DNA of 62,964 nt, taken from NCBI GenBank assembly GCA_001938485.1, contig MQRK01232504.1, positions 1 to 62,964 of the forward strand, in the 5' to 3' direction. The stretch is from Girardia tigrina (lineage: Eukaryota). Position 1 is the first letter of the stretch; each line of letters opens with the position of its first letter. The position numbers were made by a program, and so were the translations under genes. Shown piece after piece: positions 1-62,964 of this stretch. The notes beneath the pieces are model-generated. The model was given only the letters and a program-made list of their open reading frames with translations, did not search any database and had not been told where the DNA came from.

Positions 1-2559
1 TTTTTTTTAATCGATTTATTTTTGATCTATTATTATTGATCATTTTTTTTAATCTTTCATATTGCCATAGGCAATACTGCATTGACTCTGGCTGCCAAGA
101 AAACTAACTAAAAATAAATAAAATAAAACAAAATATGTCAACACCCTTGTACCATAAAAAAANNNNNNNNNNNNNNNNNNNNNNNNNNNNNNNNNNNNNN
201 NNNNNNNNNNNNNNNNNNNNNNNNNNNNNNNNNNNNNNNNNNNTAATACATACTGACGCGCACACCAAAGACACTTGAATCCACATTCACACTCATATTT
301 TGCAATCAGGAAACATTTCCACCTCGAAATGCACAATAGTGTCAAAAGAAAAATGAATCAAAGTCCGCAACAATATTATTTCTGGATATTCTTCCAGAGA
401 TCCAAGGTGGTGTCATACTCCGATATCTGCCTGACTTGCTTTGTAAGACAGAAGAGTCATCGTGTAGTATCACTAGTCTTTGGGGAAGATGATCTTCAAA
501 TTCGTTATCATCATCATCTCCAGAGTCTATCCCACTTTCACTTCAGATTTCTGATAGACTTCCTACTTCTAACATATTGTCATTTGGTGGACCACATGAC
601 TCTTTTTTTGGTGTTAGTGAGATTGCCGTTGTAATGTCTATTTCATCATCGTTTAGCACCATTCCAATCGATTCATCTTCAGATTCTGATTCATTTTGAA
701 GGATATGGATTGCTTTAGTCTTTCTTTTACGTGATGGACATAAACCTATAAAATATATACTTATAAAAGAATCAGACAGTGTAGTATTGTATTACAATCA
801 CAACATTTATAAATGAGTTAAACTCACTTCAGGTTGGTTTCCAGAGGACTGTTTAGACAGTTTTAATATTCCACGTCCTGTTGATTTAATTATCATCAGC
901 AATGAAATTTGAATTATTAATGTCGTTTATTATATCATACAGTTATCAGGAATTTAAAATAAAATGAAAAAATCATAATCTTAATTGTTTTCCAATAAAT
1001 TCTAAAAAATATGATTTATATGATGCGTAATTTATTTAGCAATCAAATATTTTATTGAAATAAATTATGTCAATAACTTGGTATAAAAATATATATTTCA
1101 ATAAAAAGTATATGAATTGAATTTATGGAAACATAATTTGATTACATAGACGTAAATCTCGGGTGGGGCAAAGTTCTTAAAGTTCTTAAATCCTTTCTGT
1201 TCGACATCAAATTGTTCCCCATTATGTATTTATGTTGTTCTCTGTTTGTAACTGTATATGTGAATATTTTTATTTATTTATCTGCGATTTATTTTATCTT
1301 TATGAACGAGATACAAAAGAAAATTAAAAAGTGAAAGAAAGGGAAACAAATAAAAAAAATAATAACTAATAATTTACATCTCATAGAAACGATAAATGAA
1401 AAGGATTATTATTCAACAAGATTTACGAATAATTCTTATTCAATCATATAAAAATAATTACGAACAATCCTAACGACATCCAACCCACTATATCAGAATA
1501 TATTCTTTGCTTTCTTGCATTGACTTTTAATTTAGGACGAACGATCTTACTAAATGAGTAAGAGACAAATCAGTTAGATTTTTTGGCACTTCATTATACT
1601 ACAAAGTCAGGTGACATTCGTATTGCAGTGATTATTGAAATTTTTCTTTTTGCTCTTTCACTTGAATTACCTATAATTGTAAAAGTGGGCCTCCCATCTC
1701 TTTCGAATGCTATTGAGCCTCTAGGCTCTTTAGAGAGTCAATCCAAACTAAAGAATCACTAGAAGCCCCCGATAGGCCTCCTACGGGGTCTGTTAATGAA
1801 ATCTCCATACACCGCATCATACCCAAATAGCCACTATACAGTGTATATAGAATTATAGGTAATGATTATTGAAGCAATTGATGAAGTAACTCTTGAGTAC
1901 TGGATTGCCACGATTTAGATTCATTGATTATGCTGAGTTTGTATTGTGGTTTACGGTTTTTAAAGATGTTGTTGTTGAGTCGATTAAAACGTTTTCTTTT
2001 AATTAATTTTATGGTAATTAAATTGATTTTTTGAGTTTATGAATTTTTCTAAATTTGTATTATTTTAAAATCGATTTTGGTTTGATAATTGATAATTTTG
2101 ATTTTTTTTGGTAATTTGGTTTTTTGGATTGGTGTTTATTGATATCGAGTCTTTCTTGAAAATAATATTATGATTGGATTTGATTCTGAAAGATTTGGTG
2201 ATTTTTTGTGTGGGGCTGCAGCGATCGCAAATTTGCGTTTCAAATTAATTTGCTCCCTCCCATATGAGTATTTAGAGAAAGGTGTTAGAGATAGAGACAA
2301 TTTTACTTTTCTCAAAAGAAAGAGCATTTTTAAGAACATAAACGGGGATTTACACAATTTTTCACAAAACTTTGACTAGATAATAAGATTTTCGGACAAC
2401 TTCCAAATAATTTGCATCTCTTGAAAAATTATTTAGTAAGCGTTAACAAAGCAAAAACAACCATGAAAACAACAAATTAATAACAAATAATAATTAAATA
2501 ATAAATAATAATTAGATTATTGAGAGTAATCGCTGACATTGTTCCAGGCGATCTAAATC

Positions 2560-3430
2560 GCATCTCTGGGACAGAAACTTCCCAAAATTGTTAATGATGT
2601 TTGTAGAATTCTCGCACAAGAATTTCCAAAAGATTTTCAATCGAATTAAGGTCAGGTGAGTCTGCGGCCTAGTCCATGCAATTGATTCCATGGTAGAACA
2701 TTAATGTCTTGATCTGTCGACTCTAATGCATCGACGCATTATCTTGTTGAAAAATAGATTGCATAGTAAAATTTTGAGCAGAAACAACAAGGAATAATTC
2801 TGGAGCACATTGATGTAGTCACGGCTCTTCGTATTGTGAGATACGAACTCCAGCATGCCATTCCAGCAACACAAAATGCATCCCAAACCAAAGCCGGCCC
2901 TCCATCGTAATTTCTCGTTCCAATAAGGGTCCATCCTAACTCAACTTCTTCTCATCATAGAAGATTACCTAGCCACAAAAATGAGTTATAGTAAGGTATA
3001 GTGAATTATATAAAAATACTCAAAACTATCTTGATCCAATCGAAGTTCATGTTAATTTTTTGAACACCAGATGAGCTTCTTTTTGCATAACCAACAACGC
3101 AGAAACTCTTTTGGTTATTTCTCGTTCAATTTAAAGATTCATCACAAAAGCTCTTCAAAAGTTGACTTCGATTCCCAGATTTTTAGCACATATTTGACCT
3201 TCTTGATGGATCTTCCATTGATTTTGACGATTCGATGCTTTGTTATTGAAGTAAGCTTTGGTTTTAGCCCTATCCTTTTTATTGCAGAAATGCCTTTTTC
3301 AAATAATATCAAATTGCAAAAAGTTGGCGATCCAGATGTCATACAATTTCTGTAATTTGCTTGTTATTCCCATTCCAGTTATTGATTTATCTTTTTCATG
3401 ATCAGAAAGGTGCTTAAATGGTTCTATTTT
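2560..3430 (-). mobile_element. Degenerate Tc1/Tc3-like transposase remnant
   Basis: Minus-strand translation gives DWIK|VIFYDEKK (cf. WxKVIFSDEKKFNLDGPDG), FQQDNASMH and SPDLNSIENLWEIL (DD34E motifs), with stops and frameshifts. A 61-nt intron-like spacer at 3029-2969 ends in TAG but its donor reads AT. TIRs not resolved. Confidence 0.85.
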
Positions 3431-3657
3431 CTAAAAAATACAAAAGTTTACATGTAGCAACATAAAATGGTAAATAAAGTAATTTTTCAAGAGGGGTAAA
3501 TTAATTTGAAACGGTTTGAATATCTTATTATCTAGCACAAATTTTTGTGAAAAGTTATAGCGATCTAAATTCACATTTACTTTTCTCTATTGAACTGTTA
3601 CAGTTCTTAAAAAAATTTAAACCAATAATATTGTCTTTATAATATTTGTTATTATTT

Positions 3658-3742
3658 TGGTCGGAGTCGAGTTACACGACTACGACTTCGGCTCAGCCTT
3701 CGACTCCAACTCCGACTCCTTGACTCCAACTCCGCAGCCCTG
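3658..3742. repeat. GACTCC/GGAGTC micro-repeat terminus of a DNA transposon (hAT-like end ...CTCCGCAGCCCTG)
   Basis: Tandem gactcc/aactcc hexamers ending in cagccctg, a CAGGG-type TIR read on the reverse strand. Confidence 0.5.
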
Positions 3743-6009
3743 ATTTAAACACCATTATGTAAAAAATCAATAAAACATTTTATTAATTTAAACATCAAAA
3801 AATAGTAATATTATTAATTTAAACAAAAACATAACGCTCATTTTATATTCCGGATCTTTAATCGGTGTACAAAGACATCTCGGACTTATTCCCAGGGATG
3901 ACGACGTTGATATTTTGATCGATAAAAGACAAAAAGAAACTTAAAGAAAGTCAATAGAGGAACTAAACAATAAATACACACTTAACGATTTGATTAAATC
4001 AAATATGGTTTGGAAATTTTACAAACCAAAGAGAAAATCTAAAAATCTTTGAAATTATGTTTTGTTGAATATTTAAACAAAACTCACTTTTATTCCGGAA
4101 CTATTTTTCGCCACGATGGAAATTTAATTATTGTTTTGATGACCACTTGAAAATGGATGAAATTTTTTTTAAAATTTAATATACACAAAAATTTTGAAAT
4201 TTCCAGCAACTTTGTTGCTAAAATAATTACAACAAATTTGACGGGTTGATTCCAATTCCATTAATATAGTGAGATCAACATTCATTAAATAGAATACATT
4301 TTTATATGTTAATTTATTACTCATAAAATATATTGGTCATAAAATATTTAAAAGAATAAATATTTAATTTGTTTTGTGCAATATAAAAAGTAAAATAACT
4401 TTTCAGAAAATCGGGTATTATAAAATCCGGTTATAATAAATTTTTTTTCTTGGCAAAAAACTGATGTTACTTTAGTTAAATTAAGGAGACTCGTGCCAGA
4501 GTACACAGAGTACACATTCATCTAACAAGAAATTCTATAATCTTATTTATGTAATAAAATATCATCAATGAATTATGAAACACAAGGAGGATTATTGTAA
4601 CTAATCAAAATGTGTAAATATATTAAACATGCACCAATAAAATAGAAAAAAATATTCAAGTAATATTTTGTGACAATAATAAGGTTTGGCCGTCGAGACG
4701 TCGATCTTTGGGGTCCCCATTAATAGGGATATAGGCTGTGCTGTATTACCATGTCATCATAATAACAATAACATAAAGTGATAAAAAATAAAAGAAGGTA
4801 AAATAAAATAAAATAAACGACAGGTGGTCGGAACGACAGCAGTTACAGTTGGTCGAGGTGTATATAGGTGTATATAGGTAATATGTAAAAATTATTCCCC
4901 CCCGACGCGGCGACAAAATGTTGTCTATCGAAGGAAAAGGAATTATATATAATTAAACAATAATATTAATGCTAATAATAATGATTATATAAACATACTT
5001 ATCATAATATAGTCATTTTACAATATAAACAAGTAGATGGCCCAATAAATCTTCCCTAAAAGAAAATATAGTCCTCCATATTTATTAATATAACATTAAA
5101 ATGTTTTTAATAAATTGTTACTAATGCTTTTTATATAGTCCATGCTTTTGAGTGAATATCTTTGGATATATAACGTATCTCTGTAAAAATATTCTGTTAA
5201 AATATTCTCTAAACATAATTCGAATATAAATAATAATAAATCAAACAAATATTAATAATATTCAATAGTATTTTTCTGATAAACAATCTAAATAGATTTT
5301 ATTTAATGGAAATTCAGAAATGTATTCATAAACTAAATTAATTTGAATTATATAAAAAAATAGTTTTTGTTACGATAGGTTCAATAAACCAATTCGATCA
5401 AGGGAAAGAGAAAAATAAGATGTCGAATTCCAATCACATGCAAAGAAGTTGAGAAGATATGAAACATCAAAAACAACTAACAGTTAATCTTTTCCACAAA
5501 ATAATTTATGTTTAATACTTATCAGAATCAAATCTATCTAGGGGCTATCAAATTATGTATTTTTAATGTTTTCTGATGCAACTGAAAATTGCTTATGATT
5601 GTATTTTTTTGATAAAAAATGTTAAAGATTTATCAATTTGTGAATTGCATGACGATTGTTTGACTCTTCTCGCGTATTTTGAAGAGGTTAATTTATGGTG
5701 AAACAACCTCAACTTCCACGGCAAATAATTATTTATAATTAAATTTCTACTTTTATTAATTTTAAAAATTATTTCAATTACGAACTAATTGCCTCCTAAA
5801 AGCTTGCTAGTACTCATATAATCTTCCAAGCTGTAATTTTACACGAATAGTAAATTGTTTAATGATTGGTAATCAAACAAACAGTATTAATATTATATAT
5901 TTTAGCTTTTTAATTTTTAATAGTAATTCAAAGAAACAAAATTCTTTGTTTTTAAATCTCTTATAATTTATAAAGTTTTTTATAATTTATAAATTAACAA
6001 AAGCACGTC

Positions 6010-6325
6010 TTTGTGCACTACAGTCAGCGAGCTCAAAAGGGCGTTCATCCGAGAATAACCACGCACTGAAGTATGTGTGGTAATTAGAGCGACATCAATT
6101 CCACCTGGCTATTTATTGCCGTTGGCAAAATAGTCTCTTACTGCGAGCCTTGAAAAATTTCAGTCTCATTTCCACCGGCTCACTCCAAACTCATGGACCT
6201 AATAGGTTCTACTACGGAATTGTTCTCGTTTCATGGATAGACGAATGTGGCGCTCAGTTTCACTTGTTGTGACTACATTTGTACTACACCTAAGTGGTGC
6301 GTTTAAATTAAATTAAATTAAATTA
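6010..6325 (+). mobile_element. Possible 3' end of a non-LTR retrotransposon/SINE with (AAATT)n tail
   Basis: GC-elevated ~300 bp ending abruptly in ttaaattaaattaaattaaatt. No protein motif recognised. Confidence 0.3.
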
Positions 6326-9300
6326 TGTGATAGGAACCATACCGACATGTGCTTTGCTTTCTTTATAAATATAAATACTTTGAAATTCAAAGGTATAAAG
6401 GAATATGGAAATAATCATCGTCAGTATGTTCCGCATGCGTCATCCAACAGATTTGACAATGTTCATCATATGTTTTTGCTTTCATTATCAAAAACTTATT
6501 CATTCACCTAATATTTCAGTTTTCAGGAATGTATTTCTATTACGGATGATCAATCTTTCTTCTGAAAATGTAAAAAGTCTTGGTACTGGAACTCTAAAAT
6601 CATGACTAATAGGAAAATTTGGTGACCAGACTATTTCGGAAAGACAAATGTGTACATGAACAATTGCGCAAGGGTCAATTGTGTAGATATTATTAAATTA
6701 TTGAGGGTTTTGAATGAAATGATGACATCAATATACAATTCCAATACTTCCAAAATTTTATATTATTAACAGCTTTATTTAATTTTTAATTTAATTTAAT
6801 TTAATTTTTATTTAATTATATTTTTAAAATAACAAGCTAAAAATTCAAAGAAATAAAAAAATCATTAATCGTTTATAGAAAATTATTTATAAAATTAATT
6901 TCATTAAAATTTGTTGTCCAAGTTCCTTCTGCTGCTGCATAAAATGAGGCGCTTGACGATGAAGGGTACTGAGAATAATGGACAGAGATGGAAAGATGTC
7001 CTTCAATTATCCTTCCCATGCATTATGTTCTTTTTCAGAAAAAAAAATTGTTGTGAAGTCAAACATGGGACACCTATACATTTCACACAAGGATTGTAAA
7101 AAGAGCGAAGTATATACACACATACCATAATACTGGCATTGACGACAGTACGAGCAAACTTAAACTATTCTTATCATAATGGTTGCTATGTGTTCCTTCT
7201 TTACATATATACTTTTGTTTATCGAATTATAATTACTTAGGCCAGTTATTTTCTAGATTGTGGGGTTCTATGTTAGGAACAAAATTTCCAATATTAATTT
7301 CCTTGGTTTCTTCTGAAATCAATAAATAGAGAATCTGATAAAGTTATATTCCAAAATTTATTTAAAAAAATTACATGTACATATGTCACAGAATCGATAA
7401 TTAATTTAGTTTATTTAAACACATTATATTTTATTGGTGTATATTTTTTAATAATTCTAATTTTAACCACATTATTTAAATATTAAAAGGAATAATGGTC
7501 GTTTATATATTGAGAATTAAAATATGTAATAATAATATCTTAAAAAACTGTTGAAAACATGAAATCAAACTTCAAATCTATACAAAAAGCAAAAATGATT
7601 TGTTTTGAACGATGTCAACTGTGGGGTGTTTTCCATCCCATCTAAAGTTTTATGCTATCGTATATTCAAACCAAAAGAATATATGGCCTGAAAATTTATG
7701 ACTTTATTTACCTATTCAAAGTCAACAATTTTGCTAATTTGTAAATATATGGCATATATTCAACACATGTTAGGGTATAAAATACCCCTCTAAAACGACA
7801 TATTGTTCAGCAGCTATTTTCGTTTTTTTTCATGATATTAGATAGAAAAGTTGTTACTATTGTATTTCCGTTAACTTTGAAACCAAATCGGCTGTGTATG
7901 ATAGTAATAATTCTATTATCAAATCAGAAGGCTCTGAATACAGAAATATTTACAAAATGATATAAATAGTCACATGATTATGATAAATTTAACCCATAAT
8001 TATCATTAACAACTAGGAGGTAAACCCACTGTGTGTTGTACACAGATAAGTTTTCCACACCGATTGCATCTCTTTTTCCTTTTTCTATAGCCTTGTCGAC
8101 CATAAAAATCACATTTCCTCTGCTTTGCGAATGTTCCCACACCACATCTGAAAATGCGACTCTGACCGATGTCATTGTTTATTTAACAGTTTCGCGCAAC
8201 TTTGGGTGGTTCTTCCTTTGAATATGTTGGAACACTGTTTCATATCCGAGCTTGCGTTTGAAATTGTAATAATGCGTATGTAATAATATGGAATAATGTC
8301 ACCTACATTTGCGCTTTGACCGGTACGCACACACAGGTTTATTTTGTTTGTCGAAGCAGAAATTATTTAATTATAGTAAGACACATTAGTCCAGTGTTTC
8401 CTAACCTTTTTGTGATGTTTCCAACTCAAGTCTACTGTTTGGGATTCAAATTGTGGTTATTATTTTATGTTGTTACTATTATTAGTATACTCAGTTTTAA
8501 ATCTTTTGTCTTTTTCCTCTCTATCGAAAGTTCAATTTAATCCGAATATTTATTAATACTAAGGAGATGAATCTGTGATAATTTTATTTGTTTTTATGTT
8601 GTTAATTACATATGTTAATATATTGTATATAAATGTTGAGGTCTTGTGTATAAAATTATATGTATATATAAATATATACCATACGGTAGTTGGTTGAAAT
8701 AATTGACATCTTGAGCGAACTTAAGCAAAATTAACTAAAGAAATATGCTTTTAAAAATAAATTAAATAAATTAATTAATTACAAATTTTAGTTAATAAAA
8801 ATTGAGTAAAATCAAAATTTAAATTTCTATTGTAAATACTTCCAATAAAACGCAATTTTTTAGCATGAAAGAAAATGGAAATGTAAATTATANNNNNNNN
8901 NNNNNNNNNNNNNNNNNNNNNNNNNNNNNNNNNNNNNNNNNNATTTTTTAGCATGAAAGAAAATGGAAATGTAAATTATAATTTATATATATATATATAT
9001 ATGTATATAATTTATATAATGTGAAAAGTTATTGTTTTAATAATAGCGGAATCACCGCACAATTTTTTAAATATATATTGAATTTGAAGTATTCGTTTTC
9101 ACTTATGAATGTGAATATTGATATCGATAGTTTTATTCACAAAAATGTCAGTCATTTATCTTCAATTATGAAAATGATCGATNNNNNNNNNNNNNNNNNN
9201 NNNNNNNNNNNNNNNNNNNNNNNNNNNNNNNNNNNNNNNNNNNNNNNNNNNNNNNNNNNNNNNNNNNNNNNNNNNNNNNNNNNNNNNNNNNNNNNNNNNN

Positions 9301-9928
9301 NNNNNNNNNNNNNNNNNNNNNNNNNNNNNNNNNNNNNNNNNNNNNNNNNNNNTAGCAAGATTACTGAATTGCAGAATGAAATTATTTCGGTTCAAAAGGA
9401 TAATCGAAATGTAAAAAAGCATTTGGAAAGTGTGTTTTTGTCAAATTCTCAATTACAAAACGGAATTGAGTTGATAAAAAGTAAAATGAAAGAAAGAGAA
9501 CGAGAAAAAGTCCTCTTGAGGACTAAAATTATTGATTGGGAGCGCAGCGCGACACCAGTAGTATAAAATTATATATTAATGCCGTACGGCAGTCAGTTTA
9601 TTTGCAAATAATAAAAAAATAGTATTTTTTGAAATATTTTTAAAGTATTTTTAAAAAAAATGATGAATGAATTTTTTTTGGAAGCTTAAGGCTCCTCTTT
9701 CGGTCATCCCTGGGAATGAGGAACTATTCCCCCTCATTTCCTGAGATGGCTCCGAATTTTGGGAGCCTATTGTTGTATTGTTAAAAAAATAAATATATAT
9801 AAAATTAAATCAAAAATATTAAATATAAAAAAATAATAACTCTTACCAGAATTTGTTAAAAAAAGAAAATGAAAATATTCCTTTTTAAAGAAAAGAATCA
9901 AACGTCGACTCAGTCGACTAATTATAAT

Positions 9929-10251
9929 CGGCCATTAGGCCATTTATCAAAATAAAAATTTAATTTGGCCTGAATGGCCTAATCTGATATCATCGGCCTA
10001 ATGGCCTAATCAGATATTATCGGCCTAATGGCCTGTCAAACTTTATCGGCCTAATGGCCTAATTGATTTATTGGCCTTAATGGCCNNNNNNNNNNNNNNN
10101 NNNNNNNNNNNNNNNNNNNNNNNNNNNNNNNNNNNTGAATGGCCTAATCTGATATCATCGGCCTAATGGCCTAATCAGATATTATCGGCCTAATGGCCTG
10201 TCAAACTTTATCGGCCTAATGGCCTAATTGATTTATTGGCCTTAATGGCCT
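9929..10251. repeat. Minisatellite of GGCCTAAT-based units (~24-30 bp), partly duplicated across an N gap
   Basis: Repeated atcggcctaatggcctaat... units. 9971-10085 is repeated at 10136-10250 on the other side of the gap. Confidence 0.85.
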
Positions 10252-10571
10252 GATGAAAATTTTTTTAAAAAAATATTTTATATAATAAATAAATTAAAAT
10301 ATATATTTATTTATATTTTGGAATTTTAAACATGGTAAGCTCTAGAATAAATAGAGCAATATTTTTATATAAAAAAAAGAAAAAGAAGAAAAATTTTGTA
10401 AAATTAAAAGAACAATTTAATTCCTGTATAGGATTTTAAAATTATTTTATGCTGTATAGCATCTGATATTCTCGCCTCCAATCATTCACAAAGTTGTACA
10501 AACCTTTGCTCAAGATTGTAATTGTATATTGAAATAAACGATTATTGAAAAAGTTTTGTTATTTATTGGAG

Positions 10572-11807
10572 TCAAAGAGTTCATCGAGATTAAACGTTGG
10601 GTCAGATTATTGAGCGCCGAACACCAAACAAATCCTTCTGATTTTTTGTGTTCAAATTTAATTCAAATTAAAAACCCAACATAAATAATAATAATAAAAA
10701 TTAAATAATTAAATATAGTAGAACATAAAAGTTAAAGTAAAAAAATTCATTTCTTTTGATTCGAATTCACTCATTTTGAATTGTGGCGTGATTTCGAGTT
10801 GAGTCACGTGAATGTTGTGACATCAACATTCTGCTTCCATTCAGTCAAAGCTGATTAGTCAATGACAAAATCGATTTGTTAAAAGAATATCACTAATTCG
10901 ATGTCATCACAATAAAGCAAAAAAATCAATAACAAAACAGTTCGGATTGTGTTTTTGTTTTGTCATGACAAATGATGTAAAACAATGACGACGATTATAA
11001 TGTCGATAATAAAATTCGACTGAGAGTGGAAAATTCTTGTAAATTGGTGGTGAACAGTTTTTTTCTTTTTTACTTACGAGTGATCGAACATATTTTGTTG
11101 ATAATTTTGCTTACTTAAACGAATTTGTGATTATGATTGTTCTTATTATTTTTGGTATCGAGTGATTGAATTTGATGATTTATGTGAATTGAGAGTACGG
11201 AATTCGAACCCGTATCGTCGAAACATTTTTAACAAATAACACTATTCTGAGTTGAATTTCAATTGAATTATTTTTCATGAAAGTTATGACAATAACGAGA
11301 AAATTTATATCCTGTGTTGCTACGTGAAATTGAAAGACTTTTATCAATACAGCGAAAATTATTATCCACTGTGCTACACTGCTACCTTCGTCCATTTCTC
11401 GAGGCAATCTGAAGATCGACAGAACATCTACCTAAAATTGGTATTGCCCCCTGTAGTGACCATTAATCAACGAATATTTTTCCGTAAATTTCCAAATACG
11501 AAAATAATTTATGTTTATAATAAATTATTAAATTTTTACCAATAATTAATTTTCACAAAAAAAACCTTTTATCCCAGTTTCAAAGAGTTCATCGAGATTT
11601 TAAACGTTGGGTCAGATTATTGAGCGCCGAACACCAAACAAATCCTTCTGATTTTTTGTGTTCAAATTCAATTCAAATTAAATACCCAACATAAATAATA
11701 ATAATAATAATAAAAATTAAATAATTAAATATAGTAGAACATAAAAGTTAAAGTAAAAAAATTCATTTCTTTTGATTCGAATTCACTCATTTTGAATTGT
11801 GGCGTGA
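10572..11807. repeat. ~220-bp direct repeat pair (10572-10791 and 11580-11807) about 1 kb apart
   Basis: tcaaagagttcatcgagatt...gaattgtggcgtga occurs twice, with a few substitutions and different (AAT)n length. Confidence 0.9.
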
Positions 11808-13555
11808 CTGTTGCTCCTTTATAATGGGATTCAAAAATAAAGTGGATTAATAAATTAAATTAATTTTGTTTAAATAATGTAAATAATTCTCTTTCCGATG
11901 GATAAATTCGAATCTTTTTAAATGAAATAAACATTTTCAATATTTTTCGATTATTTTCTTTTTATCTCATTCGGGCATTTTTTACTTGAAGTTTTTTTAC
12001 CACAACCTCTATTTATATCTACCTATCTCTCTCTTTCTCAATCTCGATATTATATATTCATATATCTCCAAATGCATATCAGATCATTAGAGGATTTATG
12101 CGTCGAAAACTGTTTCGATTTTCTCACAAAACTGTTCGCCCTCAAATCGCATCGACATCATTCCGGAGCTGTCGGGCAAGATGGCGGCCCCCACTATATC
12201 CCAACGCCATCCGAAACCGGTAGGCTATTATTTTTTTTCAGCAGTTTCTCTCGATCCAATTCCCAGGATCGATTTACGACGATCGGGCCAACCCAGGTCT
12301 CACGTAGACGATGTGGCACCCACTCCACACCCCCTCCTTCACTTCCACCTGCTTTTCTGAGGAATATAATTATATATAATTTTTGATGATGCGAAATTGA
12401 TTGTTCATCGAAGTAAAACTTTAAAATTGTTAAGGAAAAACAGCAAATTTTCAAAATGTTTATTAGAGAACGAAAAACATTGAAAATGAAAAATACTTAT
12501 AATTAATACGTAATATATTATATATAATAAATTAATAATGAGATAATACATGAATAAATAATACATTATACATAATACTTTATGTCTATTAAGAACACCA
12601 ATATGACTTTTAACATTATTATTACAAAAAGTTTGATTGTCCTCAGGACAATCTTTGTTAAAGCTTTCATAGGATTGCATCAGTCTATTAATTAATGAAT
12701 TTAATCTTATTATCTGAGCATATGGAGAAATAAATAATGTGTTAAAATATTTACTCAAAACTTATAGGATAAAAATTAAAATAATTATGTATTTAAAATA
12801 TTAATTTAATTTATTTAAAAATTGTAAATAAAATTAATAAACGTATTTAAAATTCTAAAATTATTTTATGTTAGAAATAAATTTAAACATTACATATTTT
12901 CAGATAATAAGAATAAAGTATTAATCAGCCATCTGGGTAGGAGAAACACGTTTCCAAATCAACATTCAACATTCAAACAAAAAACATCAAATATTCAAAA
13001 TATTCCTTAAAATGTCGATAAACAAAGTAATAATTAACAGATAATAATAAATAAAGGAAATAATATAAATAAAAATAAATTGTTGACGGATATGAGACAC
13101 CCCAAATATCATTAATATTATTACAATTATTTTGGTAATCATATTATTATTATTATTATTATTAGTATGATTAGTATTATAAAAGAAAGCTTACTTATAA
13201 AATTTTTTTTGAAAAATGAAATGTTGAAAAATCCGAAACTAATTAACAAATAATCCCATTGGATAAAAACAATAATTGCCTAGAAAAAGAAAATAAATAA
13301 ATTAAACATAAAAATATAATTATATTTGTATATTGATATGTAGAAAATTGGGTATATATACCCGTTTAAAAATTCAAAAAGGAAGTTTAAAAAAAGAAAC
13401 CAAAGATTAAAAATAAATTTGGAATCGGAATTGTCGGATTATTAATATTTGAAATTGTCATAACACGATCGAATTTGTACGATTGTAATTGATAGTAAAT
13501 ATTGTTGGAAATCATTGAAGACTTATTCAATTAAATCAAGTTGGAAGAACCTTAC

Positions 13556-14312
13556 ATGTTTGTAGTCAGATAATTTAATAAAAGTGAGTATAACTCGGTA
13601 AAGAATCTGTATATCCAAAAATGTACGTTAGCCAATATAAAGAAGGTACTGTAGATATTCAATTTTCAGCGTCCATGAACCAGAAGATTTTGATCTCAAA
13701 CTTGCCTACAATAAATAGATAAAATTGTCATAAGTGAATAGCATATTCAGAAATGCACACACACACACACATATATATAATTTAATTAACATTTCGTCTA
13801 AATAAAAATGAGGTCTGGGTCGATAGAGCTCTTAAAAGTTGCGTTTAAGGTCAAAAATTTCACTAATTGTAAACTAAATATCATTGCGTTCGCAGCGGGC
13901 AACATAATCGAATCGTAAAACTTCTTTTAACCCGGCAAATCATTTGTAATTCATGGTAACACAAAACAATAGCTGCCAATCTTTCTGACTCCATAATTCA
14001 AAAACCTGACAATGATGTGATTTTAAAACTCCTAAACGATTGATTTTGTATAAAAAATATTGATTACAATAACGTCAATATATACATATATTTTTAAATT
14101 TACCTGAGAGAATGTGAATATCAATAAAGTTTAAAATCTCATAGTTGATAACGAATATATCGTTAAAGGTTTTGTTGGTATGTGGATTGTTTGCCAAATG
14201 ATTGAAACTGATTTTAAAACTGGAAAGAAAATTAACCTTTAACTTCCCGGTCTTATTGTTTGAATTTAAACACTGTGATTCATTGGGTTGCCGAGCCAAA
14301 AGGTTGCTTATC
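13556..14312 (-). pseudogene. Candidate degenerate multi-exon gene of unknown product
   Basis: Three minus-strand exon-like blocks (~14310-14104, ~14032-13790, ~13706-13556) bounded by AG/GT sites and short AT-rich introns. In-frame stops occur in two blocks and no family motif was recognised. Confidence 0.3.
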
Positions 14313-14989
14313 TAAAATAATGAACAAATAGAAGTGTTGCAAAGAACAAATAATATAACCCAACATATATTTGTCAACATAGAGTACATTGTAAAAAAAG
14401 CAAAAATCAACATTTTTATTTATTAATATGAAAAAACTCAAATTAGATCAACGAATAGTTCGTAAAACAATTCAATAAAACTAGAGTCTTTCCACGCTTT
14501 TAATCTTATTTAAATTGATTTTGTTTTTGATATCGTTTGTCAGTTTTGTGCCAAGGTGATGCCTTGGATGCCTTGAAGGTTTGTTAAACGAACTGTAATT
14601 TCTATTATTTGCTCTAATAAGATTAGAAATCCTTCCAATCGACTTCGAAATCCCTGTTGAGAGCGGAAAAAATTGTAAACAGCTTGCCTGCCTTGATTTA
14701 ATCATGTTGTCCAGATAAATACAGATATCATTCGTTTCACAATCTCTCAGTTCATCAAAGGTCTCACGACAAAATTTATTGTACGATATGTACGACAACG
14801 ACGGCGGCGATGGTTCTGATGATATAAAATTAAATAATGAAATGGATAACACAGTAAATCTTTAAAGTTGCAAAATTAAACAAATTAAAGCTGAAAAATA
14901 AAAGTATATTAAATAGCAAAACAAATTATATATGATGGATAGAAATATATAGAGCAAACAGATATAAAATTTACATTGTAATGAATAAT

Positions 14990-15850
14990 TCTCGGTCTTC
15001 GTCGAAATGTGCGGTTGTAACGAATTCGTATACATATGTTGATTCTCCCAAGATATCTGTCTCTGTTCGTCTTCCTCTAAAATTGGCACTCTAATGATTG
15101 CGTTGAGAGTGTTTCGTCTGAGATGCTTCTTTGAAAATGTAGTTGTGCTTGAGAATGCATTAAAATGCGTTTTAATTTCGTAGAAAATCAAATGTGTTTT
15201 AAAATTGTTGCACGTTGAATGGAAATGATCATTATATTTATAGCATGGATTGTAGATGTGTATATTGGTCATCTTTCTGGACATATCGCTCTCTGGTTTG
15301 TGCCTGGCTGTCATCTCTTTTACCAATCTTTGATCGCCAAAATTACTAATACGAATGTACAAGTAATTCCTGCAATAACGTCATCCTGTCATGTCACCGA
15401 TTATTCATAGTGAATAATCGTGTGATTCCTATGTTGAATTTGATGGCTTACTCATGGTAAGTTTTTAATTAATGTGGTTTATTTGAATTAATTTTTCCAA
15501 ATCTTTAAAGGTTATTAACTTCAGTTCAGATGATCGGACCTCAGCATTCTGAACACGTGCGGATAGCCCTCGTCAAACTCTATCTAGAGAGGGGCGGTCG
15601 TCGTCAACGAATGCTTGATATGTTCGAAAACGGCTTTTGTAAATTTTGACCGATGTATGAGATTTTTAAAACGCAAAAAACGTCGTTATGAACTCGTTGG
15701 TCGTGTCGGTCGTTTGACGGCGTCAGGATTGCGCTGGGCTATTTGGAAACACCGGACAATGATTTCTATTTCTTAAATGTTTTAAACCACTGCATTTGTT
15801 TATTTCCCTTTCTTTTGACTGTTAAGTAAAATTATGTTTCGACCGCAACA
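14990..15850 (-). mobile_element. LTR-like element copy A (terminus TGTTGCGGTCGAAA on minus) with antisense intron module
   Basis: Ends tttcgaccgcaaca at 15850. Shares actcatg|gtaa...atctt(t)aaag|gttattaacttc...gaggggcgg with copy C. TATAAAT on minus at 15242-15236. Left boundary approximate. Confidence 0.65.
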
Positions 15851-16739
15851 TATTGCAATCCACACAAACTCGAGATAAAATAACTTTGTTTATTGATGGA
15901 CAATATGTATCATATGCAATCGCCTTATCATCGAATTCTTGAACAAATTAATGAAGTTTCCACCACTATCTTGTGTATCTTAGATTATAAGAAAGTTATA
16001 TTGGCGATAGCAAAAAAACGGTCGGACAAGAATTTTATAAAATTACTTCGCGGTTCCGAACAACCTGAATTATTATTGCACTTTGATATTTGCAAGGAAT
16101 ATTGAGATGAACGAACATAAATCATTTTCCACTTTTCATTGACACTCAAAAATGTAGTTGGATCAATCTCTGATTCACTAAGAATAATAAATGCGGCAAC
16201 AGTTGGATGACTATCAATAACAACTCCACTGAATATCGATGTAAGTGTTTCACTCCATATTGAAAATTTAGTTTTTCCTAATTCAGATCAATATTTTTAG
16301 TATTGTCATCTAAGTGAGTTCCAAAATGATCATGAGGTAAAATAGCACCACATAACTCTCTACTTAAAGGGGCCATACTGTTGACTATTCAAGGGAGTTG
16401 TTCTAATAATTACTTATTCAACCCGCTCGAAAAGCAACAAAAGAAGATTTAATTGATATTAAATTAAACTTCTAATAGTATGTTATGTTTGATGGAGTTT
16501 AATTTGTTCGATATTAATTTAATGAATGTATAATTAATATTTTTTATCAATTAGGAAATAACAACACGATTTTTTCTTTATATATAGTTATACACAATAA
16601 TTACAACATATTTCTTTTACAAATTATATAGGAAATAACCTACGTGTGTGATGCGAAAAATTAGAGTGGTCACAAAACTTCGTTTGCAGACCACTAAAGG
16701 TGATTTTTTATGGATAAATATATATGGTATATATATAAC

Positions 16740-16900
16740 TAGAGCTCAAAAACTATCGGACATGGTGAATATCGCGACGCAAAGTTTGCACCGGTGGCCG
16801 ACCAACCTATGAGACTACTTTTAAACTCTCTAACCCAATATTTAACAGTTGTCTCAGATGGGGAGTCATAGTTAAGTTGATTGTAAAAGATCATGGATTT
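16740..16900 (-). mobile_element. Mariner transposase N-terminal HTH fragment
   Basis: DSPSETTVKYWVREFKS resembles the mariner HTH motif (APSxxTVxxWxxEFK). Confidence 0.55.
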
Positions 16901-17363
16901 CCCTGCACGTCTTCTTCTGAAAAAAACAAAGAAATTGAAAACAATGTTGTAGCGTTCACTAAATCGTATCAGCAGTAGCAACCAATTAAGAGTTTTTTTT
17001 AATATGATATTTAATTTAATTTTTTAATTTAAAAAAAAATCTTAATTGGATTTGCGACCCCTGAAACTTTTGAAACTGAAAAATTCAGATTTGCATTAAA
17101 AAAAGTTAAAAACTATATTATGTTATTAACTATATTATGATGTGAATGAGAATAAAAAAAAATCGAACAATTGTTTGAATCATCGTTGTAAATAAATAAA
17201 AAAATTTTGAATTCATAGAAATTTGTTTGCATTTTACTAAATCATTTGCTTGTCTTCACAATTGCAATTTACTGAGTGGTTTCATAAATAATCGATTAAC
17301 AATTTTCGACAATGATAAATAGACAATCGAAAAAAACGAAAAAATTCCAAGAAAATTTCAAAT

Positions 17364-17865
17364 ATGATTGAAAAACGTTCGAAAATTTCCCCGAATAATA
17401 TCGATTCCAATCGATCGGAATCATTGACTCAAACGAAACTCGATCGGCCGATAATGAACCGATTCGTGCAATCTGGTCAATTTGCCTCGCAGATCGATGA
17501 TTTCGCGACATTTATCGCGGCGAATCGATCGATCTTCGTGTTCGGTCCCGTATTCAGTGGCAAATTGGCACTGATCGATTTCATGGCCGATAAAATGGGC
17601 CGATCGATCAATCGGGTGCAAGTGAGCGACGACACGGATGCGCGCGCTATCCTGGGCGGATACTGCTGCACGGACTCGCCCGGAGACTTCCAGTGGCGCG
17701 CGGGCGCCCTCGTGACGGCTCTGCGACGAGGACAGTGGCTGGTGCTCGAGGACGCGCTGTCCACTGACGCTGTGCTGCTGGGGATGCTGAGGCCGCTGCT
17801 CGAGGCGGGAACGAGTGACGCGATGATTGGCGCGACCGATATTGGTGACTTTATCCACATCAGAT
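17364..17865 (+). CDS. MDN1: Midasin (MDN1/Rea1) AAA1-domain exon or orphan fragment
   Basis: Walker A GPVFSGK, then VQVSDDTDARAILGGYCCTDSPGDFQWRAGALVTALRRGQWLVLED, matching midasin AAA1 (VQLGDQTDSKMLLGMYRCTDVPGEFVWQPGTLTQA...HWILLED). GC/CpG-rich. Possible donor AT|GTAATA at 17866. Confidence 0.85.
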
Positions 17866-18951
17866 GTAATATTCGATGTCTGAAATCATCGCACAAACGA
17901 AAATTCAAAAATTTAATGCAATTTTTAATTAAATTAAATTAAATTAAAAATTTTAATTAAATTAAAGCAAAATTTAATTAAATTTTTTATCTTAAACAGG
18001 TATTGATTAATCAAACTATGTACCACACACATACCCAATCCTAATGTCATATAAACGTTTAAATATAAAGTGATGCTTAAAATATTAGAAGTGTTTTGCT
18101 GTTTGCTGAATACCAAAGTATTTAAAAATGTAATGTAATACTTTAACTGATATTTATACTTTCCTTATTGATTTCAAAGCAAAGAATCAACTCCACAGTT
18201 ATTTTTACTTATTTTATCAAATAAATAACTAATTTTATAGAACAATAAATTTTTAGAAAAATTGAAAATAAAAATTAAAACATCATTGTTTGCAATTTTT
18301 TGCTACAAAATGCTTTTTATACCACGAATAGAATGTTTAAAAATTAAAAATGTAATGTTTAACATCCTTATATTTGAAAATTTTATATTTATGCGTTATT
18401 CAGTAGTCATTGGTATCCTAATCGGGAAAAGGACGGTTTCGCATGAGCACCAAGCATTTATAAATTCAGTTTTTATGAAATATTTTGTATCAAAATGAAG
18501 AAATATTTTTCTTCCACATTTTAAAGTCACACTTTTATTTTATATAAATTCACAATTAAATTTCAATTTAAAGTTTCGTATTAAACTCAAACTAACTTAA
18601 AAGAATAACGGAAATTTAAACAAATATCAATTTCACAATATGATCTCGATGCCTTCAGCAACTTTTACAAGTGGAAATGTTTACTGCTGACTTATTTTAA
18701 TATTTACACAGATATTTTAATAAAATTTATTAAATTTGGTATAATAATTATGAGAAGTTAGCTAAAATTTTGACTTCGCAAAAATATTTTTTATAAATAC
18801 AAAATGTTTTAAAATTAAAAAAGCCAAAAATGATTTTTAAATGAAAACAAAACAAAAACTAAGTAATTATGTAAAAACAAAAAATGTTTACATTCATAAC
18901 AATTGAAATATTTTATTCAAATAATTGAAAATAATGTTCGGATCTCATATA

Positions 18952-21588
18952 CAGTGTTTCTTTCAGCCTCACGGTTTTGGGGAGGGGAACCTTGTTTTCG
19001 ACGGGGTGTTAGAATTTACTTGTTTTTTTAATTGATTTTAGTGTTTGTATTACAACTATATAATTAACCTTGATATACAAGCAGCAAGTCAAAACAAACA
19101 CCAAAGGTAAAAGATTTATTAGTAACTAATGCACAATATAGTATTAACCCTTAAAAGGGATGCGAATTTGTCTCTCCTTTTGTCTATGCCAAATGCGAAG
19201 AATTTCGCATGCTTCCTTATCAGAAAGTGTATCTTTTCCCTCGATGAAAATGAACATACACATTCTAGATTTGAGAGAGGGAGTCGCAGTTTAAGTCGAG
19301 TTTTGATTCGGTTCATTAGACTAAAGGACCTCTCGACAGAAGGTGTACCCAAAGGACACAGGAGAATAATGGAAGCTAATTTTTGAAAGATTTGGAAAGG
19401 TACCGCTTAGCTCCCCGCTGGTGTTGACAAGAGAGCCAAGAACTTCACTAGAGGATGGCACGTTTTGTTTCATTTGGAGAATGGCTATATGATATCGGAA
19501 TACGTTAAAATCGTCAATCACATACACAAAACATTTTCAAGGAATTGGTGACTCTTGCAAATTGTTCGCAATTGAGCATGAGAATTTTGGAACATCTGTA
19601 GAATTTTGACATGGATCAAAGATAGATGTAGCTGTGGACATGACCATCACCTTATCAGAAAATCTAGAATCCATGCTGTCAAGTAAACATTCAATAAATG
19701 GATTAATCACTTTGGTGCGTAATCTGTCTTCCTTTTCATTGTTGTCTTCAACAAGTGCTAATGAATGCGATTGAAGAAAGAGAGGCATCATCTTCATAAA
19801 GAGATTTATTTCAGTCAGAATCAAACGTGCAGTAGCAACGATTTCCTGCATAGTGGCAAGTGTAGCTGTCGCAGTTTGAAGCTGCTTTGCCAAGATTGAG
19901 TGAGGCTGAAGAATTCTTTTCAGGGTATGTAGAATTATAATTCCTTTGCGAGTTCGAAGTGTTAGTAGAAGGTCACCAACCTCTGAGAATAAATCATCAC
20001 TGTTGGCATGAATTTCTTGCAGAGTAACTATGATAGCATGCAGACATTTGGTTGTTGCTGAAACACATTGATAGTATTATGTCCATCTTGTGTCTCCTGT
20101 TCGTATGAGTTCCATTTGAAGGCCATCGAGGTACTCTTGTACAGCCTTGAATTTACGATTGTTTTTGGGATAGTTATAATGTAGCCGCCCAAAACTATTA
20201 AGAACAGTGAACATGTTCTTTGTGTCCCTGTATTTATGTGCTGCATAGGCACACACAAGCTACAACAGAGGACTTCGACAATGGACGTAGACTGCATCTT
20301 TAGTGTGGTATTTGATCATTGGTGATTGTGTTTCATTTTGCTTACCCGACATATTGTTGGCTCCATCAAAGGGCAGCCACTTTACCTGCTGGCATTGATC
20401 TTCAAGATTTTCCAATGCGTGCAGAATCCCTTCTTTTATTTTAGTTGCCTCTGTATTTTCCAACTCCTGCAAACTTATAAAGATTTCTTTTAGCTCACTA
20501 TTAAGGTCAGGATAAAAAAGACAAACTGACAGAGTAGTTCTTCCTCTCAGATTAGTCGCCTCATCGGCCATGACAGGCAGATAGGGCACACAAAGATTGA
20601 ATGGTTTCAGTTGGTTTTTGAAAACGACTTGCATGTGTTCTTTGAAAGCAACAAGAAACTCAAAAGGAATGTTGTGCGACATATAAGTAGCATTTTAGTG
20701 GAGCTCCTGTCATTGCTTTATTCGCTCACTACCATCTAGCTCAGTACACAGATCCAACAGTCTGCCATACTTTGTGGTGTACGGTATTTTCTCTTTAACA
20801 AGCGTATAAGCTACCTTTAAATAGTCTACTAGGCGCTCTTGGTTCTCTTACATTACTTATTCACTTGCTATGTGCAATTGATTGAAAACAGTTCCAGAAC
20901 TCCAGAGTCTTTGGCTACATGGAAGCATTTTGCTTTACGATGCGTCTCTGATTCGGCATGTTTCAGTAGTTTATTGTTTTTGGAAGAACATCCTGTAACC
21001 GTTTTTAAATTAGTAAAGGGTTGTTTGATAAAAGTTCCGTTAGAACCTTTTGGTATAATATTCTTTAAAAAAATACACAGCAGTTTTCCGTAGTTAACCA
21101 TGAATGCTCATCACGGTATTTTTGAGGGTTCCGCTTCTCTGGTGGTATTTCAACAGGAACGTCATCAAAATTGACAGGATCATTCCGGGAAGTATCTGAA
21201 ACTTTAGTTTGTTTGGTAGAAGAGCTAAAATCTACAGTGGCAGAGATTTTAGCAAAATAATTAAGTAGATATGTGGCATGTCGCTTATTGGAAGTCATAT
21301 CACTGTATTTGTGTAAATAACACTAATACTGAAGTTAACACTGAGTATAGACAATGCAGTACAGTTGCTTCTGTTCACAATAATGTATGAAGGCGGTGGA
21401 GGATAAACTACTGTCACTTCCAGTTAATATAAACTTTAGGGTACTTGATTGTAAATTATATACAGTCGCTTTCAATTAAGAGTGATATTTCAGCTTTCGA
21501 AAGCGAATTTAACATTTAGATGTTTATTACTAAATATGGCTTATAATTGGAAAAGTTTGGAGGGAAGCGTTAAATTTTTGAAGGGGGT
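18952..21588 (-). mobile_element. hAT DNA transposon (ZMYM1/ZNF862-type), frameshifted transposase
   Basis: ORF pieces 21298-19119 contain MADEAT (first D), FDGANNMSGK (second D), YVHCRS (CxxH region) and SVERSFSLMNRIKTRL (hATC dimerisation domain). TIR-like CAGTGTTTC at 18952. The other end is cut by LTR-like copy B at 21589. Confidence 0.9.
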
Positions 21589-22780
21589 TGTTGCAGTCGA
21601 AAACCCATTTTTCACACGCAAAACACGACAACCACCAGACAGAAGGAAAAGAAAACAATTAGCTTTGATACATATATTTAATAACTAATAAGGATACTGA
21701 ATCAAATAAGCCGTCTTGTCCCCTCAGAACCTTTTTATGGCCCGTCGTGACGACGTGAAATGTTTCGGAGACTAAAATAACCCCAAAATGAACATATTAC
21801 ATAAAAGTCAAACCAAAACCCACCCGGTGGTCGAAATTGTAGAACAGAACCTCTCCGCGTAGGTCTCAGTAAGGGCTATCAGTGATCGAAAACCATTCTT
21901 CCATGTGGCCCTCGGATGGAAAGATATACCCATGTAAAGATTTACAAATTAATAAACAAAAAACAAAGACTAATTAAAAAATTACCGTGACTCAGTCCTC
22001 AACCCAAGAATAGACATCAGCTGACCTGAATCACCCGCATGCTGACTTGAGAGAAGTTGAAGAATTGTAGAGGTGTACAGGCACACAAGCACTGACTTCT
22101 ATAGTAAAAATAAAAATTTCAAAATTTTAAAAATTTTAAGAGAACACACCTACCTAGACTGACCAATTCGATTCACGGAAAGCTCCAGACAAGTAGCTGG
22201 CGTTGGGTGATTGGCGGAGATAGAATGAAGGGGTGTCCCTTCAACTCTATATAAGGAACGACCAGTCCAGCATTAAAACACACAATTTTTGAGAGACTTC
22301 TCGCTAATTAAACACGAACATACGAAAATTATATCAGTCGAATACCTTCGCCAGAATTATTATAACGTGACAGTGAAGATAACGAATTCCGCGATCAGAT
22401 TTCGGACAGACAACGCATCATTCGCCAGTACGAACCTTCGACACCGTGACTTATGGCACTGTTATGTTCTGTAAACTTATGGCAATGTATCATCTCTCGA
22501 GCCGCCAATTATCAGTAAAAGAACCTGACATCAGCGATGTAAAAATTATTTCTTTCGCTGTATATCGACCGGCAGTTTCCTCTAATTCCTGTTACAAATT
22601 ACTGATGTCCGTTCTATAGCATTTCTATAATTTCCCTTACTATTATACCAAGCGGCTATATTTAGAGTAAAGGTGGCATTCTACTAAACATATTCATAAA
22701 ACATAAACATAATCATATAACAGCACAAATAATCATAATAATAAAATGTATAATCAGAATAATAAAATAAAATTATATAA
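21589..22780 (+). mobile_element. LTR-like element copy B (starts TGTTGCAGTCGAAAA) with antisense introns
   Basis: Reverse complement matches copy C (ttaaatatatgtat...tttcttttccttctgt...aatgggttttcgac(c/t)gcaaca, and gatg(c/t)ctattcttgg). TATATAA at 22248. Minus-strand introns at 22153-22099, 21985-21932 (acceptor mutated) and 21823-21772. Right end approximate. Confidence 0.7.
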
Positions 22781-22808
22781 CCGTAAATGTATACCTTAAA
22801 ATTCTTCC

Positions 22809-22897
22809 CAAATTAAATTTCTCAAATTAAATTGTGCAAATTAAATTGTGCAAAATTAAATGGCGCGAATTAAATTGTGTAAAATAAATTGTGCAAA
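22809..22897. repeat. Tandem ~14-bp repeat (caaattaaattgtg)n, probably the subterminal array of a DNA transposon
   Basis: About six imperfect copies of aaattaaattgtgc. Confidence 0.7.
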
Positions 22898-23693
22898 ATA
22901 ACAACATGGTTGAGTGTCGTTGTTTTGTTTTATATACTCTACGGATGTGCCATCAAAATAAACACAATTCGTCCGATATCCACCGGTGACGATCATCCAC
23001 GCAGGATGTTCGTGGTCACGCAGGATGTGCGTGATCAACAGGAACACGAGGTAATTTTTCTTTGTTTATTGTTCGTATATTTATTAAATTCACGCAGGAT
23101 GTTCGTGGATAAACGGTATCTGGATTTGAAATCCAAATTTCAAATGTTAATTCAAGTACATATTAATTATTATTTTATTACATATTAATTAATTATTTTA
23201 GGTGGAGAAAATTCCTTGATTAATCCAATTAACCAACGAAAAAAATTAATCCAAGAATTTTCCCTTTTAGATCAACAAGAATAAGTTTTATTATTACTAA
23301 AATATATATTTAAAACTAGACACAAACAAGTAAATATTTAACAAGATTCAAGTTTTGAAATCAAAAAAAAAATAATACTTAGTTGGCTTTTCCACAATCA
23401 CCCAATCACTTAACCACACCAAAAGTTCTAACAAAATGATGTAATGGTAACGGTAATAACACAAAAATAATTTGGATTTTCTTTCGTCAGTAAATAGTTG
23501 CAGTAATAAATCAAACAGCAAATATTTGAGGTCAAATTTGTTGATAAATGATAATTACCAATTAATGTGGCAAACAGTAAAAATTTTATAATTCATAATT
23601 CAGATTATAATTCTGAATTATAATTGCTGATTCATTAAACTACATAAAAATAAAACTAAATACACAAAAAAATAAACGCTCACAATATATATA

Positions 23694-25888
23694 CAGTTGA
23701 ATTCACTTAATGTCACATCGCACGGGATAAAACTTTATGTCGATATTAACCGGATGTGGATATTAACCGACTGCCTCAGAAAATGAATGCACCCTATCTT
23801 TCACGTTAAAGTACAGTATACTGCATTCAGTACAAAAGCAAACCAATCATAATAGCCAACGCCAAGAACATTATGCTCGTCAGAAATTGAGAACATGTTA
23901 AAAAGACATAAATTGTTTCAGTGTTTTTTGTGAGTGCACAGTTTTCTCAATGATAATCAAAGAAGACGACGCACTCTCGTACATATCACGCGAAATCATA
24001 TATCGTCGAAGAGTTTCAACAGCTTTCAGCGCAGCAGCATGCGTTGGTGGAATCGTCGCGACATCAACTGTTTGGATGTCACTGTCCGATTCTGCATCAC
24101 TGTCGCTATGAGCAGCAGTTGCACTAGCGTTGATATCTCTCACAATATCCACTTCAGTTGGCACCTCTGTAATTATGACGTCCTTGTCCATGTCGACATA
24201 ATCACAGAAGTAGATGCTTTCAGGAATGAAACCGGTCTGAGCCAAGCGTTCCCACAATGTGTCACCGTTGTAGGCGAAAGAGACCAAGCCCTCTTCAGGT
24301 TCAGTCCCAATTTCTTCTGCAACAGAAAAGGCGGAGGGAAATGTTTTTGGAAGCAGTTGACAATTGTTTGCTCAGTGACGCGTTCCCAAGCAGTGCGGAG
24401 GAACAGTAGCGCATCAATGAGAGACGGAGTGTATTCTAGGCCGAGATCAAATGCAGAAATTCGCTTTTCAATTAGGATTCGACGATAGTGGCTTTTGAAG
24501 CTCCAAATCACTCCGGCATCCATTGGTTGGGAAACGCTAGTTGTGCCAGGAGGGAGGAAGAACAGGGTTATGTTCCGCAAGCCGATGATGTGGGGATGTG
24601 CGGGGCAGTTGTCAAGTATCAGGGCAATTCGACGTTTGTTAGCTGCCATTTTCTTATCCAGGTCCCGGATCCACTTGTCGAATAGCTCCGACGTCATCCA
24701 CGCTTTTCTTTGTGAGGTGTAGAGAGTGGGAAGATGTTTCAAGCCTTGAAAGCAGCGTGGCTTTGCACTGCGTTCGATTACTAGTACTGAAAGCTTTTCG
24801 CCAGCCATGTTGGCTGCCACCAACACTGTGATACGGGCTTTCAATTGATTTTCTCCTTTGCACTGTTGTCCTTTGAAGGTTAACGTGTGCTTTGGCATTG
24901 CACACCAAAACAATCCTGTCTCGTCTGTGTTAAAAATGTCCGAGGGGACAAATTCCGCGAGAATAACAGAAAGAGTAGTTGCCAACCAGTGATTCACTGA
25001 ATCCGCTTTCACAGACTCACTCTCACCACACACCGTTTTTGAAGCAACGTTGTGTCTTTGTTTCCAGCGGTTTAGCCATGAGAGACTAATCTCCACATCC
25101 CTCATACCAAGTTGGCGATCCATTTCTTTGTAGGTCCAGACCAGTGATGCCAATTTTCTGCGGATGGATGTGTTTGAACCAACGGAGGAGGGCTGCGTCT
25201 ACATGTGGGACAGATGATTGCCGCTGCCGTTTGACTGTTGGATTGTTTGCACCTCCCTGAAAAGCTCCTTGCAGCTCATCTTTCTTCTTCATAATTTTCG
25301 TTATTGTAGTCCGATCCACACCAAACTTTTCAGCCTCTGCCTTCTGCTGCTGCCCATAATCAATTTCATTTATAATTTTAATCTTCGAAGCGAGGGATAA
25401 ATCAGCACGTTTTCTTTTCATTAACATGATGTTTTGCATGCGTCACGTATACAGCAATAATGAAATCGCCAACTGAGTTGAGTGGATGTGTGACTGGATG
25501 ATCGTTATTGTACAGATACTATACGCCTGAGCAACACACCTACAGTATCATCCGTGTTGTGCGAGTGCTTGTGGGTATCAAGACTGGTGGCAGGGAATAT
25601 CGATGAGTGTGCAAATCAAATGCACCCACGCAGCTACTCATGTCGCTGTCTCCACTCAGCATGATGATTAATTTAAAGAGCTCCATCATCATGTGATATT
25701 ATACGGCCTCATCGCCGGCTGGGCATGCTAAATTATGTTGATATAAAGCAGATTGTGACAATAACCGACGTGATAATAAACGGATATTTTTGTTAAGGAC
25801 ACAGTAGTAGTTCGCCAGAGAATCTCCACCATGTTGATAATAACTGAATGTGGATATTAAGCAGTGTGACATTAAACGGATTCAACTG
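23694..25888 (-). mobile_element. Full-length pogo/Tigger (TIGD-like) element, intronless transposase with two frameshifts
   Basis: TIRs CAGTTGAATTCACTTAATGTCACA / TGTGACATTAAACGGATTCAACTG flanked by TA. Contains a CENP-B HTH (KRKRADLSLASK...), FNTDETGLFW, AWMT, LDNCPAH and QPMDAGVI (DDxD triad). Confidence 0.95.
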
Positions 25889-26626
25889 TATATATATAAA
25901 CCTAAAAGATAATAAATAAATAAAAATATACAATATCCAAAAAAAATAAACATGTCATTCAACCGAAGATTACAAAGCCTTGACTTTACTCTCGACAATA
26001 TCGTCTTCTTTACCCCTGACCATAATGAAACGAACGAAAGACAATCCAAATGAATCCACCAATTACACAACTCAATCACATCCACACTCTCTCAAACCAA
26101 TCCAAATAACTCAAACACTCATTACTGTCTCTCAAAAAAAATTATTCTTCTTTTTTTGTATTAAGCCTTTTCACCAAGATTAATGTCCAAACGGGTGTCT
26201 CAACAACCTTATTGAGTGTTTTTAAATAACCTAATTACTTAATGATTACACAATCATTGTTTGCATATATAAGCAAATTTAAATTCATATTTTTTCTTGA
26301 TTACTTGACGATGACAGTTATACTGTTAAAATTAATTGTCAATAAAAATAAAAATTTGTTCCTAAAATTGCGACTTTAATTTTGATATATTTAAGTAAAA
26401 GTTTTGAAATAAAAATTTTAAAATAAATAATAAACGAATTAAAATTTGAAATATTTTAAGAAATAATTTTTTAAAATAAAATGCTGGTAAATTTAAATTT
26501 AAATGTTTTATTATAAAATTTTATAAAATAATTATTAGCTATAATTTAAAAATAAATTTTATAATTTATAAGTTAAATTTTACAAAATAAATTGGCAAAA
26601 TGATTGAACTAAGAAATTTGTTTATA

Positions 26627-29345
26627 CAGTCGAAACGGGATAATGTAAAAGCGCTGGGGACAACAGAAATATTTTACATTATACGATGTTTTACAATAGA
26701 AAATGTGTGAAAAACTGCTTCCTATTTTCCAATGTAAAAGTACAATACAAACACTGTATGGTTAAAATATTCTCTAGTGAACACATTCTGAGTATTACAT
26801 ATGCGGCATATACAGTACAGTATATATGAATACAACGTACAAATTTTAATGAGTGAAGTNNNNNNNNNNTTTTTTCTGTTTCTGTCTTTTCAACGCATTT
26901 GATCTAATTTCCTCTTCCAACTTGTCCAAATGGTTCATTGTGGAATCATCGAAGCCCAGTGTGCACTGCATATAATGCCGAATTTTACCCAAACAAGTGA
27001 TACATTCAGTTATAGTGGGAGGAGTTAATTCGATATCATCTGCATCATCTTCATATTCCTCCTCGACATAGTCTGGTACATTACCGTCAAAATTGAAAGC
27101 TGTGATGAGTTGCTCATCTACATTATTATATTCATTAACCGTAAGTGTAGCTGGAATGAGTCCTGCCGCTTGTAACTACTCCCAAATATTATTCATTTCA
27201 TCGTTTCTTGACTGAAATTCATTTTGAACAGAAGGTGCCAAATCATCAAGGCCATCAGGAGCTTTGAATCCTTAAATAGACAGAAAAGAACAACAAGAGC
27301 GCAATTAGAATATGTTTATATGATACCGATGTTAAATTTAATGCAAATTATACCTGCATGTTGGAAACAGTGTTCAATTTTTGTAGAATCAATCTCTTCC
27401 CATGAGGCCTTGATAAGATTCAAAACTTCAAGCACATTGATAGAAAACGGTATGTTGTTGTGGAAAGCGAGAAGACGACGCTTAGCAAGACGTCGACGGT
27501 AATTTGCTTTTAACATCCTGATTACACCCGCGTCCATGGGCTGCAGTTTGGCGGTGGTATTTTTTGGGAGGCAGATAAGTTCCACATTGAACAATTTTTT
27601 CAGCTGTGGATGGGAAAGGCAATTGTCCATGATAATGACAATCTTTCGACCCAAGCATTTCATCTTATTATCAATCTTTCTGATATACTTTTCAAATAGA
27701 GAGGCGGTCATCCAGGCACACTTATTGTTATCGTATTCAACTGGCAATCGTTTCACGCCTTTAAAGCTTCGAGGACTCTACAATTGGCACATGCAGAATA
27801 ATGCACTATAGAAATGACTTTTAAAAAATAAATGTAACGTTATACTTACTGCAGTTTTTCCAATAGCCAGTAGCGGTAACTTGTCACGGCCAGTCATATT
27901 ACAGCCACACAAAATAGTCAGTCTCTCTTTACTTCTCTTATCTCCAACACATTTTTTGTTCTTAAAGGTGATTGTCCCTTCTGGCAATAACTTCCAGAAC
28001 AATCTAAGCTCATCAATATTGTACACATCTTCTGGTTTGTATTTTTTCGGTGGTGTTGGTAACGTATATATTATCCACTCATTAGTCATTTCAGGAGTAA
28101 TTTTTCCGGCTTCTCCAGATATTGACTTGTGAACAATCTCATGCCTGGCTTTCCAACGTTCGATCCACCCCAATTTTAGAACACCAGGATTTTCATGACC
28201 AAGCGATTGCGCAAGTTGTTGTGCCTTTTCCAACAACACTGCTCCTGTGAGTCCTTCAAGGTTTTGCGCATCGGTATTTTTAAACCATGTTAGCAGCTCT
28301 CTGTCGACATCATCAAACGTCACTTGTCGAACACGTTTAGCAGCATTTCGATAATCTCTTGATTGAACACGTTTCAGAATCTTTTCCTTTTGCTCACTGT
28401 AGATTCTTGTTGCATTTGAAACTTTGTATTTGACAGATATTTGAGAATGGTTTGATATTGGGTTTTTGTCTAGTTCGTTAATGATTTCATATTTAGTATT
28501 GAAATCAAGATCACGTCTGCTGCTACTATTCCCTTTGAACATGTCAGGCGTTTTAGTGAAGCGATGAAATGTTCTAAATAAATCCATAAATCCATGTAGT
28601 ACTGTACTATAGTGATGAGCTAAAGTCAAGCTGCCTAATGCACTCACTCACCCACACACACTGTTTAGTGGAGATGTATGGGGAGGAAGAAGCTCTATAA
28701 ATGTGTGTGTACATTAGGCAGCTTGATACAGTATCTCAATTCGTTGGTATAAAGTGCTTGACATGCACTAACAATTTCGTCCATGCACACATGCATCCAC
28801 ACCCAAATACGCCGTATATAATTTTACAATATGCGATGTGAAAAGAATGTAACTGTATTGCATTGGGACTTATACAGCCCTTTACATTACAAGAGGTTTT
28901 ACATTACACTTTTTACTATATACGATGTCGCTACAATATAAATGAATGGAGTCTTGGCCGTTCCACAGAAAGTGTTTACATTATAACGTTATTTTAAAAT
29001 AAGCCGTTTTACATTATCCTGTTAAATTTCTGGGGGGTTTGCGAATTATTACGCTTCGACCTCCGTTGAAATCTAACAAAGGAAAGTTGTAATTCGATAA
29101 AATTAGGTCTTTGGACGATTATAGAAATTTGTGATTTTAGATGCTTGATTTTATGTAAATATTTATGAAACAGTAAATGACAATAAAAGATAATAAATGA
29201 CAGTAAATGAGAGCACAAGCTTCTCTTTTTAATAAATTTTTATTTATTATATACAATAATTACAAATAAAGAATTTGTTACAATTGAAATATGTTTCCTT
29301 AATGTGTAATGCTTGATTTTTGTGGTGGTCACAGTACATCGACTG
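26627..29345 (-). mobile_element. Second pogo/Tigger element, transposase with two spliceosomal introns, right TIR interrupted
   Basis: Left TIR TA|CAGTCGAAACGGGATAATGTAAAA. Right TIR is split as ttttacattatcctgtt (to 29023) plus tcgactg (29339-29345). Motifs YNIDE, AWMT, MDNCLSHP, QPMDAGVI. Introns 27849-27778 and 27353-27271. Confidence 0.9.
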
Positions 29346-29540
29346 CAGACCACAAATAGATGAGTTTAAGATAATAAAAATTATTAGTTTAAAAATTTTG
29401 GAAATATAATAATGCATTATTGATTTTAAAATATGTTAAGTTTAAATAATAAAAATTTTAAATAACTATTCAGGAATCTCACCGAATGTGAAAACTATTC
29501 TCCTTCTAGTAAAATTTAACCAATAGGCGTTCCCGTTAAC

Positions 29541-29787
29541 AGATTCTTCCGACAATATAACAATTTTTCTTCACAACTTCGTAGACAAAAATGCTCGACG
29601 TCCTCGGTTAATAGATTCTTCTGACAATATAACAATTTTTCTTCACAACTTCGTAGACAAAAATGCTCGACATCCTCGGCTGATAGATTCTTCTGACAAT
29701 ATAACAATTTTTCTTCACAACTTCGTAGACAAAAATGCTCGACGTCCTCGGCTAATAGATTTTTCTGACAATATAACAATTTTTTCT
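29541..29787. repeat. 72-bp tandem repeat, ~3.4 copies
   Basis: agatt(c/t)tt(c)...gacaatataacaattttt recurs at 29541, 29613, 29685 and 29757. Open on minus as (EEKLLYCQKNLLAEDVEHFCLRSC)n. Confidence 0.95.
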
Positions 29788-30488
29788 CCGGAACTGATAC
29801 CAAAATCTTCTTAATGCTAATAAGCCTTCGCGTTCGGAATCCTTCTCGAAATCTAAATTACTTTTAAAAGGTTCTAGTATATATAAAAAATTTATACCTA
29901 AATTACTTTTAAAAGGTTCTTGAATTTATGATTTTTTAACTTCTTTATATATTTATTTTAAGTTACGTTGGTAACTAAAATCTTACGTCGACTTATTTTA
30001 AGGTTATGTAGGTTTAGATCAACCTTAAAGGTTTTTATTTTAACATAAGTTATGTAGGTTTAGATCGACCTTAAAGGTTTTTATTCTAACCTTAAAAAAA
30101 TATATGCTTGCGTTTTATAATATAATATTTAATTTATTAAATTGTTTATAATAAATATAATATTTTATTTGAAACTTCACGTATAATATTTATTCTTGAA
30201 TAAATAATATCTTCGTATTATTTATACATTTATTATAAACAAAATAAATAAGCAATAAAACAAATAAAAGCAATAATAATAAGCGATAAATAAGGTTGAA
30301 TTAAACAACAAAGGTTCAATAAATAAAGTCAAAATAATTACAAAAAGTCAGAATAATTTTTAAAAAGTCAAAATAATTTTTCAATAGATAATTATACAAA
30401 ATGTCAAAATAATTACAATCCCCAACATTCGTGGGGGGTCATTTTAGTTATGACCTCATAACTGTCAATCACAAATAAAATGTTCATG

Positions 30489-31825
30489 TTAATCACAAAA
30501 AGGTGTTAATGTCCCTTTTTTTTGGAATTCTTGTCGGTTCGGGATCCTGACTCCGATTCTGCTGGAATCTTTGGTAGTCTTTCTGATATATTGCTTCACT
30601 TCTTTGTTCCGAGTTTCACGGTACTTTCCAGAGAGAAAAAGATGTCTTATTTCTGCGTTGTCCTTTCTCAACAAGACAGAATTGAGATATCTTTAATATC
30701 TTCGATATCTTTAATACCGTGACAACCTGTCACGAAGTCTTTTATGTGCGATCTGGGTTTAACTAACGTGTGCTTTAAGACGGCACCGTTATAATCTAGA
30801 ATCGCGATGGACACGAGATGATGTTTTTTGTCATCGTCAATGGCGTATTCGCCGTCCATCACTCTTATTCTATTTCGGATCTCTTTTTTCGATAGGGGTT
30901 TTTTTTCTTCGATAGGTTTTCCTCTCCTTTTTATTATTTGATCAGATATCTTCAGATCTGATTCTATTAATAGGTAATTTTTGGCAATGAATGGATTCGG
31001 AATGTCGTCCTGGAAAATAAATTCCACGGCGAATATCCCAATCTCCTCTGAGGGTGATATTTTAATATCATTCAATTTTTCAATTTCGTTCACATCCCTC
31101 AAATCAAAGATTTAAAGCTCGATGGACCTTTTTTCTGGTAGGTTGATGGTTGTTTCACCATCAGTCACCTGCAATGGGGTTGATGCAGCATGAATATATA
31201 CTGCTAGGACCTTATTAAAAGGTCTATTGAATGTAGTAGGAATGGAGTGACGATACACTCCCAATATGTCCGCTATGGTCATCCGTCCTGGGACTGTTCT
31301 TTTGACAATTGTCATTTTCTTATTGTATTCATTGAATACAAGGTAATTTGGATACCTGGTGGTATGTTCGATCTTGGTTTTGAGTACGGGCTGATCTCCA
31401 GGCATCCCGTACTGCAATCCTTTATAGAACGAGACGGGATAATAGTGGGGGGTTACTTTGAAATTATATATAATTGTTATCTCTATACTTATGGGTTTGG
31501 AAGGGTCCCAGTTTGAAGGTAGTGGGACCGGTGGGGCCATATATTGAGTTTTGTACTCTTCTAAGAGGCTGTGCTTCTTATCTTCTATTTCTTGGAGCCT
31601 TTTAACCTCTTCTAACTGCTTGGCATATCGCCTATCTTGGAAGTGGGTTACAATATCACGATTGTTGACCTGCACTATCCTATCTGGCAGCTCATAAAGT
31701 GAGGGTAAAGGTTTTCGATTTCCCTTGAACTCGGAACATTGGCTGAACTGCGCTTCGGCAGTACTTGTGGAATGATGTCTCGACATTTCGGCTCGAGACA
31801 TCTTCTGATTATTTGATTTGAACAT
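30489..31825 (-). pseudogene. Accessory ORF with C-terminal DEDDh 3'-5' exonuclease (REXO4/ISG20/REX1-like), downstream of Gypsy pol
   Basis: ORFs 31957-31112 and 31102-30668 are in frame, separated by one TAA. The C-terminal part RIRVMDGEY...LVSIAILDYNGAVLKHTLVKPRSHIKDFVTGCHGI fits ExoI DxE plus the SIVNxxG / YVKP / DYRTxxSGI pattern. Likely ATG at 31825. Confidence 0.7.
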
Positions 31826-31959
31826 TCTGAATGAATAATTATAACTATTAGTTGCTTGTTTACTTATGATTGAAAAATATATAATCACATACAATACTTT
31901 TATTTTATTGATTTTAAAATATTTTGTGTTGTCATTTAGATCAAATTTTTTATTCATAC

Positions 31960-32630
31960 GGCATTTTTATTTTTCATCAAACTCTCTAATGGTTTGTGAT
32001 CGGTTTTCAATATAATTTCTGTGCCTTATAAATATTGTCTAAAATGTTGTATTGCAAAAACAATAGTCAAACATTCTCTTTCTATTGTAGAATATCTAGT
32101 CTCTGCGCCTTTTAATACACGACTTACATATGCTATTACATAATCTTTTCCATTTTCGTCTTCTTGCCCCAAAACTGCTCCTAGGGCTCCTCCACTGGCG
32201 TCTGTCATCAGGATAAATGGTTTCGTAAAATCTGGATATCTTAATACTGGAAATGTTATCAAATTCTCTTTTAATTTTTCAAACGCCTTTTGACATTCTT
32301 CAGTCCATTTAAAATATTTATTGATATCCTTTTTAGGTACATCTTTTGGTATTTTTGTTAAATTAGTTAGTGGAATTGCAATTTTCGAAAAATCCTTTTG
32401 AAATCTTCTGTAATAACCTGCTAATCCTAAGAAACTTTGTATTTGTCTAATTGTTTTTGGGACTGGAAAATCTTTTACTTGACTAACTTTCTCGGGATCT
32501 GGCATAACTCGTTTTGCTGAGAGGTGATGCCCTAAAAACAAAACTTCCGATGCACCAAAAACACATTTTGTTGGTTTGATTTTTATACCAGCATTTCTAA
32601 GTTTTCTGAACACATCTCTTATATTCTTTT
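31960..32630 (-). mobile_element. Ty3/Gypsy pol fragment: RT C-terminus, connection and RNase H
   Basis: KCVFGASEVLFLGH, SFLGLAGYYRRF, FILMTDASGGALGAVLGQ, YSTIERECL, then after a stop TDHKPL. Integrase is missing. Confidence 0.95.
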
Positions 32631-33148
32631 TCGCTTTTGGTCTTCGGCCTTCCTCTTTTATCTCTAAGCGGATGCAGCTCAGGCTGACCACCTTTCCACC
32701 TCAGAGGCCTCTCAAGACCTCTGATGTCCTTAGCTTCCCAGGTCTCAATTTTCAATCAACCTGATCACTGAAGCATGATTCTCCGTTGTTGCACTTCAAC
32801 GGGTTATCATGGCCTGACTGTACATTGAGCCAAACGTACCTTGTTTGACCGACCGGTGACCCAGTCGATAGCGACCCTGTTATGTCATTTCACAACAGAA
32901 CGGACGGTCTGATCCCCATCCGCCTTTGCTAACGGCATGGAAACTTTGACCGTTTTCATCGGCCTTGCCTGTTTACCCCAAACCAACAAAGGGCTAGGTG
33001 TAACTTGTCAGTTACATTATCTACATTATCAACATTATCTATTATTATTGATAAAATAGACTTCATGTCAATAAAAAGCCTCTCTGTCTCACAAATCATC
33101 AAATGAGCTCAATGGAGTAAATTCATCAGAAAAGAAAGAAAATATTAA

Positions 33149-33318
33149 CCCTTTCCTGTTTTTTGGGAAGTATGCTGAACAAATTGAAAACCTCGCATTT
33201 GAAAAATGTTCATTGGCTTTTATATTAATTTTAAGGGCATGATAAAATGACTATAAATCCTATTTTGATTTTTAAATCACAAAAAATATATGTTGATTTT
33301 TCATGCAGCAGGAAAGGG
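33149..33318. mobile_element. piggyBac-type MITE
   Basis: TTAA|CCCTTTCCTG ... CAGGAAAGGG|TTAA, 170 bp. Confidence 0.85.
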
Positions 33319-33389
33319 TTAAAGAAAAAAAATGACACCTACAATTTTAAGATGAATATAAAGCCATTTATGATGATGATTTTGTAATA

Positions 33390-33494
33390 GGGCAAAAATG
33401 ATTTTTCAGGGGGCAGCTGTCTTTTTCTGCCTCCCAGCAGGATTCTAGGAGGACAGTTGCCCCTGCTGCCCCCCCCCCGGCTCCGTCTCCACTG
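33390..33494. mobile_element. GC-rich terminus of a hAT-like element
   Basis: gggcag...gcccctgctgcccccccccggctccgtctccactg, a typical CAGTGG-type end on the reverse strand. Confidence 0.45.
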
Positions 33495-35019
33495 ATCGTA
33501 TCATAAAATACATTATATTTATTGACAAAGACATTGTTTTATTTCATGAACAATACATTTTTCCTTCATATTTTAGTTATCTAGAATTGTTAACAAAATG
33601 TTAACAGATGTCCCTTTACGTATACATGTATGTTTTACTCAATATGGAGGACTCGTGGAGGCTTCATTAAACAAACATACGTTCTCTTGCTAAAAAGTGG
33701 CATCGTCCTAAAACGGCTTTCGATTCAGAGTTTTCAAAGTGGAGTTACATCACTCTAAACGTCAGTTGTTAACAAAATGTTAACACCTGCCCCGTTGAAG
33801 GTTAAATAAAATTAATTAAGACGCTTGCTTATGCAATATTTATTTTTCACAACAATTCTTATGTATTCACTGGAATTAATAGTAAAAAAGTCAAATCATC
33901 CGAGAAGTAATAAATTAAATGCATCATTTTAGGTTGAGTAAGAATACGGACAATGTCATCGCTGCTATAAAATGATATGTCGACCCTTGGAGGGTAAACA
34001 AATTTGTTCATACTATTGACATGTTTTCGCACGCATTGAATGTACAATCTTGTTTTGGTTCACTTACACATCGAACAACTGAACCAACATAATAAAGTGG
34101 ATGTGAACTCTTACGTTGCCGACGAGATGGAAATGAGGGAATGAATTCACAAAAACTGAATCATCAGGTTGTGGTTTCTGACGAGAAGATGGTGCTTGAA
34201 CATTCTGAGATTATTGTCTACATTCTAGACTCTAGAATAATATGACGAATATGGCCCATGACGAATTTTCCCCACCTCCTATTAAATTATTTTCAAAATT
34301 ATTAATAATATTAAGTTGTTTAAAAAATAATGTCGTTTTTAACCTGAATCTTTAAAGACAAATATCTCTGTGAGGGATAATTTGAAATGTTGTAAGTTTG
34401 TTGTTTGTATGCTGTTTAGATTTGTGACTCTCCTACTCAGATGGGATTGATATGTTTATTGATTGATTATTTGAATCTAATGAAANNNNNNNNNNNNNNN
34501 NNNNNNNNNNNNNNNNNNNNNNNNNNNNNNNNNNNNNNNNNNNNNNNNNNNNNNNNNNNNNNNNNNNNNNNNNNNNNNNNNNNNNNNNNNNNNNNNNNNN
34601 NNNNNNNNNNNNNNNNNNNNNNNNNNNTTTATCCAATAAAAATTATGAGAAATTAAAATGTAATATTAAAATTTCCCCATTCATTATTTTTTTCATATTT
34701 AAATATTTAATCAAAAACTATATTAATCAAAGAAAGATGACCACTGCAAATTGTTGTGAAGAATATGTTTGTGTTGTAAATAAATGTTTGCATTCAAATT
34801 GTGATGTTGTTAATAATCTCAGTGTAGAATCTACTTTAATAATCGAAATAAAAACTGTTAGCATCAATACATTTTTGCCAATGTTGCATAATTTTATTTA
34901 TTCCAGTTACATAAAATTCTGACTTTCTGTAGGCGATGAAATCGTTGAAGGCAGTTTTAGCATCCCCTTGATTTTTGAAGTATTTCTCCTGAAAGAAACT
35001 GTCAAAATGTTTGAAAAAG

Positions 35020-36025
35020 TGATAATCAGTGGGCGAGAGGGTATGGTGGATGATTCAAAGTTTCGTAGTCAAGTTCGTTTAACAGTTGCATTGTAAGACG
35101 TGCGATGTGTGGCCGAGCGTTGTCGTGGAGAAGTATAGGCCCTTTCCTATTGACTAATGCTGGTTATTGTTGGAGTTTCTGGTTCATTTTGACAATTTCC
35201 TGACAATATCTCTCTGCCGTAATTGTTTCTCCTGGATATTGGAAGCTATGATGAATAACACCGGCTGCGGACCACCAAACAGTCCCCATCATCTTTTCTT
35301 GGTACAATTTCGGCCTTGGAAAGGATTGCAGAGCTTGATCGTGGTCCAACCATTGAGAAGAACATCTCCAATTGTCGTAGAGAATCCACTTTTCATCACA
35401 CGTTACAATTCGGTCCAGAAACGGATCATTCTTGTTCCACAGAAGAAGTAAAGACGATGCCTGAAAACATTTTTTTTATTGTCATTTAATTCGTATGGAA
35501 TCCATTTATCCAGTTTTTCGACTTCCCAATTTCACGAAGATGGTTTGAAATTGTTCCTATCGTGACACCTAGCTCCTACGCAAGCTCTCGAATTGTTGTG
35601 CGTGGATTTACTTCTACTAGAGCCTTCAAATTTTCATTTTCAATAGCAGGTTTCCGTCCACGGCCATCATCATCTTTGATGATTCCATCGCATTGAAATT
35701 TTTGAACCAACGTTGTAACATACGTTCGTTTGTAGTTCCATCGCACAATGCACCGTTGATGTTAAGGGCGGCCTGCGATGCTTTGTGGCCAAGTTTGAAT
35801 TCATATAAAAAATTGCTCGTAATTGCGCTTTTTGCATATTGACAAATATTTAAATAAACACGTTATTTTAAAGTTAATATTTAAACAAAGTATCATAGAA
35901 ATATAGAGTTTTTCATAAGCTTTAAAATTATGTATAAAACATAAATAAATGATAAAGATTTATTTCAAAACATGATCGAAAATGAGGACCTTTCAAAAAG
36001 CTATATTATTTTTTAAACAACCTAA
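35020..36025 (-). mobile_element. Mariner element, 3'-truncated, degenerate
   Basis: [33 protein letters not shown] and HPPY-like motifs. TIR ...aaacaacctaa|ta at ~36025. Confidence 0.9.
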
Positions 36026-37445
36026 TAAAAATAAAATTCAATAAAAATAAGTCCAATAAAAATAAAAGGCGAAAGTTTACGCCACATTCTGATCATGTAG
36101 ATTATAGTGACAAATTTGTAAACAAGAGTGTTGGGAGCGTTGTTGAGTTCATAAAATTTTTAAATTTACAATTTTATCAAATTAATAATTTAACAATTAC
36201 ATTCCGTAAAATAGTGTTGTAGATATGTTAAAATAAGATTTTCCGAATTTAATGTAAAAAATAATTTATGTGAGAAATAAAATAAATTTTACGGTAGGTT
36301 TATTAAAAGGTGTATGCAAAGAGTTATTATACAGTAAAAAAGTTAATTTTAATTTTGATGGAAGTATTTAATTGAAATAAAATAAAAAGGAATATAATTT
36401 TAATATTGTATTTGTGAAATAAAAATAAACTAAACTATTTTTTGTAACTTTTATTTTTCACGATTAAATCGATGTAAATTAAAATGCAATTTAATTTTGT
36501 TTTGGAAAATTATATAAAGTATATATATATATACATAAATAAAAGCGCTAGTAAAACAAATAAAATTTTCAGAAATTGTCATTCGAAAGTTCATATATTT
36601 TGCATTAAATTTTGGCATAAATATTGATTCTGAATATCGTCTTGAGGATGAAGAGTTCGAAATTAAATTAATAGAAATAATAGAATTAACACATACTAAA
36701 CATTAAGAACACCAACATGGGTTTTCAAACTTTTATTTTCATTACAATCAGAATTGTCTTTTGGACAACTCTCAGCAAAACTCTCGTCATTCGACATCGT
36801 TCTAAATTGATAATTTTTTATTAATGTTTTTTAATAAACAATTATTCAAACAAATTTTTCATTATTTTCTGATTTTATTTTTAGAGTTCAAATTTGTAGT
36901 TTTAGTATTAATTTTTATTTACATATTAATTTTATTTAAAAATTATTTTATATAAAGAAAGAACATTTAATTAATTCAAAACTTAGTTAAAACTATTTAT
37001 TTTATTTAAATTTTAATATGAAGATTTGAAAAGATTTAATATTTTAATGTTTTTACATATCTTATGCTGTACTTTATAATATAAATTATACTCGAATAAT
37101 TATTTATCGTGAACATCTAAAATATCAATTTTCCATCTGGGTGGGAGAAACACATTGCCAAATACTAAACTCAACATACAAAATTCAACAAACCAATTTC
37201 AATATACCAAATTTAAAATATTCCTCACACTAAAGATAATTTAAATTCCGAACACAATAATAAGAATCAAGTCTTTTGAAAAATGTCAAAAATGTTTAAA
37301 TGATTTACAAACCGCCAAAAAGTTTCAACTAAGCTAAAATACCTAGTTAGGAAGAATAAACGATCCCTAGCTTTTTGACATTTTGTTCTAAAACACTCCC
37401 AATGAAAGTATAAAATGTGTTTGTAGGAAGATTTAATTTAAATTA

Positions 37446-38728
37446 TAAAGGTGAACCAAAAGTCTTTTCGTATTTTTTATTAAAAATTTAAACATAATTT
37501 TACAACAAATAAAAAACATTTAAGTTTCAAAGTAAAGGCCATTTGAATCTATAGCTTGAACTCATCTATGGGCAAGTTGTGCCATCCCGCTGCGGTACCA
37601 ATTCTTGTTCTTAGAAGCGAAGAACTGGTGAAATCCGTTTTCGACCTCGGCCAGATTATTGAAGCTGCGACCACGAAGAAAGTGTGCCATAGAGCGGAAA
37701 AGGTGATAGTCGGATGGCGCAAGATCCGCACTATACGCTGGATGTGGAAGAAGTTCAAAGTTCGAGATTTTTGATTTTTTCCTTTATTTGTTTGGCGGTT
37801 TGCGGTTTTGCATTGTCCTGTTGTAGAAGAACTCGCTTTCGATTGATCAAAGCGGGGTACTTCTCGCAAAGTGCCACATACATTCGATCAAGTTGGGCGC
37901 AGTAAAGGTCAGTGTCGATGGTACTACCATTTGGAACCACCTCTAAGTGAATCACGCCTTCGAAATTCCACCAAACACACAAAAGTGCCTTCCTTGAGAA
38001 ACGATCTCGTTTCGCTACCGGTTTCGCCATTTGTCCGGTGTCCAACCATTGATTTTGTTGGTCTGGATTACTGAAGTAAACCCACTTTTCATTGCAAGTT
38101 ACAATTCGACGGATGAAACGGTCATCGCGCGGATTTTCAAGCAATTTTTGACAAGTTTCGAAACGCTTTTCGACTTGAATTTGTGTCAATTCATGAGGTA
38201 CATCTCGACATCGTCTATTGACCTAGCCAAGAGCATGAAGGTGTCGTACAATGAGTGTTTGAGAAATATCGAGTTCGGCCGACAAACTGCGAGTACTTAT
38301 TGACGGATTTGTCTCGATGGCTTCATGAATTGCTCTGGAATCTACGGTGATAGGTCGGCCTGAACATGCATTGTCTCCGAGGTCAATGTTGCCTTCGTTG
38401 AATCTTTTGAACAAATTTTGTGCAGTACGATTTGAGACCACATTATCGCCTTCAACTTCGCATATCTTCTTTGTTGCTGCAGTTGCGTTTAAGCCCTGTT
38501 TCCAGTAATGGCGTAAAAGAACACGAATTTCAAAATTTTCCATGATTTTTCTAAAAGACCATAAAAATTATATTAACGACTAATTAGAAGTTTTAATATT
38601 AATTGTGATGGAGCAGTTCAAGAGTTTTAAAAACATATAACACATGTATATAAAATATCTTTATTTGGTAATAAGAAACAATTGAACAAAAAGGCGTAGA
38701 AAATACGAAGACTTTTGGTTCACCATAA
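37446..38728 (-). mobile_element. Full-length mariner (DD34D), frameshifted
   Basis: TIRs GGTGAACCAAAAGTCTT / AAGACTTTTGGTTCACC with TA flanks, ~1.28 kb. Motifs IVTCNEKWVY, QQDNAKP and HPAYSADLAPSDYHLFRSM. Confidence 0.95.
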
Positions 38729-39197
38729 TAGTTAAACAAGTTATTTATTACTGTATCTTCTACATAATTGAAAGCCAACTCAAGATCTTCGTTCCATTTT
38801 ATCTTATCTCATTTACGTCGATTTTTATCTATTTTTATTTTACATTGATTAGATATTTTACATTGAAAAGATATATTGCTTTTATTATTATGAAGAAAAT
38901 ATAAAAATATTTCTGTTGCATTTATTTAGGTATCTTCAGTGCTTAACAGCATTTGAATTCCAAAGTGTAAATGTTATTATTTTGTAATGCATAATAATTT
39001 TAAACCTGTTCGACAGATTCACCGCACTCGATATTGTAGCAGTAGCAGTAATAGTAGTAGCAGTAGTGACGAAGCAGATGATGAAATAAATAGAGTCACG
39101 ACCCTATCGAGTACAAAAATTTTTGCAAGCTCTAGATCCCCCAGTGATTGTTAAGGGCAAACCAAAATCCATTATAATTTTATTCCTATTTCAACAT

Positions 39198-39727
39198 TGT
39201 TGTATAACAGGGTCGGACGCCTCCTGTCTTGCCTGACATCTGCCTAGCAGTGCCAAGCTCAAGGGGCCTTCGGGTTCAGTTAAAGATAGGATAGGCTATG
39301 GGCCTCCCACCTTGGTCAGTATCAATAGGAGATGATTTCAATCTGTGCAACTGTGTACTCTTCCGATGAATGTATCGCTCATGACTGTCTGTATGTTGTC
39401 ACTGTGTGACACTGTATTTAAGTATAAACTGATCGTCATTGCAACGGAAAACTCGTAACACTGCAGTTTTCATGACTTGTGGCCGCGCTGTATGTTAACC
39501 TACTTGCGGCATCGGGGAGTTCTGAAATATTATTGTCAGTGGCATGTTATACCATTACCGCCTCTAAACCCATGCATCTCATCCCTATCTGTGCTAGCGT
39601 CTCATATCGTATCAGTCGAATTTGTTGCAGCTCAATTAAATTAATTCACTCAATATGAGTAAGTCTTAATAACCTACTTTACTTTAATTCCATCCTAATT
39701 ACCTTTAATAAATTTCTACCAACAACA
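39198..39727 (+). mobile_element. Solo-LTR-like GC-rich segment
   Basis: TGTTGT...ACAACA termini, a TATA-like tatttaagtataaa at ~39415-39428 and AATAAA at ~39707. No TSD found. Confidence 0.5.
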
Positions 39728-39834
39728 GGTTTAAAAATTTTCAATTTAAAACCCTTCAATTTGAGGTCAGAAGATCTCTTCGAAGAACACTCTCAATCAC
39801 ATTAAAATGGTAATGTCTAACCTAATCAAGATTC

Positions 39835-41335
39835 TGTTATACTAATTTTATTATAAAAGAAAAACTTTATTATAATTCGTAAAACTCCCCTTAACCGCCT
39901 GTAAACAATTAAAATCATAAGATCCGTTATAAAATTATTGTCCAAACGTATTTATTAATGTAAATAAAAACTAAATCCATTAACTTAATCAAAATTTACA
40001 GTTTAAAATTTACAGGTATTCGGAGGTTCGCTGGCTAAGTTGTCAATCGGTCAGATGTGAATAGTTTTCGCTCGTCGGCGCGTCAGTCGGTTGAAGCGCT
40101 TGTCGGTAAATCTGCTCTAGGATTCGGGATTCACTCTCTCGATGCCGTAATTCGTCGATCGGTACTTCATTCGGTCTTCACGGATAAGCTGTCGTTCGTC
40201 GGCGTGGTGCTTTTAGGTTCAACTGTTCTCGCTCGAAGTTTCTTGGTAATGCGTAAGTGTAAGTCTTGCTTTTTATTTCGAAAATGTGCGACTTAATGAA
40301 AAAATGATTCTTGTTTTATACCTTAGCTAGGTTGTCCTGTTGTCCCTTCTCGTCAATCGCCTGCTGCCAGCAAGAAGTCTACAAAATTCTGCGATGCTGG
40401 TTGATCGGGCTTGTTCGTGTGTCTCCAAAAATTTTTTGGTAATTTTTGATTTATTATGGAATTTTGTAATTGTATGTTGATACATACGTTATCATTTTCA
40501 GGACACACGCGCGGCTTATTCACCGGTGATTAATACGGAATCATCATATGATGCCTATTCTTGGAGTCACGGTTGACTCATGGTAATTTTAATTAATTTT
40601 CTATATTTGTTAATTAACTTTTGAATCTTTCAGGGGTTATATCTTCTCTCAGGAAGGTGCTAGGGCCTTGCGGTTTTCGCCAAGATATTGCTCTTGCGAT
40701 GCTCTTTCACAGGAGGGTCGCTTGACCCCCTAGATCTATTGGATACCTCGGTAAGGAACTTCGTTGGTTTTTGTCTGTTTTTTAATTAATTATTACTCTT
40801 TCAGGGTCAATAACTTCTTTCGGGGATCTATCAGTGTCTTACGGGTTCCATTCAGGGACTCGCCTTGTGTGGGGCTACACGGAGGGGGTCGGATGACCTC
40901 TTAATTCCATTGGGTGTTTCGGTAAGGAACTTTATTATTTTTCGGGTTTATTTTAATTAATTCTTGTTCCTTTTAAGATTTATAACTTCTCTCAGGGGTC
41001 TGCCCCGTTTTGACGGGTCACCGTCACGCGTGCGCTTCATGATGCTCCAACTGTGGAGGGGCGGTTGATCGATTTTTCGTCATCGGGTAAGTTTTTTCTC
41101 AACTTTGTTTTTTTTCTTTATGTTACATTTTTAGCTCTTAATCTATGTCTTCGATGTCCTACCGGCCTTCTGGAGTGCCTCGGCAGCTTTGAAACTTATC
41201 TGCTGTAGATGTCGTATGCATTAAATATATGTATTAAATTTAACTGACTTTCTTTTCCTTCTGTTTGCTGAGTGCTATGTTTGCGTGTTTGTGTAATTAT
41301 GTTAAAATGTATTAATGGGTTTTTCGACCGCAACA
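39835..41335 (-). mobile_element. LTR-like element copy C with three tandem exon+intron modules on the opposite strand
   Basis: Terminus ttttcgaccgcaaca at 41335 and TATAAAA on minus at 40320-40314. Plus-strand GT-AG introns at 40253-40330, 40439-40501, 40583-40633, 40751-40804, 40922-40977 and 41087-41134. Left end approximate. Confidence 0.7.
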
Positions 41336-42779
41336 ATAGTTTTGAAATCTGAAACTGATAAGGATTGTGTGAATTTTACAGATTTTTGGATGTCGAATTT
41401 GAAGATGTAGAAAATGAAGCTGATGAAATATCTGCTGTTGGTAATTCTTGTTTTGGTTGGGGTTAACCAAACAAAAATTGCTATAAATATTTTAGAATAT
41501 TTTAATTCAATTATTAATTTACTGATCGTGGAAAGATAATTCTTTGATGAATTTAACTCAATTAACAGTAAATCAAAGAATACTCTCTCGAATATTGATC
41601 TGGTAATAAGGTAATCAAGAGTTAATGATTGTCCGAGCAATAAAAATAAATATATCTTTTTAATAATGCAACCAGAGTTTAAAACATATATTAATCTCCA
41701 ATTAACTCTTAAAGACAATAATATATTAACCAGTAAAATACAAATACTTATCAGGATATTCAAACCAATTAGTGCATACAAAGTACGCAGTCCGAATGGT
41801 ATCAATATTCAACAGTCACTGTTTAATAAAATACAGCCGGAAAACCGAAAGTTGCAACTCTAATGGCACGAATATTCGACAGTTAACGTCCAATACAATT
41901 ATCAGTCAGATAGACTCCCGAAATAGGCTATATATTGGCTATAAATTGACACAAAACCGACAAGAAAAATCCGATTGTGATAGAAATCGCCGAATTAATG
42001 AATTAATAATCTCAATAATAACTTATGTATTTCGTTGTTTAGTAATTTATTGATTTATCGATTCTTTTACTTATTTAATTTTTAAAACTTAATTTCTAAT
42101 TTTTTGACTGAATGTATAAATTATTATTCTAGTTTCTTTTTCCTTCTTTTTTTCCTTTCTTTTTCCTACTGAATAATATACAACCTCTCTTCATCAAAAA
42201 TAAAAAAAAATAAAATAATATTACACAATAAAAAATAAATAATTGTGCCGATAACTTAAATAAATCATGCACATACTAAGACCAAGATCGTGATGTATAT
42301 ACTTAAATGACCCATAAATCGCACAAATATTAGCTCTTGAATTTACATTATTATTATTCAAAAAAATAAAGAAAAAAAACAAGGTGTTGAATATAAACGA
42401 CACGACATTAGACCCTCCTTGCAAGTGCGGAGCATGTCATAAATTTTTATTTAGTAGGTGGTGGATAGTTTGATTCTCGATAAGTTTACATATGTGTCTT
42501 TTACGTTGATCGTAAGTAAAACACAGTTGTTGGTTATCAATTTAAAACTTAACACAAATCTTTTTTCAAAGTTTTTTGAGTTTTTAATTTTTACATATGC
42601 TACAGTATTTTCCGGGATATTTTTATTGTTGTTGTTGTTTAGTGTTTTCAGTTTTCGATTAAGTTATTGCGTGTTTTTTTTGGTAAGAATATATAGCGTG
42701 CAATTACCTTCCTTACTGCTAATCTTATATCGAAGAGCTAATAAGTTTTGTGAGAGATTAGAGAGCTAATTCTTGTCGT

Positions 42780-45371
42780 TACCTAAAGTTCGTAAAGTCT
42801 CTTTTATTTCTGTAGGAAATCTTTCAACTTTTCCGTTACATTGAGGATTGTAGGCCGTCGTTTTACTTTTTAAGATTTTGTATTTTTTGCAAATTTCTTT
42901 AAAAATATCAGACTCAAATTGTCGGCCTTGATCGCTTATTAATTTTGATGGTGGTCCAAACCTTATGATCCAATTCTCTTCAAACCATCGCGAAAATCTT
43001 TTGGCTGGGATATCTTTTGCTGTACCGACTTCGAACCAATTAGATTTACGATCAATTGCTGTGAATAAATATCTACAGGGTGCGGCAGCTATTTGAGAAC
43101 ACGTAATATAGACACCATATCTTTTTGTGTGTTATAATTACATAATTTTATTTTTGCTGGTAGACATGGCAGAAGCTACTCTTANNNNNNNNNNNNNNNN
43201 NNNNNNNNNNNNNNNNNNNNNNNNNNNNNNNNNNNNNNNNNNNNNNNNNNNNNNNNNNNNNNNNNNNNNNNNNNNNNNNNNNNNNNNNNNNNNNNNNNNN
43301 NNNNNNNNNNNNNNNNNNNNNNNNNNNNNNNNNNNNNNNNNNNNNNNNNNNNNNNNNNNNNNNNNNNNNNNNNNNNNNNNNNNNNNNNNNNNNNNNNNNN
43401 NNNNNNNNNNNNNNNNNNNNNNNNNNNNNNNNNNNNNNNNNNNNNNNNNNNNNNNNNNNNNNNNNNNNNNNNNNNNNNNNNNNNNNNNNNNNNNNNNNNN
43501 NNNNNNNNNNNNNNNNNNNNNNNNNNNNNNNNNNNNNNNNNNNNNNNNNNNNNNNNNNNNNNNNNNNNNNNNNNNNNNNNNNNNNNNNNNNNNNNNNNNN
43601 NNNNNNNNNNNNNNNNNNNNNNNNNNNNNNNNNNNNNNNNNNNNNNNNNNNNNNNNNNNNNNNNNNNNNNNNNNNNNNNNNNNNNNNNNNNNNNNNNNNN
43701 NNNNNNNNNNNNNNNNNNNNNNNNNNNNNNNNNNNNNNNNNNNNNNNNNNNNNNNNNNNNNNNNNNNNNNNNNNNNNNNNNNNNNNNNNNNNNNNNNNNN
43801 NNNNNNNNNNNNNNNNNNNNNNNNNNNNNNNNNNNNNNNNNNNNNNNNNNNNNNNNNNNNNNNNNNNNNNNNNNNTACGTGTTAATATATGTAAAATTTT
43901 AAATTGTAATAAATGTTATTTTTCTGTTGTATATTCATTTTTTGAACTTTATGTCATTTTGTTCTCAAATAGCTGCCGCACCCTGTATATTCTTTGTTAC
44001 TTGGTAGTGGACCAACGATACCTAAGTGTACACATTCTAAATTATCATATTCTTCAAATTTAATTTTATCTAATTTGGATGATTGGTTAATCTATTAAGA
44101 TTGCAATTTTTACAATTTGTTTAGAATGATCTAACACTTTTTCGCATGGATGGTCAACAAAATTGAAGGTGTAATAATTCATATGTTGTGTTAATACCGT
44201 AGTGTCCTAAATTGTGCATTGAGCATATACATTTATCTTGTAAACTAATGGGTATCAGTAGTCTGGGGTTTATAAAAGTAGCTGATGTCATACCAAATGT
44301 TGGAAAACTGTATGACCTTCAAGGATTTAGAATTAAGAGCTACTTTCTAAACCTCTTGTTGTTTGTCTTTTATGTCTTCTAATGATATTATTGGTTTTAA
44401 ATTGATCTCGTTAATGTCTCGTTTAGATAAATAGTCTGCGACTATATTGCTTTTCCAGGCTATATATTTTATGTTGCAATTGAAATGTGATATGAAGCTT
44501 GTTTATCGAAGCTGCCTTGGGCTTGGCTTTCATTTGTAGTGTATGTAATAACGGTTTATGGTCTGAGTATAACGAATTTTCGTGATTCCAAGCTTTTTTC
44601 TGAAATGTTTTATTCCATCAAATATTGCTAATAACTTTCGTTCGTAAGTTGAGTATCGTTGTTCTTGACTTTTAAGTTTTCAAGAATGGAATCCAACTGG
44701 TAGAGTTTCACCATTTATTGTTTATTTTAAGACCGATCCTATGGTTAGATTAGATGCGTCCATTGTTAAACTTAAGTCAGAATTTTCTTATAACATTTTC
44801 AAGCTCATTGCTTTTTGTAAGAGTTTATGTTAGCATTTAGTTGAACTTTGTCATTTTTCTTATGACCTTTGATTAGATCTGTCAATGGAGTCAGTATCTC
44901 GGAACAGTGTGGTATACATTGATGGTAAAAATTGATCATGCCAATCAATCTACTAATGTCTCGGATTATTTCTGGTTCATTTAGGCTTATAATATTTTCT
45001 AATTTCTCTTTTATTGGACATAATTGTTGATTGGAGATGTTATATCTAAGAAAGTTTATATTTTCTTTTCCGATATTAAACTTGAATAGATTAATCTTAA
45101 ATCCAAAATCCTCTAATTTGGTGAATATATTTCGTAAGTCAGAAATGTGAGTGTTGAGATCTACGCTTCCAATGATAATATCGTCCAGGTATACTACTGC
45201 ATTATTCATATTTCTAAAATTGAGATCCATCGCTCTCTGGAAAGTTGCTGAAGCGTTTTTAAGGTCAAAATGCATTTTGCAGAGCTCACAAAGCCGAAAT
45301 GGTGCCTTTTCAAGATCTATTTTGCTAAAAATTTTGGCTTTATTTAACCTGGTAGTGACATCTAGTGACAA
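42780..45371 (-). mobile_element. Degenerate Ty3/Gypsy pol (RT, RNase H, integrase)
   Basis: FSKIDL, LKNASATFQR, VYLDDIII (RT). MDASN and YSTYERKLLAI (RNase H). IVGPLP, RFGPPSKLISDQGRQFES and AYNPQCNGKVER (integrase). Confidence 0.93.
43076..43985. mobile_element. Tc1/mariner-superfamily insertion nested in the Gypsy integrase (interior mostly N gap)
   Basis: Perfect TIR CAGGGTGCGGCAGCTATTTGAGAACA / TGTTCTCAAATAGCTGCCGCACCCTG with TA duplication. Excision restores GPLPSNKEYRYLFTAIDR. Confidence 0.93.
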
Positions 45372-46919
45372 TAGGTTTTTTATTGAAATGTAATTCAGAG
45401 GAATACTTTTTTGAGCTCGAATTTTTCAAAAAAAACTATTTTATTCCTATCTCACAAATCAAGTTCAAAAAAAGTATTCCTCTGAATTATATTTAAAAAA
45501 CAATATTAATAATTGACGAATAATATGGTGATCGAAAAAATGTATTTTCTTAAAAAAAACAAATAAAGTAACAAATCCAGGAGCACCTATTAATCTTCCC
45601 AATCGTCACTACCTTTAAGTAACCAAATTTAAAGAAAAAATGTGTTTATTTTTCGAATCTTACTATAGACATTCAAAAGAGTAGCAGTTTTTGGTGTCCG
45701 GAGCCAAGATTTGAGACAGGGCTAGGTCAAGGCAAGTGTGATGAAGAATATCATAGAATAAAGAAAAAAATATATAAAGAAAAAAGAGGCGATAATACTA
45801 AATATGGTCAATGATAAATGAAATTTTTGCTCAATCATAATAAGTAAACGTTGATCTGTTATTGTAAATTAAATTTCGTAATGTGTGTTTGTGAATAAAA
45901 ATAATTCCGCGTTTAAAAAGATTTTCAAATTTAAGTCAGCGTGAATAGGGTTAAAATGGATTATTTGTGTTATTATAAAAAAAACAGATTATTGTTTCTT
46001 TGCCATAGGGTTCCAACAAAAATAATATTTTAACTCTAGAGTTTCTCAGACGAAAAAGGTTTGAAGAGTACTGATTCTGTTATATCGGAACACTGGAAAA
46101 AAATCGAAAAATATATTTTGACAATAAATTATAACATAGTATACGAATTCAGGGCCTAACAACCGCACATTAAAACACGATAATAACGATTAATTAGTTA
46201 TTTAAATTTTCACCCTGCAATTCATCCTACAAATTCAATTGATATTTCTAATACCTTGATAATATTAATATGGGGTTTGAAATTTCCAAGAAATAATCAA
46301 TTTTTGAATTTAAAAAAAATCAAATCTAATTTGGACGGAATAAAAACTTCAAGTGGTAAAATCGAAAACAAAATTGACATACTCTAATATATTAGTTTTA
46401 ATTAATAAACATGTTACAACAGATGATAAATATACATTGAAGTATGTGGACATATATCTGATCGGATATCAGATAGTTTAAAATATAATAAAGAAAATTG
46501 TGTAATTACATTAAAATATATTTCTATGAATTAAGATTTAATACATAAATTTTCTAAAAAATAATATCAGTTTATTTTAATAAAATCATTTGAAAAGATA
46601 AGAGTACTTCATGATAATTAAATTATATTAAGTATAAAAATGGTATAAAGACGCACCAAATATAAGACTTAAGACAATAGAATTCATACTATTGTGTCAA
46701 AGTGTCGAAACCGATATAGAAAGAAATATCTGCAAGGGGTTGCGTCGAATCTATCGTTAAATTTAGTTGTTCTATTTTAATGATTAATAAACAATAATAT
46801 TTGTCCTTAAAGTTTAAAAATTTTTATTTATAGCAATTTTAAATTATTAAATTTTTATTAAATAAAAAAAGAACTTTTGAAATTTTTTTTATTTTTGCCA
46901 GCATTTAAATCATTTTCTG

Positions 46920-48194
46920 TACGGGAAGAGATTTAAATTGAGAACGGATCATAAAGCTATAACGTTTGAAACAAAGAAACCTTTAATGACTCAATTCCAA
47001 ACGTGGATGAATTACTTAAGTAGTTTGGAAATCGACATAGAATATAAAAAAGGGAGTGCAACACGGCAGCGGTGATATGTTATCAAGACAGAATTGCGAC
47101 ACATGAGCACAATGCCAAATGGAACACAAAGAAGCGAAAAAAGAAAAAAAACAAGACGAGATTATTAGCAGTGACTACGAGGAGTCAAACCAGAGCGGGT
47201 ATGAAAGAATGGATATTGAAAGAACAAAGAAGCGATCTCATCATACAAACACATAGGTTATTGTTCCATGCGGGAGCCGAAAAAGTATACGAATATCTGA
47301 GGGACAAGTTTGACATGGAAGAAGAAAAGAAAGCAATAAAAGAGGTGGTAGGATCATGCATCAGTGTCAACGAACAAAGACAATAACCCCAAAGACAAAG
47401 GAAGAAAATATAAAAATAACAACATCAGAAATATTTGAGAAAGTTTATATAGACATCTACGAACCATGGGATGCGACAGTAAGAAAAGAAAGATACATCA
47501 TGGGAATAATTGACCATTTCAGTAAATACTTGAGCTTGACAGCTATTAAAAGACAAGATGAAGAGACAATAGTACAAATGATATTACAGAAATGGATAAT
47601 AAAATTTGGAGCACCAAAAGAGATCCACGTAGACTGCGGGAAATGTTTCGAAGCGAAAAAAGTAAAAGAAATATTGGAAGCAAAAGGTATCGAATTGATC
47701 TTATCTAGCCCATATCACCATAACACAAATGGGATAATTGAAAGGCAGTTTGGACAATATGAGAATTCATACAAGCAAGTTTGAAAGAAAGAAATGCTAC
47801 AAGTTGGGCAGACATATTACCGGAAGTGGAATTTGCTATAAATGCAACGAAACAAAAGACGATAGGGTGCAGTCCAGCAGAAGTCGTATTTGGGAAGAAA
47901 ATAGATAGACAAAAGTGGTATGATAACAGTAAAATAAACTGGGAGGATACCAGAATAAGACTAGAAGAAAAAAACAAGTCAGAGGAAAATGTAACGCGAA
48001 GAATTTATAAGGTTGGCGAAAAGGTCTGGATACAAAAGGAAAATAGAACGAAAGTAGAAGATAGATTTGAGGACCCTTATGAAATTATAGAAAGAATTCA
48101 CGAAAGAAGTTACAAGTTGGAAGACAAAAATGGTAGACAACTTATTCGAAATGTTGAAAAATTCAAAAATTTTAAAAACGAGGGGGGATGTTAG
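46920..48194 (+). mobile_element. Ty3/Gypsy 3' pol fragment (RNase H end, HHCC zinc finger, integrase, GPY/F) with PPT
   Basis: RTDHKAI, H-RLLF-H...C-HQ-C, VYIDI, IHVDCG, SPYHHNTNGIIER and RFEDPYEI. PPT GAGGGGGGA at 48180-48188, directly followed by TGTT. Confidence 0.93.
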
Positions 48195-48950
48195 GGGTTC
48201 TTTTTGGTGAACTGTAAATTTTTTATATTTTTAAATTAAAAATCATATTTATATTTGAGATAAATTAAAAATAATGTTCTACTAATTAAAATAAAATAGC
48301 TTTTTATAAAAAAAAATAAGTTTATAGATAATATTTTTACCAATTAAAATGAAATAAGGTTTCAAAAAAAATATGGTTTATAGGTACTATTTTTAATAAT
48401 CAAACTTTTTATAAAAATTATGGTTCACAGATAGTATTTTACTAATTAAAATGAAATAAGTTTTTATAAAAAAATATAGTGTAATGATAATATTTTACTA
48501 ATTAAATTGGAACAACTTTTTATAAAAATTAGGTTTAAAAAATCACAATTAAAATAACAGTTTCAGAGTAAAAGAATATTGTAAAGAAGATTTTGATATA
48601 TCTTGCAACACTATTTAAAATAAAAATCATAATCTTTATTGAATTTAATTGTCAACGGAAAAGTTTTATTAAAAAAAATAAATTATTGAATATCATATAT
48701 TCAAGTTCTAAAATAAAAATCATAATGCTTTATTGAAGTTAATTGTTCACGGAAAGTCTTATTAAAATAATTAATTTATAATTGAATGATTTAAAATTAA
48801 AGAAAAAAATATTTAGGAATTGAATTTTTACAGGACATGTCCCATTAAAATAATTGTAAAGATCTAAATTTATATTTAAATTAATAAACATTGTAAAAAT
48901 TAATAAAACAAAAACAAAATATGATTTATGCAAAATTGAATAAAATAACA
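48189..48950 (+). repeat. Putative 3' LTR of the Gypsy fragment, with internal ~60-bp tandem repeats
   Basis: Begins TG immediately after the PPT. Repeated ctaattaaaat...tttttataaaaa units. The 3' end is uncertain. Confidence 0.5.
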
Positions 48951-49237
48951 TATATGTAATATAAATCGATATTATTATTTATATTTAGAATTTTAAAATC
49001 TAGTTTATATAACAGAAATATTGTTCCTCATAAATTTGTTTGTATAATGAAAGTTTTATTAGAAAATAAAGTTTGCGGATAATGACTTTGGATTTTAATC
49101 ACAAACCCAATAAATTACATAAACTGTGATATATATATATATATATTGAAACTCACGATACTTTACTCCGCCGTAAGGGGTTATAGAAGTAATGACATTA
49201 AGGAAGAATATAGCATGCCATGAAAAATATAGTAGAC

Positions 49238-49600
49238 CTAGATTGTGCCTAAAAATGAAACAGTTAGTTTGAGTCTCCATAACATCAATAAAAGAAGTTA
49301 TTTGTGTTGTACTTGGTGAAAGGCTGTGTCCTCGTGGACTCGAGTACTAATACCAACCTTCACGAAACACGTACAACCAGTTTTAAAATCAAATCAGTTT
49401 AGTTTTACAGAGACGAAAATTGTAGAGTGAATCTTATTTTTAGCTCGGAAAACCAAATCCAAAGTTGCCAGATGCAAAGTAATTTGTGATGAGTTGGAAC
49501 AGCTGTGGAAAGAAATGGATTTACCATCATGTTGTAAGACATCTATTTAAAGAAAAGTTGAGAAATTATTTTTAAATATGAAATGGACCTAAACGGACCA
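49238..49600 (+). mobile_element. Possible hATm-type transposase N-terminal remnant
   Basis: VICDELEQLWKEMDLP...I*RKVEKLF resembles hATm N-termini (EVxxIWxKAxIP...IxxKIxKL). Confidence 0.35.
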
Positions 49601-49831
49601 GTAAGAAAAGCGGACAAATAATAAAATATCCCTTAAATTAGTAAAATTTCCTTTAAATTAATAAATTTCCAATAAATTTGTAAAAAGTCTTATAATTTAG
49701 AAAAGAAATTCTTTAAATTAGTAAAAAATTCCTTAGTGTGCTTAAAATCCATAATTTTAGTACATAATTCCATTTAGTAAAATAATGACTAGATTTCGCA
49801 AAGATATAAAAATGTATTAAACACAGAAATG

Positions 49832-49848
49832 CAACAACAACAACAACA

Positions 49849-49906
<58 letters not shown>
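49832..49906. repeat. Compound microsatellite (CAA)n(CA)n(TA)n
   Basis: Directly visible. Confidence 0.95.
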
Positions 49907-49910
<4 letters not shown>

Positions 49911-50600
49911 AGAAAACACAAAAATCAGTGTTTTGAAAATAAAACCAATGGAGAGTTTCGCTGGATATACCGTTGGAAAGCTCACACAAAACTGTACCAG
50001 AAAGCACTCAAGGAAAGATTCATACCACTTTCAGAGAAAAATAATAAACGAAATAAAATATTATAGTCTCATTTTTACACACTTTTTGCTCACTGTATAT
50101 ATAAATTTTTAGTAAAATAAAAATTATTTTTTTATTAAAATATTCCTTCAAAAATAAAATTAATAAATTATTAATATTGTCAAAATGAAATTTATGTTGA
50201 ACCAGGAGATTTGAACTAATAAAAAAATACTTAATAAAAATATTAATTTCCGGACTTTAAAAAAAATTTATTTCTTCTCAGAAGAAGCGGATTATTAAAA
50301 AACATTAAAAAACAAATAAGTTACTTTTTGGGAAGAAAAATAAATTTAATTTATTAAAATCAAACCTGAAATAAATCGAATTTTAGATTCATGAAGAAAA
50401 AACTTGACAAAAAAATTATAAATATTAAAATAAGCTTTCCCAATTAATTAAATAAAATTTATCAAATAAATGCCAAAATATTTTATTTTATTAATATAAA
50501 TTTTGTCAAAGTTAATTTTAAAAGATAATTATATCTTACATTATTAATTAAATTTGAATACTATGAATATTTGTATCAGACCGTTCTATAATTAATAATA

Positions 50601-50702
50601 TTGGGTGTACAACTAATTAATTTCGTATTTTTTTGTTAAAAAAACCATTTATTTAAGTATAAAAGTGATAACAAATACGAAATTAATTAGTTGTACACCT
50701 AA
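50601..50702. mobile_element. Mariner-derived ~100-bp MITE
   Basis: TA|TTGGGTGTACAACTAATTAATTTCGTATTT ... AAATACGAAATTAATTAGTTGTACACCTAA|TA. Confidence 0.9.
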
Positions 50703-51439
50703 TATAATAATTTATTACTTTTTAACAACTTCTCCTTTAACACAATGGATCAAATTGAAATACAAATTCAACAATTAAACATTCAAAAAATAAAAATAAT
50801 TAAATAAAAATCATGAAAATATACAGAAAAAATTATTAAATGAGCGGTACTACAGAGAGCTTAAGCGTATTCCTAAAAAAATGATCAAGGGGGGTTAAAA
50901 GTCGTCGTTTGATCTAAACAGATTAAAACTCAGAAATATATTTTAATAATATATCTATACCTGGAATACCTATTTTTTTCTTACTTCAACAGCTGCTCAA
51001 TCAAACCTTAATATTTTTGAGAAGCAAAAGCAGAAACATTAATATTAAAATTAAACCTGCAGATGTTTTACTTCTGATTTCCAAACAAATCTTTATTTTG
51101 AAACGTAAACCAATTTATAATATAAACTGACATTTACATAGAGTTTATAAAAATAGTAGTGTACTAATTTAATATTATTAATAAATTGAATAATAAAAGA
51201 ATAATTTACATGGAATGTTTTCCGAATAAAAATAATGTTCAAAAAAAATTCCATTTGATGGTATTAAAAAATCAAGAATTATAGACAAAAGAATCGATTG
51301 AATTTCATGATATTTATTATTGTTTCTGTTTGACTCTATTAAATAAATTGATTCGGCGCAAATTGTGTTTTGATTTTTTTAGTGAAAATTGCCATTGTTT
51401 TGCTTAGTCAAAATTCTTATTAATCCAAATGAATTATCT

Positions 51440-51657
51440 GTCTCAAGAGTCGTCTGCCAGATCCAATTCATTGACTTGGATAAGTACCGCCTCGTCGGGA
51501 CTCTCTTCAGTAATGGTTTTTTGAGACTATATACCAACTGCTGTCTCAACCACTTGTCTACCTTCATCTTGCTGGTCTTTGATGCCTTTGCCGTTTTTGA
51601 TTCGCTTCCGAAACCAGCTGGGTCTTTGGGGTTGAACCATATCTTTTTCATCAACAC
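51440..51657 (-). mobile_element. Polinton/Maverick integrase N-terminal fragment
   Basis: WFNPKDPAGFGS...VDKWLRQQLVYSLKKPLLKRVPTRR...WIWQ matches the Polinton integrase N-terminus (YYDPxxPxSFGG...VxxWLxxQxAYTLHKPxxxxFPRR...QWQADL). Confidence 0.8.
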
Positions 51658-51784
51658 ATCAATTTCACTTAATATTCAATGCTAGATTAGGAAATGACGA
51701 CGTTGAGCCCATATCGAACGTTAATATAATAATTCAATTACCGTTTATATTTATTTTTTAGTATTAGCATAATTTTCAAAGGCC

Positions 51785-52230
51785 TTAGTATAATGCCTTT
51801 TTTGTACCATATGATATGGCTCCACTCGCAACTGCTGGAACAATAAAACGGGCAAGCCATTGAAAGAATGGTATTAAAGCAGCCCATACGAAACCATTAC
51901 CATCTTGATTTCTTTGCTGATTTTGTTTCTTTTTCTTTATTTCATGTAATACTTTAGCACCAAAATAATTTGTATTTGATTTTGTAGGTGATTTTTGTGA
52001 TTGATTTTTTTGATTAAGAATATGTAGTTTTGTTTTTAATGTCCTTGTCTTGAACATTTTAAGTAATGTATCTTGATACTTCTTCAAAGACCTTTTGTAA
52101 TTGCCAATTTTTACATTGCCAGCCACAATATTCATCAGAACTTCAATGAAATCCTTCTGTACAAATGCTGGGAACTTATGTATTAGGTGTATAACTTAGT
52201 TTTTTGGATTTTCTAAGAGATGGTGTAACC
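51785..52230 (-). mobile_element. Polinton/adintovirus small basic protein with GxGF-hydrophobic tail (cupiennin-like ORF)
   Basis: IEVLMNIVAGNVKI...LKKYQDTLLKM...QDGNGFVWAALIP resembles the Polinton ORF pattern ECxxNILxGNVxL...LxKxKxxLRxL...QxGGFL. It lies just upstream of the integrase. Confidence 0.65.
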
Positions 52231-52849
52231 TTTGTGTAGTGATTTAGTAAAGCATAATTAAAATTTTTTTTAATCAAAATAAAAAAATATATATATTTGC
52301 TTGTGCACGCGGTTTTGAAATTTACAAAAAAATTTTCCTGGAATATTACTTAAAAAACTATTATCAAATTATCAAATTGTATAAAATGTAAAAAAAATAT
52401 TCTTTCAAGAAAAAAATGTATTTGTTTTAACGAATTAAATACACAATTTCTTCACGTATTTGAATATTGTAAACATGGCGATGAATTTATTTCTGTCAAA
52501 CCCGCTCACCTTACGGGTGAATTTAAAACAAATTATCAAGTTCGATCAAGCACATAACCGTTCGATCTGCGGTACTTTGATCATGAACTGCAGCGATCCA
52601 AAATGCAGCGCGCGTGGGTTAGATGGCGGCCCTGTTCTACTACAAAATACACCATCAAAAGACGGTAACTTGATTTTGAATGTAGTCGGTCCTGTCCGCC
52701 CATTTTGGCAGGAAAAACAGCGTGGTTCCAGGCGTAGTTCCGCGCGTCAAGCGCAGCCTCTTACGCCCCACGCTTTACTTTGTAATAAGCATTATTTTAC
52801 AGTCGTACGTACAGATTTTTAAAGTGCTGAAATTGAGGCATTAAAATTA

Positions 52850-54014
52850 AGTATATCATTGACCTTAAATGCGTCATAAACATATTTTTAATCACGTTTT
52901 AGCATGACAACTTTCATACCAACAAAACAGCATTTGCGGGAAGCACTACTGTTTTGCTTTAATTAAAAGAAAAAAGCTGCAGACAGTTTTCGGCTTCTTG
53001 AAGAAACTTATGGTCAACATGCACCAACTCAACAGACTTGCGAAAACTGGTATAAACGTTTCAAAAGTGGATATTTCGACGTAAGTGACAAAGATCGTTC
53101 CGGTCAACCAAAAAGATTTGAAGATGAAGATTTGGAATCATTACTGAAGGAAGATTCTACTCAAACAGAGAAAGAGCTTGCAAAACAGTTAAATGTTACT
53201 CAAACAGCCATAAGTAAACGTCTACATGCTATGAAAATGATTCAAAAAGAAGGAAAATGGATACCACATGAATTGAATCAAGCCAACATTGAAAGTCGAT
53301 TACTGATATTCAATTCATTGCTTACAAGACAACGAAGATGGTCGTTTTTGCATAATATTGTGACTGGAGATGAAATTTGGATTTATTATGTTAACTCTAA
53401 ACGCAAGAAATCGTGGGTTCATCCCGGCGAACCATCCACGTCAACAGCAAAAAGAAACATTCATGGAAGCAAGGTTATGTTGTGAATTTGGTGGGATCAG
53501 AAAGGTGTACTGTACTATGATCTGCTGAATTCGAATGAAACTGTTAATGCAGAACGTTACCAACAACAGTTAATGAAATTGAACGATGCATTGAAGGTAA
53601 AACGTCCTATTCCAGCCAACAAACAGCGCACAGTGATTTTGCTCCATGACAATGCTCGACCACATGTCGCAAAACTAGTAAAAAACACGTTGGAAGCACT
53701 TAAATGGGAAATTCTAACACATGCTGCCTATTCACCAGATTGTGCCCCATCAGATTATCATCTGTTCCGATCAATGCAAAGCGCTCTTCGGGACCAGTAC
53801 TTCAGAAACCAGAAACATATAAAAAATGGCTGGAACAATGGATCGCATCAAAAGACCTATTTTTTTCGATGGAATTCATAATTTGCCTGAAAGATGGTCG
53901 AAAGTCATAATTAACGATGGAAAATATTTTGATTAGAATAAAACTTATTATGTCATATAAATAAACTTGTCTGTTCTGCAAAAAAAATCCAAAAAACTAA
54001 GTTATACACCTAAT
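52850..54014 (+). mobile_element. Mariner element, degenerate, left TIR not recognisable
   Basis: ATG at 52903. Motifs WIPHEL, IVTGDEIWIYY, LLHDNARPH and AYSPDCAPSDYHLFRSM. Right TIR ...ctaagttatacacctaa|ta. Confidence 0.93.
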
Positions 54015-54286
54015 AAAAGATCCCATCTATTTGTTTTTTTCTACTATACCAAATAAAAAAATAAATAAAATCACAGTAAATAAAAAAACACAAAAAGAAT
54101 AAAATAAAAAATACAAGTTATAGCTGAAAATAAACATCTACAAGTAAATCGGATTTACAACCACTCGTCAAAGACATTATTTAAAAGAAAAAGAAAACAC
54201 ATCTATAAAAAATAATTTCACACACAACCCATAAAAGCAAAAATAACACCGTTGGGGAATTATTAAAAATTATTTTATAAAAAGAG

Positions 54287-54289
<3 letters not shown>

Positions 54290-54332
<43 letters not shown>
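54290..54332. repeat. (TA)n microsatellite
   Basis: Directly visible. Confidence 0.95.
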
Positions 54333-54335
<3 letters not shown>

Positions 54336-54981
54336 TGTATGTGTCAATAAGTTAAATGAATTAATGCAAAGTGGGTTATCTAATATACTAACTTGAATTA
54401 TATTTGTATGAATGGATATTTCTCCAGTTTTTCTTTATCATTAATGAATGATCTCAGCATGAAACTTGGAACAGGAAAGTAAAAAAGTTTTGTCATCTCA
54501 GCGGAAAAGTGCAATACATTTCTCAAAATAGTTTCTTTAAAAAATTTACCCATTACTCTTAGTCTCTCGTACTTCAAACCTGCCTTATTACGAGAGACAA
54601 TTTGTAAGATTTTCATTTTCATTTTCGATTTGACTGGCACGATACTAACATATTCATACAATAAAATTATTTTGATTTTAAAAATCTATAATAACATCGA
54701 CATTAGAGTAAACTAAGAATGATTATATAATTTCAACCTATGGATTTTGAAAAGTTTAAAACGAGTTAAGTGGTTCTTCTAAGAAATGCATCAATGTTAA
54801 AATATAAAAATAGAAATAATTATTAAAGTTATCGTTCTGAGGATGGTCGGTCATCTGGAAATTTATTTTAAAATGAGAAAAATTTCAATATTCAATTAAA
54901 TTTTAGATATATATAATAAATTTTATTTGTATTTTTAATGATATTTTTATTTAAACTAATTCTGTAATCATTAATTAAATA

Positions 54982-56031
54982 CAGTCAAGCCTATTCAATA
55001 TGAACATACTTTAATATGAACGTCTAAGTTGAAAATTTGGAACAGTCACATGGTTTTAATTGGAAAGTGCATTTTATAATACGAACACTGTTTATTTTGA
55101 ACAATGAACAATATAAAACAATTTTATTAGAGTAAAATATACAAAAAAATATTATTAATCAAATTATTGTTTAAATATTCATTTATAATCTATCTATTAT
55201 GAACATGAAAAATACAAATTCAAAGCGAAAATCCTGAAGAACGGAAAATTTAATTATCGTTAGATAACGCCATTCATCCAAAAAACTTTGAATTAAGTGA
55301 TATCAAATTATTTTTTCCCACCAAACACATGCTCTCTTCTACAACCTCGTGATCAAGGTATTATTAAAAGTTTTGAAGATTATTATAAGAAATCTTTGAG
55401 CATGTCACTGAATTTCAATTTAGAGAATAATGTTACACAAGAGACATGATACAAGAAAATTAATTTGTATTAATCAATGGTTTGGATTTTGAAATCATGA
55501 AATAATGTAAAACCATAGACAATCTGTAATTTTTTTACTAAGTCTTTCGAAAATGCATGTGTTAAACAAGTGATTACGGAACATGATGATTTTCCATGTT
55601 TTGAGGCTAATCCACAAATTGATGAAAATATTTTATATTATCTAGTGGAAAAGTATGAGAATGAATGTTCTGAAAAAGAAGAAACAAACGATAATTCTAT
55701 TGAAGATGTAGAGGAAGATATAGGCTTGAAGCATATCAGTATGCAAAAAACTTGAAAAATATTTTCAGGCGCATATTCCTGATAAGGTGAACAAAATATG
55801 AGATTTGATTGATGAAATTCAAGGAGAAAAAGCATCTAGACAATTGAAAATTACAGACTTTATTATGCGTCAAAATATTGAAATTTTAAGAAATATTTAC
55901 TATTCTTGTGTAAATAAATGTTCCTCTTATTTTTATTAATATAGTTGTGTTGATAAGTGTTGATATTATTTCTTAATATGAATACTTGAAAAAGTTGGAA
56001 CGCTGGTGTTCATATTGAACAGGTTTGACTG
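54982..56031 (+). mobile_element. Internally deleted pogo/Tigger element
   Basis: TA|CAGTCAAGCCTATTCAATATGAACA ... TGTTCATATTGAACAGGTTTGACTG|TA. Remnant motifs LDNA.HP and PPNTCSLLQPRDQGIIKSF. Confidence 0.88.
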
Positions 56032-56099
56032 TATTAATTAATAAAAAAATAATAAATAATAATTAATAAAAAAGACCTTTGGCGCTCCATATACATAAA

Positions 56100-56370
56100 A
56101 GGCGCTCCATCTGCCTTCGTGATACTGTAAGTTTATCAATTGACTGTGCACAGAACGTCTAGTCAGGTCGAACGAATTGTTTAGTATCTTGAAGAACCGA
56201 TCGCAGCTGCTTTGTGTCTTCTCGTCCGATTCCATGTAGATGTTCAGTGCAACCCCCGATAGTAAAAAAGGATTTTTCATGACCATTTCAAATTTCTTCT
56301 ACCAGATCTCGAATTTTTCCAAAAACTCCAAAACGATTTTCATATCATTCATTATGTCCGGATAGCTTGT
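56100..56370 (-). mobile_element. Possible retrotransposon gag fragment
   Basis: EFLEKFEIW...PFLLSGVALNIYME...ILNNSF...QLINLQYHEG resembles Gypsy gag capsid consensus. Confidence 0.45.
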
Positions 56371-56449
56371 AACACGCAAAAAGTTTATTTTCAAAAACAC
56401 TGTTTAATTGATAATATTCAAACAGAATATTTATCAAAAAAACATATAT

Positions 56450-57528
56450 TAAATATTTTAAATAATTAAAATATCTAATATCCAACACATCATAATGCTA
56501 ATAAAGAATTTAATGATATATTTATTAAATTTTTAATTCTTCAAGAAAAATTTGAAATTTCTGTTGAAATTCCACGCATTAAGAAAATTCAAAAAATAAA
56601 ACAAATGTTCCACATTCTTCTCTAGAAGAATTTTTAGAGAGATATATTTATATTCCTATGCTCAACACAGTAATAACTGATTTAGAAACAAGATTTACTA
56701 AAGATTCACTTTATTCATGTGAATTATCATATCTTCTGCCAAAAATAAGAATAAACAATAATGAAGATTTAATTAATATTGAAGATAAATCCTTTATGCA
56801 AAACTTATGATCCCTTAATAACAAGCGGTGTGTATGACATTGAACATTCATTACTTGCAGAAATAAGTCTATCAAAAGGAAATGAATATCTTTGATAGAT
56901 TTAAATTTTCCAGATACAGTTGAAAAAAGCTTGGAAAACAGTGATATAGATGTATATTTATCAATAAATGAATTGCTAAAGAAATTACTGACTTTATCAA
57001 TTAGTGTTGCATCAGTTGAAAGAAGCTTTTCTTCCTTGTGTCGACTAAAACATATTGAAGAAATAGAGTGCATGAAGGATTTGCTTTGCTTCCTAAACAT
57101 CGAGATAGAGATGCTAATATTTTTAATGTCATTGAATGTTTTGCCAAGGGGTGAAATCGTAAATTAAAGTTTATTATGTTGCACTCTATTGTTTGTATTT
57201 TTCAATAAACTGTTATTTTACTTTTTTGATTTATTTGTATATTCTTTTAAAAAATATTTATTCGAAATATTTATTACAAAGAAGTATGTAGTTTTTTTCT
57301 GAATTATTTGTTCCGTGTCTCATAATCTCTTATAAATTACGAATAAAACTTAAATACTATTAGTTTAAGTAGAATGGGTTTTTATTTGAAGAGAGAGTTA
57401 GGTAAACGTAAGTAAGTTTGGTAAATAACAAGTATATCGCAGTGTGATTGTGCTTTTAGCTAAATTTCATTTTTTGTTTAAATCGGAATCACCCCCCCCC
57501 CCTAAAATCATAGTCTAGATCCTTCCCT
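56450..57528 (+). mobile_element. hAT transposase C-terminal remnant with right end
   Basis: LLTLSISVASVERSFSSLCRLK (hATC domain). End ccccccccctaaaatcatagtctagatccttccctg. Confidence 0.8.
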
Positions 57529-57754
57529 GTATTGAGTTGGTATTCTCTTTAACTGGTCTTCGAAACAAAACTTCGAAATCATTTGAATGAAGAAACTTCA
57601 AATGAATTTGTTTGTTAACAGTATTTTTTTCCTGTAAATGAATATTTTTAATGACGTTATCTTCTGAATTAATATCATGTAAATATGCGAATAATATTCT
57701 TTCATTTAATATTTTACATTTATTACTACGAAAAGGTAATTTAATTAATTACCA

Positions 57755-58066
57755 CCATCATTTGTGGCCCTGATAATGGCGTATTTTGTTCTTTTTTTCT
57801 ATGTCATGCAACTCCAATACAATCGGAATCAATTGATGCAACGGATTTTCTGTGCGGATCAGATCAACAAACTCTGTCAACAAAAGATTGTCGACTCTCT
57901 CCACTTCTGAAGCGCCTCGTTTCTAGTTAATCAGCACTCGACTGCATTTGATTGTCGGACAAGACCTCAACAACTTCTCGTTTGTTGATCTGCTCAACAA
58001 TCCGGTCGCTCCGGTTATGAAAACGGTTTTGTTGTCATAAAAATCCAAAATACTTCTCGTTATCAT
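57755..58066 (-). pseudogene. Fatty acyl-CoA reductase (FAR, extended SDR) first-exon pseudogene
   Basis: [40 protein letters not shown]...IN*KRGASEVERV matches the FAR N-terminus ([28 protein letters not shown]). It has an in-frame TAG and has lost the third Gly of GxxGxxG. Confidence 0.85.
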
Positions 58067-58447
58067 ATTTCAGTTGGGACACGATTCAAATATGATAATT
58101 GGAAGGATTGAATTAAATGAAAAATTGAAATACTTGCAAATATCAAGCCGAATGATAAATATTATAATTTTTTATTTATTTTAGAAAACTCTGCTGGGTT
58201 ACCACATTTACAATTCTTATTATTTAAACCACAAAAATTTTATTAAAGTTGAATTGCAATTTTACTTTCATTTTAATTCATTTTAAAATAATTTTAAATT
58301 TATAACTATAAAATGGTCCAGAATTTAAACTCTTAACTTTTTAAACAACATTTTCCAACCGGATAATTGTACTCTTTAACTACGAACATTGTCAATCAAT
58401 TTTTATTATTAAAATGTAATTTTAGTTGGAATAAATATATATTAATA

Positions 58448-59752
58448 TTGGGTTGAGGAATAAGTTCCCGCCGTTTTTTGAAAAATTAAAATTTTATTTT
58501 TTAACAAAAAAGTTACTACAAATTAATCACAAATATAATCTCCGCCATTGTTCACGACTTCTTCCCAACGTTCAACGAGTTTTTCAATGCCTCTTTTGTA
58601 GAAATCGCCCGGTCTTGACTCGAAGAATTCAGCCAACCAAACTTGCAGTTCTCCATCATTGTTGAACAAAACACCTCGCAAAGCGTTAGAAAGCGAACGG
58701 AAAAGATGAAAATCAGATGGAGCCAAGTCAGATGAATACGGAGGGTTTGGTAACACTTCCCAACCAAGCGTTTGAATGGCTTCTTTTGTCATTCTTGCAA
58801 TATGAGGACGTGCATTGTCGTGTTGTAAAATAACGCCATGTTGTTGATCCGTATGTTTTTGTCTTATAGCGGCGTTGAGTCTATGCAGCTGTTGAACATA
58901 AAGTTCTGCGTTCACTGTTTGGTTTCGAGGAAGCAATTTATAATGAATAATCCCTTCCCAACCCCACCAAACGCATAGCATTGCTTTCGTGGCTGAAGAT
59001 CCTGTTTTGCTCGCGGTGTCGATTGTTCTTCTCGGCTACGCCATTCTATGCGCTGTTTCATGTTGATGTACAGGCACCATTTTTCATCACCCGTTACAAT
59101 TTGATAAAGAAATTGTTGCTTATGATCGTGAGTAGAGCGATGACGGGCAAGCAAACTCGCCGAAATTGTGGATCACTGGTTTTTGTTGTTTTCGGTCAAA
59201 AGATGTGGGACCCAAGCTCCCATTTTTTGAACTTTTCCCATTGATTTCAGGTGGTTCACGGCAGTTTTTTTATCACAATCTATTTGTTCCGCCAATTCTC
59301 GAGCGGTTTGACGCGCGTCTTCATGCAAAAGTTTGTTCAAACGCTCTTCATCGAATTCATTTGGTCGTCCTGAACGAGGTGCATCCTTGAGGTCAAAATT
59401 GCCAATATTAAATTTTACGAACCAATCACGAGCGGTTCTATCAGCTATAGCACCTTCTCTATATACAGCACAAAGCTCTCGGGCAGCGTTTGGGGCTTTG
59501 GCGCCTCGATTATACGCAAGCAATAGATGGTGTCGGAAATGCTCATTTTTGTCGACTTGACACTCCATTTCAATGGTCTAAAAATCGACAAAAATTAATC
59601 TGAACAAAAAAACAAAATACACCATTTTTAGAGCAAAACAATAGCTTTCAAATAACATATAACATTACATCAAAAAATTTGATTTAAATATTAAATTGAT
59701 TAAAAATTGATTAAAAATTAAAAAAAACGGCGGGAACTTTTTCTCAAACTAA
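58448..59752 (-). mobile_element. Full-length mariner (DD34D) with two frameshifts
   Basis: TIRs TTGGGTTGAGGAATAAGTTCCCGCCGTTTTTT / AAAAAACGGCGGGAACTTTTTCTCAAACTAA with TA flanks. Motifs WVPHLL, IVTGDEKW, QHDNARPH and PPYSSDLAPSDFHLF. Confidence 0.96.
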
Positions 59753-60904
59753 TACATAATTGTAAAAAAAGCATTAATTTATATATAGCAAGATGAACTG
59801 CATGAAAATTATTTAAGACAAGAGGAATAACACAAGTTTGTATATTGTTGTGAGCTCACTTCAATGATGTATTGGGGGAGTTCGGCATTGCTGGCTGCGT
59901 CCGCACTGATTTGTGGTTGTGAAAAAAATTGTCCAAACATTCAACATTACGTGATATTTTTTTATATTTTTCCTGTAAAAGGAGGATCCAGTTGACATCA
60001 AAGGATAAAATAAAGTTTTTTCATGTATTTTCTAAACATTTTTTGAAAAAGTGATTATTCAACATCTACAATTTAGATTGGACTATCATAAGTGAAAAGA
60101 CATTTAGAAAAATTACTAGTTGACATTCAAATTTCTAGATTTGCGTTTGCAACAAAACCCAATTTTTATAGGGCATTTTATGCCATTCTTACAGTAATAA
60201 ATTGGACTCAACTCAAAATATTGAATTCGAAACTCCTAGGAGCATTAGCACAAGAAGAACAAAAAATAAAGAAAACCTTAAATCAAGAAAAATCTTAAGA
60301 AAATAATCAATTTGGGAAAATGTTTTTTAACGAAAGTAATTTGCCAGTTAATCCGATAATTCCACTCAGTCACGATACGGAGCCCATATGACCTCCCACA
60401 GCTTCTTTAGTCACAGACATTATTAATATTAATACTTTTATCTTTCTTGAATTAATTGAAAAATTCTTCTTTTAATACAAAATATTAAATAAAATTTGAG
60501 TTATTAAATAATAATTATATTTTCAACTATTAAATTTGTTTCTTGAAATAATTATAACAACTTCTTAGTTCGATTTGATAGTTTTAGATAATTTAAATAA
60601 CGAGAAAAAAATTTTCTGTACCTATAAAATGTTGAAAATATATTTTTTTGTTTTAGAATTATAAATTATGTTAATAATTGCCAAAGAACGAAAATCTCTT
60701 GTTCTAGGGTAAGATTTATATTTTATTTGAATATTGACCTTTTTCGATGGCGATATTTCGAAAAGTATGTTTAGATGCATTAATATTTGAAAAGGTGTTT
60801 TTTTTTATGTTTTTAAAACAACTTTTTACAAACCGATTGATTTTAATAGTGTAGTAAAACAAACTACAAATGTCAAATCTGAAATGAGAATTGAATATTC
60901 TGAA

Positions 60905-61394
60905 CCAGTTACCTGTTATTGACGAATATACTCGTCATGGAGAAGTGGCAAAATTTTGAGTATTGATGAGCATACTTGTCATGCGTATAAATCAGTGATC
61001 ACTAGATATAAATCTAACAAGGGACATGTCCCAAGGTAAATCAAAAGATTCTGATACAACTATATGCAATTTATAGATTTCATTACGCTGATTATGAATG
61101 TACAATCTGTTTTTCGGACAAGTAAACGGTTCCCAAGTTACAGCCCCGCAAAGTTTGAAATTTTTAATGTTTGACAGAAATTTTCTCATGAACTAATTAA
61201 CCAGTTAACTGTGGCGCCCTCATTTGAAAGTGCACACAGTTAAAATTAAAATTTACAATTAAAATTTTTTTTCAAAAATTCCAATTTGAATTGTCAATGG
61301 TCACTGATTTATACGCATGACGAGTTAGCTCATCAATAAACAAAATTTTGCCACTTCTCCATGATGAGTATATTCGTCAGTCACAGTTGACTGG
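60905..61394. mobile_element. piggyBac-like MITE with ~95-bp imperfect inverted arms
   Basis: ccagttacctgttattgacgaatatactcgtcatggagaagtggcaaaattttg... is inverted at 61281-61394. Flanks are TGAA / TTAA. Confidence 0.8.
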
Positions 61395-61517
61395 TTAAGA
61401 ATTTTCAATTCAGAATTTTGCATCACACAGTCAATTAAATAATATAATTTAACAACAGAACTCCATTTTATGTAACATGAAAAATTAAATCTTTCAAATG
61501 AACAAAATGTAAAATTG

Positions 61518-61905
61518 GATCATTTCCAGATTAGCGCCGAAAAAAATTAAACCCCGCCACCCAAAAAAGATTATAAAAAGACGATATGAAACTTGTACTT
61601 TTCTTTTTTATTGAAGAGGGTGAAATTGGGATATGTCATTAATAATATGCATGAAAAGGTCCGTATTTCGGTACCTTTGCCTTCAAATAAACTGACACAA
61701 GTAACTATCCTCGAAATGTCAGCGTGTGCAGCATTGGCGCTTATTCTGCATCTTGTAGACATTCCAGAAAGATTCCATGGTTTGTGTGTTAGCTTCCGTC
61801 GTTTGATCAACGAAGTTTTCGGTATGATTAACCGTTTGATGAGTATAATTCATGCCAATCATCGTTTCAATTTCTCGAATTTACTTTGATCAGTATTCCA
61901 AACAA
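61518..61905 (-). mobile_element. Merlin (IS1595/ISXO2-like) transposase C-terminal remnant
   Basis: Minus frame YTHQTVNHTENFVDQTTEANTQTMESFW...DSYLCQFI*R...DLFMHII matches the Merlin motif HxxVNHSxNFVDPxTGAxTQxIESxW...YLxEFxWR. Confidence 0.85.
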
Positions 61906-62858
61906 TTGAGGACGAAAAATTTTAATTTGATAGAAATTAATTGACGGATGAAATTAAATTTGAGACAACTAATTTTATTTTTTCTTCATTTTTTTGCTTT
62001 TTTGTAAAAAAATTTTGTTCTTCTCCGTGATGTGAAACCGAATTTCTTTTTGAATCTATCATGATCGATAAATAAATGAATTTCTTTAAAACCATCAATT
62101 TTAAAATTTATCAGAAAATTGACTAACTCATATGCATAATAAAAATAAATAAGCCTTTTTATAAGAAAAAAACCCTTCCAAAATATTTAGTTTTCAAATA
62201 ATCACACAACACGTTTTTCTATCAATTTAAAAAAATTAATTATTTCGTAATTAATTAAATTTTAATTTCCCGAAACCTAATATTAATAAATTAATATTAA
62301 TGCACACCATGTTAATAATTATTTATTTAACAACAAAATATGTTTCGCAATTACAGCATCGTCAGTTTTGACTTTATTTCAGAAAAATATTTATATGACA
62401 CATTGATAATTTCGTAATTTAAAAATTTTTGCCACTTTAAAATGACTGGATAACTCACTTTGGACATTTATCGGGGCCTTTTTTAATCGTAATAGACTGG
62501 GGGGTGTAATTTTTTTAAAACCAATTTTTAAATCTAACTTTCTCTTTTTGCTATCATAACCTGAAGTTTTTGCAGCAACAGAAGATGTAACCTTTGTTGC
62601 AGCTGAAGACGCAATTACAAATACACATTTTAGCTTCTTCGCAACAGTAGAATCCATTAAAAGCACTTCTCACAATACTATGGAATGGTACAAGTCAAGA
62701 AAAGTGAATGTAAATGGTAAGTAGAAATTAAAAGTGACTGCTTGGAAGCATATATGTTTACACTTGCTGAAGGGAAGCGTAAAACACAATTTGTGAAATG
62801 CAGAACTTGTGAAAAGTTTGTGAATTTAACTTGTAATGTTGCTCACAAGGCGTATCCC

Positions 62859-62964
62859 CATAACAGCGAATTACAAAACAGCGAGTTACATAACAGCGAA
62901 TCCCAAAACAGCGAATTACATAACAGCGAATCATCAAAACAGCGAATCATCAAAACAGCGAATT
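62859..62964. repeat. Tandem ~19-21-bp repeat (aacagcgaat...) running off the window end
   Basis: Six copies of aacagcga(a/g)t. Probably a subterminal array of a DNA transposon. Confidence 0.85.

Follow-up and report, generated by a model that had tools for sequence, protein, structure and literature searches.

Three copies of a repeat and their common terminus

The window, i.e. the whole stretch of 62,964 nucleotides that was analysed, has a GC content of about 30%, contains N gaps and looks like part of an animal-type genome. Transposon remains are dense in it and include pogo-like elements (DDE_1, HTH_Tnp_Tc5) as well as pieces of Ty3/gypsy reverse transcriptase, RNase H and integrase. Mariner-like and hAT-like pieces were also observed, these labels being our own reading of the translations and not library matches, and a midasin-like exon is present as well.

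The 14-bp sequence TGTTGCRGTCGAAA was found as an exact match three times in the window, at 15837-15850 (minus strand), 21589-21602 (plus strand) and 41322-41335 (minus strand), vs. 0.0005 matches expected. The common terminus that the first-pass annotation had proposed for three copies of a repeat, here called A, B and C, is thus borne out as 14 exact base pairs at each of its three positions. As delimited from the sequence, the copies are the following:

14980..15850, minus strand: copy A, with a single module and a TATA-like word at 15236-15242; its far end was not found
21589..22906, plus strand: copy B, 1318 bp from TGTTG to CAACA, with a provisional far end, a single module and a TATA-like word at 22248-22254
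41322..41335, minus strand: terminus of copy C (exact match), starting with TG; putative 5' end of an LTR

Homology extends past the terminus: in blastn, C and B are 63% identical over 309 nt (E 7e-17), with 80% over 70 nt near the terminus, and C and A are 73% identical over 132 nt (E 1e-14). The exon 1 region of C, described below, is also homologous to A. As a whole, the three copies are about 50-60% alike, which makes them members of different subfamilies and not an LTR pair. Concerning other collections, the TGTTGCRGTCGAAA pattern was met at four metagenome loci and one viral locus, and all five were rejected as chance matches: they lie in GC-richer, unrelated DNA, where homology to the copies ends at about 22 nt.

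Contigs of four runs (X1 to X4), from one sample of one study and guessed to be RNA, were aligned at 85% likeness to the region 39000-41699. In X1, 299 contigs align to this region, of which 26 do so at 99% or more, 48 at 95-99%, 114 at 90-95% and 111 below 90%; since most of them are 85-95% alike, the family is large and multi-copy. The region 39095-39730 is also multi-copy in X1, and a second multi-copy repeat family at about these positions blurs the far end of C.

Introns of copy C and joined contigs

On its plus strand, copy C holds six GT-AG introns with a GC content of 16-29%, separated by GC-richer exons. The unit is listed below, with the evidence for each feature in brackets:

39990..40258, plus strand: exon 1 region, putative R/U5, start unmapped (contig cover from 40048 in X1 and from 40085 in X2; homology to A)
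40259..40330, plus strand: intron 1, 72 nt, spanning the putative sense core promoter (GT..AG joint in X1, X2 and X4)
40331..40438, plus strand: exon 2, 108 nt (X4 record 22, 0 differences)
40439..40501, plus strand: intron 2, 63 nt (X1 and X3 each with a GT..AG joint; in X4, a loose end at 40439 enters exon 3)
40502..40582, plus strand: exon 3, 81 nt (X3 record 20, 0 differences over 40501-40581)
40583..40633, plus strand: intron 3, 51 nt, the best-conserved intron of A, B and C (GT..AG joint in X2 and X3)
40634..40750, plus strand: exon 4, the first module exon, 117 nt (module comparison; X2 record 13)
40751..40804, plus strand: intron 4, 54 nt (two X1 joints in diverged paralogues, 40737>40805 and 40751>40807)
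40805..40921, plus strand: exon 5, the second module exon, 117 nt (module comparison)
40922..40977, plus strand: intron 5, 56 nt, AAG acceptor (GT..AG joint in one X1 contig, with a short side of 20 letters)
40978..41086, plus strand: exon 6, the third module exon, 109 nt (52-57% identity with exons 4 and 5, Z 5.3-5.9)
41087..41134, plus strand: intron 6, 48 nt (X1 paralogue joint 41077>41134, with 9 letters between)
41135..41335, plus strand: exon 7 region, the last, 3' end of the RNA unmapped (X1 record 7 spans 41134-41309, with a joint over intron 6)
41220..41270, plus strand: ATTAAA hexamers at 41220 and 41233 with a T-rich tract behind them, a candidate poly(A) signal for the spliced RNA (sequence)

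At the left end of the unit, paralogue contigs extend 220-255 nt left of 40067. In the exon 7 region, C and B are 63% identical (Z 9.1), and their best-conserved block includes the ATTAAA block, which in B lies at 21682 (minus strand); there is no such hexamer near the terminus of A. X1 record 7 extends past ATTAAA to 41309, an extension that the contigs cannot interpret. An X4 loose end behind 40914 enters exon-6-like sequence.

Among the 15 joints listed of a total of 19, nine lie on the six introns of C and none has CT..AC ends. Introns 1, 2, 3 and 5 are removed as exact GT..AG joints, and introns 4 and 6 are removed in diverged paralogues only, whose joints carry a few other letters. The remaining six of the 15 listed joints end non-canonically and resemble paralogue differences; one of them removes about 36 nt with both the TATA-like word and the intron 1 acceptor. 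As two contigs (X2 record 12 and X4 record 22) have 0 differences from C on either side of intron 1, the C locus or a near-identical copy of it yields the joined form. Intron-retaining contigs are present too (X1 records 5 and 6), as is expected if sense RNA, pre-mRNA or DNA keeps the introns. The contigs give neither strand nor transcript starts or ends, and the zero cover of all four runs in the bins 39000-39089 and 39720-39899 proves nothing.

A rule for intron-like units, tuned on C, gave five such units on the plus strand of C and none on its minus strand. Of 174 background tiles, 142 held no unit, 27 held one and five held two, so that none reached three; among local shuffles, 12 of 300 reached five units.

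The first-pass annotation had described six consecutive GT-AG introns of 48-78 nt: all six were found, with joints on each of them, but intron 1 measures 72 nt, and its 78-nt form is absent among the 15 of 19 joints listed. The check that it had suggested, a search for reads lacking the introns, yielded intron-less contigs, through exact GT..AG joints for four introns and through paralogues for two. Joined forms of the C family lack the predicted introns, and it is highly probable that the splicing of the copy C unit is real.

Modules, splice-site conservation and coding capacity

Introns 3-5 of C, together with exons 4-6, make up three blocks of intron plus exon, which are homologous to each other and measure 168, 171 and 165 nt. 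All three keep a usable GT and AG, and they are just 53-60% identical to each other, which indicates that the duplications are old. A and B have one module each, 44-52% alike to each C module, and the two extra blocks of C (344 nt) account for the 356-nt difference in TATA distance between B and C. Two extra modules of about 172 bp had been reported before; those with 117-nt exons and 54-56-nt introns were confirmed, and the count was corrected to three homologous modules in C, the third one being made of the intron 40922-40977 and the exon 40978-41086. The variability in copy number attributed to the module holds among the three subfamilies A, B and C only. A clean skip of one or two modules was not found among the 15 of 19 joints listed; two joints of 439 and 520 nt may reflect paralogues devoid of two modules. 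Tandem duplication of a block of about 171 bp, intron and exon together, would have led from one module to three.

The contig joints cover the C region only, and the introns of A and B are predictions from the sequence:

15457..15510, plus strand: predicted equivalent of intron 3 in A, 54 nt, acceptor shifted by one base
21772..21823, minus strand: predicted equivalent of intron 6 in B, 52 nt
22099..22153, minus strand: predicted intron in B, 55 nt, overlapping C intron 2 in a shifted position

All three copies retain the intron 3 donor with its flanks. B has no AG at the matching acceptor, and that of A is shifted by one base. At intron 6, A has neither GT nor AG, and at intron 2 it has nothing; B holds a 77-nt candidate for intron 1. 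The statement that A and B keep introns at homologous positions is hence right for the intron 3 donor, and for the intron 6 equivalent, the shifted intron 2 and the intron 1 candidate of B, and wrong for the intron 3 acceptor of B and for introns 2 and 6 of A. Since B has lost the one and A the sites of intron 6, splicing is not kept everywhere. That splice signals are better conserved than exons likewise holds in part: intron 3 of C is 72-78% identical to those of B and A, vs. 56-58% after shuffling, and the module exons of A, B and C are 48-57% identical, vs. 47-48% after shuffling, but intron 6 reaches 55-56%, vs. 49-53% after shuffling.

Concerning coding capacity, each plus-strand frame of the two modules with 117-nt exons contains one stop, in agreement with the stops in every frame noted before. 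The spliced product of C was checked for an ORF, as had also been suggested: over 32 splice combinations, the longest ORF starting with ATG has 44 aa, and the longest open stretch, 97 aa, was equalled in 127 of 500 shuffles. The five module copies show no codon periodicity (identity of 0.51, 0.43 and 0.48 by position; shuffle p of 0.47, 0.88 and 1.0) and no synonymous excess, and all five have a stop in their best frame. A protein motif across the modules, picked by eye, failed the shuffle test and was discarded. Single-base indels occur in the exons of paralogue contigs, some of them in compensating pairs. The internal exons of C (108, 81, 117 and 117 nt) are all multiples of three, for which the chance is about 1 in 27 if the two modules are counted once; a non-coding RNA has no need of such lengths.

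A profile search against 1.84 billion proteins returned five matches, all of them artefacts of summing over repeats, with a best single-stretch E of 1.2e2, and an Atlas search with exon 2 gave no usable match. In tblastx, C matches A and B in many frames and on both strands, as DNA similarity gives. A Pfam search on 20 ORFs found nothing on the three that overlap A or C, and Rfam at the gathering threshold had no match in the window. An RNA fold common to the five module copies was tried and rejected (consensus energy of -2.58 kcal/mol, with an unfavourable covariation term); by eye, a small hairpin is seen in each of the modules m1 and m2. Neither the codon-position tests nor the ORF search revealed the conserved open frame of an antisense accessory gene, and the alternative of a decayed repeat-protein gene found no support in the coding tests and the profile search. 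From the sequence, the transcript is most likely non-coding, and other copies may encode a short peptide.

Nature of the repeat and of its spliced transcript

The features that bear on an LTR, and on its orientation, are the following:

21580..21588, plus strand: PPT-like purine tract abutting the TG of B (pattern found 3 times in 125,928 strand-bases)
22907..22920, plus strand: PBS-like sequence starting with TGG right after the CAACA of B, with no tRNA match established
39135..39143, minus strand: PBS-like motif in the orientation of C, 2.2 kb from its terminus (1 mismatch)
40314..40320, minus strand: putative sense-promoter TATA-like word of C, inside intron 1 of the opposite strand

TATA-like words were found at 609, 660 and 1016 nt from the terminus in A, B and C, respectively, matching the distances of about 610, 660 and 1015 bp given in the first-pass annotation. 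Read as their reverse complement, the words of A and B give a T-rich AG acceptor, and we infer that the CATT downstream of each likewise gives a branch-point-like word. Because they overlap intron 1 at its 3' end, on the opposite strand, the TATA words are no independent evidence for a promoter, and the acceptor and branch point of intron 1 could account entirely for the TATA/initiator-like words; in C, the used intron 1 acceptor lies 10 nt from the word, a slight point for a real TATA box. A further TATA-like word occurs on the plus strand near 39930.

One of the three occurrences of the PPT-like pattern coincides with the end of a gypsy integrase ORF, at 48180, and among the three copies such a tract abuts the terminus in B alone. 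The PBS-like sequence of B adjoins a tandem array of 14-15 bp, possibly another element. PPT-like and PBS-like flanks on both sides of B would be odd for a single LTR, so that either one of them is due to chance or B is a tandem junction. The motif at 39135..39143, which we take to be of the tRNA-Pro type, is weak alone, with three matches in the window vs. 2.4 expected; it may belong to the far end of C or to the second repeat family at about 39095-39730.

As for the far ends, B has a CAACA at 1318 bp as its provisional end, and C and A have several candidate CA ends. For the three copies, no TSD of 5 or 6 bp was found after a CA within 6 kb; the TSD-like matches are of 4 bp only, mostly AT-rich and within chance. 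TSDs are expected only for solo LTRs or intact elements, and their absence therefore lowers the case for an LTR and does not exclude it. No near-identical LTR pair around gag-pol lies within the window, and its gypsy pol scraps are not tied to the copies. An inverted copy of the terminus was found neither near A, B and C, within two mismatches, nor among the longest inverted repeats listed, and a TIR DNA transposon with TG..CA ends was rejected, there being no inverted terminus at the far end.

The spliced strand is given by the GT-AG ends, and the strand of the element mainly by the PPT-like tract of B. What stands of the proposed LTR with an antisense, multi-exon RNA is a spliced, apparently non-coding transcript of the plus strand of C, supported by contigs and coding tests; the LTR itself has the TG start, the 14-bp end and the PPT-like tract of B in its favour, and the missing TSD, LTR pair and linked gag-pol against it. 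We consider it likely that the repeat is an LTR in the orientation first proposed, and the spliced RNA is probably antisense to the genomic RNA of the element.

Our main reading, held tentatively at a probability of roughly 45%, is that the LTR carries a self-contained, spliced, antisense non-coding RNA that would act as a brake on the LTR's own promoter. A, B and C would be the LTRs of three old subfamilies from one LTR-retrotransposon lineage, of the Ty3/gypsy or BEL type, and the LTR would hold a complete second transcription unit on its opposite strand. This unit would start in R/U5, cross the sense core promoter inside its first intron, lose as many as six short introns in U3 by splicing, and probably end at the ATTAAA that lies some 100 nt inward of the terminus. 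Both LTRs receive a copy of U3. Since the introns would lie backwards on the genomic RNA, they would not be spliced out before reverse transcription, and every insertion and solo LTR would therefore inherit the unit; intron-marked retrotransposition reporters follow the same backward-intron logic, as described in part of PMC12786077. Antisense transcription over the promoter would hinder the start of sense transcription, and the antisense RNA, once spliced and stabilised, could form duplexes with sense RNA and supply small-RNA silencing. Through splicing, the antisense RNA would gain stability or be exported, as proposed for HeT-A in the section concerned of PMC2615633. Between a selected regulatory role and a by-product, we lean slightly towards the former.

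A small accessory gene on the antisense strand, intact or decayed, which grew by symmetric exon duplication and of which A, B and C are broken copies, with intact subfamilies coding for a short, fast-evolving peptide, seems rather unlikely to us. Even though exons 2-5 of C are multiples of three, a stop lies at the matching codon of one frame in both 117-nt exons and some paralogue indels compensate in pairs, the five module copies have neither codon-position bias nor synonymous excess and all carry a stop in the best frame; moreover, the longest ORF has 44 aa, the profile matches are artefacts, exon 2 has no Atlas match, and the predicted exon 3 of B measures 113 nt. It is also unlikely that the repeat is not an LTR in this orientation, the spliced strand being the sense strand of a dispersed non-coding family, whether a non-autonomous element that finishes with CAACA at its 3' end or host lncRNAs multiplied by copying at the DNA level, and the TATA word a splice acceptor only. 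The absence of a TSD, LTR pair or linked pol in the window agrees with this, as do the coincidence of TATA and acceptor in A and B, the TATA-like word on the plus strand near 39930, and the fact that the spliced form is the sole RNA form demonstrated. Against it, the PPT-like tract abuts the TG of B exactly as at the gypsy junction 48180, TGG follows the reverse-read terminus in none of the three copies, no inverted terminus lies near any copy, and C keeps its TATA word though the acceptor is 10 nt off; a 14-bp end kept despite 40-50% divergence suits an integrase attachment site, and retrotransposition would lose introns in the sense direction.

Introns can protect transcripts from silencing, and those of the repeat could serve the element instead of restraining it, if a spliced antisense RNA made the LTR resemble a host gene to a surveillance that silences intron-less RNA and if modules added splice events. 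Intron 3 is better conserved than the adjoining exon, the expansion added introns and no coding frame, and many paralogues occur in the runs; as sense introns are untenable for a retroelement, it would keep them in backward orientation in U3. The protected RNA would, however, be the antisense and not the genomic RNA, some sites are lost in A and B, and antisense RNA more simply feeds silencing (PMC1636488 and PMC2615633, each in part). We regard this account as quite improbable, and as improbable the further reading of an LTR lineage in which splicing itself is the selected feature, with every copy, even a solo LTR, host-gene-like and the module number a dial on silencing. Even less weight is given to an LTR in which splicing is a by-product, AT-/GC-rich enhancer-repeat blocks of U3 being spliced when a bidirectional promoter fires backwards, which we find very unlikely. 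It is true that U3 varies fast (part of PMC12992720), that the antisense splicing of HeT-A is ascribed partly to cryptic sites (part of PMC2615633), that sites are lost in A and B, and that 12 of 300 local shuffles reach five units; yet the six introns are consecutive, fall in a 48-72-nt band and are used in several paralogues, GT and AG are kept in three modules that are 40-47% apart, and a conserved ATTAAA with a T-rich block lies on the same strand.

A self-contained spliced antisense RNA would have its closest counterparts in Drosophila, where the retroelements HeT-A and TART also produce non-coding, multi-intron antisense RNAs; according to the parts of PMC2615633 and PMC1636488 relied on here, these start in a terminal or repeated region, keep the size and spacing of their introns while the sequence diverges, and are a proposed source of small RNAs. 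HeT-A and TART are non-LTR telomeric elements with introns in long UTRs, whereas the present unit is apparently wholly inside an LTR-like repeat; unlike theirs, it crosses a putative sense promoter and seems to have grown by intron+exon duplication. In deltaretroviruses, spliced antisense RNAs that start in an LTR are represented by AS1/AS2 of BLV and HBZ of HTLV-1 (PMC4855707 and PMC10186651, in part). In the part of PMC4855707 used here, AS1 of BLV is nuclear, lncRNA-like and proposed to silence the 5' LTR, its knock-down giving no reactivation. In BLV, one intron leaves the LTR for the internal region, whereas here the repeat itself contains six introns and a candidate poly(A) signal, and a solo LTR would therefore retain the unit. 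The element-derived antisense RNA of Ty1 represses its own family, as the present one would, but no multi-intron structure is described for it in the part of PMC12786077 consulted.

In the literature searched, mostly open-access and without supplements, no multi-intron antisense RNA within an invertebrate LTR was found. Grohme et al. reportedly showed in 2018, by strand, multi-exon transcripts from the Burro LTRs of planarians; if the host is a planarian, these could be the same phenomenon, which would lower the novelty of the present one. Burro and GYPSM1 are giant gypsy elements of planarians, and none of the Burro domains named in the review PMC6431247 is tied to A, B or C; such transcripts are not mentioned in the part of that review consulted. 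As a whole, spliced antisense RNAs of retroelements are known, and what is probably new is the presence of six introns and a candidate poly(A) signal inside the repeat, together with its modular growth.

The introns of the HeT-A and TART antisense RNAs have been called enigmatic (PMC2615633, in the part cited). With a unit of about 1.4 kb that is copied with every LTR, has one or three modules and occurs in many expressed-looking paralogues, the question of such introns can be put to the test by asking whether silencing or sense output follows the splice sites and the number of modules. If the main reading is true, every solo LTR would endow its host with a ready-made lncRNA gene of several exons, and the element may carry its own regulator into each new copy.

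Other open reading frames and repeats in the window

27781-27850, minus strand: junction of the two ORFs of a pogo-like transposase
29537-29784: 3.4 tandem copies of a 72-bp unit (95% alike); the minus strand carries an open frame here
51785-52195, minus strand: ORF
57760-58070, minus strand: frameshifted fragment (translation read by eye)

At the transposase junction, a short GT-AG intron appears to be present, as read by eye from the sequence. The ORF at 51785-52195 found no match in a Pfam search; we take its end to resemble the core-protein precursors of Polinton/adintovirus, and the frameshifted fragment presumably resembles, on a by-eye reading, the N-terminus of fatty acyl-CoA reductase.

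A gypsy RT/RNase H piece with its following ORFs, and a midasin-like exon

30420-32700, minus strand: gypsy RT/RNase H piece, then two ORFs of 284 and 147 aa and a purine tract (ORF and Pfam reading)
17372-17846, plus strand: midasin-like AAA exon (Pfam AAA_5, E = 1.3e-8), isolated, GC- and CpG-rich

Of the ORFs after the gypsy piece, the 284-aa ORF had no match in a Pfam search and the 147-aa ORF showed a weak likeness to DEDD exonucleases (SDN1, E = 0.36; ISG20L2, E = 0.41); an LTR likely starts near 30420, after the purine tract. Extra ORFs of the DEDD type are known in rotifer LTR elements (PMC5408684).

As for the midasin-like exon, its Walker A motif is degenerate and is intact in the single relative found. 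The PPT-like tract abutting the LTR-like copy B lies about 1.3 kb downstream of this exon, the hAT being discounted. One Burro-like element (Burro being giant gypsy elements of planarians) has midasin homology according to a review (PMC6431247).

Far ends of copies B and C, and a paralogue of copy C

39095-39730: second, multi-copy repeat abutting the far end of copy C (contigs of the runs)
22796-23120: tandem array of a 14-15-bp unit, plus repeated short words, straddling the provisional end of copy B

The second repeat has TG...CA-like ends near 39198 and near 39724-39727. A PBS-like motif on the minus strand (39135-39143) may belong to this repeat or to the far end of copy C. The array may be a MITE-like insert.

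In two of the four sequencing runs (X1 and X3), contig alignment revealed a paralogue of copy C in which about 36 nt are absent within 40313-40353. The missing stretch contained the TATA-like word as well as the acceptor of intron 1; intron-1 sequence is retained. This paralogue offers a natural test of which signal matters, the TATA-like word or the intron-1 acceptor.
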